64,000 nucleotides of DNA from Candidatus Thorarchaeota archaeon (GTDB lineage: Archaea; Asgardarchaeota; Thorarchaeia; Thorarchaeales; Thorarchaeaceae): positions 31,913 through 95,912 of the forward strand of contig JBHLQH010000011.1 of NCBI GenBank assembly GCA_048884965.1, read 5' to 3'. The translations under genes and the position numbers were made by a program. Below the pieces are notes generated by a model. That model had not been told where the DNA came from, searched no databases, and saw only the letters and a list, made by a program, of their open reading frames with translations. This document shows positions 1 through 64,000 of this stretch, piece by piece (positions within the stretch are counted from its first letter, which is position 1; every line of letters begins with the position of its first letter).

Positions 1-676
1 GCCTCATTCGCTTGAAGGTCTTGATTGATACTGATGTGATGATACCTAATCCCCCGAGGGCTCCAATGAAAAGACCTGAGATGTCTGGGCCAAATGCATA
101 TCGCAAGAAGGGTCCTGGTGAATTAGGGTTCGCCTCTGAACCGGTTTGAATGATCTCTCCCGTAGGGAGAACGACTTCTAGTCCTAGCACGAGATCTCCC
201 ATACAACCATGAACTCCAGAGCCTGGTCCTGCTCCGTTGACAGATACGTTTCCTGCAACGGTGCAGACCAGTGAGGAATCTGGATAGATAGGGACCCAAA
301 GACCCTTTCCATTCAGATATTTATCTAGCATGCCGTAAGTAACGCCAGCGCCGACTCGTACTGATCTAAGGTCCTCAAAAAGCGTGATATCTGTGAACCT
401 GAGCATGTCAATTACTATTCCCCCTTCTTTCGGTATCACCTCACCTTGGAGTGAGGACCCTCCCGATCTTGGTGTAATAGGTATACCGAATTCATTTGCG
501 AGTTTGAGAATTGCACTAACTTCTTCTCTATTGCTTGGCCGAATAACCAAGGCAGGTATCACCCTATCATATCCAGTTGAAGCTGAAGCAGAGTATGTTA
601 GAAGTACATCATTACGAGTGGACACATATTCCTTTCCAACAATTGCTTCTAGCTTTTGGATTACTGATTGATCCAC
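1..676 (-). CDS. FAD-binding oxidoreductase, GlcD/D-lactate dehydrogenase family (N-terminal part; runs off the window)
   Basis: Manual minus-strand translation from GTG at 676, with GGAGGT upstream: MDQSVIQKLEAIVGKEYVST...PALVIRPSNREEVSAILKLANEFGIPITPRSGGSSLQG, the FAD_binding_4 pattern. Absent from the ORF track because it is open at the window edge. Confidence 0.85.
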   Translation of the reverse strand, partial: MDQSVIQKLEAIVGKEYVSTRNDVLLTYSASASTGYDRVIPALVIRPSNREEVSAILKLANEFGIPITPRSGGSSLQGEVIPKEGGIVIDMLRFTDITLFEDLRSVRVGAGVTYGMLDKYLNGKGLWVPIYPDSSLVCTVAGNVSVNGAGPGSGVHGCMGDLVLGLEVVLPTGEIIQTGSEANPNSPGPFLRYAFGPDISGLFIGALGGLGIITSVSIKTFKRMR

Positions 677-700
677 TCAACGACCTCCAGGTCAATGTAC

Positions 701-1030
701 CTAGAATATGTGGCGGATTTTCATCAAATCGCTTGCAGAGCCTTTAACTTTGAGCTTTCTTTTTAACAATGCAGATGCAGCGTTCATCTCTTCAAGGAAC
801 AACTTCCTGATTGTATCCTCATCACTTTGTATTCTCATGTCTGGCTCATCAATGCTTCCCTCATGTACAGTGATGTTGTTATCCTTTACAATGAAATGGT
901 ATTCTCCGCCTTCTTTCAAAGATAAAAGAGCAGTTCTTTCCCAGCCATCGATTGCTTCCATGGTCTTCTCTCGTTCCAGCCCAATAGCAATCCTTTCTCT
1001 CATGAGCTCGAGCAGTGGTTGTTCACTCAT
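701..1030 (-). CDS. SCP2 sterol/lipid-binding domain protein
   Basis: 109 aa; YHFIVKDNNITVHEG..PDMRI..D..T...LF..EMNAASALLKRKLKVKGS matches the SCP2 pattern. Confidence 0.8.
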   Translation of the reverse strand: MSEQPLLELMRERIAIGLEREKTMEAIDGWERTALLSLKEGGEYHFIVKDNNITVHEGSIDEPDMRIQSDEDTIRKLFLEEMNAASALLKRKLKVKGSASDLMKIRHIF

Positions 1031-1188
1031 TAGATATCACCTGAACGGGGAAGAGCCTTTCTTCTCCCATTTAGACGTTTCCTTTTCTCTAGAGCTTCCA
1101 TCGACTTTTGTCGATGTGAGTATTTCATTATCCTACCGAGTAATACACATCTCTTTATCCCAGTGTTCACTGACAATTCCATGGACAG

Positions 1189-1264
1189 AGGCAAAACAGC
1201 ACCTTATTTCTAATAACCCCAAAACTCAACACAAACACCCCCTTCCGAGAATGCTGTTTTGCCT
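1189..1264. repeat. Perfect 13-bp inverted repeat (AGGCAAAACAGCA / TGCTGTTTTGCCT) with 50-nt spacer
   Basis: Arms at 1189-1201 and 1252-1264, in the rubrerythrin-SCP2 intergenic region. Confidence 0.8.
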
Positions 1265-1343
1265 GCTGCTCCGTACCATCGTTTATTCAAAAAATAAGCA
1301 GGACCTTGGTTCTATTTCGAACCAAGGCACTTCTATTACATGC

Positions 1344-1931
1344 TTAGTATTCTCTGAAGTGAAGCATGAAGTAGCCTTTCTCATGCTGACATGCAGGGCA
1401 CTTTTCGGGTGGATGTTCACCATCGTGAATATAGCCACAATTATCACAGCGCCACTGAACCTTTTCGGTCTTCTTGAATATGGAACCATCCGCTATAGCA
1501 TCCGCTAGTGCAAGATAGCGTTCGTGATGCCAAGATTCCGCATGAGCGATGGATTTCCAAGCATGAGCTATTTTGGTAAAGCCTTCCTCTTCAGCAATTT
1601 TAGCATACCCTGGATACATTTCCGTATATTCAAATTTCTCTCCAGCTGCAGCATGTCTGAGTATGTCCTCGGTACTCTCATATGCCCCAGACGTGGGGAA
1701 GTCCCATTCAACCTTGATGGTTTCGGTTGCTCCACCTTCCTTTAAGAGCTTGAAGAATCTCTTTGCATGCTCCAATTCATGTCCTGCAGTTTCTAGAAAA
1801 ATAGCAGATATGTGGGCATATCCTTCATTCTTAGCTGTCTTGGCAGCCATTGTATATCTGTTTCTTGCCTGAGATTCGCCGGCAAAAGAAGTCAAGAGAT
1901 TTTTTTCGGTTTTTGATCCTCTCAAATCCAT
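1344..1931 (-). CDS. rbr: Rubrerythrin
   Basis: MDLRGSKTEKNLLTSFAGESQARNRY, diiron E/ExxH motifs (ELEH, ESWH), C-terminal rubredoxin-like CDNC...CPAC. Start moved to ATG 1931. Confidence 0.95.
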   Translation of the reverse strand: MDLRGSKTEKNLLTSFAGESQARNRYTMAAKTAKNEGYAHISAIFLETAGHELEHAKRFFKLLKEGGATETIKVEWDFPTSGAYESTEDILRHAAAGEKFEYTEMYPGYAKIAEEEGFTKIAHAWKSIAHAESWHHERYLALADAIADGSIFKKTEKVQWRCDNCGYIHDGEHPPEKCPACQHEKGYFMLHFREY

Positions 1932-2131
1932 TGTGTATTTCTCCTTTGTAATGAGTTGTATACACAAACACCTCATCACAATTTACCATAGGAATCGGCT
2001 CTTTGCTATTAAAGGATACGACATGGTAGTATTTTTTTGATAAGACAATTCAAATAGAGCCCTTGACCAATACAGTCTGTTACAGAATGGATTGATGGTA
2101 CTACACTCTCTGATGTAGGAAGTGGGAAAAG

Positions 2132-3205
2132 ATGGTTCGTATCGCTCATATATCCGATTCACATCTTGGTTCTTCTCTCTTTCAGCTAATCGAACGCAGA
2201 GAGGATGCTCGTATTTGTCTAAAGAAAGCAATTGAGATGGCACTCAGGAAATCTCCTGATATCCTTGTTCATACAGGAGATGTCTTCCATAGTCCTACAC
2301 CACACCCTGAGGATACCAACTTTGTCGTGAATCTCTTGAAAGGCATTTCTGAAACGAAGGTCATTGTCCTTCATGGCAACCATGATGTTCCCTACGGGTA
2401 CAGATACATGCACAGCCCTATCTGGATGCTTGAGAATGCTGGCTTTTTAGTTTCGACAGGTGAGAAGGACCATAACGTTCTTAGACACGAAGTTGATGGC
2501 AAAGTGATAGACATTCACCTTGTTTCATGGACACGACCACTAACCTTTCGAAAATATATACGCGATTTTTCCCCGTCTTCTGATGCTGCTGTGCTCTTCT
2601 CACATTTTCTCCCGATTGATCATGATGAGATTCCCTCTCACTACGATTATGTGGGACATGGGCATTCGCACAATTTTCGTCTTGATGAGGACTCATCTAT
2701 CGGTTGTCCGGGGGCTACTTGTATTGTAGATTGGAAAAAGGAAATTGGCGGAAAGAGCAAGCTCATTGTAGTCGATATTGACAGCGAAGGCGTTGAATTT
2801 GAAACCGAGACTTTGAATGATGTTAGAGAGTTCAAGTTTCACCCAGGACTTGATATTTCAGGTATGGGCGCATCGGATGCAAATGATGCTATCAAGGATT
2901 GGTTAGCTAAGTTGTCCCCGAAGAAGAAAGGAAAGCCAATAATCATTATGAATGTGAATGGCCTTGTCACACCCGAAACCGAGAATGGTATCAATAGAGG
3001 CGAATTAATTGATTTCGGAGAAAGTACGCTCAATCCATTGTTCCTGCATATTGAACCGAATTGGCAAGTTGTGGGTCCTCCCGAGGTTACCTTGAGTGAG
3101 CCCCTGAATATTGAGCTTTCTCTAGAAGAATATTTGAAGCAGTCTATGAAGGTTGATTCCGAGCAAGTTCTTGGAGAGCTGAAGAAGATCAAGGGAGGGA
3201 AATGA
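2132..3205 (+). CDS. mre11: Mre11/SbcD-family DNA repair metallophosphoesterase nuclease
   Basis: Motifs SDSHLG, GDVFH, GNHD, GHSH; overlaps the start of the downstream SMC-type ATPase (ATGA coupling). Confidence 0.85.
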   Translation: MVRIAHISDSHLGSSLFQLIERREDARICLKKAIEMALRKSPDILVHTGDVFHSPTPHPEDTNFVVNLLKGISETKVIVLHGNHDVPYGYRYMHSPIWMLENAGFLVSTGEKDHNVLRHEVDGKVIDIHLVSWTRPLTFRKYIRDFSPSSDAAVLFSHFLPIDHDEIPSHYDYVGHGHSHNFRLDEDSSIGCPGATCIVDWKKEIGGKSKLIVVDIDSEGVEFETETLNDVREFKFHPGLDISGMGASDANDAIKDWLAKLSPKKKGKPIIIMNVNGLVTPETENGINRGELIDFGESTLNPLFLHIEPNWQVVGPPEVTLSEPLNIELSLEEYLKQSMKVDSEQVLGELKKIKGGK

Positions 3206-4497
3206 CGATACTAAACACTCTTCATTTAACAGATTTCAAAGTCTTCAGTGATATTGAGATACAATTTAGTCCAGGCATCACGGCAATTGTTGGACCAAAT
3301 GGCTCAGGAAAAACTGCAATTCTAGAAGCTATTGAGTTTGCATTATTTCGCCATGTGACTCGTAAAGAGAAGAAAGTTCCGCAAGTTGAAGATTTCATTA
3401 GACACAGTCGCAAACGGGCGATTGTGGAACTTGAATTCAAAGCTCCAATTAACAGAAGATCGTATAGAGTTATCAGATCAATTCACCCTGGAAAGACAAA
3501 TGCAGATTTGTATGAGGAGAATGGAAGAGAGCCTATAGCATCTGGTCCATCAACTGTTGATGATGAGATTGTGCGGCTGGTCGGAATGGATAGACATGCA
3601 TTTTCTACCTTGACCTATGTTCGCCAAGGAGAAATCGATCGATTATCCCGACTAACTCCGAAAAGTCGACGTAGTGATCTCTACAGCATGATGGGACTTG
3701 GCATCTATGATAAGACGGGAGAGCGAGTACAAAAAAGAATTCGTGATCTCAAGAAGCAAATCTCCTCAATTAATGAAACTAGAGCAAAGTTTGAATCGAT
3801 CAGGCACCATTTGCCTACCAATGAAGAGGTGTTGGCATCTATTGATTCCTTAAAGCGACTTGAGGAATCCCTTGGTACGAGTGATGATTTAGTCCAAATC
3901 AGATTGGTGATTGAAAAAGTCGATGCTTCACTATCTGAGGTTATTGATCATCTTAACTCACCAGAAATGAATGAAGAGTTTGAAGAAATCAAACAGGAAT
4001 CTGAAACTGCAGAATATCTGAAGCAGGTTTTAGAAGTCATTCCTGGAATTGCTGAGAGTCAGTTGAAACCTCACATTAGAGCTGAGGCTAGAGAAATATT
4101 TTGCAGTATTTTTGGGGACCGATATAGTGATCTTCTCATTGACGATGATTACGAGGTCGCATTATATGATCTCAGAGGAAATCGAATCAGTCTAAGTGCT
4201 GCCTCAGGTGGCGAGGATGTATGCGTGAACTTCGCGCTACGAGTTGCGGTGAATACTGCCCTACAGAAGTACTCGAAGACTGGACCTCCTCCCGGTTTGA
4301 TAATACTAGATGAACCCGGAGCAGGTCTTGATACACAGCGAAGGATGTGGCTACCTACTGCTATTGCCGGTTTGAGTTCTGTTGATCAAGTACTAGTAGT
4401 AACTCATATGGAGGAACTTCGAGAATCCGCTGAACGAATAATTTCATTGACTCCTCAAGGAAAAGGTCGTCAACCTATCATTGAAACAATCGATTAG
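3202..4497 (+). CDS. rad50: Rad50/SbcC-family SMC-like ATPase, unusually short (431 aa)
   Basis: Walker A GPNGSGKT, Q-loop YVRQGEI, signature SGGE, Walker B/D-loop ILDEPGAGLD, H-loop VVTH; short coiled coil; no CxxC hook. Confidence 0.85.
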   Translation: MTILNTLHLTDFKVFSDIEIQFSPGITAIVGPNGSGKTAILEAIEFALFRHVTRKEKKVPQVEDFIRHSRKRAIVELEFKAPINRRSYRVIRSIHPGKTNADLYEENGREPIASGPSTVDDEIVRLVGMDRHAFSTLTYVRQGEIDRLSRLTPKSRRSDLYSMMGLGIYDKTGERVQKRIRDLKKQISSINETRAKFESIRHHLPTNEEVLASIDSLKRLEESLGTSDDLVQIRLVIEKVDASLSEVIDHLNSPEMNEEFEEIKQESETAEYLKQVLEVIPGIAESQLKPHIRAEAREIFCSIFGDRYSDLLIDDDYEVALYDLRGNRISLSAASGGEDVCVNFALRVAVNTALQKYSKTGPPPGLIILDEPGAGLDTQRRMWLPTAIAGLSSVDQVLVVTHMEELRESAERIISLTPQGKGRQPIIETID

Positions 4498-5687
4498 ACT
4501 TCAAAGATTTCCTTTCTTTGATCGGAAACATCAATGCCATCGCGAATGAGCTTTCTGAGCTTCATTGCTACTTTCCGATTTCCTAACGCTATGCCTCCAA
4601 CAACCACATGATCTTTCATGACAGCTTTGTAGTAGGTGCCCTCCTCATGGTCTGCCATCACTATCGATTCATATTCTACTGATTGTGGATTAATTATTCC
4701 AACCGATGTTAAATCGATACCAGCTACTTGTAGAGTATTGCTTGGGATTGTTCCCCCATACTCTGCACTACCCAGTTCAAGCATGTTGGCAGCAGCGACC
4801 TTTGCAGTATCCATAGCAACTGGGATTATGCCCCAGCAGATTCCTTTCCACTCGGTGCAATCTCCTGCAGCAAACACGTTAGGTTCAGAAGTCTGCATGT
4901 ACTCATTTACAAGAACTCCCCTCCCTTTGCCTATCTCAAGGCCTGCACTCTTGGCAATGGCAGTATTAGGACGAATGCCTGTAGCGACAACCACCAAATC
5001 CCCTTTTACCTTATCACCGTCTCCTGACATGACTCCTGTGGTAACTTCATGACCAAGAACCTGTGAGCAAGAAAAGCCAAGCAGAACTGAGATGCCCATT
5101 CCCTGTAGTCGCTCCATTAGTATCTGACTTGCACCTTGATCGAGCTGGGTTGGAAGTAATGTCCCAATATTTGAAATGACGATTGGTTCTCCGCCTGCTT
5201 TCCTAATGGCTGCAGCTAGCTCAATGCCAAGTATTCCCCCACCTACAATGATTTCTCTTCCCGACCCCTTTGTGGCTTCCTTAATGGATATTGCATCAGT
5301 CAATGTTCTAAGAGTGTAAACATTCCCTTTCTCTGTTCCATGAATCGGGGGCACGAATGGATTGCTGCCAACTGCTAGAAGGATCGAATCATACCCGAAG
5401 TATGTGTCATTCTTAGTGAGTACGCTTCCAGATTTCGGAATGATATCAAGTACTGGTTCTGAAAGTCGAAGGTTGACATTCTGTTTAGCATACCAAGATG
5501 CATCATATTGAATGACATCATCCTTCTCAATATCTCCTCGAATGAAATCTATGAGTTTTGGTCGTGGATAGTAATGAACTCCTTCCTCGGAAAAAACATC
5601 TATTGTAAGATTGGTATCTGCATTCCTGAATTCTCGAACCGCTGTCACAGCAGACACTCCATTACCAATGATCGCGACCTTCTTCAT
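4494..5687 (-). CDS. FAD-dependent NAD(P)H oxidoreductase (NADH:rubredoxin reductase/NirB-N-like)
   Basis: GNGVSA FAD motif, GGGILGIELA NADH motif, ATGIRPN, TSEPNVFAAGDC. Confidence 0.9.
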   Translation of the reverse strand: MKKVAIIGNGVSAVTAVREFRNADTNLTIDVFSEEGVHYYPRPKLIDFIRGDIEKDDVIQYDASWYAKQNVNLRLSEPVLDIIPKSGSVLTKNDTYFGYDSILLAVGSNPFVPPIHGTEKGNVYTLRTLTDAISIKEATKGSGREIIVGGGILGIELAAAIRKAGGEPIVISNIGTLLPTQLDQGASQILMERLQGMGISVLLGFSCSQVLGHEVTTGVMSGDGDKVKGDLVVVATGIRPNTAIAKSAGLEIGKGRGVLVNEYMQTSEPNVFAAGDCTEWKGICWGIIPVAMDTAKVAAANMLELGSAEYGGTIPSNTLQVAGIDLTSVGIINPQSVEYESIVMADHEEGTYYKAVMKDHVVVGGIALGNRKVAMKLRKLIRDGIDVSDQRKEIFEV

Positions 5688-5774
5688 GAGCAAGCACTAC
5701 CTATGACCTTCCTCGAAGGGTAAACATTCTTGAAGGTATCGCCTTAGTACAATATTGCTGGGTGCGTCCGTTTT

Positions 5775-6536
5775 ATGAACATCAGTGCGATTCTCTTTGA
5801 CCTAAATGATACGCTTACTACTACGAAGGATTCTGTGCTAAACACTATTCGTAAAATCTGCTATAGTAATGGGGTAGACTTGAACTGTTACTCGGACGAA
5901 CAGCTTGAACAGGCTTTTCAGCGATCTAATGCCGTTATGATGGAATATGTAGTTGCAAACAATGTACTACCTTCATGGGGCGAGAGCGAAGAGAGTTGGT
6001 TGCCGTTTGATAGGATAATGTTTGAGGAACTTGATATTAATGACCTGACGGATGCAACAATTCTTAGTATCGAACGTGATTTCAAACATATAACACGTGA
6101 CACGGACTGGGAATTCTTTACTGAAGATGCATTGTACGCCCTTAGGACCTTGAATGCTATGGGATTCAAAATGGGCATATGCACTAGGCGATCGGACAAT
6201 CCTATTGGCTTGCTAGAGCGTAACAACCTCGATCATATTTTTGGGTCAATTCAATGGTCTGGAGTTCCTGGGTATGCAAAACCAAGCCCATATACATTAT
6301 TACAGGCTGCAAGAGAACTAGAGATCAATCCCCATCATTGTTTCTTTGTTGGCAACTACGTGAATGCTGATGTTGAAGCTGCGATCAGATGCGAGATGCA
6401 ACCTGTTCTTCTGACATGGGCTAATCCAGATGAGGCTGAAAAGGCTCCTGATAGTTGCATAGTACTCGATAAGCCCTTTGATTTAGTGAAATGGATTCAG
6501 AATCAGGGTGAATCTTCTAGGGCATCAGGGATTTGA
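5775..6536 (+). CDS. HAD-superfamily hydrolase
   Basis: FDLNDTL motif I, KPSP motif III, VGN...DVEAA motif IV. Confidence 0.8.
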   Translation: MNISAILFDLNDTLTTTKDSVLNTIRKICYSNGVDLNCYSDEQLEQAFQRSNAVMMEYVVANNVLPSWGESEESWLPFDRIMFEELDINDLTDATILSIERDFKHITRDTDWEFFTEDALYALRTLNAMGFKMGICTRRSDNPIGLLERNNLDHIFGSIQWSGVPGYAKPSPYTLLQAARELEINPHHCFFVGNYVNADVEAAIRCEMQPVLLTWANPDEAEKAPDSCIVLDKPFDLVKWIQNQGESSRASGI

Positions 6537-7807
6537 TGCTCAGGATTAGGAATATCAACCGCTTTGAGGAATGGAATTCTGGACTTGATTGATTTCAAGA
6601 ATGTAGAGAGCAATCTCACAGGAAGTACACCGAATCCAAACAGAATACGAAGTGTCTTGCTCTTCATTGTCCCACGTTCAGGGTATCCGATGTAGGATAG
6701 AGTATGCTCCTGTAGAATGTCCTGAAGAGCAACAGCAAAAGCTTCTTTCACCACGTCGGAGAGTCCCAAGCCTTGGAACACATCACTCTCACTATATTCT
6801 TGCTTATCCATGACACTCTTCCATTTGATATATTTCGCTTTTTCAATGATATCTGAGAGTGCATAAACTAGTTCGCCAAGATATGGTAACAGAGTTCTCT
6901 CAACAATTGTGGGCGTTGGCTCTGCGAAGAATTCATTGTAGATGATCTTTGCTGGCTCTAGTCCCCTGACCGGAGGTACAAACCACAAGATGTGAAGTAA
7001 TCCTTCGATCTTCTTCAGGAGATGTTTCCTTCTCTCTTCTAGGTGATCCGGTATCTTGTTTACAATTGCTTCCTTCGCCTTAGAGATAGAGCTCATTTGA
7101 AGCTCTTTCCATTTTCTTTCCAGCTCAACAACTGACTTTGCATATCTGCTGAACTTGAAGTCAAGCGCACCTTCAAGGTCCTCCGCTGTCAAAACAACAA
7201 TCTCGTTTGTATTGTATGAGAGTCCCCCTGAAGCCATTTCCCAAAGACGCTGATTCATATCAAGTGGATGTCTGCATTCTCGCGGTATCTCCAATCGCAT
7301 CGCATGGTCTCCGGGTTGTGCGACTAGACAACAATGTGCTAGAATATCCTCGACTGACTCGAACATGGTAAGCTCTGTTGGCAGAAGGTCCATGGCACCA
7401 TGTCCTGTCGTAGACCAACTGAGCATCCTACCAGTTGCAGTATCCCTTTCAATAATGATCCGTTCCTTATCTCCGAGATGGTCAAACTTGTTGGTGAATC
7501 CTTTGCTATACGCCATGATTCCGTAAAGGACATACCTCTCCTTTGTTTGTGAGAATCCTGGCATCTTCAAAATAATGCCAACGGTGTCAAGTGGCTCCCC
7601 ATCTGCAAGCCAAGCTCCAGTAGTTTGATCCCATTCCCATCTGTCGCCCAGTTGATAGAACACGTCTCGCAGGGATCTGAGATCTTGAGCCTCTTTCGCT
7701 TTTCGTAGTGTTTCTGATTCCCACTTCTCATAGTCCTTTCTCATTTTGAACATGCTTTTTTTTTCCAGTTCGAGCCATTTCGACTCAACTTTCAATTTGA
7801 CCTTCAT
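6503..7807 (-). CDS. Hypothetical protein with a possible Vps62/NPP1-like domain
   Basis: Long ORF; DHLGDKERIII...STTGHG...AQPGDHA resembles H-x-G-D-W-E...S-x-H-G...G-S-H-A. Start uncertain (7807 or 7840). Confidence 0.55.
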   Translation of the reverse strand: MKVKLKVESKWLELEKKSMFKMRKDYEKWESETLRKAKEAQDLRSLRDVFYQLGDRWEWDQTTGAWLADGEPLDTVGIILKMPGFSQTKERYVLYGIMAYSKGFTNKFDHLGDKERIIIERDTATGRMLSWSTTGHGAMDLLPTELTMFESVEDILAHCCLVAQPGDHAMRLEIPRECRHPLDMNQRLWEMASGGLSYNTNEIVVLTAEDLEGALDFKFSRYAKSVVELERKWKELQMSSISKAKEAIVNKIPDHLEERRKHLLKKIEGLLHILWFVPPVRGLEPAKIIYNEFFAEPTPTIVERTLLPYLGELVYALSDIIEKAKYIKWKSVMDKQEYSESDVFQGLGLSDVVKEAFAVALQDILQEHTLSYIGYPERGTMKSKTLRILFGFGVLPVRLLSTFLKSIKSRIPFLKAVDIPNPEHQIPDALEDSP

Positions 7808-7908
7808 ACGATAATCACATTCGTAACTATGAATATTCATGGAGGAGTGCTATCATCCCTGTGACTCACTTCATTTGGAACCACTTATGGATATCGCTCG
7901 TAGAACGT

Positions 7909-8988
7909 CTATATCATGCTCTCTGATATAATAGTAAGCAATCTCTGCGCAGTATCACGAAGATATGCTGGCTCTTCAGGAGACTGAATGAAAGTCTTTC
8001 TCTCTCTAAGATTTATCTGGGCGCCAAGAAATGACAGCGCAATGTGATTCTCATCTTCCATATCAAGATGCCAATCGGTAAGATTCAAATCTTGAATTCT
8101 CTGATAAATGGATTCAAGATCTCGCTTCTTCGCACGAATTGAGAACCTTTCCTTCTCCGCTGAAGGAATTCCAACATAATACGCAAATGTGAGTGTATCT
8201 GAAGTATTTAGATAGATGACAAAATCGTACAGCACCATCTTGCTGTTCTTTGTCTTCCAAATGACTTTCTGTATAGCATCCTTCTCGTAGGATGCTAGGA
8301 AAGAGATTCTTGATTGCACATAATACTCCAAGTGAGCGAGGTCATCCTCGAAATATCCGTTGACCAAACCCCTATGACCATAATAGTATGTCAGGAAGCA
8401 AACTCCTCCCAACACGATTGCGGAGGGTATACAGAAAACCGAATTCCACCCAAATGTGAGCGATATCAATGCACTGATCATAGTCCAAACAGTGATGATA
8501 AACCAAGCAACATCATTCACGTCATCAGCAGTTTTCGTGTCAGCTTCTTTGATTGATTTGCTGAATCCCTCAAAGATACGTTTCATATCTGAATTATGCG
8601 TTTCCTTTTCTTCGATACGCCATCCGTTCTTTAACATTGAAGGGTCCTGCAAAGTTAGCTTTGCTTTCGCACGTCGCCCAAGGTTGTTTGCATACCTTGA
8701 TGCAGGTAGGCCGATGGCTAGCTGCGTCACTACAAATACAAGTCCCGTAATGATATCATCTCCCAGAGCACAGATAAGTGACAACAGGAATCCATATGCC
8801 ACAAAAAGAGGGAGGCTTGACACAAGCACTTTCTGGTCGTATTCGTGTACGTCTGACCAGTCAATTACAAGTTGCTTGGATGTAGCCAACGTTAGCCCTC
8901 GGACCAATTGAAAACTTGCTAATTTGCGAGCTAACTCCTGATAATTAATCTTGTGAAACCCTTTTACGATATTCTCATTGGATGTCAA
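7909..8988 (-). CDS. Hypothetical membrane protein (two hairpins, about 4 TM)
   Basis: 359-aa ORF with two pairs of hydrophobic helices; start overlaps the stop of the upstream gene. Confidence 0.7.
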   Translation of the reverse strand: MTSNENIVKGFHKINYQELARKLASFQLVRGLTLATSKQLVIDWSDVHEYDQKVLVSSLPLFVAYGFLLSLICALGDDIITGLVFVVTQLAIGLPASRYANNLGRRAKAKLTLQDPSMLKNGWRIEEKETHNSDMKRIFEGFSKSIKEADTKTADDVNDVAWFIITVWTMISALISLTFGWNSVFCIPSAIVLGGVCFLTYYYGHRGLVNGYFEDDLAHLEYYVQSRISFLASYEKDAIQKVIWKTKNSKMVLYDFVIYLNTSDTLTFAYYVGIPSAEKERFSIRAKKRDLESIYQRIQDLNLTDWHLDMEDENHIALSFLGAQINLRERKTFIQSPEEPAYLRDTAQRLLTIISESMI

Positions 8989-9395
8989 TCGATAAAGAAG
9001 ATATCTCCCTGATTCTCATGAGCAAATATCCTGATGTGCATGCCATTTTCAAGCACATGAATTGCGTCACTGACCTTCACAATTGCTATTGTCATTCTGT
9101 GATAAGCGGCTGCTGCAAGCTCGCTAACGGAGTCTCCAAATTCAGCTACGATTGCTGAAACTTTGCTCATTAACAAGTCGAGGTCTCCTGGATTATTCAT
9201 GAAATGACTCTCTAGATCCTGGTGAAGAATCGGAATTTCATCAGATTCCCAATCCCGACTCAAATCGCCTATATCACATACCAGAAACACCCTTCCAGTG
9301 AATTCACCTGCTTCTCCTACAGATTCTCCCCTTAATATTGGGAATACTGGAGATTCGTTAGGTAGATTTGTATCATCAGGCGACACTCGAAACAC
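8985..9395 (-). CDS. Stand-alone PEP-utiliser mobile (swivel) domain lacking the phospho-His
   Basis: GEFTGRVFLV...SKVSAIVAEFGDSVSELAAAAY...IAIVKVSDAIHVLENG aligns by eye to AIVTEEGG.TSHAAIVARE..IPAVVG; His position is Glu. Confidence 0.7.
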   Translation of the reverse strand: MFRVSPDDTNLPNESPVFPILRGESVGEAGEFTGRVFLVCDIGDLSRDWESDEIPILHQDLESHFMNNPGDLDLLMSKVSAIVAEFGDSVSELAAAAYHRMTIAIVKVSDAIHVLENGMHIRIFAHENQGDIFFID

Positions 9396-9529
9396 CTCTA
9401 GGTTACTTGGTCCTACTGTCTTAATGCATTTTCCTGCCTTTAATATTTCGGGGGATGTTCGATTTGAGCAGAATTTTCATCTAAGGACATGCTAATATTG
9501 ATTCCTTCTGCAATGTACTCGTGATTATC

Positions 9530-10057
9530 ATGGCAGTATATGAGTTTGAAGGTCGAGTTCCAATTATCGGGAAGAATACATACGTAAGTCACACTGCTTC
9601 TGTAATCGGCAAAGTGATAATTGGAGATGAATGTTACATAGCTCCGGGTGCCGTCGTAAAAGGTGATTATGGCGAAATCATCGTTGGGAATGGTACCAGT
9701 ATCCAAGATAACGTGATTATCCATGCAAGACCCGGTGAACGTACTGATATTGGCAGCAATGTTACATTAGGGCATGGTTGCATTGTTCATAATGCCACTA
9801 TTGAGGATGAAGCTGTGATTGGGATGGGTGCAATCGTGTCTGATTATTCAATAGTAAGAAGATGGGCGATTGTAGGAGAAGGTGCTGTTGTAAGGTCAAA
9901 ATTCGAAGTACCTGAGGAACGGATTGTAGTTGGAATTCCTGCGAAAATAATTGGTGAAGTTCAAGATTACCACAAGGAAGAGCTTGCAAATTTTAAAAGA
10001 ATCTACCAAGACCTAGCCCGACGCTATCCGAAAGGACTGACCAAAATATTGGATTGA
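9530..10057 (+). CDS. Gamma-carbonic-anhydrase-family (left-handed beta-helix) protein
   Basis: Hexapeptide repeats, KGD, SIQDNVIIH, GHGCIVH, GIPAK. Confidence 0.9.
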   Translation: MAVYEFEGRVPIIGKNTYVSHTASVIGKVIIGDECYIAPGAVVKGDYGEIIVGNGTSIQDNVIIHARPGERTDIGSNVTLGHGCIVHNATIEDEAVIGMGAIVSDYSIVRRWAIVGEGAVVRSKFEVPEERIVVGIPAKIIGEVQDYHKEELANFKRIYQDLARRYPKGLTKILD

Positions 10058-10068
10058 AAAAAGTGGAT

Positions 10069-10088
10069 GAAGGGACCGGAGTCCCTTC
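10069..10088. terminator. Hairpin between convergent genes
   Basis: GAAGGGAC-CGGA-GTCCCTTC, with an A-run on its left (T-run on the minus strand). Confidence 0.6.
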
Positions 10089-10093
10089 TGCTT

Positions 10094-10849
10094 CTAAACC
10101 AGAGAAACAAGTTTGTCTCTGTTGAATCTAGATAGAGCCAGAGCCCATGCTACTGCGAAAATGGCGACAGCAATCAGAAGAGTAATTATGTTTGTAAGCC
10201 AAACTAGTGACTGATCTGTCATCCCTGTTTCGTCAATGCTAAACAATGGCATCATCATCGGAAGGATGAACACGATGACGACCGCACTTGTCGTTTGATA
10301 TGCTTCATAGACCCTCGTTACTCTACCGCTTATCAATATCATGACGGCGACTAAAGCGAAGATGGTTATTGGGACTGCTGTAAATAGAAGAAAGAGGCCT
10401 GGGATGTCAGGAATTAGCATCAATGGATAGCCTATAGCAAGCAGACCAATGTTTACACCTATCATGGTTATCGCAACACTAGCCACAAGAACGATTAGAC
10501 TTGGAATAGCTGAGCTCAATGTCTTACCCCAGAGCAGTTGCTTGTCTGTGAGAGGTGTGCAAAGTAGGGGTTCCAAAGTGTTCTGCTCTCGTTCTCCTAC
10601 TAACGCGTTTGCTGAAATCATCGTTGTTGGAATGAGGGCAAAGATAGCTAGCATTGATGCAACCATGGGAAATAGGAAGCCCATCAGCTCGGTCATGACA
10701 TCGACTGGAGTGACCAATGCCAAACCCAGAACCATGATAATATTCAATGCTGGTCCAAATGCCGCAGCCATAGCCAACCCATACTTGACTAGTCTAACCG
10801 TCAGGGCATTCTTGATGTCCCAGAGGGCAACGATCATTGATTTATTCAT
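10094..10849 (-). CDS. ABC-2-type exporter permease
   Basis: About 6 TM; ALVGEREQNTLEPLLCTPLTDKQLLWGK motif. Confidence 0.9.
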   Translation of the reverse strand: MNKSMIVALWDIKNALTVRLVKYGLAMAAAFGPALNIIMVLGLALVTPVDVMTELMGFLFPMVASMLAIFALIPTTMISANALVGEREQNTLEPLLCTPLTDKQLLWGKTLSSAIPSLIVLVASVAITMIGVNIGLLAIGYPLMLIPDIPGLFLLFTAVPITIFALVAVMILISGRVTRVYEAYQTTSAVVIVFILPMMMPLFSIDETGMTDQSLVWLTNIITLLIAVAIFAVAWALALSRFNRDKLVSLV

Positions 10850-11799
10850 GCCTTTGCACCTCCCTTAATGACCTCTAAATAGAGGTCTTCCAATGTGGCT
10901 TCTTCTTCAGCAAATTCGATGACATTCACTCCTCCATCGATAAGTGATTTCAGAAGTTTGACATTGTTTTTAGTGGGGTTCTCAATCTCGATAAGAATTG
11001 TATCCACATCAACCTCACATTTCTTGATGAAATTCTGGGTTTTCACTATTGTCTCAGCAGCAGAGATATCTCCAATGACGAGTATTCGATACTGCTGTTG
11101 TGCATGTAGCTTCGTACGCAATTCCTCAGTCTTTCCGTACATGAGGATCCTTCCTTCATCGATAATCGCAATTCTATCACACATCCGTTGCACCTCAGGT
11201 AGATTGTGTGAATTAATGAAGACCGTTTGCTTATACTCCTTCGATAGGTTCAGGATTAGCTCACGAACCCTTTTAGAAGCGATTGGGTCCAGTGCGCTAG
11301 TAGGCTCATCCAATAATAGGATGGATGGCCTGTGAAGGAGCGCTCTACACAATGCCAAACGCTGACGATTGCCTGTGCTAAGCTCTCCCGCCTTGTCATC
11401 TTTCCGGTCCCATAAATCCATGAACTCCAGAAGTTCTTTCACTCGCTTTTCTATCTCTTCTTCCGGAACTCCGTAGAGTCTAGCAAAATAGACTAAATTA
11501 TCATAAGCAGTCATTGATGGATATAATGTATGATTGGATTCCTCTGGAAGCACTCCTGTTGTTTCCCGAACTGCTACAGGCTCCTCACGAATATCATGAC
11601 CTGCAACTATAGCTGTTCCCTTTGTTGGCTTCAGGAGGGTGCTCAACAATCTGGTAGTAGTGCTCTTCCCAGCTCCGTTCGGTCCGAGTAGCCCAAAGAT
11701 TGTGCCTTCAGGTATCTCCAAGGACATATCATTTACCGCAACAAGCTCTCCAAAATTCTTAGTAAGATTCTGAATTTTAACGTCTTCCAATTTTGCCAC
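10846..11799 (-). CDS. ABC exporter ATP-binding subunit (DrrA/CcmA-like)
   Basis: GPNGAGKST, LSTGNRQRL, LLDEPT, C-terminal TLEDLYL. Confidence 0.95.
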   Translation of the reverse strand: MAKLEDVKIQNLTKNFGELVAVNDMSLEIPEGTIFGLLGPNGAGKSTTTRLLSTLLKPTKGTAIVAGHDIREEPVAVRETTGVLPEESNHTLYPSMTAYDNLVYFARLYGVPEEEIEKRVKELLEFMDLWDRKDDKAGELSTGNRQRLALCRALLHRPSILLLDEPTSALDPIASKRVRELILNLSKEYKQTVFINSHNLPEVQRMCDRIAIIDEGRILMYGKTEELRTKLHAQQQYRILVIGDISAAETIVKTQNFIKKCEVDVDTILIEIENPTKNNVKLLKSLIDGGVNVIEFAEEEATLEDLYLEVIKGGAKA

Positions 11800-11901
11800 C
11801 TTCTTTCAAACTGAATTCACTATTCGTGTAGTGTGGAGAAGTTGTGCCTACATATGCGTATCTGTCTAAAAAGGTAGACGGAAATTGCACAAGTCTGGTG
11901 G

Positions 11902-12153
11902 CTATGTTGAGATCATCTTCTCGACAACTGCAGTTGTTGTTTCTTCGATTCCAACTATTTTATGAACACGTCTCACTGTGATATCGTACAATGCCTCCAA
12001 GCTTTCGACTTCAACTAAGGCAACGACATCAAACTCACCAGTTGTCACGGCGACTCTTATGAGCTCGTCAATCTTTCTTAGTTCATCTAATACTTGATCA
12101 GTATGTCCCATTTGAATTCGCATCAGGATATATGCCATAACTCTTTCACTCAT
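11902..12153 (-). CDS. Stand-alone Lrp/AsnC ligand-binding (RAM) domain protein
   Basis: 83 aa; AYILM...VTTGEFDVVALVEVESLEALYD...IVGIEETTT; no HTH. Confidence 0.85.
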   Translation of the reverse strand: MSERVMAYILMRIQMGHTDQVLDELRKIDELIRVAVTTGEFDVVALVEVESLEALYDITVRRVHKIVGIEETTTAVVEKMIST

Positions 12154-12169
12154 TCACTGCACCTCTTAT

Positions 12170-13438
12170 TTACACATAGTCTCTCAACACTACCATAGTT
12201 TCAATACTTTTCACTTCCGGAATAGCCTGTATCTTCTTCAAGATATTTTCCCTGGTCTTCCCCAGACTCCGGCTCTTAATTGATAGCAAGTAATCATGGC
12301 TCCCTGCAAGAGCTGCTGCTGATTCAACACCCTTGATGTCGAAGAACACAGGCAGCAAATCCCCTGTCAGTTGCTTTACGTTGATGATAACAATTGATCT
12401 GACATCAGAAGCTTGTAGTGAGATCACTCCAATCATCACGAGGATAACTCCAAATATCTTCAAAATCCAAAGGAACATATCCGTGCTTATTGTTCCAAAA
12501 GCTCCCGGTACGATAGCATTCCCTATCAATGTCATTGGGATTCCTAGGACTACTGAAATTGCTGATAGTGAGTTCACAATTGACATCGCTCCTTTCCCCA
12601 GTGCTCTAACATAGAATACGAGAGCTAGGAATGTTGCCAGTGACGATCCCACCATGAACCAGAAGAATGGGCCAATAAAGATCATCATCAACTCTATTGC
12701 ATTTGCTGGTAGCAGGGGAATCATCATGACACTCATTATTGTATTAAGCACGAGAAGAGTCCAAATACGCATATTCAATGAGTCGACTTTCAGCCCCGGC
12801 TTTATTTCGTATCGCTTGGTTTTTCTCTGATAGTATGTCACTAATGATGATGAGATGTTCATTGGCACCAGCACAATAATGAGTGTTGGAATATCAAATC
12901 CACCCGGCTCAACACCTACAAGAAGCACACCAATGAGGATGGAGATGATACATTGCAACTCTATTATCGTGGGAGTGTCTTTCTCCGACCAGAGGTCTCC
13001 TATTAGAAGATAGATTATCACAAGCTGCCCGTAAGGAAGAACAGCTGAAGCATCTGTATATCCTACGATGAAGTAGTAGAAGAAAGTAGAAATTCCCGCA
13101 AAGATACCCGCAACAACCAAGTACATCATAGGTTTCTTTGGTAACAGGCTAATTCGTCCGAAATCAGGGTCAAGACTATACCCAAGTGCTTGCTTCTTCG
13201 TACCATTTCTTGAAACTCGTACACTCAAGAGAACAACAACTGTGAATGTAACAGCAAAACTGACCCATTGAGAGAGGAATCCGTATATTATTGGTTCATT
13301 CGCAATGGTGTTCAATGCTACTAGATCGAATCCCACAGAGAAGGTTCGAAACATCCCTGAACCAAGAGCAAGGAGATAGAAGATTGTAGCTGCTCCCCGT
13401 TTACTTACGGGTCTCTGATTCTGACTACTCATTCTCAA
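12170..13438 (-). CDS. EamA/DMT-like transporter fused to a C-terminal Lrp/AsnC RAM domain
   Basis: About 10 TM in two repeats, then IKGVESAAALAGSHDYLLSI...IQAIPEVKSIETMVVL. Confidence 0.75.
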   Translation of the reverse strand: MRMSSQNQRPVSKRGAATIFYLLALGSGMFRTFSVGFDLVALNTIANEPIIYGFLSQWVSFAVTFTVVVLLSVRVSRNGTKKQALGYSLDPDFGRISLLPKKPMMYLVVAGIFAGISTFFYYFIVGYTDASAVLPYGQLVIIYLLIGDLWSEKDTPTIIELQCIISILIGVLLVGVEPGGFDIPTLIIVLVPMNISSSLVTYYQRKTKRYEIKPGLKVDSLNMRIWTLLVLNTIMSVMMIPLLPANAIELMMIFIGPFFWFMVGSSLATFLALVFYVRALGKGAMSIVNSLSAISVVLGIPMTLIGNAIVPGAFGTISTDMFLWILKIFGVILVMIGVISLQASDVRSIVIINVKQLTGDLLPVFFDIKGVESAAALAGSHDYLLSIKSRSLGKTRENILKKIQAIPEVKSIETMVVLRDYV

Positions 13439-13462
13439 ACTTCCCCCTTAGCAGGGATATGC

Positions 13463-13488
13463 TAGAGAGGGATTGTTCCCCCTCTCTA
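13463..13488 (-). terminator. Hairpin downstream of the coiled-coil gene
   Basis: TAGAGAGGG-8nt-CCCTCTCTA. Confidence 0.5.
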
Positions 13489-13507
13489 AAACTTATCATC
13501 CTAGAAT

Positions 13508-14488
13508 TCATTCTTCTGAATCCGAATCCATAATTGTGTCTTCTTCAGATTCATCCTGAGCTTCTTTCTTGCGAGGTTCTTTCTCATCATCTGAGATATT
13601 TCTTCTAGCAAGAATGAACTCATCGAAAGTCAAACGCTTTCCAGACTTGAGCTTGTCAACAGCTGCATCAACACGCTCCTGCTCATGCTCCTTCTGTCGG
13701 TATCGCTTCTCAGTACGCTCTAGATCCTTGTTCTCAGAAACATGCTTTCTAATTTTGCCTTGAATATCATCGATCTGAGTTCTAATCGTCTTGAGACTTC
13801 CTTCTCCGTCCTTTACTTTCTTCAGCCATTCAACAAAATTCTGATGAGCTGTATCTGCGCTCTTTTTGTACTCTTCTAGCTGAGGTCTTATTCGCACAAC
13901 TTCTTGATGATGTACTTGTGACTGTTCGGATAGTTCGAGAACTTTCTGGTGAATATCAGTTGCTTCCGATTTGAGCTTGCGTGCCAATCTCCTTAGTTCC
14001 ATGATGCGGTCTTGTTTTTCTTTCTCTTGACCTATTTTGACTAGCTTTTCCTCTATCTTCGCAATCTCTTCAACAATACTTCTTTCCTCATCGATTGACA
14101 ATTGCTCCGTTTGTTGACGCCATTCAAGCTCTTCAACTCGCCGCAACATCCGTCGTTGGTCACTAGAAGGACTTCCAACAACCGTTCCTCGAAGGTCACG
14201 AATTTCATCATAGACGCTCTTGAGTTGAGCGTGAATTGCTGCACGCCTGTCCTTTGCGTCAGTGATGTCTTTATTGATCACGTCACGAGCTTCTCTTTCT
14301 GCCTTCACAGACTCGATTAAAGCACGAACTTCTTTGTTATGTTCGTCTCTAATTCGTTTGTACTCACGCATTTGATCGCGATCTCGTCTCAATACTTCCA
14401 GATCATTTCTGGCCTGTGTCTTGAGTTCTCTTAGCTTGGTGCGAAGGAACTCTACATTCTCCACTGTTGTTTCAGTCGCCTCTGTCAA
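13508..14488 (-). CDS. Archaeal coiled-coil protein (COG1340-like)
   Basis: Heptads throughout; ELEWRQQTEQLSIDEERSIVEEI and KLKSGKRLTFDE are family-typical. Confidence 0.85.
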   Translation of the reverse strand: MTEATETTVENVEFLRTKLRELKTQARNDLEVLRRDRDQMREYKRIRDEHNKEVRALIESVKAEREARDVINKDITDAKDRRAAIHAQLKSVYDEIRDLRGTVVGSPSSDQRRMLRRVEELEWRQQTEQLSIDEERSIVEEIAKIEEKLVKIGQEKEKQDRIMELRRLARKLKSEATDIHQKVLELSEQSQVHHQEVVRIRPQLEEYKKSADTAHQNFVEWLKKVKDGEGSLKTIRTQIDDIQGKIRKHVSENKDLERTEKRYRQKEHEQERVDAAVDKLKSGKRLTFDEFILARRNISDDEKEPRKKEAQDESEEDTIMDSDSEE

Positions 14489-14639
14489 AATCTTACGACC
14501 TCAGAATTTCGTTTTACGAGCCCTGGGTTACAGGACGGATTCCGTATGCGAATATGTCATGGACGTATTACGTCCATCGACTATCCTTTGCCTTCGTGTC
14601 AGTCTTAAAAATATTCTCATTCGACGTATAAATTTCTGC

Positions 14640-15563
14640 CTATTTTTCTACCAAAACGGTTGCTATCCGCTCAGATATGTCAAAATCAGTTACTTTTTGA
14701 AGACCTGTCCATCCTGGAGTTGCATTGACTTCTAATACCCATATCTTGCCATCCATGTCTGGGATAAGATCAACTCCGACTAGTTTTCCATTGACTGCTG
14801 ATGCTGCCTTCTTCGCCAGATCAGTTACATCTATCCTGTTCTTTCGAGGGATCCCGCCTGCGTGGATATTACTTAGGACGCCATCCGTACTAACCCGTTG
14901 CATAGTAGATATCACCTCCCCCTTGAGGACCAAAGCTCTAATGTCATATCCAGGATTCCTGACAAATTCCTGAAGTAGGTATGCTCCCTTCCCAAATATC
15001 TGGCTGTGGAACTTTAGATAATCATAAACATTTTCCAAATCGAACTCCTTGTTGATGAGCTGCACTCCTTCTCCTCCAAAGCCAGTAATAGGTTTCAGGA
15101 TACACGGAAAATTATCCTGTATGAATTTTGCTGCATCCTCTATTGATTCGGTGATTAGCGTCTTTGGCACAGGTAAAGATGATGATACGAGTTTGCGCAT
15201 TGTTTCTGCCTTATTTCTCATTTGCAATATTGAGTTGACCGAATTGATTACCTCTACTCCCATCTCAGCTAGTGCTGATAGAAGGCCAACTCTATTGAAG
15301 AACGCACCAATATCATTCGCACCAAGATCTAGAACTAGAAGAATGTCAAGCTCCCGTAAATCTCTCCCGTTTATGGAGATTCTATGGTAGCTTGTCGCTC
15401 CTTCTCTAGCAACCTTCCATGGGATAACTCGAATAGCTTCCACTCCTAGGTTCTGAAAGGCTGACTCTAATTTATCAACTCTTGAGGACCATGGATCAGA
15501 GGAGAATAGTCCGACTTGAGATACTTGTTTCATTGTTGGAACGACTCTGCCTGCACTATCCAC
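14640..15563 (-). CDS. RimK-family ATP-grasp alpha-L-glutamate ligase (MptN/CofF-like)
   Basis: KPITGFGGEGV, LLQEFV, DIRALV, SNIHAGG, GVDL, EVNATPGW. Confidence 0.9.
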   Translation of the reverse strand: MDSAGRVVPTMKQVSQVGLFSSDPWSSRVDKLESAFQNLGVEAIRVIPWKVAREGATSYHRISINGRDLRELDILLVLDLGANDIGAFFNRVGLLSALAEMGVEVINSVNSILQMRNKAETMRKLVSSSLPVPKTLITESIEDAAKFIQDNFPCILKPITGFGGEGVQLINKEFDLENVYDYLKFHSQIFGKGAYLLQEFVRNPGYDIRALVLKGEVISTMQRVSTDGVLSNIHAGGIPRKNRIDVTDLAKKAASAVNGKLVGVDLIPDMDGKIWVLEVNATPGWTGLQKVTDFDISERIATVLVEK

Positions 15564-15616
15564 TTTCCGCTTTTATCCATAACGAGTTGCTTTTATTCAT
15601 CAAAGCATGTTCCATC

Positions 15617-16015
15617 ATGTTAACAATGACCCTATTTTCTGTTGATGAAATTGAAAGAATTCGAGATATAATCACTAAAGCCAAGAAGAATGTCATAATA
15701 ACCTTCCGTCAAAGTTTTGGTCCGACAGAACTAAAGGAGAAATGGGACGAGCTCCTTCGGACCCTAGATATTCAGAAGCCTTGTGTGAGCTGGTGGTCTG
15801 GTTCAAGCACAACAGGTCTTCTTGAATGTGAGTCGGCTACTGGCATCAATATCTATGGACAATGGATGCTTCATGATTCCACATCTATGATAGGCATCTT
15901 TGAGATAGATGATGAGGATTTGGTCAATATCCGCGCCGGATATGATGCACAAAGTGTAACTGATCCCGCAATGCGTGCAATGCGAATAGGAGAGAGTGGC
16001 GGAGAGCTTGAGTAG
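15617..16015 (+). CDS. Hypothetical protein
   Basis: Fills the gap between the RimK-like gene and glmS; start moved to ATG 15617 to avoid overlap; no family recognised. Confidence 0.55.
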   Translation: MLTMTLFSVDEIERIRDIITKAKKNVIITFRQSFGPTELKEKWDELLRTLDIQKPCVSWWSGSSTTGLLECESATGINIYGQWMLHDSTSMIGIFEIDDEDLVNIRAGYDAQSVTDPAMRAMRIGESGGELE

Positions 16016-16021
16016 ATTCCT

Positions 16022-17854
16022 TCAATCCACTGTCAGTGTCTTGGATAGATTCCGTGGAAGATCGGGATTGATTCCCTTGTCTATTGAAAGGTAATAACTT
16101 AGCAGCTGGAGTGGAATGACATCGATAAGCGGATTCAGTATTGGACTTGTTTCAGGTACTGTAAGGTAGTCAATCTCATTCTGGATATAGGGGAGGAGCT
16201 TCTCTTCTTTCTCTCCAACTATTATTGTACGACCGCCTCGGCAAGCAACTTCATTTATGTGATTAATGATCATCCATGAATCTTCAGTAGTTGTCACAAA
16301 GATAACAGGGTATCCCTCTGTTACAATGCTTAGTGGACCATGTTTGAACTCAGAGCTGTACATTCCCTCACAGTGATTATAGCAGATCTCCTTGATTTTC
16401 AATGCACCTTCTCTCGCTACTCCATCTGTTAGACCATAACCAAGACAGTAGAGATCTGGTACATCTATCAGCGTTGCAGCAAGATTCTTGGCAAGGATGC
16501 CAGTTTTATCTATGGTTTGTTGTGTTAGTCTTGGCAAATCCTTCTCCAACATTGTAACGAATGATTTTGCTTCCTTCGGATCTAGATTTCCATTCCGTTC
16601 TCCAAGCTTTGCGGCTAAATATGCAAAAATAATTGTTTGGGCATAGTATGTCTTTGTGGCAGGTACACTCACTTCATAGCCACAAGCCATAGGTATGTAT
16701 GAATCTGCATTGAACATGAGAGTACTACCGTTCACATTCAGAACGCCAAGGGTCTTTCCTAAATTGTTCTCGCGAACATGGTTCAGAACATTCAGTATAT
16801 CCTTCGTTTCACCACTTTGTGAAACAAGGATACATAGGCTCTCCTCATTTAGTGTATTTGCATACATCGGTTCGAATTGTCCACCAATTGCAGGTAGGAT
16901 TGGGATTCCAGCCAGCTGGTTGAAGTAATAAGTGCCTACAATACCTGCGTTATGTGAGGAACCACAAGCAACAAGATATCGTGTGTCTGCTTCCTCAAGC
17001 ATTTGCAACCAAGTTTCAGATTTAGCATCCCTTAGCACTCCCATTACATCTCTGACAACTTGCGGCTGCTCGCTTATCTCCTTCAGCATGAAATGGGGAA
17101 ATCCGCCCTTCTCTGCTGCGCGAGCATCAACATTCGATATTTCAGGACTCCGATCTAATTGCTTTCCATCTTCAACCCTAAAAACTTTGATTTCCTCTGG
17201 TGTGAGAATCAGCATCTCTCCATCTTGAAGATAGATCACACGATTCGTCAAAGGTAGTATCGAAGGCAAGTCGCTCGATACTATCGTATCACCACTACCA
17301 ATACCTGCAACTAGCGAAGAGCCCATCTTGACTGCATAGATCTCAGGTTCATCTGATCTGCCTACTGCATATGCAAATGCGCCTTTCAGATCTTGTGTGG
17401 ACTTCCGGACTGCTTCGAACATATCTCCTGTTTCTTCATAGTACTTGTCCACAGCGTGAACACAGAGCTCTCCATCATTCTCAGATCTCACGGTATGCCC
17501 TATGTCAATTAGATGCTGCCTGTACTCGTAGTAATTGTGAAGATTGCCATTGTGTGCTCCATAGAACACTTCTGTACAACCGAAATGTGGCTGAGCATTC
17601 AGCTTGGTTGGAGCTCCATATGTTGCCCAGCGAAGCTGTGCAATTCCTCTATCTCCTTGCATCTGTGAGAGATTAAGCTCTTTGTCAACGATTTCAATTG
17701 TACCGACATTTTTCCTGAGATCAACTTTACCGTTGTGAACGGCTGCAACACCGACTGAATCATATCCCCTGTATGTCAGTTTACTACTGCATGTAACTAG
17801 AATCTCACCAATATTAGTTCTAGATTTACTGACAATGCCCGTTATCCCGCACAA
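16022..17854 (-). CDS. glmS: Glutamine-fructose-6-phosphate transaminase (isomerizing)
   Basis: TTG start at 17854 gives (M)CGITG with the N-terminal nucleophile Cys; RGYDS, RWAT, SQSGET, EGALKIKE, KHGP, C-terminal PRNLSKTLTVD. Confidence 0.95.
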   Translation of the reverse strand: MCGITGIVSKSRTNIGEILVTCSSKLTYRGYDSVGVAAVHNGKVDLRKNVGTIEIVDKELNLSQMQGDRGIAQLRWATYGAPTKLNAQPHFGCTEVFYGAHNGNLHNYYEYRQHLIDIGHTVRSENDGELCVHAVDKYYEETGDMFEAVRKSTQDLKGAFAYAVGRSDEPEIYAVKMGSSLVAGIGSGDTIVSSDLPSILPLTNRVIYLQDGEMLILTPEEIKVFRVEDGKQLDRSPEISNVDARAAEKGGFPHFMLKEISEQPQVVRDVMGVLRDAKSETWLQMLEEADTRYLVACGSSHNAGIVGTYYFNQLAGIPILPAIGGQFEPMYANTLNEESLCILVSQSGETKDILNVLNHVRENNLGKTLGVLNVNGSTLMFNADSYIPMACGYEVSVPATKTYYAQTIIFAYLAAKLGERNGNLDPKEAKSFVTMLEKDLPRLTQQTIDKTGILAKNLAATLIDVPDLYCLGYGLTDGVAREGALKIKEICYNHCEGMYSSEFKHGPLSIVTEGYPVIFVTTTEDSWMIINHINEVACRGGRTIIVGEKEEKLLPYIQNEIDYLTVPETSPILNPLIDVIPLQLLSYYLSIDKGINPDLPRNLSKTLTVD

Positions 17855-18010
17855 GGTTGTTCTCTCAGATAGCTGTTTTACAGCCCAATGCTCATTTTGA
17901 TTCGGTATTAAGGATTCTGTATGAATACTCCTCTCGAAAAATGAAATCTTCTCTTCCAAAGCGCTTTTATCACTGGAATACATTCTGAACCAGAAGAAGA
18001 GGATTGGATT

Positions 18011-18694
18011 ATGGGTAGGCAGAAAAGACTTACATTGCTGCTTCATCCGTTTAGACGGGAGCTCTATCAGGTCCTATGTGAGAATCCCGGTACCTACCTT
18101 TTGGAACTTGTTGACATTCTTGAAAGTCCTCTTGGAACACTTACTTGGCATCTGAGAATCCTAGAACGTGAAGGACTTGTCAATTCAATCAAATTTGCTG
18201 GAAAGCGGCTATACTATCCGAAGATGCTTAGATCTCAGGAAGCTGAGATGGCATATCTTACCATGAGAAGTGATACAGCACAGAAGGTATTCACTTATGT
18301 TGTAAATAACCCTGGGTGCTATCAGGAAGAAATGGCTGAAAGCCTTGGGGTCCACCATGATACTATAAGATGGCACATTTCTAGAATGGCTGATGTGGGT
18401 CTGGTTAGAGTAGAAAGAGTGGGCCGAAAAAAGAAGCATCATTTAGCTGAGCTAGGGGAGCACTTGCTAGAAGGTTCTCTGAACACAATCTCGGAAGCTT
18501 ATATCATGTTCCTCATGGAGAAGCTGGAAGATGGTTGTTTGAATCCAGAGATTCGAGAGTCCTCATCAGATCAGATTCTGATTAGAATTGACTGTCCTGA
18601 CAAGGGTAAGGATTGCTATGTTAGAGTGAATCTGCGAGAGTGGCAATTCGATCTTATTGAAGAAGATTATGAGGAAGATGACGCAGAAGACTAA
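18011..18694 (+). CDS. Tandem winged-HTH transcriptional regulator (ArsR/COG3398-like)
   Basis: Two repeats NPG...L.WHL..L...GLV; divergent from glmS. Confidence 0.8.
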   Translation: MGRQKRLTLLLHPFRRELYQVLCENPGTYLLELVDILESPLGTLTWHLRILEREGLVNSIKFAGKRLYYPKMLRSQEAEMAYLTMRSDTAQKVFTYVVNNPGCYQEEMAESLGVHHDTIRWHISRMADVGLVRVERVGRKKKHHLAELGEHLLEGSLNTISEAYIMFLMEKLEDGCLNPEIRESSSDQILIRIDCPDKGKDCYVRVNLREWQFDLIEEDYEEDDAED

Positions 18695-19413
18695 ATCCCG
18701 GCCTGAATAATCTCTTTGATTCTATCAGCAATCGCCTCAGAATCCTCAACATTAACTACAACAGCTAACAGCCTCTTTTCATCAAGCTTTTGAATTATCA
18801 CATTGATATCCTTCGAGCCAATGACGATTGTGTCAGTTGCCTCTGAATAGGTAAGCCCGTTTGCGAAAATTGACCCTGCTAGAGCTGCAACCTCAATATC
18901 ATTCGCAAACCCAATCGAACCAATCGGCAGTCCTTCCAGAGTTAGTACCATGCCTCGGCTGACAGAGGGTATTGCCTCAACAATCATCCCGAGAATCGTT
19001 CCAGAGCCAAAGCTCTTTGTTGATCTCATGAGTATCTCAATTCGAGTTCCAATGGATTGAAGTGATTCAATAAGATCTCTCATTTGGAGACCTGCGTCAT
19101 CGGCTCTTGAAATCACTGTTACCAGCTGATATTGATGAAGAAGAACGATAAGTACTCTATTTACACCTGCATTATGAATCAAATGTGTTGGCTTATTACC
19201 AGAGATATTATCCAACGTAGTTGTACTTGCCCATACTAATGCGGCAGAAACTGTAGATAGTAGGGTAGGGTTCATTGATTCATCACGAGAAACTGATGCT
19301 ACCACCACTCCTTCTCGTGTTGATAATACAACCCCGCGTAGGGATGAATGCAATTGAAGCGCATCCTCTATTAGATTCGCAACCTCTGCCAATATTTCTC
19401 CGGCCATCATCAC
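18691..19413 (-). CDS. Tandem (double) Roadblock/LC7 domain protein
   Basis: Two units: GVVLSTREGVVVAS...LSTVSAAL and GMVLTLEGLPIGS...VAALAGSI. Confidence 0.75.
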   Translation of the reverse strand: MMMAGEILAEVANLIEDALQLHSSLRGVVLSTREGVVVASVSRDESMNPTLLSTVSAALVWASTTTLDNISGNKPTHLIHNAGVNRVLIVLLHQYQLVTVISRADDAGLQMRDLIESLQSIGTRIEILMRSTKSFGSGTILGMIVEAIPSVSRGMVLTLEGLPIGSIGFANDIEVAALAGSIFANGLTYSEATDTIVIGSKDINVIIQKLDEKRLLAVVVNVEDSEAIADRIKEIIQAGI

Positions 19414-19592
19414 AACCTACGTAAATCTATTTTCTACAGTACATCCGTCTTATTTATACGTCACCATGCTGTATTCTTGGGAGCCGAATATGATTTCAAT
19501 CAATTCCATTGGAAAATAATGACAATACCGATGCCAACAAGTTTAAATCAGAGCCGTTGCGAGGTGGGTTCATTGACCCTGGAGGAAGCAAA

Positions 19593-20702
19593 GTGAGCTC
19601 AAGGTCCAACATGGTAATATCTTTGGTTATTATCGCCATCATTTTTGGTGGAGTCGGTTTTGCAATCTATTTTGCCGCTCCATATGAGCCCTCCCGTGTT
19701 GCTGTTGTAATGATGGCACCCGGATTTGGTGATATGAGCAAAGCAGATAATGTATACGAAGGAATGGATACTCTTGCACATGACGTTTCTGTACAATATG
19801 TATACCCAGATCCCTTGCCAACAACTGTCGCTGAAGCACAAGACGATTTAGAGGAATATGCTTCCAGAGCGAATTTCTATGATTTGATTATCGCAATAGG
19901 CGAGGACATGATACCTGCTCTGCAATCTGTTGCTACTGATTTCCCCAATCAGAAGTTTGCAATTATTGGTGGCGATGTTAGTTTAGATAATGTTGCCTCA
20001 GCAACCTTTGAGAGCCAAGAAGCAGCATTTCTAGCTGGTGTCGTTGCAGCTTTTATGGCTGATGAACAGCGCGACTCAATTGATGCACCATACAATGCCC
20101 AGATAGGTATTCTTGGCGCGGTAGATGATAATGAAATCAACGTTTTGATTAATGGTTTTATCCAAGGTGTGATATCTGCAAACGAAACCTATGACCTGAA
20201 CGTGACTCTCGTGGACACTCAATATGTTGGGTACTGGAATAACTCTGACGTTGCAGAAGGAATGATATACACCATGTTTGTGGTTGATGACATCTCAGTA
20301 ATCTTTGCGCCCGTTCGTGCAAGCTATGAAGGAGTTCGTACTGGAATGTTCCGTGCTGATCAAGCCTTTGGATTCTCATCAAGGCAGCCTCTTGTAATCG
20401 CCGCAGAAGGAAATCTCGATTGGTACGGTGCAGCGAATCCCGAAATTCCGATTGCCCCGAGTTTCATAACTACTAGTGCCTACGATCGTATGGATTGGGC
20501 AATTTATGACATCATCAATCAAACTCTCTGGGACCTGTTCCCTGGTGGTGAATTGCTTGAATATAACTTGGCAAATGGTGGCAGCAATATAACGGACTTC
20601 CTGTACAGCTCAACATACATTCCTGAAGAACTCGAGGATGCACTCGATTTGTACAGAGAGCAGATTTCTGACGGTACTATTATTGTGACCAGAGATCTGT
20701 AA
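19593..20702 (+). CDS. BMP-family (basic membrane protein/PnrA-like) solute-binding protein
   Basis: N-terminal anchor; PGFGDMS, ATDFPNQKFAII, EAAFLAGVVAA; GTG start after GGAGG. Confidence 0.85.
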   Translation: MSSRSNMVISLVIIAIIFGGVGFAIYFAAPYEPSRVAVVMMAPGFGDMSKADNVYEGMDTLAHDVSVQYVYPDPLPTTVAEAQDDLEEYASRANFYDLIIAIGEDMIPALQSVATDFPNQKFAIIGGDVSLDNVASATFESQEAAFLAGVVAAFMADEQRDSIDAPYNAQIGILGAVDDNEINVLINGFIQGVISANETYDLNVTLVDTQYVGYWNNSDVAEGMIYTMFVVDDISVIFAPVRASYEGVRTGMFRADQAFGFSSRQPLVIAAEGNLDWYGAANPEIPIAPSFITTSAYDRMDWAIYDIINQTLWDLFPGGELLEYNLANGGSNITDFLYSSTYIPEELEDALDLYREQISDGTIIVTRDL

Positions 20703-20725
20703 CTTTCTCCATGCAACTACAATTA

Positions 20726-20748
20726 GAAGGGGGTTTATTACCCCCTTC
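20726..20748 (+). terminator. Hairpin after the BMP gene
   Basis: GAAGGGGGT-TTATT-ACCCCCTTC followed by a T-rich tract. Confidence 0.6.
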
Positions 20749-20779
20749 CTACGATTTCTCTTTTTGGATGCGAAATTAA

Positions 20780-21382
20780 ATGAATGCTGAGAATATTATA
20801 GCAACTTTTCTTCAGGCTGCATCACTCAAGCGATTGGGACGAACAGGATGGGACATAGCAGGAATACTCATCGGACGACAAGAATCAGTTGCAGAACATT
20901 CATGGGGTACCACTTTTCTATCTTGGCTCCTCTGCAATCATATTATGCTAGAAGGTGAAAATCTAGATTCATACAAGATTCTCTCCATGGCGACTATTCA
21001 TGATCTGGCTGAGTCCGTTACCTCTGATATCCCACATTCTGCAATCCAACTCGGCGCGACGGCTCTCAAAATGGGAAAAATGAAGGCTGAGGAGAATGCA
21101 GTGACGAAGCTTCTTGGTAATCTAGAGCAAATATTTCCAATTGCAAAAGAATTCCTGAAAGAGCTTGAAGAGGCTAAGACCACAGAAAGCAGAATTGTAT
21201 TATCAGCGGATATTCTTGATATGCTTCTACATGCTATTGGATTGGAACGAAATGGAGTTGATTCTCACCTCTTGGATTCATTCTTCGATTCGAGTATGCA
21301 ACGTATCTATCACTACAGAATTCCCATAGCAATCAATATTGCGAATCTCCTCTTGGACGAACATAAAGGAATAGGCAAATGA
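20780..21382 (+). CDS. HD-domain phosphohydrolase (YfbR/HDDC2-like 5'-deoxynucleotidase)
   Basis: LKRLGRTGW, ESVAEHS, IHDLAE, ADILDM. Confidence 0.9.
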   Translation: MNAENIIATFLQAASLKRLGRTGWDIAGILIGRQESVAEHSWGTTFLSWLLCNHIMLEGENLDSYKILSMATIHDLAESVTSDIPHSAIQLGATALKMGKMKAEENAVTKLLGNLEQIFPIAKEFLKELEEAKTTESRIVLSADILDMLLHAIGLERNGVDSHLLDSFFDSSMQRIYHYRIPIAINIANLLLDEHKGIGK

Positions 21383-21388
21383 TTGTCT

Positions 21389-22006
21389 TCATTGAGCGAA
21401 TTGCTTTCGTACTTCTGCTGCGAGTTGTCTTGCTACACGGACTGGTTCAGGGATTCTACCTTCACTTGTGAACTGGTTCACTAGCTTCTTTGCTGGTCCA
21501 CTACTGATTCCAGCACAAGCAATGAAAGCCTCTAACCCTGAGTCAAGAGTGAATCTCTCTCTTTGTCCGATTGCATTAATAGCTTCAAGACGCATTTCCC
21601 AGTTGTCGGGGAAGTACTCTTTCACATATCTATCCAAACCTTCTGACGCCTCGTAGGACACACAGATAACAGGAATCCCAGTCTTTGCAGCTAATTGATG
21701 AATGTCAACTGAATTGAACCACGAGATGATACAACCTCCTAGCATCCAGGCATGTATGTCTTTTCGTTCCATCCTCTCATACATCATGAAGAGATGCTCA
21801 GTCGCATCCAATCCACCAACAGTAGGGTTACAGAACCCAAATCCATCTATCCTCAAATCCCCTCTCATAATGATACCCACGACATAGCTGATATGGTCCT
21901 TCTTTTCAAAGCTCTCAGCAACACCTAATACTCTCACACCTCCCTTCCATTGCCTACTGCGTTCCTCGAAATCATCATTGGGAAATGTAAAGATTGAGTT
22001 CATCAT
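21389..22006 (-). CDS. DUF99-family (endonuclease V-like) protein
   Basis: RVLGVAESF, TVGGLDAT, ISWFNSVD, GRIPEPVRVA. Confidence 0.85.
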   Translation of the reverse strand: MMNSIFTFPNDDFEERSRQWKGGVRVLGVAESFEKKDHISYVVGIIMRGDLRIDGFGFCNPTVGGLDATEHLFMMYERMERKDIHAWMLGGCIISWFNSVDIHQLAAKTGIPVICVSYEASEGLDRYVKEYFPDNWEMRLEAINAIGQRERFTLDSGLEAFIACAGISSGPAKKLVNQFTSEGRIPEPVRVARQLAAEVRKQFAQ

Positions 22007-22171
22007 TTACTAACCTCGAAAATATGAGTGTGCTATGTATCTCAATAATTCTTTTTACTATGATATGCTGATGTTATACAAGCTGTTTAATGACGAATGT
22101 TCAACGTAAGTTTATTAACACGCACTATACCAGACATAGTAACAAGAGTACGAAAAGCGAGAGTATGAATA

Positions 22172-22555
22172 ATGTTTGATCCCGGGTTCGAAGAGCTGCA
22201 GGGGAAATTTAGAGAAATCATGGAAGAGGCTTTAGCGCTCTCCACAGGCGTTCGTGCCTGGCTCTTACTCTCGAAAGAAGGTTTGCCGATCTCTTCAGCT
22301 GTTCCCCAAGGTCTTGAGGAAGCTGAAATTGCTGCGATGTCAGCTTCAATTCTAGGCGTAGCTGATCTTGCAGCTGAACGCCTAGAACAAGGATCACTAG
22401 AGGAGATACTGATTACCAATGAGCAAGGGCTCATCATTATGAAAGGTGCTGGAGAAAAAGCAATTCTAGTACTTGCAGCGAGAAAAGACATGAAAACGGG
22501 TCTTTTAGTTTACGCCGCAAAAACAGCTACCGAGAAAATCGCTCCACTGCTCTAG
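22172..22555 (+). CDS. Roadblock/LC7 (MglB-like) protein
   Basis: LLSKEGLPISS...IAAMSASILGVADLAAERLEQGSLEEILI...GEKAILVLAA. Confidence 0.9.
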   Translation: MFDPGFEELQGKFREIMEEALALSTGVRAWLLLSKEGLPISSAVPQGLEEAEIAAMSASILGVADLAAERLEQGSLEEILITNEQGLIIMKGAGEKAILVLAARKDMKTGLLVYAAKTATEKIAPLL

Positions 22556-24570
22556 GTGTCGAAGATACCCATTATCCAATACATACATCCTAACAGCAAT
22601 CGCCAATCATCATCAGCTCCGTATATCTTATTTAGCCCCCAATTGTCAAGAAAGAAATTTGTGCCAGTTATTATGGCTCTCGCTGATAATCTGCCTTCTA
22701 CAGCAACAAGCACTGGTTTCAATGCAGTATGAATAACTCCAAGGTCATCAAACCATTGAAAGATCTCGTACGCCAATATTGTTGAATTACCTCCGACAGT
22801 TAGAGATGCTCCATGGTAATCAAAGGTAGAAACTCTTTCTGTGACTACATGATTTCTATTGATGTTCTCAACTTGTACTGAATTAGCAACACCATTATGT
22901 ATGATAGTGGCTAGTGGAACTTTATCATTATTTATGCTAATATTGAAGATTGCAAGAAGATTATTCGTATTAGATATATCCAGACTTGTGTTGTCACCAC
23001 CTGTGATTAGCAGATGCCCTCCTTTTTCCCAATATGTCCTATAGGCATCCAGCTCAACGCTTGTATATGGGATTGAAGAAGTTTGAATTACTGCTACCCC
23101 GCGCTCCTCAAACTCCCAAGCTCCTGGATCTAGTATCGCGATTGCATCATACTGACGTAGATACTCATAGGTAATATCTGAAGGGTCTCTTATTTCTTCC
23201 ACTGCAATCCCAGCATACGCAAGTTTAGAGTAAAATGTGCGAAACTGACCAAAAATGGAATCCATCCACCATGAGGTATGAGTGAAATCAAATGCTATCT
23301 TCCGACTATATGGTGTCGCATCAAATCCGACCCGTGTCGATATGACTCTATAGACTTCTGATATCAAGGATATCGTTGCAGAAATATCTGGCCAATTCAG
23401 TCGTGATACTATCTTCACATCCACCAAGAACTCGGCACTCTGGTTCACAAAGATAATATCAGGTGAATTGACCCAGGGGGCAGCGATTCCAGTCACTCTT
23501 ATCACAAATGTGGCATTCGTACTCGTAAATACATTTACCCGAATCTGATTGGTTGTATTCAGAAACCACCTCTCAAAACTGAAGATGCCTTGGTCCGGAG
23601 ACATCCATGCCATAAGAGGCAATCCATTAAGTTTTTCCGAACTCTCAAGATATTTCTTTGCTAGTTCGACATCGACTTCTCCTGCTCCAATTTGCCATGG
23701 CTCACTACTTAGGTGTCCTGCGCTGGCTAGCAATGTAGCTTTTATCATCCCTGGTGTCCAACTCCAGTCATTCTCTTGACAGAATCGAACCAAATTGGCT
23801 GCCGCGGCTGTTACAATTGGAGCCGCCGCGCTTGTTCCTAGTAGGGTTACTGTATTGTCATAATAATAACCAGATGCAGAGATATCTGGTTTCAATCCTC
23901 TCCCTATGGTAGGTCCATAACCTGAGAATGAATATGGTTGTCCAAGATCATTGATTGCAGCTACAGCGATCACTTCTGGATAGACTGCAGGAGATTCTAC
24001 AGAACTTCCAGTAATCCCATCCTGACCATTATTGCCACTGGCTGATACAATCGTGACTCCCTGATGAAATGCCCACTGAACGATTTCTTTTATGCCATCG
24101 GTATCAGTAGGAGCGGAACCAAGACTCAGGTTAATTATGTCACAATCCTGTTCTTCTATCACCCATCTAAACGCTGCAATGATTGCTTTTGCCGTGGCGA
24201 AATCTCCATGATTGATTACTTTTGCATTAATTATGCCTACATTTGGCGCTTCCTTTACAATTATCTTCGCTACCGACGAACCATGTTGATTGCCCCCAGG
24301 TTCTGAGTCTATAGTTTCCATATCTGGAGCTGTAAACCCATATGTACTGTTTATGAAACTCATCTCTGCGATGAGATGAACTGACAGCTGATTGTCGGGA
24401 GTCACACCCGAATCGATAACTGCAACCTTCACAGTGATTTCTGGCGGACCAAATGCTCTTGGTAGAATGAGGAACGCAAAGGTGAATGCAACGACTATCA
24501 TAGCGATGACTAGAAGTGCTGTACCCCTTTGAGGAGTAAATTCATCCAGTCCATCGTCCATATACCCCAA
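22552..24570 (-). CDS. Membrane-anchored S8 subtilase with a site-1 protease (MBTPS1)-like C-terminal domain
   Basis: N-terminal TM; triad VIDSG / QHGS / GTSAAAP; oxyanion SGNNG; C-terminal domain FRTFYSKL..AG..VE...YDAIAILDP. Confidence 0.85.
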   Translation of the reverse strand: MGYMDDGLDEFTPQRGTALLVIAMIVVAFTFAFLILPRAFGPPEITVKVAVIDSGVTPDNQLSVHLIAEMSFINSTYGFTAPDMETIDSEPGGNQHGSSVAKIIVKEAPNVGIINAKVINHGDFATAKAIIAAFRWVIEEQDCDIINLSLGSAPTDTDGIKEIVQWAFHQGVTIVSASGNNGQDGITGSSVESPAVYPEVIAVAAINDLGQPYSFSGYGPTIGRGLKPDISASGYYYDNTVTLLGTSAAAPIVTAAAANLVRFCQENDWSWTPGMIKATLLASAGHLSSEPWQIGAGEVDVELAKKYLESSEKLNGLPLMAWMSPDQGIFSFERWFLNTTNQIRVNVFTSTNATFVIRVTGIAAPWVNSPDIIFVNQSAEFLVDVKIVSRLNWPDISATISLISEVYRVISTRVGFDATPYSRKIAFDFTHTSWWMDSIFGQFRTFYSKLAYAGIAVEEIRDPSDITYEYLRQYDAIAILDPGAWEFEERGVAVIQTSSIPYTSVELDAYRTYWEKGGHLLITGGDNTSLDISNTNNLLAIFNISINNDKVPLATIIHNGVANSVQVENINRNHVVTERVSTFDYHGASLTVGGNSTILAYEIFQWFDDLGVIHTALKPVLVAVEGRLSARAIITGTNFFLDNWGLNKIYGADDDWRLLLGCMYWIMGIFDT

Positions 24571-24693
24571 TCCCAGAGAATCTCTACTAAAATCTTAGCA
24601 TCAAAGAGATAAATCATCTGTGGAACCAGCAAGTCACCTAAATGTAAATCCTTATCACTTCACTAGATTTGTTCAAAACGAGGTTCCCCGCCA

Positions 24694-25497
24694 ATGGTGA
24701 TGGATGATCCAGATATCTATGAACTTGACGAGTATGATGGAATAGATCTCTTCATTCCGGGTGATGACATCGAACGTGAGATTGATGGTGCTGGAATGTT
24801 TAGGGCACTGCTTCTGACTTTAGGTTCATTTGGCCTTACAATAGGAATCACTATTCTTCTCATGCTTCCGTTGTTTCTACTCGGTTTCATCTATATGGAC
24901 TTCTATGGGAATATCTACTATGACCCATGGGTTTTCATTTTTCTCACGATTGCTGAAATTGGCTTTATAATACCTCCAATATGGTATGTGAAGAACAAAG
25001 GTTTCTCCCTGCGTTCTATTGGTATCAAGAAGTATGAACCGGTGAAGGAGATCGTTTTGGGGTTGATTTTTGGAGCTATAATGCTCGCAGCAAATATAGC
25101 CATCACTTGGATCATTGCTGAAGCTGCCAATATCACTTACGACGAATCCGATTCACTGTTGATTGCTGAGAACTGGGGTGAGGTAATTGCATGGGTCTTA
25201 GTGATGTTCGTTATCGTTGGATTCAGCGAGGAGCTAATCTTCCGAGGCTATCTGCAAAGAAGAATGGAGATTTACTTAAGACCAAAGACAACAGGCTACA
25301 AGCTCCTTGCCCTCATTATCACATCAGCATTGTTCTCCGCATTCCATCTTGATCTTATCGGATTGCCAACTAGATTTGTATTGGGTCTTTTCTTGGGCTA
25401 CCTCTGTCAAAGACGGAAGAATTCCATCCTTGGGCCTACCATCGCTCATGGATTCAATAACTCAGCTGTTGTTGTCTTTGCTTTCTTAGGATTCTAA
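24694..25497 (+). CDS. CPBP/Abi (CAAX protease type II, Rce1-like) intramembrane protease
   Basis: Multi-TM; EELIFRG, FSAFH, AHGFNN motifs. Confidence 0.9.
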   Translation: MVMDDPDIYELDEYDGIDLFIPGDDIEREIDGAGMFRALLLTLGSFGLTIGITILLMLPLFLLGFIYMDFYGNIYYDPWVFIFLTIAEIGFIIPPIWYVKNKGFSLRSIGIKKYEPVKEIVLGLIFGAIMLAANIAITWIIAEAANITYDESDSLLIAENWGEVIAWVLVMFVIVGFSEELIFRGYLQRRMEIYLRPKTTGYKLLALIITSALFSAFHLDLIGLPTRFVLGLFLGYLCQRRKNSILGPTIAHGFNNSAVVVFAFLGF

Positions 25498-25550
25498 AAA
25501 GAAATGGGGAGCGAGTGAAAACCCGCTCTCATTATCTAGATTGCGTAGAA

Positions 25551-25754
25551 TCACGCTTCATACTTGAATGCGACTCGAATATTTGCGCGGAATGCCACAA
25601 CCTTGTTTTCTTTGACCTTTGCTGTGAAATGGTCAACATCGATACCAACAATGCCGCGAACACTCTTTGCAGCAACTTCCAATGCATTCTTGGTCGCTTC
25701 TTCCCAACTGTTAGGGCTTTCACCAATCAATTCTATTACTTTTACAACGCTCAA
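25551..25754 (-). CDS. Dodecin (flavin-binding)
   Basis: 67 aa; KVIELIGESPNSWEEA..NAL..AAKSVRGI...AF. Confidence 0.9.
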   Translation of the reverse strand: MSVVKVIELIGESPNSWEEATKNALEVAAKSVRGIVGIDVDHFTAKVKENKVVAFRANIRVAFKYEA

Positions 25755-25825
25755 ATGGTTTTCCTCCTTTTAGGAAATCGTTACTATGATTCTATGCTTA
25801 TTGGTGTTGTTAAACCGCATAATTC

Positions 25826-26986
25826 CTATGCGAGCGTCGTTCGCTTGGCAAATATACCCCAAGCAATCAGCATGAATGCCAATGATACAATCAGAATGAG
25901 AATGATTTCATTCACGAACTCAAAGATCGATATTCCTTTGAATGCAGTATCAATGATCATGACTCTACCAAGATTCAGTGGAAACACCTCATCTATGATT
26001 CCAACATCCATGAAACCTGTTCCTACTATTAAGGAACCAAACAACAGGAATAGGAACGATTGGTTTGCTTGTAGCCGTGTTGTGACCACCGTTGAAATAA
26101 GAACTCCTAAGGCTGATCCCGCAATTGACATTAGCCATAGGATAAAATTCAATGTGAGGACATCTGTGTTGGGCTCTATCTGGAAGAGTGAAAGCCACAG
26201 AAATATTAGAATTGCACCTTGTATGACACCAATCGCAAAATATGCCAATGTCTTCGCTATTATGGCTTCCATCTTTGTTGCAGGAGTTAGTAGCATTCTA
26301 TTCAAGGGTACGTCGCCTACTATTGCCTGAGCGGCAGTTGCAGAAACAGCTATGAACACTGCAAATACAAGAAGAAAAACTCCAAATGTTGCTGCTGTGT
26401 TGTTTCCCACAGGCGCAAACTCCCTGACTCTCTGCAGAGCGATCTCACCTTTTACCCATCCATGGTCAGATCTGAATTCATTGACCACAGTAGTGAAGGT
26501 GCCAAAAATAGTAGCTTGAATCTCAAACTCTGTACTACTCATATGGATATCAACAAATGCAGGAATGTCTCCAGTTATATTCCCTTCAAATCCATAGGGA
26601 ATGATACAATACGCCTTTACTAGATCTTGGTAAAGCGCATTCAGGGCATCATCTTCCGTTTCATAGATTAAGACAATAAAATCGGGGCTTTGTGAGAGGT
26701 ACCAAGTGAAGTTGGCAGACAGATCTTGATTTGGGTACGTGTTAGTAGGGTCAACGTCAACGACTCCTAATACAAGCGCTCCCTCATTCTTGCCGGAGGA
26801 GTCAACTGCGGACCCGATAGACCCCTCATTTATTGTCGCATACATGGTTCCCATGATCATCAGTGGCAATGCAAATACAAGAAGCATGGCAAATTTGTCT
26901 TTTTGAATCAGTCGTACCTCCTTCATGAACATCGACCTGATTCTCCAAATCTTCGTATTTTTTGTCTTGATTGCTTCCTTCGACAA
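25826..26986 (-). CDS. ABC-2 exporter permease with an extracellular domain (YbhR/S-like)
   Basis: KEVRLIQKDK, TM1 plus large loop (GVVDVD...IIPYGF), RMLLTPATKMEAIIAK. Confidence 0.85.
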   Translation of the reverse strand: MSKEAIKTKNTKIWRIRSMFMKEVRLIQKDKFAMLLVFALPLMIMGTMYATINEGSIGSAVDSSGKNEGALVLGVVDVDPTNTYPNQDLSANFTWYLSQSPDFIVLIYETEDDALNALYQDLVKAYCIIPYGFEGNITGDIPAFVDIHMSSTEFEIQATIFGTFTTVVNEFRSDHGWVKGEIALQRVREFAPVGNNTAATFGVFLLVFAVFIAVSATAAQAIVGDVPLNRMLLTPATKMEAIIAKTLAYFAIGVIQGAILIFLWLSLFQIEPNTDVLTLNFILWLMSIAGSALGVLISTVVTTRLQANQSFLFLLFGSLIVGTGFMDVGIIDEVFPLNLGRVMIIDTAFKGISIFEFVNEIILILIVSLAFMLIAWGIFAKRTTLA

Positions 26987-27030
26987 ATCAGCTCACCATG
27001 TAGACATAGCAGACAAACAAATCACGCCTT

Positions 27031-27960
27031 TTATGGCTTTCCAGAACGACCATGTTCTTCCATATATCCTAGAACGTCAGAGCACATCAATAAATAGAGA
27101 ACGAGTGGTCCTTCAGGTCCCCATGAGTCTGAGTAGTCCTTCACCTCGCTTGCTCTAAGTCGACGCCCGTGAGCGAACATTTTTCCAAGTAAATTCTGAA
27201 TTCCCAAATCTCCGAAGGGATAAATCGAGTAATCTCCGATTCCTGCAATCGCTACAACATCAGCTGTCCACTGTCCAATTCCTCTTACTGATGTGAGAAT
27301 CTTACTCCATTCTACATATTCCATGTCATTCAATGCATCCAATTGCAGATTATCGTTCACAACCATCCTACAAATACTATCCACATACTCAGTTTTGTAT
27401 CCAAATCCTATCGCTCTCAAGCCATCTACTCCTAGAGTAAGAATTTCCTCGGGGGATGGAAATCCAAAAACATGCTCTTTACTATTGATTAGATTGGAGG
27501 TTTCCAGTATCAATCTCTGCGTTATTACATTCGCAGCTCGGTACGATATCTGCTGTTGAATTACAGTCTTAGTCAATGCTTCAAATAGTGTATCTGCAAG
27601 ATACGGCCTAAGACCTTTGATCTTGTTGAACAGGAAAGGAAATGACTCTAGCTTTTTGATCTTTGATAATGCGGGATTCATATTCATATCTAGATTGAGA
27701 ATTCTTTCTAGCTTCGAATGCACTTCATTATCGCTTATTGAGCTATCATCCCACTCAACTCTCAAATCTTCACCAGGTTGGTTTTGTGAGATTCTTAGTG
27801 GTATCGATTTGTCTTCGAATGAGAACATTCTCCATAGTGATGTGTGAGAGGTCTGTTCTGGGACAGGCTGGATATCTGGGAATATCCATGCGTGTACAGA
27901 CGAAAGTAAGTCGTAGTTTTTTGGACTTTTGATACTCATTACTTCTCTATATTGGAGCAT
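27031..27960 (-). CDS. alkA: AlkA-like DNA-3-methyladenine glycosylase (HhH-GPD)
   Basis: FEALTKTVIQQQIS, FPSPEEI, HhH VRGIGQWTA, catalytic PFGDLG. Confidence 0.85.
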   Translation of the reverse strand: MLQYREVMSIKSPKNYDLLSSVHAWIFPDIQPVPEQTSHTSLWRMFSFEDKSIPLRISQNQPGEDLRVEWDDSSISDNEVHSKLERILNLDMNMNPALSKIKKLESFPFLFNKIKGLRPYLADTLFEALTKTVIQQQISYRAANVITQRLILETSNLINSKEHVFGFPSPEEILTLGVDGLRAIGFGYKTEYVDSICRMVVNDNLQLDALNDMEYVEWSKILTSVRGIGQWTADVVAIAGIGDYSIYPFGDLGIQNLLGKMFAHGRRLRASEVKDYSDSWGPEGPLVLYLLMCSDVLGYMEEHGRSGKP

Positions 27961-28022
27961 GGCATCCTATTGGAACGGCATTGTTAAAACTGTAACAGTC
28001 TTGTCTGTAACAGGTTCTCAAG

Positions 28023-28394
28023 ATGACTGAAACCCCTTCTCTACGGCTGAATATCCCTGTTTTCAGATTAATAGCAATTGTAACCGCAGGTGCGTTATTG
28101 AATATTGGATTCTATTTTATCCTCTTTATCGCTACACCAGTTCTCTCAGGAATAGTTGTGGGTTTTCTACTAAGCCGGACAAGGGAAGGCGCAATCGCGG
28201 GCTTTACTTCATCTCTGATATCTTTCTTACCTTTGCTTCTTTTTATAGCACCTCTATTGCTTTCATTAAACCCGGTTTCTGACCTGGGTTCCTTTTATCT
28301 AGCCTTGCTACTTTACAGTTTAATTCTCAGTTTCATTGGTTTGGTAGCAGGTGTAATTGGATCTCTCATTGGTGCGAGAACACATCGCAATTAG
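28023..28394 (+). CDS. Small 4-TM membrane protein (DUF5518-like)
   Basis: Hydrophobic, Gly-rich helices (GIVVGFL..EGAIAGF...GVIGSLIG). Confidence 0.65.
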   Translation: MTETPSLRLNIPVFRLIAIVTAGALLNIGFYFILFIATPVLSGIVVGFLLSRTREGAIAGFTSSLISFLPLLLFIAPLLLSLNPVSDLGSFYLALLLYSLILSFIGLVAGVIGSLIGARTHRN

Positions 28395-29548
28395 GTGTCA
28401 ACAATCAGACGTCCTGGACTATAATCCGCATTTGGTCCCACTGTAGTTCTTCTTAATGGATTTCCAAAGAAAACCCATTCCAATGTTGATAATGCTTGAT
28501 CCGACTGCATGACGGAGCTTTCGCCAGTTCTAATATTCTCAATTTCCTTCATGACCTCTTCAGGCAAGTTCTCTGTAATGCCTCTATCAACAGCAAGTTT
28601 CACTTGACCGATCTGCGAGTAACTATCAAGTAGGTCCATGAATCCAAACTTGAATCCGTCTGCATAAGCGCACTGCTTCCAATCCTCAAATGGTTCGATA
28701 TTATTTAACGTATCAAGGGTAGACCCGATATATGCTGCACCTTGACGTAGAAATGCATTGAGCAACGGTCCTTCCTGGGCTGTGCTGCAGGCTTCGGAGA
28801 AGATTACCGGATATCCTTTGAACATAATCTCCGATGCTTGAGAGCTTGAGAGAATTACAGCATTGTGTGAAGCCCATTGTTCTGGAGTGCCATGGATTCT
28901 TGAGCTAAATACACCATCTGAGAATTGAAGTATGAACTCACAAGATCCCAAAAGTTCCTTATCCTCTGTTCTATATCTCTCCAGCACCTCGACCTCAAAA
29001 CCCAATTGAACTAAAGCTTCAACGTGTCTATTTGACCTCCCTGGTTGACTATCGAAAATTACTGCCAGATCGCTGTCAATAACATTGGGATCCATATGAT
29101 ACAAGACAGTTTCTGGTGCACCATATATCCTACCAATTGGTACATCAGGGATTCCATCGCCGTCCACATCTTGCATGAACCAATCAGTGTATGCATAGCT
29201 TCCCTGATAGCTAATCTGTGTTCCAGGTAGCTCCTTGTTGGTACCTATGAGGAGAATGCCCTTGTGAAAGCTTGGGTCATAATGCTTCTGAATAGATTGA
29301 AGGGTGAATACCCATGAGTTTCTATCCTCTGTAATGAAATCAGCATTTATTCCCTTTGCTTTCGTTTCGTAAATCTTCCTGTGTTCTGGACCCACTCGGC
29401 CACAGACAACTAGTAGTTTATCTAGAACATCTCTTCGAGTTCTTCCGATATTGAAGTCCTTCTCCCATTTCTTTCTAAAGGTAGGCTTTCCACTAGTATC
29501 TCTTTCCGCTCCAATTTTCACATTTGAAAACTTATTCAATGGGATCAC
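28391..29548 (-). CDS. Gingipain/peptidase C25-like (clan CD) cysteine protease with no signal peptide
   Basis: ILLIG..ELP...TDWF..DVDGDGIPDVPIGRI, catalytic HG (IHGT), PVIFSEACST, AYIGST, WVFFGNP. Confidence 0.7.
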   Translation of the reverse strand: MIPLNKFSNVKIGAERDTSGKPTFRKKWEKDFNIGRTRRDVLDKLLVVCGRVGPEHRKIYETKAKGINADFITEDRNSWVFTLQSIQKHYDPSFHKGILLIGTNKELPGTQISYQGSYAYTDWFMQDVDGDGIPDVPIGRIYGAPETVLYHMDPNVIDSDLAVIFDSQPGRSNRHVEALVQLGFEVEVLERYRTEDKELLGSCEFILQFSDGVFSSRIHGTPEQWASHNAVILSSSQASEIMFKGYPVIFSEACSTAQEGPLLNAFLRQGAAYIGSTLDTLNNIEPFEDWKQCAYADGFKFGFMDLLDSYSQIGQVKLAVDRGITENLPEEVMKEIENIRTGESSVMQSDQALSTLEWVFFGNPLRRTTVGPNADYSPGRLIVDT

Positions 29549-29680
29549 CCTATCACTTTAAGGAGCCTGCACAAGCACATTTCCTCTGATAAGCTTCTTG
29601 CTTATGTATTCGTCCTATTTGAAAAAACTTGAATAGGGCAATTCATTCACATTTACAATGTTCTCCTCTGAGGCAAAGCT

Positions 29681-30334
29681 ATGAATCTCGACATTAAGGT
29701 CATATCATTCGATTTGGATGGCGTTCTTTTTGATGGTAGGAGTGCTACCTACCCTGTTGCTAAGGCACTGGGCTTGGAGGAGCAATTCCTTTCTGTTTTG
29801 AGGCTGAATGCTGAGAAGCAGTTATCGCTAAAGGAATCAATTCGTGAAGGGTGTAAAATATGGGCTGGAGTACCTGTCGATGGTACTCTGGATCATATCA
29901 TTGAAACTATGCCCTTAATGAATGGAGTCGAAGAGACACTTGCTCTCTTGAAAGAATGGGACTATAAGATTGGCTGCATCTCTAGTGGTGTGAGTCAATT
30001 CTTTCTTAAGCCCCTAACGAAACGTCTCGATTTGGATTTCGCATTCTCCAACCAACTTGGTGAAACAAATGGGACGCATGATGGTACGGTCCATTACATC
30101 ATGGGAGCTGCTCAGAAAGCTGAAACCGCTCTCAAGTACCTTGAGAGCATCGGTCTTACATCACAGAATCTTGCAAGTATTGGTGATGGAGAGAATGACA
30201 TTCCAATCTTCACGGTCTCTCAATTCAGTATAGCTTTCAATCCTGAATCAGAACGTGTAAGTATGGCTGCGTCACTCACGATAAACTCCAAGGACCTACG
30301 ATCGATTCTGCCACACTTCATACCTGTCGACTAG
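29681..30334 (+). CDS. HAD-IB phosphatase (phosphoserine phosphatase-like)
   Basis: FDLDGVL, ISSG, K, GDGEND. Confidence 0.85.
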   Translation: MNLDIKVISFDLDGVLFDGRSATYPVAKALGLEEQFLSVLRLNAEKQLSLKESIREGCKIWAGVPVDGTLDHIIETMPLMNGVEETLALLKEWDYKIGCISSGVSQFFLKPLTKRLDLDFAFSNQLGETNGTHDGTVHYIMGAAQKAETALKYLESIGLTSQNLASIGDGENDIPIFTVSQFSIAFNPESERVSMAASLTINSKDLRSILPHFIPVD

Positions 30335-31467
30335 GACAAGATATCTCCAATTGCCTTCTCAATTGTGCGCATGTCATCATCAGTCAGACTTGGATGAACC
30401 GGGATATCAAAGTGAGTAGCACCGATATCTTCTGAATTTGGCAAGCTTACCTTTGAATAATCTGGATAGGAAACATATTTTGCCCATCTCCATTTCTGAA
30501 TGTTAAGATATGTGTCCTGTTTGTGACATGGTAAGGCATAGACAGTTCTTGCTCCAACATTGTGCTCTCTTAATCTTGTAATCATCTCATCTCGAGTGAG
30601 TCTGTCTGATTTGATCTTTGGTGCATATACATGATACGAAGATTTCAAACCCTCCATTTCCACTTGGGGGATTATCTCACTATATTCCGAGAAGATGGTT
30701 TGATAGCGATCCGCATTTTTTCTTCTGATTCTTGTTGCCTCAGGAAGTCGTTTAAGCTGTACTCTTCCTATTGCTGAAACCAAATCCATCATCCTGTTGT
30801 TGTACCCAATCCGGAAGTGGCTGTATCCTCCGCCTTTGCCTCTGCCATGATTCTTAATCATCAGTGCTCGTTCGTATATATCCTCGTCATCTGTGGTGAT
30901 CATGCCTCCTTCTCCACTCATCATATTCTTTGTGGCATAGAAAGAGAAAGCACCCACATGACCTATTGTACCTACCATTTTCCCATTGACTGTAGCTCCA
31001 TGTGCTTGACATGCATCTTCGATGACCATCAAATCATGCGCTTCTGCAATCTCCATGATTTGCTTCATGTCACATGGCATTCCGAAGATGTGCACAGGCA
31101 TAATCGCCTTTGTCCTTTCTGTTATTGCATCCTTGATTCTATCAGGATCTATGTTGTATGTGTTTGGGTCGATGTCCACAAAGATAGGAATCGCTCCAAT
31201 CATGGAAATAGTATTGGCCGATGCAATGAAGGTGAAAGGCGAAGTGATTACTTCATCCCCGGGATTAATCTCCATGGCTTCTAAAGCAGTACTAAGAGCA
31301 GTTGTTCCATTGGATGTCACAGTCGCAAGTTTTGCACCTACATATGATGCGAACTCCTTTTCGAGCTCTCGCGACTCACCACCTTCAGCGAGCATACCTG
31401 ACTCTAGAACTCTCTCAACAGCTTCATGTTCTTCTTTGTCTATTACTGGCTTTGCAAATGGGATCAT
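30331..31467 (-). CDS. DegT/DnrJ/EryC1/StrS PLP-dependent aminotransferase
   Basis: SNGTTAL, IEDACQAHGA, SFYATKNMMSGEGG, GYNNRM. Confidence 0.95.
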   Translation of the reverse strand: MIPFAKPVIDKEEHEAVERVLESGMLAEGGESRELEKEFASYVGAKLATVTSNGTTALSTALEAMEINPGDEVITSPFTFIASANTISMIGAIPIFVDIDPNTYNIDPDRIKDAITERTKAIMPVHIFGMPCDMKQIMEIAEAHDLMVIEDACQAHGATVNGKMVGTIGHVGAFSFYATKNMMSGEGGMITTDDEDIYERALMIKNHGRGKGGGYSHFRIGYNNRMMDLVSAIGRVQLKRLPEATRIRRKNADRYQTIFSEYSEIIPQVEMEGLKSSYHVYAPKIKSDRLTRDEMITRLREHNVGARTVYALPCHKQDTYLNIQKWRWAKYVSYPDYSKVSLPNSEDIGATHFDIPVHPSLTDDDMRTIEKAIGDILS

Positions 31468-31537
31468 GGGGTTTCACGGAGAAGTGACAGTCTCAATAGG
31501 TTAAAACTATTTGTTTTGAGAAATCATCGTACCATCA

Positions 31538-32086
31538 TCAGGCTTCATCAATCTCTTCAAATTCCTCAGGAGTTACTGTATCAAAACTAGCTGCCTTTAT
31601 CCTATTCTCCAAAAGACCAACCAATCCAACAGAGGCAACCATTACTCCAAGTGTTAGTAACATATATAGTAAATCCGCAAGAAGAAAGACAATCGCCAAA
31701 CCCACGCCAGAAAGGAATCCAGTAAATGTTCGTACCAGATTCCTTGTCTTTCTAGGGGATAATCGCTGCGTCATCCAATCTGATACGGTTGCAAAGCCAA
31801 GAGCTAGAGCGATCATGAACCATAGCCATCCTGGCTCTAATTGTATGCCTAGTATGAGAATTGCTATGATGCCGATGCCAAGTCCACCGTATATTCCACT
31901 GCATCTACTGCAAAAATACAAAGAGCGTCCGAAGAATGAAACTCGAAGACAGTGAGAGTACATCGAAGGAGGATGATGTGATATCATCGTATGAAGTACT
32001 TCTTTCATTTCGTCTGTCTTGCTCCAAGAGTATGGTTCCATCTCTAACATGTCGTCTTTGTTCATAGGTTCGGAGTCTGCTGCCAT
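31538..32086 (-). CDS. DUF2085-family membrane protein
   Basis: H...CSRCSGIYGG, DW.TQ, RTFTGFLSG. Confidence 0.8.
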   Translation of the reverse strand: MAADSEPMNKDDMLEMEPYSWSKTDEMKEVLHTMISHHPPSMYSHCLRVSFFGRSLYFCSRCSGIYGGLGIGIIAILILGIQLEPGWLWFMIALALGFATVSDWMTQRLSPRKTRNLVRTFTGFLSGVGLAIVFLLADLLYMLLTLGVMVASVGLVGLLENRIKAASFDTVTPEEFEEIDEA

Positions 32087-32107
32087 TATTCCTTCTTCCC
32101 CAATTAA

Positions 32108-33295
32108 TCATCTTTTGAGATGCCCTGCTATTGCCCTAGCTAGGTCTTTGATTTGCTGAATCTCCAGATCTTCAGGTCTGCCCTTCACTCTGACGACGGG
32201 TTCCATGATTTCATATTTCGCTTCTTCCAGCTGGGCACGAATTTTTTTGACGCCTCCGCCTCCCCAACCGTAGGTGCCAAAGAGTGCGATAGGTCTCTCT
32301 GGGAATCGCTTACCTTGCACTTCATTGACGAAACCCCATACTTTCGGGTATGGAAAGGCATCGTAAGTAGGTGTTCCAATCACAAGCACACCCGCCCTGA
32401 CTGAATCTGTGATAATCTGACTCATATCGCTGTAGGATACATTGTGTAGCTTGACCTCGACACCGAGCTTGAGTAATTCTTTCTTCAGCATTATCGCTGC
32501 TCTATGTGTGTATCCATACATTGTCCCATACACAATGGTGCAGTACTTCTCCAAGTTGGGACTGCTCCATTCATCATACTTTTGAACAACCCACATGGGA
32601 TTCTTTCGGTAAATTGGACCATGGCTAGGACAGATGAACTTGATTCCAATCCCGAGATCCTTGACTTTCTGGATTCCTTGCTGCACGAATTTGAAGTAGC
32701 TTGTGATGATAGATGAAACGTAGCGCTTGCTCTCTTTCTCTACAAGCTCCATATTTGCTTCATCATCGAAGAGTTTTCCATTCAGTGCCCCAAATGCACC
32801 AAATGCATCACATGAGAGGAGGATTTCGTCCTCGACGATGTAGGTCATCATAGTTTCAGGCCAATGCAAGAATTTCGCATGAACGAACTTCAGCGTCTTT
32901 GAACCAAGTGAGAGTTCCTCAAGGTCTTCAACCTGTTTCTCAGGATTCGGCACATCATAGAAAGAGTATCTCAATTTGGACGCAAAAGGTGTGTAGATAA
33001 TTGTAGCATTTGGGACTATCTTTGACAGGTCTGGTAGTGAACCTGTATGATCTGGTTCCATGTGGTTCAAAATGATATAATCTATTTTCGATGGATCGAC
33101 AATCTCACTAATGTTATTCAACCACTCATCAGCCCATGGTGCCTTGACGGTTTCTACAACTGCAATCTTATCATCCACGATGAGATAGCTATTATAGCTT
33201 ACACCAAAGGGTAGTTTCCATAGATTCTCAAACAATTCTGTATGATGGTCATCTACACCTACATAGTAGACTCCTTTTGCAATCTCGCGGTGCAT
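32108..33295 (-). CDS. fprA: Flavodiiron protein (FprA/A-type flavoprotein)
   Basis: GVSYNSYLI, NHMEPDHTG, LHWPETM, SCDAFG, PSHG, flavodoxin YGTMYGYT. Confidence 0.95.
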   Translation of the reverse strand: MHREIAKGVYYVGVDDHHTELFENLWKLPFGVSYNSYLIVDDKIAVVETVKAPWADEWLNNISEIVDPSKIDYIILNHMEPDHTGSLPDLSKIVPNATIIYTPFASKLRYSFYDVPNPEKQVEDLEELSLGSKTLKFVHAKFLHWPETMMTYIVEDEILLSCDAFGAFGALNGKLFDDEANMELVEKESKRYVSSIITSYFKFVQQGIQKVKDLGIGIKFICPSHGPIYRKNPMWVVQKYDEWSSPNLEKYCTIVYGTMYGYTHRAAIMLKKELLKLGVEVKLHNVSYSDMSQIITDSVRAGVLVIGTPTYDAFPYPKVWGFVNEVQGKRFPERPIALFGTYGWGGGGVKKIRAQLEEAKYEIMEPVVRVKGRPEDLEIQQIKDLARAIAGHLKR

Positions 33296-33396
33296 CGTCG
33301 CTTCCTTCCCTCTGTTTGTACTCTGTGAGCTTGTATTTGACAATAAAAGCTCTGCCCTATGGCATCCTTATTTGCAAATCTGACCTGTAATTCTCT

Positions 33397-33840
33397 TCAG
33401 GAATCGCTAATCTCTTCTGTGCTTGCTATAGGTTCTGCATTAGGAGCAGTCTTTCTACTCATCATAATCTCATCAACCATTTCGATGAGTGCCCGACCAA
33501 GGAATCCACCAAACCCACCAAGCATCGCTCCCAAGATTACACTGATCACAATCACAAGCCATCCTATAGATAAACCTAGAAGACCGATAAAGAATGTAGC
33601 AATCTCCATTGCTTGTGCTGAGATAATCCTGTGGATGAAGATGGCTGTCCAGGCCAAAGCAACTCCCGCGAACCCTGCAATGAAAGCCTTACGATGTGTT
33701 CGAGTGAATAGACCTGCAAAGACACCGGCAATCAGCATAGTGGCCCACACACCACTGAGTTGTAATGCAGCCGCAAGAACCGCGATTACGATGATGGTTG
33801 GGAACAATGGCAATGAAGGGAATGTATCATCGATACGCAT
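33397..33840 (-). CDS. Hypothetical 4-TM membrane protein
   Basis: Hydrophobic ORF directly downstream of the acylase (1-nt gap). Confidence 0.65.
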   Translation of the reverse strand: MRIDDTFPSLPLFPTIIVIAVLAAALQLSGVWATMLIAGVFAGLFTRTHRKAFIAGFAGVALAWTAIFIHRIISAQAMEIATFFIGLLGLSIGWLVIVISVILGAMLGGFGGFLGRALIEMVDEIMMSRKTAPNAEPIASTEEISDS

Positions 33841-33841
33841 T

Positions 33842-36439
33842 CTATATCACCACCTCAGGGATGAGAGTAATTCTATATTCAATGATTATTGTCCCCTCAT
33901 TCGCCTCATCGAAATCTTCTACTGATGCGATATAGTGTTCTTCACAATATCCATATCTTCTAGATATTGGATCGTATGTGTACCACAGATCAAACAAATC
34001 TTCCCAATGTTTCGAGAACATCACCTGACTTTGACCCCCCGGATATACGGTATAGAACTTGGGAGTGGCATCGAAGTCAGCTATCATCCTTCTTGATGGA
34101 CCATGCTGTACGGTCCAACCTCCGGCGACGTTGACAGTATATTTGCTACCTCTATGTCCCTCTCCCCCAATGAAGGTCATACCAGCAAGATGATCTATTA
34201 GAATAGTGTGATGTAAACCATATTCCCATTCGGTCACATTGTTCCCCAAGTCATCTCTGATTTCATCGTTTGCGAGTTCCAATGCATCTCTAAGAATTTC
34301 GTACATAGACTCAACACCTGACGTTGTCTGGTCGTCTAGATAGTATGTGATATTCTCGCGAAGGATCCACTCAAGAACAGGGGTGAATGCATATCTGAGG
34401 CTTACACCTGCAGATGACAATTCATCAAAGATTGCTACCTTCATGGAATCTAGCAGGTAGACCCATATAGTCGGAGCAGTCAAGTTAGTTTCCATGTAAT
34501 AATTCCAATCTTCTAAGATGTCTACAATCTCCTGAATCTCGGTATCTCCATCACCCATTGCTTCCCAAGCATCAAGGACAAATGGGAGCATTTGTCTAGC
34601 TGAGATGTCGTGCACATCCGCCTGTAGGGACATGAAATCCTGTGCATCGATACTTGTTTGAGCGAATAGCCACTCATTGATTCTTCGACCTCTGTATCCT
34701 TCTGCTTGAGGACCAAGGATATTATACCAAATATCATCAGGATCTATTGAAAGCTGGTTTGCTGTCTGAATATATCCAGACGTTGGATTAACAGATCTGG
34801 GATTGTAGGCATATGGAACAAAGCCAACTATACCAACATCAGGGTCTGCTCCGCTAACTGGATATTTTCCAGAATATCCTGACCGAAGCGGCATCTTCCC
34901 AGCAACCGTGACTGCAATGTTCCCTTCAGTATCTGCATAAATGAAGTTATGCGGTGGTCCATCCCACCAGTATAAAGCATCGAAATAGTCCTGCAGGTTG
35001 TTGGCTCGGTTGAGCAAGCCAAGTGCAAGAATTTCATGAGTGATACCATTTCCTGTCCAGTTCATAGCAATATTTGCCAGTCCGTATGTTTCTCCAAGAA
35101 TCTCATCTATGCAAGGGCCATGTACAGACCACCTGACGCTGAAATCTATGATCTGGCCTGAGCTTGTTTGAATTGGTTCCTCTACGATGCTAAAGGGCAC
35201 CCAATCCTCACCATACATATATTCGGAGGAATTTGATGGATTGAGATCTTCAACAAAAAGATCAACAAAGTCCGCACCCATATTTGTCATTCCCCATGCC
35301 ATATTTTCAGTATGTCCTATCAGAACGCCTGGCGTTCCAGGAAGGGTTCCTCCTTGGACATTCATTATTCCCGGTATCACAATTTGAGCTTCGTACCAAA
35401 GAGATGGCGCTTGTAATGAAAGATGGGGATCGTTGGCTAGGATTGCTCTTCCTGTCGCTGACTTGGAACCATTGATTGCCCAACTATTGCTCCCTACGAA
35501 ATCCTCTTCTCCAAAGGCTTTGACCATATTATTGAATACTTCCATAAGAGGTTCATACTCGGGAAGTGTAATGAGGTCTTCAAAGTTCTCTTCAGTAACG
35601 ATGGATTCTACCTCTATAGCTGCGGGTCCACCACCTGGTGCCATAGGATATTCAACAATGCTTAGATTATACTGCTCTTGTACTATCGCAACAGTGTAAG
35701 GCCAGGTTGCTTGAATCATGTCATGATAGAGGGTGTCATTATCAAGTTGTGTCCTCATAAGTTGCCGTTGCAGATCCATGATTCCACCAGACAGACCCCA
35801 TGTCATGTACTTGGCCCAGATGAATGCATTGATCTCTTGCCAAAGGTCCGGTGTATAACCCAATATCTTGAATTCTATTGGCGTATCTGCACTAGTCATT
35901 GATCTAATGAATTGATTAATGCCATTGGTCATGCCTCTATTTGCTTCAAGTGCGAATGCTACATCCTCATTCGAATTCTCATTGGCGAGGTACCACTCAT
36001 AAGAAGCCACTGCTGATTTTCTCAATCCAAGTGTTCTATGGAACATGTCTGTCCCAATAGCCATGTCTCCTACAACTTCACTGATTCGACCTGCTGCTAG
36101 ATAAGTCTGCATCACCATTTGGAACAATCTATCCTTCGCTTGCATATAACCCAAACCAGTGAATGCATCATAAAGTGAACTTGCATAGATATGAGGTATT
36201 CCCCATTCGTCAATTACGATATATATTTCAGAGTCTATACCTTGAACCACCATTGTCTGGTCTGATAGTTGATCGACTCCTCTTCCAACATCGAAGATTC
36301 CACCAATGGGTTGGAGAATACCTAAGCCTCCTGTCAGAGGTCCTATTGGCATAGTAAGAATGACGATCATCGCAATAGGTCCAATCAGGGAAAAAAGGAA
36401 CTTCATGGTTGCATTGTTTTTCATCCGCACCACCAACAT
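33842..36439 (-). CDS. Penicillin acylase family (S45) Ntn-hydrolase, membrane-anchored
   Basis: DEWGIPHIYA, QAKDRLFQM, autoprocessing site GSNSW, LANDPHL, TANQ, PGGQS. Confidence 0.95.
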   Translation of the reverse strand: MLVVRMKNNATMKFLFSLIGPIAMIVILTMPIGPLTGGLGILQPIGGIFDVGRGVDQLSDQTMVVQGIDSEIYIVIDEWGIPHIYASSLYDAFTGLGYMQAKDRLFQMVMQTYLAAGRISEVVGDMAIGTDMFHRTLGLRKSAVASYEWYLANENSNEDVAFALEANRGMTNGINQFIRSMTSADTPIEFKILGYTPDLWQEINAFIWAKYMTWGLSGGIMDLQRQLMRTQLDNDTLYHDMIQATWPYTVAIVQEQYNLSIVEYPMAPGGGPAAIEVESIVTEENFEDLITLPEYEPLMEVFNNMVKAFGEEDFVGSNSWAINGSKSATGRAILANDPHLSLQAPSLWYEAQIVIPGIMNVQGGTLPGTPGVLIGHTENMAWGMTNMGADFVDLFVEDLNPSNSSEYMYGEDWVPFSIVEEPIQTSSGQIIDFSVRWSVHGPCIDEILGETYGLANIAMNWTGNGITHEILALGLLNRANNLQDYFDALYWWDGPPHNFIYADTEGNIAVTVAGKMPLRSGYSGKYPVSGADPDVGIVGFVPYAYNPRSVNPTSGYIQTANQLSIDPDDIWYNILGPQAEGYRGRRINEWLFAQTSIDAQDFMSLQADVHDISARQMLPFVLDAWEAMGDGDTEIQEIVDILEDWNYYMETNLTAPTIWVYLLDSMKVAIFDELSSAGVSLRYAFTPVLEWILRENITYYLDDQTTSGVESMYEILRDALELANDEIRDDLGNNVTEWEYGLHHTILIDHLAGMTFIGGEGHRGSKYTVNVAGGWTVQHGPSRRMIADFDATPKFYTVYPGGQSQVMFSKHWEDLFDLWYTYDPISRRYGYCEEHYIASVEDFDEANEGTIIIEYRITLIPEVVI

Positions 36440-36565
36440 CTACAGCTGCTCAACATTGATTCTGGTTTCTCTTAAAGCTTCTTGAAGGACGAGATGGACT
36501 GAAATTTATGGTACCTTCGCTACCTTTTTGAGTAAGCGAGCTTACTATTGAGGTCCGTGAGTACA

Positions 36566-37612
36566 ATGGTCAAAACAGAGACTTTCAGGGGTAGGGATTT
36601 CATTACCCTCCTCGATTACTCAAAAGAAGAGATCGAGACCATGCTTGATGTGGCGATCGATCTCAAAAAGAAATACGCTTTGAGAGAACCACACAAGCTG
36701 CTTGATGCACAGACACTGTTCATGATTTTCTACAACCAGTCACTTCGTACACGTAACTCGTTTGAGGCTGGTATGACTCAGCTTGGTGGCCATGCTCACT
36801 TCCTCGATCCTGGCAAGATTTATGCTCCGGCTCTAGAGGGAGATGAGAAAGCCTATTCCACCGAACGCGTTTCCGATGTGGCGCGTGTTCTCGCACGAAT
36901 GGGTGATGGTATTGCAATCAGGTGCTATGGAGACCCTGTTGGATGGATATATGGTCGTGCAAATGAGGTCATCAATAATTTCGCTCATTGGGCAAATATT
37001 CCTGTGATTAACATGGAGGATGATAAGTACCACCCGTGTCAGGCTCTTGCTGATATGATGACAGTCAAAGAGAAGTTTGGCAAGTTCAAAGACGTCAAAT
37101 TCGTTATGAGCTGGGCATATTCTCCTTCAGTCCATAAGCCCTTGGCAGTACCACAGAGCGCAGTAATAGCAGCTACCAAGATGGGTTGCGAAACCGTTCT
37201 TGCTCATCCAAAAGGAATGGAGCTTGATGATGAGGTAATCAACCATTGCAAGGTATTTGCAGAGGAGAATGACTCAAGCTTTGATATAGTATATGACATG
37301 GATGAAGCCTTTGAAGGAGCTCATGTCGTCTATCCAAAAGCATGGACTTGTAGAGACTTTATCCCTCCGTGGAACAGTAAGCCTGAGCTTGAGAAATCAC
37401 AAGAGGTATTCGACAAGAACAAGCATTGGATTTGCGATGATGACAAGATGAAGATCGCTGGTCCAAAGTCAATGTACATGCACTGCTTGCCTTGCGACCG
37501 TGGCTTTGAGGTGACCAACTCTGTCATCGATGGCCCACAGTCAATCGCTTTCGATCAGGCAGAGAACAGATTGCATGCTCAGAAGGCTGTCATGGCTCTC
37601 ACTATGAGATAA
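36566..37612 (+). CDS. Ornithine/aspartate carbamoyltransferase family, knotted AOTCase/YgeW-like type
   Basis: SLRT, HPCQ, HCLP, QAENRLH; SWAYSPSVHKPLAVPQ and YPKAW resemble YgeW/AOTCase rather than ArgF. Confidence 0.9.
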   Translation: MVKTETFRGRDFITLLDYSKEEIETMLDVAIDLKKKYALREPHKLLDAQTLFMIFYNQSLRTRNSFEAGMTQLGGHAHFLDPGKIYAPALEGDEKAYSTERVSDVARVLARMGDGIAIRCYGDPVGWIYGRANEVINNFAHWANIPVINMEDDKYHPCQALADMMTVKEKFGKFKDVKFVMSWAYSPSVHKPLAVPQSAVIAATKMGCETVLAHPKGMELDDEVINHCKVFAEENDSSFDIVYDMDEAFEGAHVVYPKAWTCRDFIPPWNSKPELEKSQEVFDKNKHWICDDDKMKIAGPKSMYMHCLPCDRGFEVTNSVIDGPQSIAFDQAENRLHAQKAVMALTMR

Positions 37613-37620
37613 TCAGAAAA

Positions 37621-37660
37621 TGGGTAGGATGCAAGTTCTACCCAATCACTCTTTTTCTTT
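37621..37660 (+). terminator. Hairpin plus T-tract after carbamoyltransferase 1
   Basis: TGGGTAGGA-6nt-TTCTACCCA followed by CTTTTTCTTT. Confidence 0.6.
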
Positions 37661-37665
37661 CAAAT

Positions 37666-37944
37666 CTATCCTCGAACCCCAGACCATCCCATTGATCCCT
37701 GCCTGTCATTACTCTTCAAAGATTTCTTGAATTTGTCAACAATCTCATCAAGAAATGATTTTTCAGGAGCCTCCGACAATAATAGCAATTCAGCAATTTG
37801 CTTCTCAAGTGCCTTTATTGCCTTATCAGCGGCATCGAATCTATCCTTCGCTTCTTTGTACCCGTCAGTGTTGTCAGGATTGATGACACTTCCTTGTAGG
37901 CTACTGAAAATGGCTTTCTGTTCACTCAGCATCCCATTCTGCAT
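37666..37944 (-). CDS. Small helical hypothetical protein, possibly 5'-truncated
   Basis: 92-aa charged helical ORF; in-frame TGA four codons upstream of the ATG. Confidence 0.45.
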   Translation of the reverse strand: MQNGMLSEQKAIFSSLQGSVINPDNTDGYKEAKDRFDAADKAIKALEKQIAELLLLSEAPEKSFLDEIVDKFKKSLKSNDRQGSMGWSGVRG

Positions 37945-38186
37945 TTCTAATACTCATTGTGTATGCTCATCCATCGCAAATACCTGGGATACGCATTGAA
38001 GTGAATCAATTTAGCATTTTATAACCTCCGACCGTTATTATATCTTCGTCAGGGATTCTTTTCTTTGACAGTCAAGCTTACGCCAATCAGAACTTTAAAT
38101 ACGATTCAACGTTTGTCAAACATCAAACGTCTTCGTGCTTGATACCCTTATCAAACGATGACTAGAAGTAGCTATGGCAAAGACAG

Positions 38187-39140
38187 GTGTTACAAATTAT
38201 GATAATCCCTGATACAATCGCAACATTACTATTCTTACTAATTCCAATACTCCTCTACTTGCTTACAGCCATCACACTCAGGTTCTCAGATGAATCTTCG
38301 AGTAGCAGATGGAAAAGGTGGCTTAATGCAATCAGACAACCGATCAATTTACGATCGCTGTCAGATGAAGCTATTCAAGAGCTACCCGAAACGGAGAGAC
38401 CTATCTATATCAAGAGAGAAGTGATGCTTCGGCTTCTTGCAATTTATCTTGTCATTGGTGTATTCTTACTTAGCAATCTCCTCGGCACATTCTATCATAT
38501 CATGGGTGATGTGCTGAATGATGTTGGGCAGGGATCGACAGGGCTGCTCAGAACTTGGTCCGCAGTAGTATTTACGACTCCTTTCTCTGGAGGATGGATG
38601 GGCACGTTTCCATGGTACGGCTATGGCCTTTGGCCTCCCTCAAACCTGGCGATCTACCATGAACCTTGGAGCTGGGTATATCATACTGCTGCTTTGGCAG
38701 GCGACCCTTCATTCTTCCCTGGGATGGCAATTGACCTGATATTGATTCCAATAGTCGTTGGAGTTATTCTGCTACTTCCCTTAGCTCGAAGGTCGGTTCG
38801 CAATGCATTCCTACCATCAATTCTCCACCTTCACATCTCGCTCCTAGTTATGGTAAGTGGACTCTTCAACTGCTTTGCTCAGGCTTTCCGATTGGCATTC
38901 CTTGGGGAGACCCTTGTCTTTGGATTGTATGAGGTCAGTGCGTCTGATTTGAATGGGTTGCCTTTAACGATGGTGTCATCGATCTTGCCAATCCTCTTTG
39001 TCATCTTCCTGCTATTCTTAGGTATTAGCTACAAGCTTGGGAAAGTGCATTATCCTGACTCGAAGAGATCTGGAGTGCTTTTCATACTGAACACCACTGT
39101 TCTTTACTGGCTGAGTCTGGTTCTCACGATTATTGTCTGA
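38187..39140 (+). CDS. Hypothetical multi-TM membrane protein
   Basis: About 6 TM with a Trp/Gly/Pro-rich loop; 5 nt from the next gene. Confidence 0.7.
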   Translation: MLQIMIIPDTIATLLFLLIPILLYLLTAITLRFSDESSSSRWKRWLNAIRQPINLRSLSDEAIQELPETERPIYIKREVMLRLLAIYLVIGVFLLSNLLGTFYHIMGDVLNDVGQGSTGLLRTWSAVVFTTPFSGGWMGTFPWYGYGLWPPSNLAIYHEPWSWVYHTAALAGDPSFFPGMAIDLILIPIVVGVILLLPLARRSVRNAFLPSILHLHISLLVMVSGLFNCFAQAFRLAFLGETLVFGLYEVSASDLNGLPLTMVSSILPILFVIFLLFLGISYKLGKVHYPDSKRSGVLFILNTTVLYWLSLVLTIIV

Positions 39141-39145
39141 AGGAG

Positions 39146-40390
39146 TTGAATCCACTGATGTTTCAAAGACCACGAATTCTCGTCTTTCTCGTACTTTCGA
39201 TGCTCTTCCTCCTTAGCGCTGTTTCCCCTGCATATGCTAGGTATTATGGAGGTGGTGTACTCTCGCTATCTCTTGAACGGGACTATTGGCCTACTGAGGA
39301 GTGGCAGACTTCTGACCCTCTCAACTACGATATAGATACTACATTTCTTGAAGCCATGATGGAGGAGATTGAAGACACTCCACACAATGTCCATTCTGTA
39401 CTTATTGTGAAGAGCGGATACATCGTCTGGGAAGAATATCCAAGATCTATATACAATCCAACTCGTCTGCATATGCTTCAATCCTGCACAAAGAGCTTCA
39501 CTTCAACGCTCATAGGAATAGCACTTCATGAAGGCTTCATAGATAATGTGAGTCAAAGAATGGTTGACTTCTTCCCAGATCGTACTATCGCCAATCTGGA
39601 TTCGCGAAAAGAAAGCATAACCCTATACCATATGCTTACAATGTCTGAAGGAATGTATTGGACCGAGTTGGATTATCCTTATACAGATGATAGGAATACA
39701 CTGAAGCAGATGTGGGACAGTACAGATGCCATACAGCACATCTTGGATCAACCAATGATGAGAAACCCTGGTGATGAGTGGCATTATAATTCAGGAATGT
39801 CAGTTCTTCTGGGTGCCGTACTTGAACAGGTCACCGGTCAAAGCGTTGAAGAATTCGCTGAACAGTATCTGTTCGACAGAATTGGGATTGGCAACTATCA
39901 GTGGTACTCCATGCCAAACAGCGACGTGTTGCATACTGATGGTGGTTTGTATCTGTCCTCAAGGGATATGGCTCGCCTAGGATATCTTATGCTAAACAAT
40001 GGCACTTGGAATGGAACTGAAATCGTATCATCAGATTGGGTTTATGATGCAACCCACTCGGATGTACAGATAGATTCAGAAACAAACTATGGTTACCAGT
40101 GGTGGCTATTTCCGGAATATGGCTTCTATTCTGCAACAGGGCACTATGAGCAAAAAATCTATGTTATCCCTGAAGAGGATCTTGTTGTCGTCTTCACTGC
40201 CAATATTGCTGATGATAAGCCACATCCAACCGATAGGTTCCTACTCTCCTATGTTCTTCCATCTGTTCAACAAGAGTCTAACTCGGATGACGGTATACCT
40301 GTTGAACCTATAGTGAATCTCAGTATCCTTGCAATCATCATCGCTCCTCTAGTTGTGGCAGGAATTCTTCAGTATAGAAAGCTCCGGTAA
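39146..40390 (+). CDS. Serine hydrolase of the beta-lactamase class C/AmpC family, secreted with a C-terminal anchor
   Basis: Signal peptide, SCTK (SxxK), YNS, YGYQWW, ATGHYEQ, C-terminal TM. Confidence 0.9.
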   Translation: MNPLMFQRPRILVFLVLSMLFLLSAVSPAYARYYGGGVLSLSLERDYWPTEEWQTSDPLNYDIDTTFLEAMMEEIEDTPHNVHSVLIVKSGYIVWEEYPRSIYNPTRLHMLQSCTKSFTSTLIGIALHEGFIDNVSQRMVDFFPDRTIANLDSRKESITLYHMLTMSEGMYWTELDYPYTDDRNTLKQMWDSTDAIQHILDQPMMRNPGDEWHYNSGMSVLLGAVLEQVTGQSVEEFAEQYLFDRIGIGNYQWYSMPNSDVLHTDGGLYLSSRDMARLGYLMLNNGTWNGTEIVSSDWVYDATHSDVQIDSETNYGYQWWLFPEYGFYSATGHYEQKIYVIPEEDLVVVFTANIADDKPHPTDRFLLSYVLPSVQQESNSDDGIPVEPIVNLSILAIIIAPLVVAGILQYRKLR

Positions 40391-40434
40391 TCTATGGAAT
40401 CCATTGGGCTGTTTCTGCAGCCCAACTTTCTGGT

Positions 40435-40911
40435 ATGACTCGCCTTTTCCGAGAAATGAGGATAATACTATTCCTTCCTATTATATTATATGAGGATTCA
40501 TTTGTGTTGAGTGGAGATTTACAAAACTCTTCATTAACAAGTAACGTGATAGGAACATGCCCTTGTCTAGGGTATGTTGATGGAGTGGCTGTCTGTTTGA
40601 ACGGTGATACTCTTGAAGAGATTGATATCTTCAGTATTCATCCTGATCTTGTAAATAGAATTGGGCCAAATCCTTCAGACTTCCAAAGTAACTGCCTACC
40701 CGTTTGCTATGGTTGTGTGTCTGTAGGAACCGATGGTAAAGTTCTATGTGCTTCTCAGAAGAAGCAAATCATCATAAGAAATAGAGAGTTATCGTTAAAG
40801 GACTTGGAGGACGCCTTGGACAATTTCCCACGGGATATGTTCACTTCAGAGCAGGATATCTGTAATGAGTGTTTATACAAGGTCCTTGTATCTCTAATTC
40901 TCACATCATAG
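40435..40911 (+). CDS. Cys-rich hypothetical protein
   Basis: CPC, CLPVCYGC, CNEC; start uncertain. Confidence 0.5.
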   Translation: MTRLFREMRIILFLPIILYEDSFVLSGDLQNSSLTSNVIGTCPCLGYVDGVAVCLNGDTLEEIDIFSIHPDLVNRIGPNPSDFQSNCLPVCYGCVSVGTDGKVLCASQKKQIIIRNRELSLKDLEDALDNFPRDMFTSEQDICNECLYKVLVSLILTS

Positions 40912-41046
40912 CACGGACAAACCTCTTCGTCATTCTGCTCTTTGTACATCGGCAAATGTGCTACCCTCAAATCTGCATAGAGGTGACAGCAATTATAGTT
41001 GCGCAGTTGACGATGCTTAATATAGAATATGTCACTTATTACATAG

Positions 41047-41310
41047 GTGATACAAAAAATGCAGCGTGTGACCTACTGTCTTGAATGCGGTATTCCTTTA
41101 ATCAAACCTGAAGATTTCGGTGGTGGTGATCCCGACAATAGGTACTGCTGCAATTGTACCGATGAGGACGGGGTCCTCGTTCGGAAATCCCGAGTTCAAG
41201 ACGGAATCAAGCATTTCTGGACTTCTCGAGATGATTATTCTAAGGCTCGAAAGGCAGAGGTATGGAGTGACAGTCGCTTCGTTTCGCGCATGGCGAACTG
41301 GAGACGATAG
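41047..41310 (+). CDS. Putative zinc-ribbon protein (Zn_ribbon_2-like)
   Basis: CLECGIPL...DFG...NRYCCNC..DG pattern. Confidence 0.7.
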   Translation: MIQKMQRVTYCLECGIPLIKPEDFGGGDPDNRYCCNCTDEDGVLVRKSRVQDGIKHFWTSRDDYSKARKAEVWSDSRFVSRMANWRR

Positions 41311-41460
41311 TTCTCCTTTGAATACTGGTCTATCGCTTTAGAAGGACGCTGGCAGCGTGGAGCTTTCACAAGCTCCCTTTTCCTTCTTTTTCCTGATTCA
41401 AACGTGTGTCTTTCCGATAGAACTAAAACTTAGTTGAGTAATTCTATTGTGTTGATTACA

Positions 41461-42492
41461 ATGGTCGATTTACACGGTCGTGATTTGCTCTGTACTCAGG
41501 ATTGGAGTATTGAAGAACTTGAAAAGACTCTTGATTTGGCTTTTGATATGAAGGCGAATCGATATGATCATCCAATGAATAATTGTCTTGATCGTCGGAC
41601 ATTCTTCATGTTCTTCTACAATCCTTCAGTACGTACTCGTCAATCGTTTGAGGCTGCCGCAACTGAGCTTGGAGGGCATGCACAATTCCTCGAGCCTTCT
41701 TCAATGAGATTGAAAAGCTCGAAGGGAGCAGGTGAAACTGTAGCTGACGCTGCTCAAGTCATGAGCAGGTATGCTGTTGGAATAGGTATCAGAACACTTG
41801 AAACTGCACTGGATTATTATGGACAGGGTCATGAGCTCCTCGAGGAATATGCGAGAAACGCCAGCGTTCCTATCATTAGCATGGCACATGACAAATATCA
41901 TCCATGCCAGGGTCTTGCTGATGTTATGGGCTATAGAATGCATGGAGGGAGAAATCTCAAAGGAAAGAAGTTTGTGCAAGTCTGGGGCAAAGGAGCCCTA
42001 GTCCGTTCATGGTGTTCTGTTCAAGAGAGTATTTTGATTAATTCTCGTTTTGGGATGGACGTGACTCTAGCTCATCCACCTGGATATGATCTCGATCCAA
42101 ATGTCATCAAGATGTGTGAAGATAATGCTGCAACATCCGGAGGAAACTTCGAGATAGTACATGACCTAGAAGAGGCGTATGAAGGAGCCCACTTTGTCTA
42201 TTCCCGAAATTGGATGACCTCTGGCTTCTATGAAAACATGCAAACCAAAGGTGCTGATGAGGCCAAGAAGAAGGAGATTGCGCTTGCAGCCAAATACGAT
42301 GATTGGATTACTACTAAGGAATGGATGGCTAAGACCGATGAAGCCTTCTTCACTCATTGTGGACCCGTTGATCGAAATGCTGAGGTTACTGATGAGGTAT
42401 GTGATGGACCCAGATCGATAGTCTATGATGTTGCTGAGAATCGATTACACGTTCAGAAGGCGATCATGGCTTTGACTATGGGTAAGAAATAG
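41461..42492 (+). CDS. Second carbamoyltransferase paralogue (OTCase-like, divergent)
   Basis: SVRT, HPCQ, RFGMDVTLAHPPGYDL, HCGP in place of HCLP, AENRLH. Confidence 0.9.
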   Translation: MVDLHGRDLLCTQDWSIEELEKTLDLAFDMKANRYDHPMNNCLDRRTFFMFFYNPSVRTRQSFEAAATELGGHAQFLEPSSMRLKSSKGAGETVADAAQVMSRYAVGIGIRTLETALDYYGQGHELLEEYARNASVPIISMAHDKYHPCQGLADVMGYRMHGGRNLKGKKFVQVWGKGALVRSWCSVQESILINSRFGMDVTLAHPPGYDLDPNVIKMCEDNAATSGGNFEIVHDLEEAYEGAHFVYSRNWMTSGFYENMQTKGADEAKKKEIALAAKYDDWITTKEWMAKTDEAFFTHCGPVDRNAEVTDEVCDGPRSIVYDVAENRLHVQKAIMALTMGKK

Positions 42493-42502
42493 AAATTCTG
42501 AT

Positions 42503-42525
42503 GAAGGGGATAACCATCCCCCTTC
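42503..42525. terminator. Hairpin between convergent genes
   Basis: GAAGGGGAT-AACC-ATCCCCCTTC followed by TTTCTT. Confidence 0.55.
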
Positions 42526-42550
42526 TTTCTTCTACTAAGTTGAAACTCCT

Positions 42551-42853
42551 CTACCATCCGCCTTCTGTAGTATCGAATGCACTTAGAACCAAATACATCA
42601 TCACAGCGATGATGATGATGGTGACAGCAAAACCGGTAAGGAATGTCTGAGCAGCTCCACTTTGACTGAATAGAGTTTCTTTGAATTCTGTCCAATCTCC
42701 ACCGGCTACGAGATAACCAACATTATCGAGGATTATTGGAGTGAGAAAAATCACCACAATGATCAGAAAAAGATAGAGGATTCTTCTTAGCCATGCCTGT
42801 TTGAAGCTGAGTTCATTAAAGGATCGATCACGCTGCATGAATATTCCTCGCAC
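42551..42853 (-). CDS. Small 2-TM protein, paralogous to the C-terminal domain of the upstream gene
   Basis: Ends MMYLVLSAFDTTEGGW. Confidence 0.7.
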   Translation of the reverse strand: MRGIFMQRDRSFNELSFKQAWLRRILYLFLIIVVIFLTPIILDNVGYLVAGGDWTEFKETLFSQSGAAQTFLTGFAVTIIIIAVMMYLVLSAFDTTEGGW

Positions 42854-42915
42854 ATCTATGATGCCTATACGTTGTCCTTATGTCTATTACTAACAGAGTA
42901 ATCTCGCAAAGACGT

Positions 42916-43788
42916 CTACCAAGCTCCACCCTTTGTCGAGAAGGCCTTTAGGATGAAGTACATCATGATGGATATCAGAATGATGATGGTGATGAAGCCT
43001 ATCACGAAGGTTCCTGCGGAAAGCTCATTCCAGTAAAAGCCCTCTCCGTAAATCTCGGTCCAGAAGATACCTCCTGTCAGCACTCCCACCGTTGAAAGGA
43101 CAAAGGGAATACTTACAAACACCAGAATTGCCATGGATAGGTATCCTGCCTTTTGAAGCCACAGTCCAAGATTATCCATCTCCATATCAACTGGGGCCAT
43201 GCTCGTGGTCTTAGGCTCTTCTTCCACTGGTGTCTTTACAGTGCCTTTAGTAAGAAGTCTATCATGCAATCTGTGATACTTCGATAGGAAAAACCACTTG
43301 AAGCCCTTCCAGCTAACATTCGTTTCTCTTGTGAGCAACTTTGCTACAGCTACGAACGAGAGGAATGTCATTATCCCTCCCCAGAACATTGGATATGGGT
43401 CACCATAGTAAAGTAGCACGTTATAGAATACTATTCCCACTCGAATCCCTACTAATCCTGCAAGCCAGCCGATGTGATTTCCAAAGATGCTCGATCTAGT
43501 GTGAATATAATATGATCCAGCAATCATAGCAAATACAACGAATGAAACAATGTCAATTACTATCCAGATGAACCACCAGTCGCTGATCAGTGCAAGTCGG
43601 ACTAACGGATTGTATTCGAATTCAGGACCATGTGCTTGAAATAATAGTAGTGTGAACATAGCATCAACAAGTCCAATTGGGGAAATCGCGAGTACAAGTC
43701 CCCTAACCCATCTTTCTTTCCACCAAAGTGAGAACATCTCTCTGAGTGTCATTGTGGACAATGTCGTCTTTGTATATGTCTTCGTCAT
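42916..43788 (-). CDS. Membrane protein: N-terminal DUF5658-like domain plus C-terminal 2-TM domain
   Basis: LVDAMFT...EYNPLV motif; ends MMYFILKAFSTKGGAW. Confidence 0.7.
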   Translation of the reverse strand: MTKTYTKTTLSTMTLREMFSLWWKERWVRGLVLAISPIGLVDAMFTLLLFQAHGPEFEYNPLVRLALISDWWFIWIVIDIVSFVVFAMIAGSYYIHTRSSIFGNHIGWLAGLVGIRVGIVFYNVLLYYGDPYPMFWGGIMTFLSFVAVAKLLTRETNVSWKGFKWFFLSKYHRLHDRLLTKGTVKTPVEEEPKTTSMAPVDMEMDNLGLWLQKAGYLSMAILVFVSIPFVLSTVGVLTGGIFWTEIYGEGFYWNELSAGTFVIGFITIIILISIMMYFILKAFSTKGGAW

Positions 43789-43898
43789 CTATGTTCACCA
43801 TCTAAACATGATTGGATAAAATCCTAATTCTTGATGTCTTTAAGTTATACGTTGTGCGCTAAGAATCAAGAAATGAGAGCTCTGAAAAAAGAGAGTGG

Positions 43899-43919
43899 GC
43901 AGAGAGAAAATCTCTCTGC
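43899..43919 (-). terminator. Hairpin after the dppA-like gene
   Basis: GCAGAGAGA-AAA-TCTCTCTGC, followed on the minus strand by a T6 tract. Confidence 0.65.
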
Positions 43920-43944
43920 GTTCTAAACTATTCAGCTTGTGTGA

Positions 43945-45813
43945 TTACGCCGACTTGTACATGTGGAAGAAGTATGCACCATGCATTGGGTTTGCATTGT
44001 ACTGGACGTTGTAGACGTTTGCACCACAAACAGTCAGTGTCTGGGATTGCCAGACCCAAATGTATGCAGCATGCTCAATGATTGCAGCCTGTACGTCCTC
44101 ATAGAGGGCAATACGTTCAGCTTCATCTTGGCTTACAGCAGCATCATCGATCCATTCATCAACTTCCTCTGCATCCCACCCGTCTGAGTCAGCAAGGCGG
44201 GCCCAATAGGCATAGGTACCTGTGCTCTTCACATAGGGACCAACATAGTTGTCTGGGTCAGCATAGTCAGGTGCCCATCCGATCATCCAACATCCAACTT
44301 GGCCATCAATGGCTGCGTGGAGGTAGGTAGACCACTCTACACCCTGTACATTGATAGTGAGTTCCTCAGAAGGCTGAGTAGTTCCTGCCAAATCAAGCAT
44401 AGCAGTTATGCCGTCCTTGAGTAGGAGCTGAGCCTTTCGTCGGGCTTCATTACCACTGTTGTAATAGAGGTTAATGGTGTAGGAGTTGTTCTCAAGAATG
44501 TCATCTAGACCATCATCAGCCATAGCATCATTCCAGTATGACTGTGCCTCAGTAAGGTCGTATGGATATACGAATGCATCATTGTCATGGCCGAACATTC
44601 CCTTTGGAATGGGACCTTGACCCTGCTCACCAAAGCCATTCAGGACCTGATTGATAGCTGTTTCATAGTCGAAGGCATAGCTAAGAGCCTTTCTGACATT
44701 CTTCAAAGCGAATGGGTTCTGTACAATCTCACCTTGTGTCAGCTCATCCAATGTTTCAGTCATTGTAAAGTGAATTGAAGCAATGCTGAAGCTTGGATAC
44801 TTCGCCCAAACTTTGAGGTTTGGATTCAAGCTCTGAGTCGTACCATCGTTTGAAGCAAAAGCTGAGGGTGTAACATTGTTGTAGACCTGGTATGCGTGAG
44901 TTTCTGGCCAGTAAATGGCATCTGCATCTCCAGCTTCAATGTTAAGAATTCTGCTGTTCACATCTTCGTTGGTCTTAATGATAACGGTATCTAGTGCACC
45001 TGCAAATGGGAAGTCGACACGAGCTTGTGCAGTTCTCCAGTAGTTAGTGTATCTGGAGAGGACAATTCTCTCGTCAACAGTCCATTCGGTGACCATGTAA
45101 GGACCGGTACCACATGTTTCTTCATCGATCACTGTGTTGTGAGATCCAACAACGATACCACCATTTGCCTCGACCCAAGTCGGGCTCATCATGGCACCTA
45201 CTTCATAGGTGAGTGCTGCTAGGAATGGTGTGTATGCGTAAGCAAGTCTAACACGGACGGTGAATTCATCAAGAACGATGACTGCACCTGTGCCATCTGC
45301 ATTGTCAGCAACCCACGCTTCCCATAGCTCCTCATGGAGTGTTGTATTCTCATCATAGACAGCACCTTCGATAGCTCCACCGCCGAGGATTGGCTCTGCA
45401 ATCATCCAAACGGGGCCGCTTGGGTCAAATGTTCCAAGCATTCTCTCGAAGTTATACTGAACACATGATGCATTGAAGGGTGTTCCATCATGGAATGTTA
45501 CACCTTCTCGTAAGTAGAAAGTATAGTTCAAACCATCGGCAGAAACTTCTAAGTCCTCTGCCAACAATGGAACTGTCGGGTCTGTCGATAATGAGTCCCA
45601 TTCATAGGTGTATAATGTTTCATACACATTGTACTGGACCCAGGATCCAAATGATTCATAGTTATTATGAGGATCCATATAGTCGGGATTACCGATCGTT
45701 TCCCAGACAAGTGTCTGGCCGGTCGGTACAGGAGGTGCCAATAAAAGATAGGCGCCTACGGAACCAACTATAATTACGACAACCACGATCGCTATGATCT
45801 GGTTTCTCTGCAT
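43945..45813 (-). CDS. dppA: Peptide/nickel ABC transporter solute-binding protein (SBP family 5)
   Basis: N-terminal anchor, NVYETL, LREGVTFHDGTPFNA, GTGPY, GWAPDYADP. Confidence 0.95.
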   Translation of the reverse strand: MQRNQIIAIVVVVIIVGSVGAYLLLAPPVPTGQTLVWETIGNPDYMDPHNNYESFGSWVQYNVYETLYTYEWDSLSTDPTVPLLAEDLEVSADGLNYTFYLREGVTFHDGTPFNASCVQYNFERMLGTFDPSGPVWMIAEPILGGGAIEGAVYDENTTLHEELWEAWVADNADGTGAVIVLDEFTVRVRLAYAYTPFLAALTYEVGAMMSPTWVEANGGIVVGSHNTVIDEETCGTGPYMVTEWTVDERIVLSRYTNYWRTAQARVDFPFAGALDTVIIKTNEDVNSRILNIEAGDADAIYWPETHAYQVYNNVTPSAFASNDGTTQSLNPNLKVWAKYPSFSIASIHFTMTETLDELTQGEIVQNPFALKNVRKALSYAFDYETAINQVLNGFGEQGQGPIPKGMFGHDNDAFVYPYDLTEAQSYWNDAMADDGLDDILENNSYTINLYYNSGNEARRKAQLLLKDGITAMLDLAGTTQPSEELTINVQGVEWSTYLHAAIDGQVGCWMIGWAPDYADPDNYVGPYVKSTGTYAYWARLADSDGWDAEEVDEWIDDAAVSQDEAERIALYEDVQAAIIEHAAYIWVWQSQTLTVCGANVYNVQYNANPMHGAYFFHMYKSA

Positions 45814-46178
45814 TTTGTTCCTCCTTCTATCTCGTTTCCTAGCTGCGAAAGCGGTTATAGCTAACGCAGCAGCGGTTCGCTAACTGCGAATTATCTAACT
45901 TGGAGTAATCGAGGCTAATATACATTGTGCCACAATGGATTGAAGAACATCAAAAGCTACATGAAAAACCTTTCAAATTTACCCAGAATTCCCGTTTTAT
46001 AACGTTCTATCTCTACGAAACGTACTATCCATATGCTCGAGGAACACTAGCAATTGCACAAACTTGTACAAACATACTACTGAATCCGAAGCCTTAATAT
46101 ACGCTGCAAAAGCAAAATTCGACGCCCTATATTGTTAGGTGCATAATTGGCAGCTCAATCCAGATAATCGGAGGCAAT

Positions 46179-47213
46179 TTGATGAAACTCAGGGATTTCA
46201 TCCTACGTCGTATAATACTAGCTATTCCAGTCGTTTTTGGAGTTCTGACAATCACATGGTTCTTGGCCTATATTGTAGGCGACCCTGTGACTATGTATAT
46301 CAATGAAAATACACCCGCAGAAGCAATTCCAGCAATTCGTGCGGCTCATGGTTTTGATGAACCCTTACATGTGCAGTATTTCCTATATCTCTCCAATCTG
46401 TTTCAAGGTGATTGGGGTGTGAGTGGCTCTACATCAAACCGTCCGGTCCTAGAGATCATTGCTCACAAGTTCCCTGCAACCATTGAGCTAGCCATTGTTG
46501 CAATGATTTTCGCTATTATTCTAGGCATTCCACTTGGGATTATTTCAGCAACCCGAAAGGATCAGAAAATAGATCACTTCACACGAATATTCTCTCTCGC
46601 AGGCGTATCAATGCCCATATTCTGGTTTGCCTTCATGCTCAAGTACGTTCTTTACTATCAATTGGCTATCAATCATCTTCCACACCTGCCCGGCGGAGAG
46701 AGATACGATACGGACTATTACCTCAGTTTTGAGTATATCACTGGATTCCTTTTGATAGATGCGCTGGTTCAAGGAAATATGCCTGTACTTATAGATGGCA
46801 TGCTTCACCTGGTTATGCCCGGATTTTGCCTTGGATATCTTACACTGGCTATCATTACAAGGATGATGCGGTCAAGTATGCTTGAGGTCCTCAAGGAAGA
46901 CTACATCACTCTAGCCCGATCAAAGGGTCTTAAAGAACGGATTGTGATCTACAAACATGCGCTTCGAAATGCGTTGATACCTACTGTGACTGTCATAGGT
47001 CTTGCCTTCGGAGGGCTGATCACAGGTGCTGTTCTAACTGAAACGATCTTCAACTGGCCGGGACTGGGAATGTGGGCTGTACGGTCAATCCTATTCTCTG
47101 ACCTGGCAGCGATCAATGGTTTCACCCTACTGGTCGCAATCATATTTGTCACAGCGAATCTGATTGTCGATCTGATATACGGTGTCCTCGACCCACGGAT
47201 TAGATTTGGATAG
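46179..47213 (+). CDS. dppB: Peptide ABC transporter permease
   Basis: GDWGVS, PATIELA, EAA-loop ARSKGL, ETIFNWPGLG, DPRIR. Confidence 0.95.
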   Translation: MMKLRDFILRRIILAIPVVFGVLTITWFLAYIVGDPVTMYINENTPAEAIPAIRAAHGFDEPLHVQYFLYLSNLFQGDWGVSGSTSNRPVLEIIAHKFPATIELAIVAMIFAIILGIPLGIISATRKDQKIDHFTRIFSLAGVSMPIFWFAFMLKYVLYYQLAINHLPHLPGGERYDTDYYLSFEYITGFLLIDALVQGNMPVLIDGMLHLVMPGFCLGYLTLAIITRMMRSSMLEVLKEDYITLARSKGLKERIVIYKHALRNALIPTVTVIGLAFGGLITGAVLTETIFNWPGLGMWAVRSILFSDLAAINGFTLLVAIIFVTANLIVDLIYGVLDPRIRFG

Positions 47214-47224
47214 GAGGTATAAAA

Positions 47225-48544
47225 ATGGAAACAGAATTCATATCAATCGAAAATGAGGAAGACTATAATCCAAAGCAGTTCAATATAGCTGGCAGTGTCA
47301 CGTTACTCACTGCAATGGTGTCTGTACTATTCGGTGGTGTGATTTTTCTAAACATCATTGTTGGTGGCATACTAGACTTCTTCTCCATAGCAGAACCGGC
47401 ACCTAATTACATGCTTGGTGTTGGCTTGCAATCTCTGCTTGCACTTGTAGTCGGATATATTCTATTCCGAATTTCTATAGCTATCTACGATCACGAGATG
47501 TGGGCATTTTCCACAGGACTCTATATCAATATCCTTAGCATTGTCATATTCCTTTCTCTTGGATACCCTGGTCTATTGCTGGCCCTCGGTCCAGTACTGT
47601 CAATCATGGTGCTTTTCCTCTCTGATGTTAAAATATACTGGTTTCCAAGCTTTAAGGAGGACACTGCTCCAAGATGGAAGGAATTGAAATTTAGCTTGCG
47701 ATTGATAACCAGAAGTCCTCTGGTTGTTGTTGGTATTGTCATCTTGGTTTCATTCATTGCAATTGCATTCTTAGCCCCAGTTCTTTCACCTTACGGTCCA
47801 GAACAACGAATTTGGGCTGATTCAAACCTACCTCCTGGTTCCCCAAGTACAGTTGAGGGACTTCCTGATCACCTTTGGGGTACTGATGACACTGGAGGAG
47901 ATATCTTTAGCAGAATCCTTTATGGCGCCCAAATTGATCTTAGAATATCTGTTACAGTTGTACTTGTTGCCGTTACTGTAGGCGCACTTATTGGTGCGAT
48001 AGCTGGATACTACGGTGGCAAGATCGACGAGCTAGTAATGCGAGTCACTGATGTATTCTTCGCATTTCCCGGACTTGTACTTGCTATGGCTATAGTTATG
48101 GCGCTTGGCGAGAGAAGCCTCGATAACATCTCTATCGCACTAATGGTGACGTGGTGGCCAGCTTATGCACGACTTGTTCGAGGTCAAGTGCTTGCTGAGC
48201 GTGAGAAGCTCTATGTTGAAGCTGCACGATCCATTGGGGCAAGTGATGGGAGAATCTTGCTAGTTCACATTCTGCCAAACACTATTCAACCTCTCATTGT
48301 CCAAGCAACTATGGACACAGGCTCTGTCCTCCTCGTAGCAGCTGGCCTTTCCTTCATCGGATTTGGTCCCCCTGCTGGAATTGCAGAATGGGGCCTGATG
48401 ATCTCGATAGGTCAACTCTACTTCACAGTTGCACCATGGGCAGTTTTCTTCCCTGGTGTGGCAATCCTACTTGTTGCATTAGCTTTCAACCTTGTAGGTG
48501 ATGGAGTCCGTGACATATTGGATCCTAAGTTACGAAGGAGATAG
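47225..48544 (+). CDS. dppC: Peptide ABC transporter permease with an extra N-terminal TM domain
   Basis: HLWGTDDTGGDIFSR, EAARSIGA, HILPN, GDGVRDILDP; about 150-aa hydrophobic N-terminal extension. Confidence 0.9.
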   Translation: METEFISIENEEDYNPKQFNIAGSVTLLTAMVSVLFGGVIFLNIIVGGILDFFSIAEPAPNYMLGVGLQSLLALVVGYILFRISIAIYDHEMWAFSTGLYINILSIVIFLSLGYPGLLLALGPVLSIMVLFLSDVKIYWFPSFKEDTAPRWKELKFSLRLITRSPLVVVGIVILVSFIAIAFLAPVLSPYGPEQRIWADSNLPPGSPSTVEGLPDHLWGTDDTGGDIFSRILYGAQIDLRISVTVVLVAVTVGALIGAIAGYYGGKIDELVMRVTDVFFAFPGLVLAMAIVMALGERSLDNISIALMVTWWPAYARLVRGQVLAEREKLYVEAARSIGASDGRILLVHILPNTIQPLIVQATMDTGSVLLVAAGLSFIGFGPPAGIAEWGLMISIGQLYFTVAPWAVFFPGVAILLVALAFNLVGDGVRDILDPKLRRR

Positions 48545-48548
48545 ACAG

Positions 48549-49703
48549 ATGACTGAAGCAGAGAATATTGTCCTTAGAGTACGAAACTTGGTTACAAACT
48601 TCTACACATATGAAGGTGTAGTAAAAGCCCTTGATGGCGTTGAACTATTCCTGCGACGAGGCGATACGATGGGTCTCGTTGGCGAAACAGGTTGTGGCAA
48701 ATCAGTCACTGCCAGGTCAATATTGAGACTTGTCGAACCTCCCGGACGGATCGAATCTGGTGAGATTATCTACAACGAGCGAAACAAGGTAACTGGTGAG
48801 ATTGAAGCGATTGATGTTCTCAAATTGAGCGAAAAGGAGCTTTTGGACGCTCGAGGTGAGAAGATTGCTATCGTGTTCCAAGACCCTGCAACATATCCTA
48901 ATCCTGTTTTCCGAGTTGGTGACCAAATCGCTGAAGTCATTCTTCTACATCAAGACCTTCGTTATGATGTTCTTGAAATGAAGATTGAAGATCTTCAAGA
49001 AGCCATACGTATGGAACAGAATGCAGAACGTAAGGCGCAGCTACAGGAGAAAATAGCCTACTACGAATCCCTAATGAACGATCCTCCTGTACCTGACGAC
49101 AAGGATGCAAAAGCAGCAGCGTTTCGTCGAGCTGTTAGGATGCTTGAGATGGTGCGAATGCCATCACCAGCCTCAATAGCTCAGCAGTATCCCCATGAGT
49201 TGAGTGGAGGTATGCGTCAACGTGCACTCATTGCTATGGCACTAGCATGCGATCCTGGAATTCTAATCTGTGATGAGGCCACAACTGCTCTTGATGTAAC
49301 GGTTCAGGCTCAAGTACTGAAATTACTGAACCAACTCAAAGAAGAGATAGGCACCTCGATCATTATTATTACGCATGATATGGGTGTAGTTGCTGAAACT
49401 TGTAATTGGGTTAATGTAATGTATGCTGGCACTACCGCTGAATCCTGTGCAACTAGAGAGCTCTTTGCGAATCCCATGCATCCCTATACCGCAGGGCTCC
49501 TTACAGCAGTGCCAAAACTGCATGAGGATAAGGACCGTCTTCCACAAATCCTTGGGAGCGTTCCAAACCTTATCACTCCCCCGCCAGGATGCAGATTCCA
49601 TCCAAGGTGTGAATATGCTACTGCTAGGTGCAAGACCGAGAAACCGTTCCTAGAGGAACTAAGACCTGGACACTGGGTTGCATGTCACAATCCGCTGTTA
49701 TAG
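48549..49703 (+). CDS. dppD: Peptide ABC transporter ATPase with a helical insertion
   Basis: GETGCGKS, YPHELSGGMRQR, CDEATT, HPYT, C-terminal GCRFHPRC...C...CH. Confidence 0.95.
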   Translation: MTEAENIVLRVRNLVTNFYTYEGVVKALDGVELFLRRGDTMGLVGETGCGKSVTARSILRLVEPPGRIESGEIIYNERNKVTGEIEAIDVLKLSEKELLDARGEKIAIVFQDPATYPNPVFRVGDQIAEVILLHQDLRYDVLEMKIEDLQEAIRMEQNAERKAQLQEKIAYYESLMNDPPVPDDKDAKAAAFRRAVRMLEMVRMPSPASIAQQYPHELSGGMRQRALIAMALACDPGILICDEATTALDVTVQAQVLKLLNQLKEEIGTSIIIITHDMGVVAETCNWVNVMYAGTTAESCATRELFANPMHPYTAGLLTAVPKLHEDKDRLPQILGSVPNLITPPPGCRFHPRCEYATARCKTEKPFLEELRPGHWVACHNPLL

Positions 49704-49715
49704 GAGGAATAATGA

Positions 49716-50750
49716 ATGTCAAAGAACACATTAGTAAAAGTCCGCGATTTGAAGAAATACTTTCCACTCACAGGAGGAGTATTCCGAAAGGTCGTTGGAA
49801 GAGTCCATGCAGTGGATGGTATCAATCTTGACATCTACGAAGGCGAAACTGTAGGTGTCGTTGGTGAATCCGGTTGCGGAAAAACTACCTTGGGTCGAAC
49901 TATTCTTCGCCTACTTGAGCCTACTGGTGGGACAATTGAGTTCGATGGTAAGGATATCACAACTCTGGGTGGACATGACCTGCGAGATGTACGAAGGCAG
50001 ATGCAGATAGTATTCCAAGATCCTATGGCTTCTTTGAACCCTCGAGTGACAATCAAGAACTCGGTCGGAGAACCTCTTGTCGTGAATGGAATCGCAAGAG
50101 GTCCAAAGATGAGAGATATGGTACTTGAACTCCTTCAGAAAGTCGGACTAACTGAGGACCATCTCAATCGTTTTCCACATGAGTTTAGTGGAGGTCAAAG
50201 GCAAAGAATATGTATCGCTAGGGCATTGGCTCTCAACCCCAAGTTCATCGTGATGGATGAGCCAACATCTAGCACTGACGTTTCAGTTCAGGCTCAGAGC
50301 CTTAACCTGATGAAGGATCTACAGGATGAATTGAATCTTACCTACATGTTCATTTCTCATGACCTCAGCGTTGTCAAGCATATGAGTGACCGAGTGGCAG
50401 TCATGTACTTGGGAAAGATTGTTGAACTCACACCTCACGATATCTTTAGAAATGCATTTCATCCTTACACATTTGCGTTGGTCTCAGCGGTTCCTATACC
50501 TGATCCGAAATTCGCTGGCAAAGCACATATCCTTTCTGGAGAAGTACCTAGCCCAATTAATCCACCTACTGGCTGCCGATTCCATCCACGCTGTCCATTT
50601 GCACAGGATAGATGCATGACTGATGCTCCTGAGCTTCGCGATATGGGTGATGGACATCTTGTAGCCTGTCATTATGCTGGTACACTCGACTTTGGTACAA
50701 GCGCTCAGCAAGAATACGCCGATTCATTTGATATTCCTGCTAATGCATAG
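49716..50750 (+). CDS. dppF: Peptide ABC transporter ATPase
   Basis: GESGCGKT, FPHEFSGGQRQR, HPYT, GCRFHPRC. Confidence 0.95.
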   Translation: MSKNTLVKVRDLKKYFPLTGGVFRKVVGRVHAVDGINLDIYEGETVGVVGESGCGKTTLGRTILRLLEPTGGTIEFDGKDITTLGGHDLRDVRRQMQIVFQDPMASLNPRVTIKNSVGEPLVVNGIARGPKMRDMVLELLQKVGLTEDHLNRFPHEFSGGQRQRICIARALALNPKFIVMDEPTSSTDVSVQAQSLNLMKDLQDELNLTYMFISHDLSVVKHMSDRVAVMYLGKIVELTPHDIFRNAFHPYTFALVSAVPIPDPKFAGKAHILSGEVPSPINPPTGCRFHPRCPFAQDRCMTDAPELRDMGDGHLVACHYAGTLDFGTSAQQEYADSFDIPANA

Positions 50751-50879
50751 CCAATGTTCACCAGAGTCATCTACTTGAAGGGAAAGGAATGACGGAAAAG
50801 AAGGTAGGTCTATCAGGATTGATTTCGCTACTACCAATGAATTAAAGTAACAATATATGAGAATCAGGGAGCGAGGAAA

Positions 50880-51098
50880 ATGCGAGAATCTTCAGATGAT
50901 GACCTTAGTGAACAGGGTGTCAACGAACCTGATTGGGAGGATGTGATGTTCGAGAGCGAGAAGCCGGTGTATCATCTAGACGCTACTGACTATGTAGCTC
51001 TCTTCATTGCTGCCCTTCAGACCATTTTTCTCCCACTGGTCATCCTTGCAGTTGTTCTTGTAGCAATGGGATTGATATTCTCTACCTTCTTCGGATAG
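50880..51098 (+). CDS. Small hypothetical membrane protein
   Basis: Acidic N-terminus plus hydrophobic C-terminus; GAGG upstream. Confidence 0.6.
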   Translation: MRESSDDDLSEQGVNEPDWEDVMFESEKPVYHLDATDYVALFIAALQTIFLPLVILAVVLVAMGLIFSTFFG

Positions 51099-51102
51099 GA
51101 GG

Positions 51103-51450
51103 ATGTTTCTGTTGTCTTATAGGACAAGACTTGTCTTTGAATCAATGACCATAGCTTCTCTTCTTGCATTGGTTGATATCATTATAGGATTCATCAGTTA
51201 TCTCATCAACCCATCATTTGGCATGCTTTCAACGACGTCAACATTCCTTTTCATCGAGTTTGCATTGATGTTGATTGTTGGTGGATGTATGATGGCACGA
51301 GAGCCATTGGAGGATGAGAAGAAATTCGCTCCAGATGGTAATCCTGTTGTAGGCTGGAGAATGACGTTGATAGGACGAAAGATACTATTAGGTGGAGCTT
51401 TTGCCTTCCTTTTCTCCCTTCTCTTCTTTGCTCTTGATCTCATTCTCTAA
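51103..51450 (+). CDS. Small 3-TM hypothetical protein
   Basis: GGAGG immediately upstream; three hydrophobic helices. Confidence 0.65.
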   Translation: MFLLSYRTRLVFESMTIASLLALVDIIIGFISYLINPSFGMLSTTSTFLFIEFALMLIVGGCMMAREPLEDEKKFAPDGNPVVGWRMTLIGRKILLGGAFAFLFSLLFFALDLIL

Positions 51451-51461
51451 GCTATAATCAT

Positions 51462-52214
51462 CTATCTGCTTCTCTGTTTCAGCCGCCTGTAAATGATGCT
51501 CGGAATGATTACTAAGATAAAGGTTGGAACAAAGAAGAGATACAGGATAGCTGCAGGCACAAAGAATTCTGAGAGAAAAAGAGCAGGATTCCACAGGACC
51601 TGTTCAGAAAACAACGCTACCAAGAGAGCTGCTGTTTCAGGCAACATCTCACCCCAAGGTGAAATGCTTACGAAAACAAATCCAATCAGAAAAGCGATTG
51701 CTATCCATTGAACAATGCTCTTGACCGCGATTGACACGTAGACATAATCCTCTCTATTCAAGGCTGAGAAATCGTTGGAGCGGAGCTCGTTCAAAAGGTC
51801 TTCAGATGATTTTGGATTCCCTGGACCAATTATTACCAAGATTCCTATTAGAAGAATAGCAATTGCCGTGCCCGTAGTGATGATTGAGACGATGAATATG
51901 AATCCAATCATTATGCCTGCGAGACCCACTAATAGGGCAAGGAAAGCTCCAGCATACAATGTATTATCCATCAGGTACCTCTGTAGAAACCCTCCAAATT
52001 TGTTCGGTTTATTTTTTGTGACATTCTCGTAGACCCATTCGTATGATCTGCAATTAGTATACTCAACTGCACCTGTCATATCCAAGGTTCTAGTATCGAA
52101 CTCCTCCTCTAGCTTGGATTGAAGATTTTTGTACAACCGAATATTTCGAGCTCTCCAAGATGTAGCTACTAGAATGATAATTCCTGTGATTAGTAATGAA
52201 ATAGTTAGTTCCAT
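51462..52214 (-). CDS. Hypothetical membrane protein
   Basis: About 5 TM; start moved to MELTISLL. Confidence 0.6.
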   Translation of the reverse strand: MELTISLLITGIIILVATSWRARNIRLYKNLQSKLEEEFDTRTLDMTGAVEYTNCRSYEWVYENVTKNKPNKFGGFLQRYLMDNTLYAGAFLALLVGLAGIMIGFIFIVSIITTGTAIAILLIGILVIIGPGNPKSSEDLLNELRSNDFSALNREDYVYVSIAVKSIVQWIAIAFLIGFVFVSISPWGEMLPETAALLVALFSEQVLWNPALFLSEFFVPAAILYLFFVPTFILVIIPSIIYRRLKQRSR

Positions 52215-52279
52215 CTGGACATCAACTTGGATGCTCGTTATCTGGGCATCGAAGAAACGATGCTTTAAAGGTAGTCGAT

Positions 52280-53119
52280 TTAGACTAACTTCGAAAATAA
52301 TGCATTGAGCCAAATATGAAAACCAAGAATGCTCCCTTTGTTAGCTATATTCTCTGAGGGTCTTCCAATGAAGATGTGAACCTCTCCGTGAAGTTTAGTT
52401 TCATGTCTATTGCCAACTTTCAAGAGCGTGTCCTTTCCATCCACCACAAGTTCCAGTCCATGATAATAGAAAACCTTTGGACTTTCTGAGAAGGTGTAGT
52501 CTAGATTCTTGCGAGGATGCGGATACAGTCTACATTCTGCTTCACTGTAGTCTAGTAGAAGTTTGATCCTTGCACTTTCATACTTGGTAACCATCTTTGA
52601 AGAACTTGGAAGCTCAGGGATCACTATCCTCCAAGGTGAGAAACGGTTTTCTAATGCACTCTTAGCAACAATACCACAAAAGTCCCCACCTTCGCCTGTT
52701 ATCATGAGCTGTTTTTTCTCAGTACTGACTTGGACTTTGCTTTCTGCATCTCCGAATCTCATCGATCCCCATTTGTTCTGGGCCTTTTCGTTCCAGTAGA
52801 ACCATGGGATTGTCGTCATTGGAAGCATGCGATCCTGACCATCTTCTTTCTTCTCCATTAGCTTCCATGTTGCATCATTAAGGACGAATAGAGACATTGA
52901 AATCGACGGAGAGCGGGGTTGAAGATTTACAATGATGTCCTGATATTTACCGGTAGCTCCTAGACGATGGATGATTTCTTGCATTTGCTCCTCTTTTAGA
53001 GTTGCTTCGTCATCGGACATTGCTATAGACGGTCCGGAAATCAGGTCCATTATCTCAATCTCATATTCTGATTCAAATTGATTCAGCATTTCTCCTGTGA
53101 AAGAGAATCGGGATGACAT
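52280..53119 (-). CDS. Hypothetical protein
   Basis: 279-aa ORF; no family recognised. Confidence 0.6.
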   Translation of the reverse strand: MSSRFSFTGEMLNQFESEYEIEIMDLISGPSIAMSDDEATLKEEQMQEIIHRLGATGKYQDIIVNLQPRSPSISMSLFVLNDATWKLMEKKEDGQDRMLPMTTIPWFYWNEKAQNKWGSMRFGDAESKVQVSTEKKQLMITGEGGDFCGIVAKSALENRFSPWRIVIPELPSSSKMVTKYESARIKLLLDYSEAECRLYPHPRKNLDYTFSESPKVFYYHGLELVVDGKDTLLKVGNRHETKLHGEVHIFIGRPSENIANKGSILGFHIWLNALFSKLV

Positions 53120-53226
53120 GTTATGCTCTATGGGGATTCCTCGATTAGGTTTTTTGGTTTGAGGATTGAATGTTGGTTGATTAGATATCTTGAAATGTCG
53201 GAAGGATTCCTCTCATCTGATTTCCT

Positions 53227-54069
53227 GTGAGTAAGAGCTCTGTGCATACAATAGATCTGGAGAACGTTTCTGAGTGGGTTGACCTCTACAATAGACAAAT
53301 GAGTAGATCTGCTAACTTCGAACCGATAAGCGTTCGCAGACTTGATCAATTGCGTGCTCTACTTGAGAAGCACGGTACTCGTTTCCTCATAGCCTATCAG
53401 AGTAAACAGCCATCAGCAATTGGTAGCTATATAATCGATAAGACAAACAGAATTACTCGAATGCTGGATTTCTGTGTGTCCCCGCTTTTCCCAAAGGGGG
53501 GAGTGGATCTTGTAGATCGGGTACTGCTGGAGTCGCGGACTTATCAATCTCGAAGGGTCACATCGTGGATTCCTTTGAGCCTTTCAACATCTCTGGATGT
53601 CCTCGGTGAATACCTCTTTTCCCCTGAGAAGGGACTAGTGCAAATGAGAAACTCATTCGATGGTCATGCACCAGAGATTGAGATTGACCTGATAGAGCAT
53701 CCTCAGTCCTCTGAGGATGAGTCTGTGTATCTCCCTTTTGTGGAACCATTCAAAATATCTGTACTGATGATTAGCATTCGAGGAAAATGGCAGAGGACTT
53801 GTACGTGTTGCAATGGAAATCGTTCCTCCTTCATAGATGTTTATCAATCCAATCAGCAACGAAGAGATGCTTGGATATTTCATCATAAATCTCACGAACC
53901 TCCAACTCCTGAATTCCTTTCATCTACACTTAGCCTACTTCATTCTAAAGGAATTAGAACTGCATATACAGAGGTTGAGATTGGCTTACGACAGAGAGCA
54001 TCATATGATATCTGTGGTTTCTCTGAGATGTCTACAGATTTCCTGTTGACCTATTCATTAGAGTACTAA
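53227..54069 (+). CDS. Hypothetical protein with a possible degenerate GNAT fold
   Basis: FLIAY...IGSY...FCVSP...GGVDLVD..L and C-terminal YDICGF resemble GNAT motifs A/B. Confidence 0.5.
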   Translation: MSKSSVHTIDLENVSEWVDLYNRQMSRSANFEPISVRRLDQLRALLEKHGTRFLIAYQSKQPSAIGSYIIDKTNRITRMLDFCVSPLFPKGGVDLVDRVLLESRTYQSRRVTSWIPLSLSTSLDVLGEYLFSPEKGLVQMRNSFDGHAPEIEIDLIEHPQSSEDESVYLPFVEPFKISVLMISIRGKWQRTCTCCNGNRSSFIDVYQSNQQRRDAWIFHHKSHEPPTPEFLSSTLSLLHSKGIRTAYTEVEIGLRQRASYDICGFSEMSTDFLLTYSLEY

Positions 54070-54276
54070 TATTTGGCGCCACTTTCTCTCAGAATTCACA
54101 TCTCCTCAAAACATGTATATACGTAAATAATACAACATTGATTGTCCTTGCCGGGAGGGTAGGACACAGAACGAGACTCGGATATGACACTCAAGTTTCG
54201 GATACTCTCATCCTCAACTCTTCGGTCCCTATTCGCTCCGTTGTTCTCTTGTTCTCATCAGATGAGGTTGCCCCAT

Positions 54277-54300
54277 AGTGAGCGCGACTTTGCGCTCACT
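54277..54300 (-). terminator. Hairpin overlapping the stop codon of the ABC ATPase
   Basis: AGTGAGCGC-GACTTT-GCGCTCACT, a perfect 9-bp stem. Confidence 0.55.
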
Positions 54301-55387
54301 CCTCACTCTTTTGTATGTCTTCCCATCTATGACATCGTATCCAGTGGTCAGTTTCAATCTCTCTGTACTCTGGAATCTGCTCCATACATATATCGAGGCA
54401 ATAGTCACAGCGAGGATGGAATGGGCATCCAATCGGAACATTATACGGATCCGGTGGCTCTCCTCTAATTCCTCTTAGGACAGGTTTCTTGCCGCCTGCC
54501 TTCATCCTCATCATCATGATTGTTGGGAATGATTGCATGAGGCCTTTGGTGTATGGATGTCCCGGATTGTGGAACATCTGAACTGAATTACCAATTTCAA
54601 GTATTCTACCTGCATACATTACAGCTACTCTATCTGCCAGCTCAGCTATTACACCTGCATCATGACTGATCAAGATAATTGAAACATCGAATTCATCCCT
54701 GATCATTTGTAGGACATTCAGAATCTGTCGTTGAATCGTAACATCAAGGGCACTTGTTGGCTCATCTGCAATTACAAGGTAGGGTCCTGCAACAAGAGCC
54801 ATTGCGATCAGGATTCTTTGAGCTTCTCCGCCAGAGAAGGAACCCGGATCAAGTACATATCTTGTGCTTGAATCAGCAAGTCTCACCAAGTTCAAGTATT
54901 CTAAGACCTTCTTCTTCATCTCAAGAAGTCGGATGCTGTCATCATGTATCTCCATGGGCTCTCCTGTTTGCATGCCCACAGAGTATTGTGGATTCAGTGC
55001 ATGCGTAAGTCCTTGAGGTATCATAGAAATCTGCGCGCCGCGAATTTTCAGCAAATCTTCAGTGTCCATCGAAAGGATATCATTGCCTCGGAAGATGACC
55101 TTTCCTCTAGCGCCTGCTCTGTTCTCATTTTCCTTCTCGAACTCTTTCATAATCCCGGGGATATTTGACGTTCCTGCAGCAAATCTAGCCATTCTATCAA
55201 ATAGACCAATTATGGACAATGCCACTGAGCTCTTACCGCATCCACTTTCCCCTAATACACCCAAACATTCTCCCGCTTTGACGGTGAAGGAAACATCCTG
55301 CACGGCTCTGATTATGCCCTTCTTTGATGGATAGTACGCATGCAAGTTCTCAACCCTGAGAATGATCTCGTCATTGTCCATTGTCAT
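54296..55387 (-). CDS. Orphan OppD/DppD-like ABC ATPase
   Basis: GESGCGKS, FSGGEAQR, ADEPT, SHD, HPYT, GCPFHPRC; insertion after Walker A. Confidence 0.9.
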   Translation of the reverse strand: MTMDNDEIILRVENLHAYYPSKKGIIRAVQDVSFTVKAGECLGVLGESGCGKSSVALSIIGLFDRMARFAAGTSNIPGIMKEFEKENENRAGARGKVIFRGNDILSMDTEDLLKIRGAQISMIPQGLTHALNPQYSVGMQTGEPMEIHDDSIRLLEMKKKVLEYLNLVRLADSSTRYVLDPGSFSGGEAQRILIAMALVAGPYLVIADEPTSALDVTIQRQILNVLQMIRDEFDVSIILISHDAGVIAELADRVAVMYAGRILEIGNSVQMFHNPGHPYTKGLMQSFPTIMMMRMKAGGKKPVLRGIRGEPPDPYNVPIGCPFHPRCDYCLDICMEQIPEYREIETDHWIRCHRWEDIQKSEE

Positions 55388-55454
55388 CACTACGATTTCA
55401 GACAGCCAGTTGCTATTAAACAGTGTTGAAGCGAGCATCTTTTGAGAGGAGGTC

Positions 55455-55496
55455 GGTGGTCCCTGGGGATCACGCAAAAAGGGAGTTGGGACCACC
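55455..55496. repeat. 9-bp GC-rich inverted repeat in a divergent intergenic region
   Basis: GGTGGTCCC (55455-63) / GGGACCACC (55488-96). Confidence 0.7.
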
Positions 55497-55728
55497 TTTA
55501 GAGAGAATCGGGGGAGTAGAAGTTTTTTGAACTATCCAAAGCATTGTGCTATTTCCATATGAATTGAGGTTAACGCGCAAGGAGGGAAATTGAAAGAAAT
55601 CGCGCTCGAAATGACAAAAAGCGCACTCAATAGTGCGTTTTTTCACAATCCTCTTGCTGTCTGAGAAAAATGGTTTCCTCAACTATTATTACTCACTATC
55701 AATACCCACAAGCTTGGTGCGTTTCTCT

Positions 55729-56859
55729 ATGACTGCCTCGAAGGTATACTTTTCCGATCGGAACACTGATTCTTGGTATAATATGCTTGACAAGCTGGAA
55801 CATGTCTTCAATTCCATGGGTCTTTGTGAAGCTATTCAAAAGGATAGTAAGGTAATGATTAAAACCCATATGGGATTATTCGGAAATACGAATCATATAC
55901 GACCTGCATATGTAAGGAAGCTAGTTGATCTCGTAAAAGCCTCCGGAGGAATCCCCTTTGTTTCTGACACATGCAGTCTTGGTTATGGAACCGCTAGACC
56001 ATATGGCGGAAGAACCATCGCTCCGGATTATTATTCTCGTGCAGAAATGAATGGATACACACAAGCCACCGTTGGTGCACCAATCATCATAGCAGATGGG
56101 TACTGGGGCTCAGACTTCCTAGAATATCCTGTAAATGGAACACATATCCAATCGGTTCCAGTCCCAAGTGCATTATTTGATTGTGACCTTGTTATTGTCC
56201 TTTCCCACGCGAAATTCCATCACGTTGGTATCGCCAGCACGCTGAAGAACATGGGAGTAGGTCTTGTGGCCAAGAAAGGAAAGTCAGCTGTACACTCTCC
56301 AAAAGGACTTGAGGTGTACCCTGACAAATGTTTAGGACACAAATGCTCAGAGTGCATTTCTGCATGTCCAGTTAGATGCATTAAGGTTGATACAACGGTG
56401 GTTATTGACATGGAGAAATGCATTCAATGCGGTCACTGCTCATCGATATGTTCTGGAGAGGTGAAAGCTGGTGCATTAAAGCTGACTTGGTCTGGAGAGA
56501 ATATGGCTGAGAAAATAGTTGAGAATACTTATGGAATCATGCAAACGATTGGGACCGAGAAATTCTTCTTCATCAATCTGGCGATCGATATCTCAAATAT
56601 GTGTGATTGCGTGTGCTATGGAGCACCGCTTCTGATGCATGATTTGGGAGTCTTTGGCTCTCGTGATCCTGTTGCGATAGATGCAGCAACTGCTTCCATA
56701 ATGGGAACCGCAGCTAGAAATAGTGCCGCAGCGGCCTCTGAGAATGTTTCTGAACTATTGCACAGGTCTCAGAAATTCTTCAAACATGGAATGGCGATTG
56801 GACTGGGTTCAAGTGAATTCGAACTGGTGAAACTCACAAAGAGCAATCCATCCATCTAA
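55729..56859 (+). CDS. DUF362-family Fe-S protein with a 2x[4Fe-4S] ferredoxin insert
   Basis: IKTHMG..GN, ADG, SHAKFH, LKNMGVG, CxxCxxxCP and CxxCxxCxxxC, SRDPVAIDAA. Confidence 0.9.
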   Translation: MTASKVYFSDRNTDSWYNMLDKLEHVFNSMGLCEAIQKDSKVMIKTHMGLFGNTNHIRPAYVRKLVDLVKASGGIPFVSDTCSLGYGTARPYGGRTIAPDYYSRAEMNGYTQATVGAPIIIADGYWGSDFLEYPVNGTHIQSVPVPSALFDCDLVIVLSHAKFHHVGIASTLKNMGVGLVAKKGKSAVHSPKGLEVYPDKCLGHKCSECISACPVRCIKVDTTVVIDMEKCIQCGHCSSICSGEVKAGALKLTWSGENMAEKIVENTYGIMQTIGTEKFFFINLAIDISNMCDCVCYGAPLLMHDLGVFGSRDPVAIDAATASIMGTAARNSAAAASENVSELLHRSQKFFKHGMAIGLGSSEFELVKLTKSNPSI

Positions 56860-56946
56860 GCAGCTACTTATATCGCATTGAAGCCATGGAATGCAAAAGT
56901 GATGCAACTACATCTACGACAGTATGAATTCGATTGAGGTGAAAGC

Positions 56947-57474
56947 ATGAATGAAGAGTGGTTTCGACAGATGTTGATCGAGGCGCATAAAAATCAACGA
57001 CGCCATCTAAAGAGAATATTGGACGGTCTCTCACAGGAGCAGATTATCAAGGCTGTTTCACCAACGGAAAACCTCTCCAGTATTCAGAAACTTGTCTGGC
57101 ATATTGGTAGTGCAGAAACATATTGGTTCCATAAAAGTATGCATTCGATTGGTCAACGGTATGACGATGGCGAACTTACAGTAGTTCTCAAGAAACTTGA
57201 CGAGAACACAGAGAGGATTGCAGAGGTCATTAATACCTGTGGTATCGAACAATTAAGGATTGTACCTCCTTCTCCTGAAGGTGGTCCTTCTGTTGCATGG
57301 GCATTGCTTAGAACATTCATGCACGGGATTTATCATACAGGCCAAATAGCGAAGATACGTAGAATGATTGGAGCTCCAGATTTACCAAAGGAAGAAGTTG
57401 ACAGCTGGAGTCAAGCGGTCGATTCCGTTTCTGATTTGATACATGGTCTTCTGCATGATGCCATCCAATTCTAA
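56947..57474 (+). CDS. DinB/YfiT-family four-helix metalloprotein
   Basis: SIQKLVWHIGSAETYW ... HGIYHTGQI. Confidence 0.85.
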   Translation: MNEEWFRQMLIEAHKNQRRHLKRILDGLSQEQIIKAVSPTENLSSIQKLVWHIGSAETYWFHKSMHSIGQRYDDGELTVVLKKLDENTERIAEVINTCGIEQLRIVPPSPEGGPSVAWALLRTFMHGIYHTGQIAKIRRMIGAPDLPKEEVDSWSQAVDSVSDLIHGLLHDAIQF

Positions 57475-58601
57475 AGTTCGAACTCTGGTAATTCACCATA
57501 TCTATGACAGGCCACCCAATGCTCAGGTTCTACCTCTCGGTATTCAGGTTCCTGCTGCTTGCATAGATCAATGCAGTATTCGCATCTACCTTGGAAGATG
57601 CAACCGGATGGAGGCTTTGTCAAATCAGGTGGAGCTCCTGGTATACCTCTAAGAATCAATCCTTTCTCTCGAATGCGGCGCATCATCTCCATCGAGGGAT
57701 TACTGATGAGAAATGCTCGTGTGAACGGGTGGCTAGGTCTCTTGAGGATTGTGACGACATCAGCAAATTCTACCATCTTTCCTCCAGTCAGTACTCCTAT
57801 TCGGTCAACTGATTCAGCTAATAGTCCATGGTCGTTGCTGATTATCAGCATTGTCAGGTGTAGCTTCTCTCGAACCAGCTGGATGGCATCCATGATTCTT
57901 CGTTGCACTCCGACATCAAGTGCAGTAGTTGGCTCATCCAGAATCATAAAGACCGGGTTCATTATGAGTGCCATTGCTATGAGAATTCGCTGGTCTTCGC
58001 CCATACTGAACTCCTTTGGCTTCAAGACCTTCCTAATATCAACATCCCCTAACTCCACGAGGTCTAGGGTCTGAAGGACCCTTCTAAGAACTTCTCTTTC
58101 GTAGAGGATATCGTCATCGTCATGTACCCACAGCGCTTCAGCTGTCTGCAACTCAATATTGGTATAGGGATTTAGTGACTGTGTCGTGCTCTGTGGAACA
58201 TAGGTAATCTCAGCACCTCTGATCCTTCTGAACTCCTTATCCGATAATGCAAGAAGGTTCTTACCTCTGTACCAGACTTCTCCTTCAACGCCTGGAAGAT
58301 CCTTTCCCACATCCCTTGATGTCAAACCCTTTTTTCTGGCATCCTTACGCTCTTCCCAGAGCTTTCTATTTTCCTCATCTCCTGAGCCTGTACCATACTT
58401 AGCCACGTCTTCGAATATTCCAAGAATGGACATCGCTATAGATGACTTTCCTGATCCAGATTCTCCAAACAGACCAACCGCCTCACCCTCCTTGATTCCA
58501 AAATTCACTCCTCTTACAGCCTTGACTAGTCCTCTAGTCGATGTATAGTACGCATAGAGATTTTTGATTTCTACAAAGTAATCGGTTTGCTGATCTGCCA
58601 T
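57471..58601 (-). CDS. Second orphan OppD-like ABC ATPase with degenerate motifs
   Basis: GESGSGKS; signature FSMGEDQR; H-loop His replaced (ISND); HPFT; C-terminal Cys cluster. Confidence 0.85.
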   Translation of the reverse strand: MADQQTDYFVEIKNLYAYYTSTRGLVKAVRGVNFGIKEGEAVGLFGESGSGKSSIAMSILGIFEDVAKYGTGSGDEENRKLWEERKDARKKGLTSRDVGKDLPGVEGEVWYRGKNLLALSDKEFRRIRGAEITYVPQSTTQSLNPYTNIELQTAEALWVHDDDDILYEREVLRRVLQTLDLVELGDVDIRKVLKPKEFSMGEDQRILIAMALIMNPVFMILDEPTTALDVGVQRRIMDAIQLVREKLHLTMLIISNDHGLLAESVDRIGVLTGGKMVEFADVVTILKRPSHPFTRAFLISNPSMEMMRRIREKGLILRGIPGAPPDLTKPPSGCIFQGRCEYCIDLCKQQEPEYREVEPEHWVACHRYGELPEFEL

Positions 58602-58696
58602 ATCTAAACACCATGAGAAATCGTACAAATACTCTACTGATAACGCATCTCATGACCAGCATGGTTAAAACAGGGTGCCAAAACAGCAATTTTCTA

Positions 58697-59926
58697 ATGA
58701 GCAGCAAATGGGTTAGCAATGAAGGCAGGAATATTCAGGCAATATATCTTGCTTTTGCCTTACAGAGTTTGGGACAGGCAATTGCATGGCAATTTGGAAC
58801 CTACTTTCTTCAAGAGGAATTGCTAGTCGAGAGCTATGTTCTTCTCACCATTATCTGGTCAGTTCCTTACTTCATCACAATGGCTTCAGTCAGCTCATGG
58901 GGGTCTTTCTCTGACCGTCGAGGTCGTCGTAAGCCCTTCATGCTCATTGGATTCATGGGATATTCTTTCACATTCCTCATGTTCTCCTTCGTTCAGAGTA
59001 GTATACAATGGTTCATCGTATCTGCGATTGGAGCAGTTTTCTCATCCGCTGCAATTCCTTCTGGTCAAGCCCTTGCGACAACAGCAACTATGAAGAAAGG
59101 AGAACGACTAGGATTTCTACTAGTGGCACAATCATCAGGCTGGTTCGTAGGTGCATTCAGTAGTGGTATTCTGTATGATATCATAGGCATGTTTGAACTC
59201 TACCGAATTGCTGCCATTTCATGTATCTCCGCCACATTGATTTGCTACTTCTTTGTAAGGGATTATGAATTCGACCCAGATAAGATTGCAGTGCGTCCAT
59301 CAGTAAGAGTTCTACTTAGAAGACCTGGAATGAAGAGGCTATCCCTCGCCGCTGCACTTAGCGCACTTGGTATCAATTCGATTGTTTCTATGATGGCCAT
59401 AATGATCGTCAATGAGCTGGGTGGACTCGCAGTTTATGTAGGTCTCGCGAATGCTGGTGCTACATTCTTGGCAGTTCTCTTTACTGGCTTTATTGGACGA
59501 GTTATTGATAAACGTGGGCCTGGACGTGTTCTTGTACTAGCTTACCTCTCTTACATCATCTTTGCCATTGGATTTGGATTGGCTCGAGACCCTGTTACCG
59601 CAGCATTGCTTTATGCATTGCCTATCTACCCATTATCGAACACGGCAGCATATGCGTTTGCAGCGCTCTTATCTCGTGATGAGGAGCGAGGTGGCGCAAT
59701 GGGATTAGTAAATGGTGCTCAAAATGCAGGAACTGCGGTGGGTCCTGTCATTGGCGGCATCTTTGCAGAATACATCTTCTTTGCTGTTCAACCGATATCG
59801 TGGATTAATATGACCTTCAACATCATAGCATGTTCTCTAGCTGTATCATTGATTCCATTGGCTCGTGCTCTTCAGAATAGGAGATTGGATGATGAGTCAA
59901 AGCCATCAGCATCGAACTATGACTAG
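58697..59926 (+). CDS. MFS transporter
   Basis: About 12 TM; motif A WGSFSDRRGRRK and GRVIDKRGPG. Confidence 0.9.
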   Translation: MSSKWVSNEGRNIQAIYLAFALQSLGQAIAWQFGTYFLQEELLVESYVLLTIIWSVPYFITMASVSSWGSFSDRRGRRKPFMLIGFMGYSFTFLMFSFVQSSIQWFIVSAIGAVFSSAAIPSGQALATTATMKKGERLGFLLVAQSSGWFVGAFSSGILYDIIGMFELYRIAAISCISATLICYFFVRDYEFDPDKIAVRPSVRVLLRRPGMKRLSLAAALSALGINSIVSMMAIMIVNELGGLAVYVGLANAGATFLAVLFTGFIGRVIDKRGPGRVLVLAYLSYIIFAIGFGLARDPVTAALLYALPIYPLSNTAAYAFAALLSRDEERGGAMGLVNGAQNAGTAVGPVIGGIFAEYIFFAVQPISWINMTFNIIACSLAVSLIPLARALQNRRLDDESKPSASNYD

Positions 59927-60318
59927 ATGACTATGGTGCGAAGCACAGCTTCACATGAGGGACAAAGTGCAGTGCTCTCATTGAGCCACTTCAGCTTACA
60001 TAGAATCACTCTGTTTCCACAATTCTGGCAATACTCTGGGAGGATATATGCGGAATGCATCTTTTCTATGATGTCCTGCTCATCCTGTTCTATTCTGTAT
60101 GATCGCATCATTGCTTCGTTCAGAACACTGCGTCTTTCATTCGCCTGACTATTTGCTGCAGAGATACAAAAGATTCCAAAGAGGACGAAAAGTGATAAAC
60201 CCAATGTAAAGGGAGCCAACATCAAACAGATGCAAATTGCAGCCCCTAGTGTTTTGTCATTTACCCTCTCCTTATCTTCATCTGACAACTCCCTGCACCA
60301 AGTGTATATTCTCTTCAA
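59923..60318 (-). CDS. Small TM + C-terminal zinc-ribbon protein (paralogue A)
   Basis: Hydrophobic hairpin, then PEYCQNCG...W...LCPSCE. Confidence 0.7.
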   Translation of the reverse strand: MKRIYTWCRELSDEDKERVNDKTLGAAICICLMLAPFTLGLSLFVLFGIFCISAANSQANERRSVLNEAMMRSYRIEQDEQDIIEKMHSAYILPEYCQNCGNRVILCKLKWLNESTALCPSCEAVLRTIVI

Positions 60319-60352
60319 ACCTTATGAACACTTGCTATTCTCAAATCTCGTA

Positions 60353-60715
60353 CTAATTAGCTTGGATAATCGATTCGCAGCTGGGACATATCCCAGTGGT
60401 CGCATCTATCCATCTGATCGAGTTCATCTCAATTCTCTTTCCACAAGTTGGACAAAAGGTAGGAATTGAATATGCATCAGAGCTCTCATCAATGGGCTGT
60501 ATTTCTTCGATTATTATCGCGTCTGGCTGACTTATTTCATTTTGACTTGCAGCTGTTACATCTCTTCCACATAAAACGCAGATAAATGCGAATCCTAATA
60601 CGATTGCCAATGGGGGGAAGATAAAGATGAAGAAGATTATGCATAGAGCGATTATTGTGAACAGTCTTTCATTCTCTTGATTTGGCGAGATTACTTTCTC
60701 ATCCACTTTTCTCAC
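60353..60715 (-). CDS. Small TM + C-terminal zinc-ribbon protein (paralogue B)
   Basis: Hydrophobic hairpin, then PTFCPTCG...W...ICPSCE. Confidence 0.7.
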   Translation of the reverse strand: MRKVDEKVISPNQENERLFTIIALCIIFFIFIFPPLAIVLGFAFICVLCGRDVTAASQNEISQPDAIIIEEIQPIDESSDAYSIPTFCPTCGKRIEMNSIRWIDATTGICPSCESIIQAN

Positions 60716-61902
60716 TCTTCTAATTGGATTTCTTTCCCACTTACAAAGACCTTCTCTACCTTGCTATAGAAATCAAATGGATGTCCGGTCCAAATGACAA
60801 TATCTGCATCCTTTCCTGGTTCTAAGGAACCAACTCTATCGACAATTCCGAGGATCTCTGCAGGATTAATAGTCACGCATTTCAATGCGTCATCTCTGCT
60901 CATTCCTTCCTTTATGACATTCATTGGTAGCAATGGAAAGTAATTCATTGGAGTTAGCGAATCCGTTTGAAGTGCTACTTTTACCCCTGCATTATTCAAT
61001 GCTATCGCAGTCTTGAAACCACGCTCCCTTGTTTCTGGTTTACTCACCCAATATATCGTTGGACCTACTACTGCAGGTACATTCGCCTTTGCGATGAATT
61101 CTGCTATCTTATGCCCTTCAGTACAATGAATTAATACTAGGCGAAGATTGAATTCCTGAGCTATCCGAATTGCAGTAGCAATATCGTCAGCTCGATGAGC
61201 ATGAGCATGAAGTGGAATCTCCCTCTTCAATACTTTAGCGATCATCTCCATCCCTAAATCACGCTTTGGCGGATTTGGCTCTGCCTCTCCTTTCTCTTTC
61301 GCTTGTCTGGTCTTTATTCCAAAGGCTTTCCATTCCTCAAGGTAGTTATGTCCATCAGTGAAGGTCTTTCGTAGCAGTGAGGCAACTCCCATTCGCGTGG
61401 ATGGAGTACGTTTCTCATTTCCATGGACTCTTTTAGGATTCTCTCCAAATGCTATCTTGAGACCTGAAGGTGATAGAACTATCATATCATCAACTACCCC
61501 CGAACCAATTGGCTTCACAACAAATGCTTGTCCTCCAATCACGTTCCCTGAACCTGGTCCTGTATTGATACAGGTCACACCACCCATTACAACTTCCTTC
61601 AAAGATGGCTCGTTGGGATTGAAGGAATCAATACCTCGTAGTTCAGGAGTGATGGGCGTTGTCATCTCATTCCCATCAGCGCCAGCCCATCCTATTGAGC
61701 CATCGAAGAGACCTTGATGTGTATGTGCATCAATAAAACCAGGAAGTACATATTTTCCTGCAGCATCTATGATCTCTGTATTCTGAGGGATTTTTGCATC
61801 TTTGCCAATTGCATGTATCTTTGTTTCATCGAAGATAACTGTGCCATTCTCGATAGTCCCATTTACTGGACAAAGAATGGTTGCATTCTTGATAGCCTTC
61901 AC
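60712..61902 (-). CDS. Metal-dependent amidohydrolase (imidazolonepropionase-like superfamily)
   Basis: PGFIDAHTH, KIAFGENPK, PSTRMG, HAHRADDI, HCTEG, GSLEPGKDAD. Confidence 0.9.
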   Translation of the reverse strand: MKAIKNATILCPVNGTIENGTVIFDETKIHAIGKDAKIPQNTEIIDAAGKYVLPGFIDAHTHQGLFDGSIGWAGADGNEMTTPITPELRGIDSFNPNEPSLKEVVMGGVTCINTGPGSGNVIGGQAFVVKPIGSGVVDDMIVLSPSGLKIAFGENPKRVHGNEKRTPSTRMGVASLLRKTFTDGHNYLEEWKAFGIKTRQAKEKGEAEPNPPKRDLGMEMIAKVLKREIPLHAHAHRADDIATAIRIAQEFNLRLVLIHCTEGHKIAEFIAKANVPAVVGPTIYWVSKPETRERGFKTAIALNNAGVKVALQTDSLTPMNYFPLLPMNVIKEGMSRDDALKCVTINPAEILGIVDRVGSLEPGKDADIVIWTGHPFDFYSKVEKVFVSGKEIQLEE

Positions 61903-61987
61903 TTTCTTCTCCTCTTGCAGGAGTCAAGTCAAAAAACGAGAAAAACCTTCTGTATCACATTCGCATAATTCTTCACGCCCTTCTTGA

Positions 61988-63067
61988 TTGGAAAGGTTCA
62001 AGTCATCGCATGATTTGCTTACATGGTTGAGGGAAATGAGGAACCGAAGAGCTGGTCCTGGGTGTGCGGTATGGGAAACCACACTTAGATGTAATCTACA
62101 ATGTATTCACTGTGGATCTGCGGCAGGTACAGCACGACCTGATGAATTGTCAACCGAAGAATCTCTTGACCTATGCAAGCAGTTGAAAGGAATTGATTGC
62201 GGCGGCATTGCAATGATGGGCGGAGAGCCTCTGGTTCGTTCTGATTGGCTAACAATTGCAAAAGAAATCAAAAGACTTGGGATGTCCCTCTCTCTCATCA
62301 CAAATGGCTACAGAATTCCTGAAAGTACATTTGAAAGTATAGAAGAAATCAAACCTGAGCTAGTGACTGTTAGCTTGGATGGTGCCTCTCCAAAAACACA
62401 TGATTTGATTAGAGGTGTCAACGGATCCTTCAGTCATGCAGTTTCCTCACTGGAACGATTCACGGAAATGGGTTTACCAACTGGAGCGATAACTACAGTT
62501 CACAAGTTGAACTTATCTGATCTCAAAGGTATTCGTCAGATTCTCATGGGAAAAGGCATAGCTTGGCAAGTTCAGATAGCTACTCCTTTCGGTCGTCTTT
62601 CTCGCGACAAGGTACTCTCCAAGGAGGAGTATTATTCTGTTGCAATGTTTGTTGCATCATCTCAAAATGAGTTTACACATGAGCAGTTAATGGTCGCAGG
62701 TGCTCATGATATGGGATATTTCTCAGAATTTCTGCCCTCCGTACAACTGGCACCATGGTCTGGCTGTCAAGCAGGAATATCCACCTTGGGGATTCAAAGT
62801 GATGGAGGCATCCGAGGTTGCCTATCGCTACCTGAATCATTCAATGAAGGGAATATTAGAGATCGCCACTTGAAGGACATTTGGTATGATGATTTGTTTT
62901 GTTCCTATTCCCGTCAGGTGGGAGAAGAAGATATCAGGGGCAATTGTCGAAAATGCAATCATCGAACCATATGCAAAGGAGGGTGCTCTGCAGTATCATT
63001 GTCTCTCTATGGGGAATTGCATCAAGATCCTTATTGCTTGAGACTAATCGAACGGGAGCTTCTGTGA
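61988..63067 (+). CDS. Radical SAM/SPASM enzyme, PlpX/splicease-like peptide or protein maturase
   Basis: VWETTLRCNLQCIHCGSAAG, GGEP, AWQVQ, SPASM GCQAG...GCLSLP...CRKC.....CKGGC...PYC. Confidence 0.9.
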   Translation: MERFKSSHDLLTWLREMRNRRAGPGCAVWETTLRCNLQCIHCGSAAGTARPDELSTEESLDLCKQLKGIDCGGIAMMGGEPLVRSDWLTIAKEIKRLGMSLSLITNGYRIPESTFESIEEIKPELVTVSLDGASPKTHDLIRGVNGSFSHAVSSLERFTEMGLPTGAITTVHKLNLSDLKGIRQILMGKGIAWQVQIATPFGRLSRDKVLSKEEYYSVAMFVASSQNEFTHEQLMVAGAHDMGYFSEFLPSVQLAPWSGCQAGISTLGIQSDGGIRGCLSLPESFNEGNIRDRHLKDIWYDDLFCSYSRQVGEEDIRGNCRKCNHRTICKGGCSAVSLSLYGELHQDPYCLRLIERELL

Positions 63068-63121
63068 ATATCCCATTCCATAATGCAAAGATTATTCTCC
63101 AAATAATGCATATGTTCTATT

Positions 63122-63466
63122 ATGTCGTGGTTTGGAGATTACTCCTTCAGGGGACTAGAGTTTGCTCGAAATCGATTTGGCGAGCGTGCGTACAGATTCA
63201 TTCTTCGGATGGCTAGGGCAAAAACACGTTCAAAATCGGAAAGGACCAAGCTTGTAGAGATTGGAAAATTAGTCGGTCTCAATGCCGCAGAAACTACAGC
63301 CGCGGCAGCTGCGTCCAAAGCGGGATTCACATTTCCGCTATGGCTAAAGATAGTCTTAACATGTATTGCCATAGTTGGAACATTGTATATTGCTAGACAG
63401 GTAATGTATATCCCTGGCACACTCTATGCGAGTATTAAGCCAAATGACTTTCTAATCAATTCCTAG
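63122..63466 (+). CDS. Small single-TM protein, candidate radical SAM substrate 1
   Basis: Basic helical N-domain, TM, tail YIPGTLYASIKPNDF; paralogous to the next gene. Confidence 0.75.
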   Translation: MSWFGDYSFRGLEFARNRFGERAYRFILRMARAKTRSKSERTKLVEIGKLVGLNAAETTAAAAASKAGFTFPLWLKIVLTCIAIVGTLYIARQVMYIPGTLYASIKPNDFLINS

Positions 63467-63495
63467 GAATCAATCCTTATTTGGATTAATTCCTA
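63464..63495. repeat. Imperfect 13-bp inverted repeat between the two paralogues
   Basis: TAGGAATCAATCC-TTATTT-GGATTAATTCCTA (12 of 13 complementary). Confidence 0.6.
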
Positions 63496-63513
63496 TAATG
63501 CTTGGTGATACGA

Positions 63514-63906
63514 ATGAAACCGTTTGATGTGGTAGGCACTGCGCAGAATAGAATTAGGGCGATGAGGAGCAAGCGACTTGGTAGTTACCTTGAGCCAGCT
63601 TTAAGATCAGCAAAGGGCCGCAATATTGAGAATGAGCGGCTTTTACAGATAGGATCGCTCGTTGGTTTGAGTGAGGGTGAGATTAACAGTGCAACTGAAC
63701 ATTATCGTGGTGCATTCAGTCGATTCTGCTCGCGTATGCTTCTCGTTCTCGTTCTCGGTTTCTTTACACTCATCTTGCTAAGCTTTCTAGCGGCTGATTC
63801 GGGTTGGGTGTTATGGGATCTATTGCCGGAAGAACCGATAACCACTTACACTCCTGGTACTAGATATGGAAGTATACATCCCTCTGATTTCAGGTCAGGA
63901 AAATGA
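63514..63906 (+). CDS. Small single-TM protein, candidate radical SAM substrate 2
   Basis: Basic helical N-domain, TM, tail YTPGTRYGSIHPSDF; start could be 63502 or 63505. Confidence 0.75.
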   Translation: MKPFDVVGTAQNRIRAMRSKRLGSYLEPALRSAKGRNIENERLLQIGSLVGLSEGEINSATEHYRGAFSRFCSRMLLVLVLGFFTLILLSFLAADSGWVLWDLLPEEPITTYTPGTRYGSIHPSDFRSGK

Positions 63907-64000
63907 AAATCAACATTGGCTGTGGATCCGTTTACAAGAAGGGGTTCATAAATGTAGATGCATTTGATAGCTCAGTTGCAGATAAAATCATGAATGCGTA

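Follow-up and report, generated by a model that had tools for sequence, protein, structure and literature searches.

Backbone "splicing" by radical SAM enzymes is known from bacterial peptides. In the 64,000 nucleotides of DNA from Thorarchaeota (Asgard archaea) analyzed here, referred to as the window, a radical SAM/SPASM gene is followed on the + strand by two ORFs for small proteins. The locus thereby raises the question of whether this enzyme acts on the products of its neighbors and, if so, by which reaction.

Gene content and conservation of the locus

The initial annotation had described three ORFs, all of which are present on the + strand at the positions it gave. Its gene list was without a fourth gene, a methyltransferase starting at 63904. 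The features used in the analysis are the following.

62036-63067, + strand: radical SAM/SPASM enzyme, putative maturase, 343 aa (Pfam/NCBIfam matches, 46-sequence alignment, tree, motifs)
63122-63466, + strand: small protein A, 'L-Y-A' type, 114 aa (ORF, paralogy, alignment, hydrophobicity)
63251-63292, + strand: leader motif of protein A, L44-E57, LVEIGKLVGLNAAE (aligns with the near-invariant G...GL...E block)
63338-63394, + strand: hydrophobic (TM) segment of protein A, residues 73-91 (Kyte-Doolittle scan)
63407-63451, + strand: tail of protein A, Y96-F110, YIPGTLYASIKPNDF, with invariant Tyr Y102 (63425-63427) and invariant Asp D109 (alignment)
63502-63906, + strand: small protein B, 'R-Y-G' type, 134 aa from TTG (ORF, paralogy, alignment)
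63628-63705, + strand: leader helix of protein B, residues 43-68, with conserved G51, G55 and L56 (complex model interface)
63736-63792, + strand: hydrophobic (TM) segment of protein B, residues 79-97 (Kyte-Doolittle scan)
63847-63891, + strand: tail of protein B, Y116-F130, YTPGTRYGSIHPSDF, with invariant Tyr Y122 (63865-63867) and invariant Asp D129 (alignment, complex model)
63904-64000, + strand: class I SAM methyltransferase, first 32 codons (contig overlap, open frame, Pfam, gene order in relatives)

An open frame for the enzyme extends from a TTG at 61988 to 63067; the start was set to the ATG at 62036 according to the database gene call (343 aa) and the homolog alignments. For ORF B, an alternative start at ATG 63514 yields 130 aa. 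No obvious TATA box was seen on inspection by eye of the divergent intergenic region (61903-62035, 133 nt). The upstream amidohydrolase gene on the opposite strand was dropped as a cassette member, as it is not conserved at other loci.

The start of the methyltransferase gene overlaps the stop codon of ORF B (ATGA), and both the window and contig C11 stop 94 nt past ORF B. The final 77 nt of C11 recur unchanged at the end of contig C4. In the joined C11/C4 sequence the frame stays open and yields an intact methyltransferase of 431 aa (Pfam Methyltransf_11/23) with a C-terminal helical/TPR domain, which continues on C4 at L003:15368-14094 on the minus strand. The order small protein, then methyltransferase was also found on single contigs in relatives. 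A public contig extends 497 nt beyond the window end. A search of sequencing runs returned no RNA run; the hits were four DNA contig sets, all of the same sediment study. Comparison of the methyltransferase with solved structures gave only generic class I matches (3mgg, sterol C-methyltransferase, phosphoethanolamine N-methyltransferase), which are uninformative on its substrate. A GNAT gene follows the methyltransferase; it was not counted in the cassette because it is not conserved at other loci.

The enzyme, the methyltransferase and the small proteins belong to one cassette. Of 301 genomes in the phylum, 52 contain matches to the small-protein profile, 68 enzyme orthologs and 70 the methyltransferase. 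The enzyme was present in 50 of the 52 small-protein genomes, and 106 of 121 small-protein matches lay 23-3080 bp from it. In the two "enzyme-less" genomes, the methyltransferase adjoins the small proteins. The initial annotation had held that occurrence of the small proteins independently of the enzyme would speak against a common system; such independence was not found. At 79 named archaeal and bacterial loci, a profile-positive small protein was detected at 62, the methyltransferase at 55, and all three components within 3.5 kb at 48. Clustering of the neighbors at 18 loci showed the enzyme, the small proteins and the methyltransferase to be the only conserved families. At these loci no conserved protease or exporter was found around the enzyme and no PlpY-like or PqqD-like partner was among the conserved neighbors. 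Beyond this phylum, Thermoplasmatota, Elusimicrobia, Nitrospira and Syntrophus-like bacteria carry the cassette as well; overall, many archaea and some bacteria have it, the hosts being mainly archaeal.

Placement of the enzyme among SPASM families

In Pfam searches the enzyme matched Radical_SAM (PF04055, 85.8 bits, cut-off 29.5) and SPASM (PF13186, 30.1 bits, cut-off 21.5). The CxxxCxxC triad (C19/C23/C26) and the complete seven-Cys SPASM domain (C244, C262, C304, C307, C313, C317 and C334) were invariant in an alignment of 46 homologs. With both the cluster motif and the seven cysteines in place, the enzyme is assigned by sequence to the Radical SAM/SPASM superfamily.

The best NCBIfam matches were TIGR04103 with 218.5 bits and TIGR03913 with 192.9 bits, and the next family scored 144 bits. 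The curated cut-offs are far higher, with 725 bits for the TIGR04103 equivalog, where the alignment comprised profile positions 7-343 of 412, and 591.75 bits for TIGR03913. The AhbD profile TIGR04545 gave 140 bits (cut-off 500) and NirJ 129 bits. In a maximum-likelihood tree the enzyme family formed its own clade with a support of 96/99. It joined the TIGR04103/TIGR03913 clade, itself supported by 100/99, at 100/99 with a stem of 1.13 (25-row clade). Ahb-like sequences, TIGR04053 and TIGR04347 made up a separate clade (99/95), and MftC and PqqE also lay apart. No AhbD above the cut-off was found in 21 relatives, and Ahb-like sequences scoring 303-325 bits took its place in the tree. The enzyme is about 33% identical to named splicease-family proteins and is without the 70-170-aa C-terminal extension of the PlpX/GDL families.

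These comparisons point to an enzyme family that is a well-supported sister of the splicease-type families TIGR04103 and TIGR03913 and a member of neither. The initial annotation had placed the enzyme, on the basis of its motifs, within the PlpX/PcpX and GDL-associated clade. The motifs were assigned correctly, the HCGS and WQxQ signatures being confined to the superclade of the enzyme family and TIGR04103/TIGR03913, and the nearest curated families and the superclade support agree with the assignment. Membership, however, is contradicted by scores far below 725 and 592 bits, the separate clade and the missing C-terminal extension. Clustering with Ahb/NirJ enzymes, which would have spoken against a peptide maturase, was absent.

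The small proteins and their predicted binding to the enzyme

Proteins A and B are paralogs (BLASTP E=6e-9, 28% identity). Both contain the leader motif G...GL...E and the tail Y-x-P-G-T-X-Y-[GA]-S-I-x-P-x-D-F, and when the complete 4.09-Mb genome was scanned in six frames, the strict tail turned up in these two ORFs only. Protein A is composed of a basic N-terminal domain, the leader helix, one TM segment and the Tyr tail. Orthologous copies of the A type were found in genomes G001, G006, G024 and G009, and of the B type in G001, G006 and G011. Much of the initial description of the two proteins was borne out: the coordinates and letters of the near-identical tails were exact, the common N-domain motif and tail are backed by 20 aligned relatives belonging to five lineages, and the Kyte-Doolittle scan gave one hydrophobic segment for each protein, in line with the single TM helix claimed. 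The suggestion that the helical N-domain is loosely Nif11-like had to be abandoned. Comparison of the small-protein profile with two Nostoc Nif11 precursors in hhalign gave a probability of 0.4% (E=0.14), and no Pfam or NCBIfam match to the small proteins was obtained even at lenient thresholds, DUF1843 and DUF1842 of Pfam included. A Nif11- or NHLP-type leader was rejected on these grounds.

In the alignment of 20 relatives, Y122 and D129 (ORF B numbering) were the sole invariant positions, and G51, G55, L56 and G119 were conserved in at least 90%. The position following the Tyr is occupied by G in 66 cases, S in 35, A in 17, Y in 9, N in 3 and D in 1 across the family. The initial annotation had pointed to an exact XYG motif; the readings RYG in ORF B and LYA in ORF A are correct, but XYG is not a defining feature of the family, because Gly follows the Tyr in only about half. 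Immediately before the Tyr lies one of the most variable core positions (2.9 bits; R 39, L 35, F 12, M 8 and others), with Y(-6) retained in 116/128 and G(-3) in 120/128 members. Position +2 is nearly always Ser/Thr and position +3 Ile/Val. Asp at +7 is invariant in single-TM and soluble forms; polytopic variants retain x-Y-G-[VI]-[YF] and have lost the Asp, which is thus not universally needed.

The relatives include soluble peptides of 52-70 aa, multi-core repeat peptides and polytopic membrane proteins, and one invariant Tyr is found in all of them. The soluble forms have no TM segment and terminate directly after the motif. Some forms carry 2-6 tandem copies of the 15-aa core, and the paralog arrays comprise up to 6 small proteins. 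A single TM segment is present in 115 of 146 family members, and in 99 of these 115, K/R residues are commoner before than after it (mean 2.6 versus 0.6). Repeats in four long proteins (1186-1655 aa) matched the leader portion of the profile; these proteins, in which no informative Pfam family was found, were discarded as low-complexity matches.

Co-folding of enzyme and substrate had been suggested as a check. The model of the enzyme with ORF B reached a median ipSAE of 0.79, compared with 0.01 for the best of three controls. This mark is attained by 58 of 80 complexes with solved structures and by 2 of 110 mismatched pairs, counts that are only approximate because the analysis used its own alignments. 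The model runs agreed in at least 77% of contacts, with a partner pLDDT of at least 68. In the predicted complex, the leader helix (residues 43-68 of ORF B) lies on enzyme residues 197-234, and residues 123-131 are placed against the barrel residues 59, 86-88, 108-111, 148-152 and 174-178. The model supports a binding mode in which the leader would dock on the enzyme and the tail would enter the barrel. Such predictions could draw on a general memory of peptide-bound SPASM structures (SuiB, CteB). No close relative was found among solved structures.

By co-location, leader and core blocks, multi-copy and multi-core forms and the binding model, the enzyme and the small proteins have the traits of a RiPP-like maturase/precursor pair. 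The maturase-substrate relation between them is well supported.

Proposed reaction, alternatives and relation to known systems

A three-component post-translational modification cassette acting on the tails of the small proteins is probable. The cytoplasmic radical SAM/SPASM enzyme would recognize the N-terminal amphipathic leader helix (G...GL...E) of A and B and take the C-terminal tail into its barrel. A radical reaction would then take place at the one invariant Tyr, Y102 in A and Y122 in B, and we regard it as likely that this residue is the target. The methyltransferase-TPR protein may serve as a second tailoring or tail-binding component. From the positive-inside rule, the leader is expected to stay cytoplasmic and the tail of approximately 20-35 aa to end up outside. 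Modification would then precede membrane insertion and lead to tethered display on the cell surface, for which a leader peptidase is unneeded. With the single TM segment between them, leader and tail come to lie on different sides of the membrane, so that modification before insertion is an assumption, and the chances for this topology and surface display are evenly balanced. A role of the tails as protease inhibitors is speculative.

Tyramine excision is the most likely chemistry because of the kinship to the sister clade of spliceases. By analogy, tyramine splicing at the tail Tyr is plausible, with somewhat less than an even chance. A ketoamide, one of the two outcomes put forward in the initial annotation, would be the putative product of such splicing. 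The same cassette and substrates could also serve another chemistry on or around the invariant Tyr, such as a crosslink from Tyr to a side chain (a three-residue cyclophane Y-x-[ST/V], or via the invariant Asp), epimerization or a methylation-coupled reaction. SPASM enzymes at about 33% identity often differ in chemistry, and the enzyme family is a separate clade at this distance from the named spliceases. The Gly after the Tyr is not conserved and is replaced by Ala in ORF A; positions +2 and +3 are almost always Ser/Thr and Ile/Val, and Asp +7 is invariant in the single-TM and soluble forms. The methyltransferase is conserved in the cassette, yet lies outside the characterized spliceotide pathways; together with the Asp seven residues past the Tyr, which has no role in known splicing, it hints at a different or additional chemistry. 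Even so, spliceases are the nearest characterized relatives, the top NCBIfam matches of the enzyme include no triceptide- or sactipeptide-type family, and the polytopic variants dispense with the Asp. Moreover, the residue before the Tyr is hypervariable in a conserved core, as would be expected for the X of XYG, which becomes the new beta-residue. We consider another chemistry possible but on the whole unlikely. A more elaborate proposal combines a Tyr-centered reaction of the enzyme and its obligatory methyltransferase other than tyramine splicing with a modified tail tethered to the archaeal cell surface by the uncleaved leader and TM segment. The paralogs, which differ before the Tyr (Leu, Arg, Asp, Trp and others), would then act as a specificity panel, for example against different proteases. 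This proposal is quite doubtful.

Very improbably, the small proteins are membrane adaptors or regulators that tether the enzyme pair for work on a lipid, cofactor or small molecule. Most members are indeed membrane-anchored, no conserved protease or exporter accompanies them, and the leader looks HTH-like, with a weak, non-significant match to a TyrR-type HTH. Adaptors would, however, leave unaccounted for the natural soluble forms without TM segment and the tandem core repeats, the confinement of invariant residues to the unstructured C-terminal tail, the seating of this tail in the barrel in the complex model, and the fact that the closest enzyme families are peptide maturases. The chance that the enzyme belongs to the AhbC/D or NirJ heme/siroheme pathway or another cofactor pathway, with unrelated small ORFs, is negligible, as the weak secondary AhbD and NirJ matches are outweighed by the position in the tree, the strict linkage to the small proteins and the absence of heme-pathway genes near the locus.

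Should modification of the tails by the cassette be correct, a ribosomally made, radical-SAM-edited protein family would be native to Asgard and other archaea, with membrane proteins rather than exported peptides as substrates. Splicease-type chemistry, or a sister chemistry, would then be represented in another enzyme clade and with another family of substrates, both of them new, and a conserved methyltransferase step would be added to such pathways. The compact enzyme of 343 aa, the short leader helix and the 15-aa core could be used for protein engineering. Natural soluble precursors occur in related Thermoplasmatales loci, which makes the hypothesis directly testable in E. coli. No paper on such a protein family in Asgard or other archaea was found in a literature search outside the splicease survey of Scott et al. 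2022 (Chem), which according to PMC11626197 spanned bacterial and archaeal genomes.

The closest parallels are the binary spliceotide systems (RhaX/RhaA, RcsX, RasX, Rheinheimera; PMC11414181, PMC11626197). In binary spliceases, which work without a Y protein, the alpha-helix of the leader both docks on the enzyme and activates it (PMC11414181). As in the present cassette, a SPASM enzyme adjoins its precursors, no RRE/Y protein is present, and binding of the enzyme by an alpha-helical leader is predicted or shown. The Tyr lies in the C-terminal part; it is the modified residue of an x-Y-G-type motif in the spliceotides and the putative target here, within RYG in ORF B and LYA in ORF A. The residue before it varies in both, with Met, Leu and Asp in the binary systems and Arg, Leu, Phe, Met and others here. 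The Thorarchaeota enzyme differs in its separate clade, its identity of about 33% and its length of 343 aa without C-terminal extension. Its precursors are of another family, mostly single-pass or polytopic membrane proteins, and cleavage or export genes are missing. The characterized splice sites cited in the consulted splicease papers are all XYG, whereas here the Gly after the Tyr is optional and an invariant Asp follows at +7. The conserved methyltransferase-TPR partner, the mainly archaeal hosts and the merely proposed chemistry of the system described here are further differences.

With the type I spliceases PlpX/PlpY/PlpA and PcpXYA (TIGR04103, IPR026482), the cassette shares the best curated HMM, the HCGS/WQxQ signatures and a full SPASM domain; in contrast to them it falls below the 725-bit cut-off and has neither a PlpY-like protein nor a Nif11/NHLP leader. 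The TIGR03913 GDL maturases with DUF1843/DUF1842 precursors (Azospirillum sp. B510, Burkholderia plasmids, a plasmid cluster of Aureibacter tunicatorum) provide the second-best HMM and belong to the same superclade, and several small paralogous precursors likewise adjoin the enzyme. The Aureibacter cluster has natural Y-A as well as Y-G sites (L-Y-A-A-G-I, M-Y-A-A-S-I, P-Y-G-A-G-I) and also encodes a class I methyltransferase, although of the DOT1/Methyltransf_4-like type. In the TIGR03913-type precursors the Tyr is N-terminal and accompanied by a helical DUF1843 domain, whereas in the proteins described here it is C-terminal, after the leader and the TM segment.

Gene order and the two small membrane proteins

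An ORF reading of the window gave four closely packed genes on the + strand:

61988-63067, +, radical SAM/SPASM enzyme; frame open from TTG 61988, 343 aa from ATG 62036, the start used by the public gene call and by every homolog alignment
63122-63466, +, ORF A, small membrane protein of 114 aa, 54 nt 3' of the enzyme gene
63502-63906, +, ORF B, small membrane protein of 134 aa
63904 to past the window end, +, methyltransferase gene; its ATG overlaps the ORF B stop (ATGA)

The window end coincides with the end of contig C11, within the methyltransferase gene. The last 77 nt of C11 (window 63924-64000) are identical to the reverse of G000:C4:179291-179367, at the end of contig C4 of the source genome, and reading the open frame across this overlap yielded a 431-aa protein. 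Its N-terminal part matches Methyltransf_11/23; in the ortholog of a Thermoplasmatales MAG (L025:6130-7428) TPR repeats are matched as well, at the C-terminal end. The methyltransferase gene occupies the equal position on single contigs of relatives. A public contig extends 497 nt past the window end. At the C11 break, the public contigs show a meeting of two alternative unitigs, only 113 nt long (depths 11.5 and 6.6), and the break is therefore probably a strain-level assembly bubble. The names of the homologs assign the organism to Thorarchaeota.

The initial annotation had described ORF A and ORF B as paralogs, which was borne out by direct comparison (E = 6e-9, 28% identity). Each consists of a basic N-terminal part, a single hydrophobic segment and a short tail. 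A 20-relative alignment was drawn from Thorarchaeota, another Asgard family, Thermoplasmatales, Elusimicrobia and a further Thermoplasmatales MAG. Y122 and D129 (ORF B numbering) were invariant in it, and conservation was at least 90% for G51, G55 and L56 of the leader and G119 of the tail. Besides ORF A and ORF B, the strict tail motif was found nowhere else in the 4.09-Mb genome. Because the paralogs form orthologous types within Thorarchaeota (A with L-Y-A, B with R-Y-G), the duplication is old, with both copies retained. Some Thorarchaeota genera have extra paralog types with D-Y-A or W-Y-A.

Another two paralogous small proteins of 131 and 120 aa are encoded at 59923-60318 (-) and 60353-60715 (-). 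Both contain a single hydrophobic segment and, at the C-terminus, a zinc ribbon of the form CxxC...CxxC, weakly matched by Pfam DZR/zinc-ribbon models. The pair lies head-to-tail directly 3' of an amidohydrolase gene (60712-61902, -), and the first zinc-ribbon gene overlaps at its start with the amidohydrolase stop. As judged from sequence, this is a second small membrane paralog pair adjoining an enzyme.

Placement of the enzyme family

The enzyme carries both the CxxxCxxC triad and a SPASM domain with all seven Cys. Its best curated matches were TIGR04103 (PlpX type; 218.5 bits vs a cut-off of 725) and TIGR03913 (GDL-motif peptide type; 192.9 bits vs 591.75), followed by a third-ranking family at 144 bits. 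An IQ-TREE phylogeny of 34 sequences was calculated with PGAP-named TIGR04103/TIGR03913-type members from Nostoc, Azospirillum and Burkholderia plasmids and with outgroups. The enzyme family formed its own clade (support 96/99) and the named splicease-type proteins another (100/99). On a long stem (1.13), both were united with an Agathobacter protein at 100/99, apart from the Ahb-like/TIGR04053/TIGR04347 clade (99/95), MftC and PqqE.

The motifs on which the initial annotation relied, HCGS after the cluster cysteines and WQxQ, were common to this superclade only. Membership of the enzyme in the PlpX/PcpX and GDL-type families themselves did not hold, given the scores below cut-off and the separate clade. 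The enzyme family has MGGEP and TNG where the named proteins have IGGEA and TGG/TGA, and it lacks their 70-170-aa C-terminal extension. The separate clade, the differing motifs and the missing extension therefore identify it, at the sequence level, as a sister family of the named splicease-type proteins rather than a member.

The Agathobacter protein is a human-gut Lachnospiraceae radical SAM protein that keeps WQLQ (L030, Agathobacter rectalis plasmid NZ_CP143948.1, 2983-4137). Its gene has no annotated precursor and is followed by that of an MFS transporter; within the superclade the protein stands as a third, unplaced branch.

Co-occurrence and precursor-like traits

One set of 301 genomes of the phylum was searched with the small-protein profile, for enzyme orthologs (E<=1e-60) and for the methyltransferase, giving matches in 52, 68 and 70 genomes, respectively. 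The enzyme was present in 50 of the 52 genomes carrying small proteins; in the two apparently without it, the methyltransferase directly adjoins the small proteins. On one contig with the enzyme, at 23-3080 bp, lay 106 of 121 small-protein matches, the remainder being mostly on short contigs. Among named organisms, the enzyme family occurs in archaea (Thorarchaeota, a Hermod-labelled MAG, Promethearchaeota, Asgardarchaeum, Thermoplasmatota, Methanobacteriota) and bacteria (Elusimicrobia, Nitrospira, Syntrophus-, Smithellaceae- and Geobacteraceae-type). At 79 named loci, a profile-positive small protein was found in 62, the methyltransferase in 55 and all three within 3.5 kb in 48. Neighbour clustering around 18 loci recovered only the enzyme, methyltransferase and small proteins as conserved families, with no conserved protease, exporter or RRE protein. 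We consider it very likely that the three constitute a maturase-substrate cassette. At locus L003 of the source genome, a GNAT acetyltransferase gene (13598-14032, -) directly follows the methyltransferase in operon orientation on the same strand; it was not conserved at the other loci examined.

Other Asgard families account for the 18 "enzyme-only" genomes. Here the enzyme neighbours are polytopic membrane proteins of 143-171 aa, in arrays of up to six, with a leader of similar type (E-x-K-L-x-E-[VI]-G) and a C-terminal x-Y-G-[VI]-[YF] without D-F. By these features they are a second candidate substrate architecture.

Polytopic arrays beside enzyme and methyltransferase, other Asgard families
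L053:1877-5041 (genome G165)
L052:7409-8387
L048:4337-4840

The small-protein profile matched 163 clusters at E<=1e-3 among 1.84 billion representative proteins. Among the matches listed of up to 200 aa (n = 146), 115 had one TM, 28 none and 3 two; the TM-less relatives are peptides of 52-70 aa that end exactly at the motif D-F. The core consensus was Y-x-x-G-T-X-Y-[GSA]-[TS]-[IV]-x-x-x-D-F, with Y(-6) retained in 116/128 and G(-3) in 120/128. The position before the invariant Tyr was among the most variable in the core (2.9 bits; R 39, L 35, F 12, M 8, Y 8, D 6), the pattern expected if product specificity resides there. In seven representative proteins (P0175, P0227, P0229, P0234, P0242, P0244, P0263), a 15-aa unit, Y-K-A-G-T-x-Y-G-T-[VI]-S-P-K-[DE]-[LIF], occurs two to six times in tandem. 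Tandem repetition of the core characterises multi-core ribosomal peptide precursors, and these relatives would be such precursors, with several modified sites per chain. In their sequences, the small proteins look like precursors.

The Thermoplasmatales MAG CSMAG_1140 encodes two tandem paralogous enzymes of the studied family (L025:1551-2963 and L025:5043-6113), three soluble precursors and, upstream, a PaaK/F390-synthetase-like adenylating enzyme; this locus may represent an extended pathway. In an Elusimicrobia GWB2 MAG, the bacterial precursor (L021:7113-7457) has its leader at the extreme N-terminus; behind it come a hydrophobic stretch that terminates in a lipobox-like L-S-A-C, then a long linker rich in Ala and Pro, and finally the Tyr tail. 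The gene between methyltransferase and precursor codes for a membrane protein of the RDD family.

Binding model, proposed reaction and comparison with known spliceases

Modelled from alignments of 46 rows (enzyme) and 20 rows (ORF B), the complex of the two reached a median ipSAE of 0.79; the best of three controls scored 0.01. In the calibration of the tool, 58 of 80 solved complexes attained this mark, as did 2 of 110 mismatched pairs; these figures apply only roughly here because the alignments were our own. At least 77% of contacts were shared among the three runs, with partner pLDDT of at least 68. The ORF B leader (residues 43-68) was placed on enzyme helices 197-234, and tail residues 123-131, directly after Y122, against barrel positions including the conserved GGEP, NG and WQ segments. 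The model favours, but does not demonstrate, binding of ORF B by leader and tail. Peptide-bound SPASM structures exist, and the general binding mode may partly reflect the model's memory of them; no close relative of the enzyme was found among solved structures.

We propose that the enzyme binds the leader helix in the cytoplasm and acts on the invariant tail Tyr, which is probably its target. Because of the kinship with the splicease-type clade, tyramine excision, the known reaction at XYG, is the first candidate; it would leave alpha-keto-beta-leucine in A and alpha-keto-beta-arginine in B. This analogy is tentative, with the odds somewhat against it. The reading is weakened by an identity of only ~33% to named spliceases, by the residue after the Tyr, which is Gly in only half of the small-protein family and Ala in ORF A, and by the invariant Asp at +7 and the obligatory methyltransferase, which have no place in the known splicing reaction. 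The methyltransferase-TPR protein would act on, or hold, the same tail. In 99 of 115 single-TM relatives the stretch preceding the TM has more K/R than the stretch following it (2.6 vs 0.6), which predicts a leader inside and a tail outside. Modification of the tail would thus precede membrane insertion, after which the tail would be displayed on the surface with the leader still attached, an arrangement that would explain why there is no leader peptidase or exporter.

No paper on the studied enzyme/small-protein family was found. According to PMC11626197, the 2022 splicease survey took in archaeal genomes, and the clade may therefore be listed there. Precursors of Aureibacter, from the named splicease-type clade, have by sequence natural Y-A sites as in ORF A. 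In binary spliceases the leader helix binds and activates the enzyme (Richter et al., PMC11414181), a picture with which the modelled position of the ORF B leader agrees. Known spliceotides inhibit serine and cysteine proteases via their ketoamide (PMC11626197); it is a speculation by analogy that tails varying at a P1-like residue would fit such a protease-inhibitor role.
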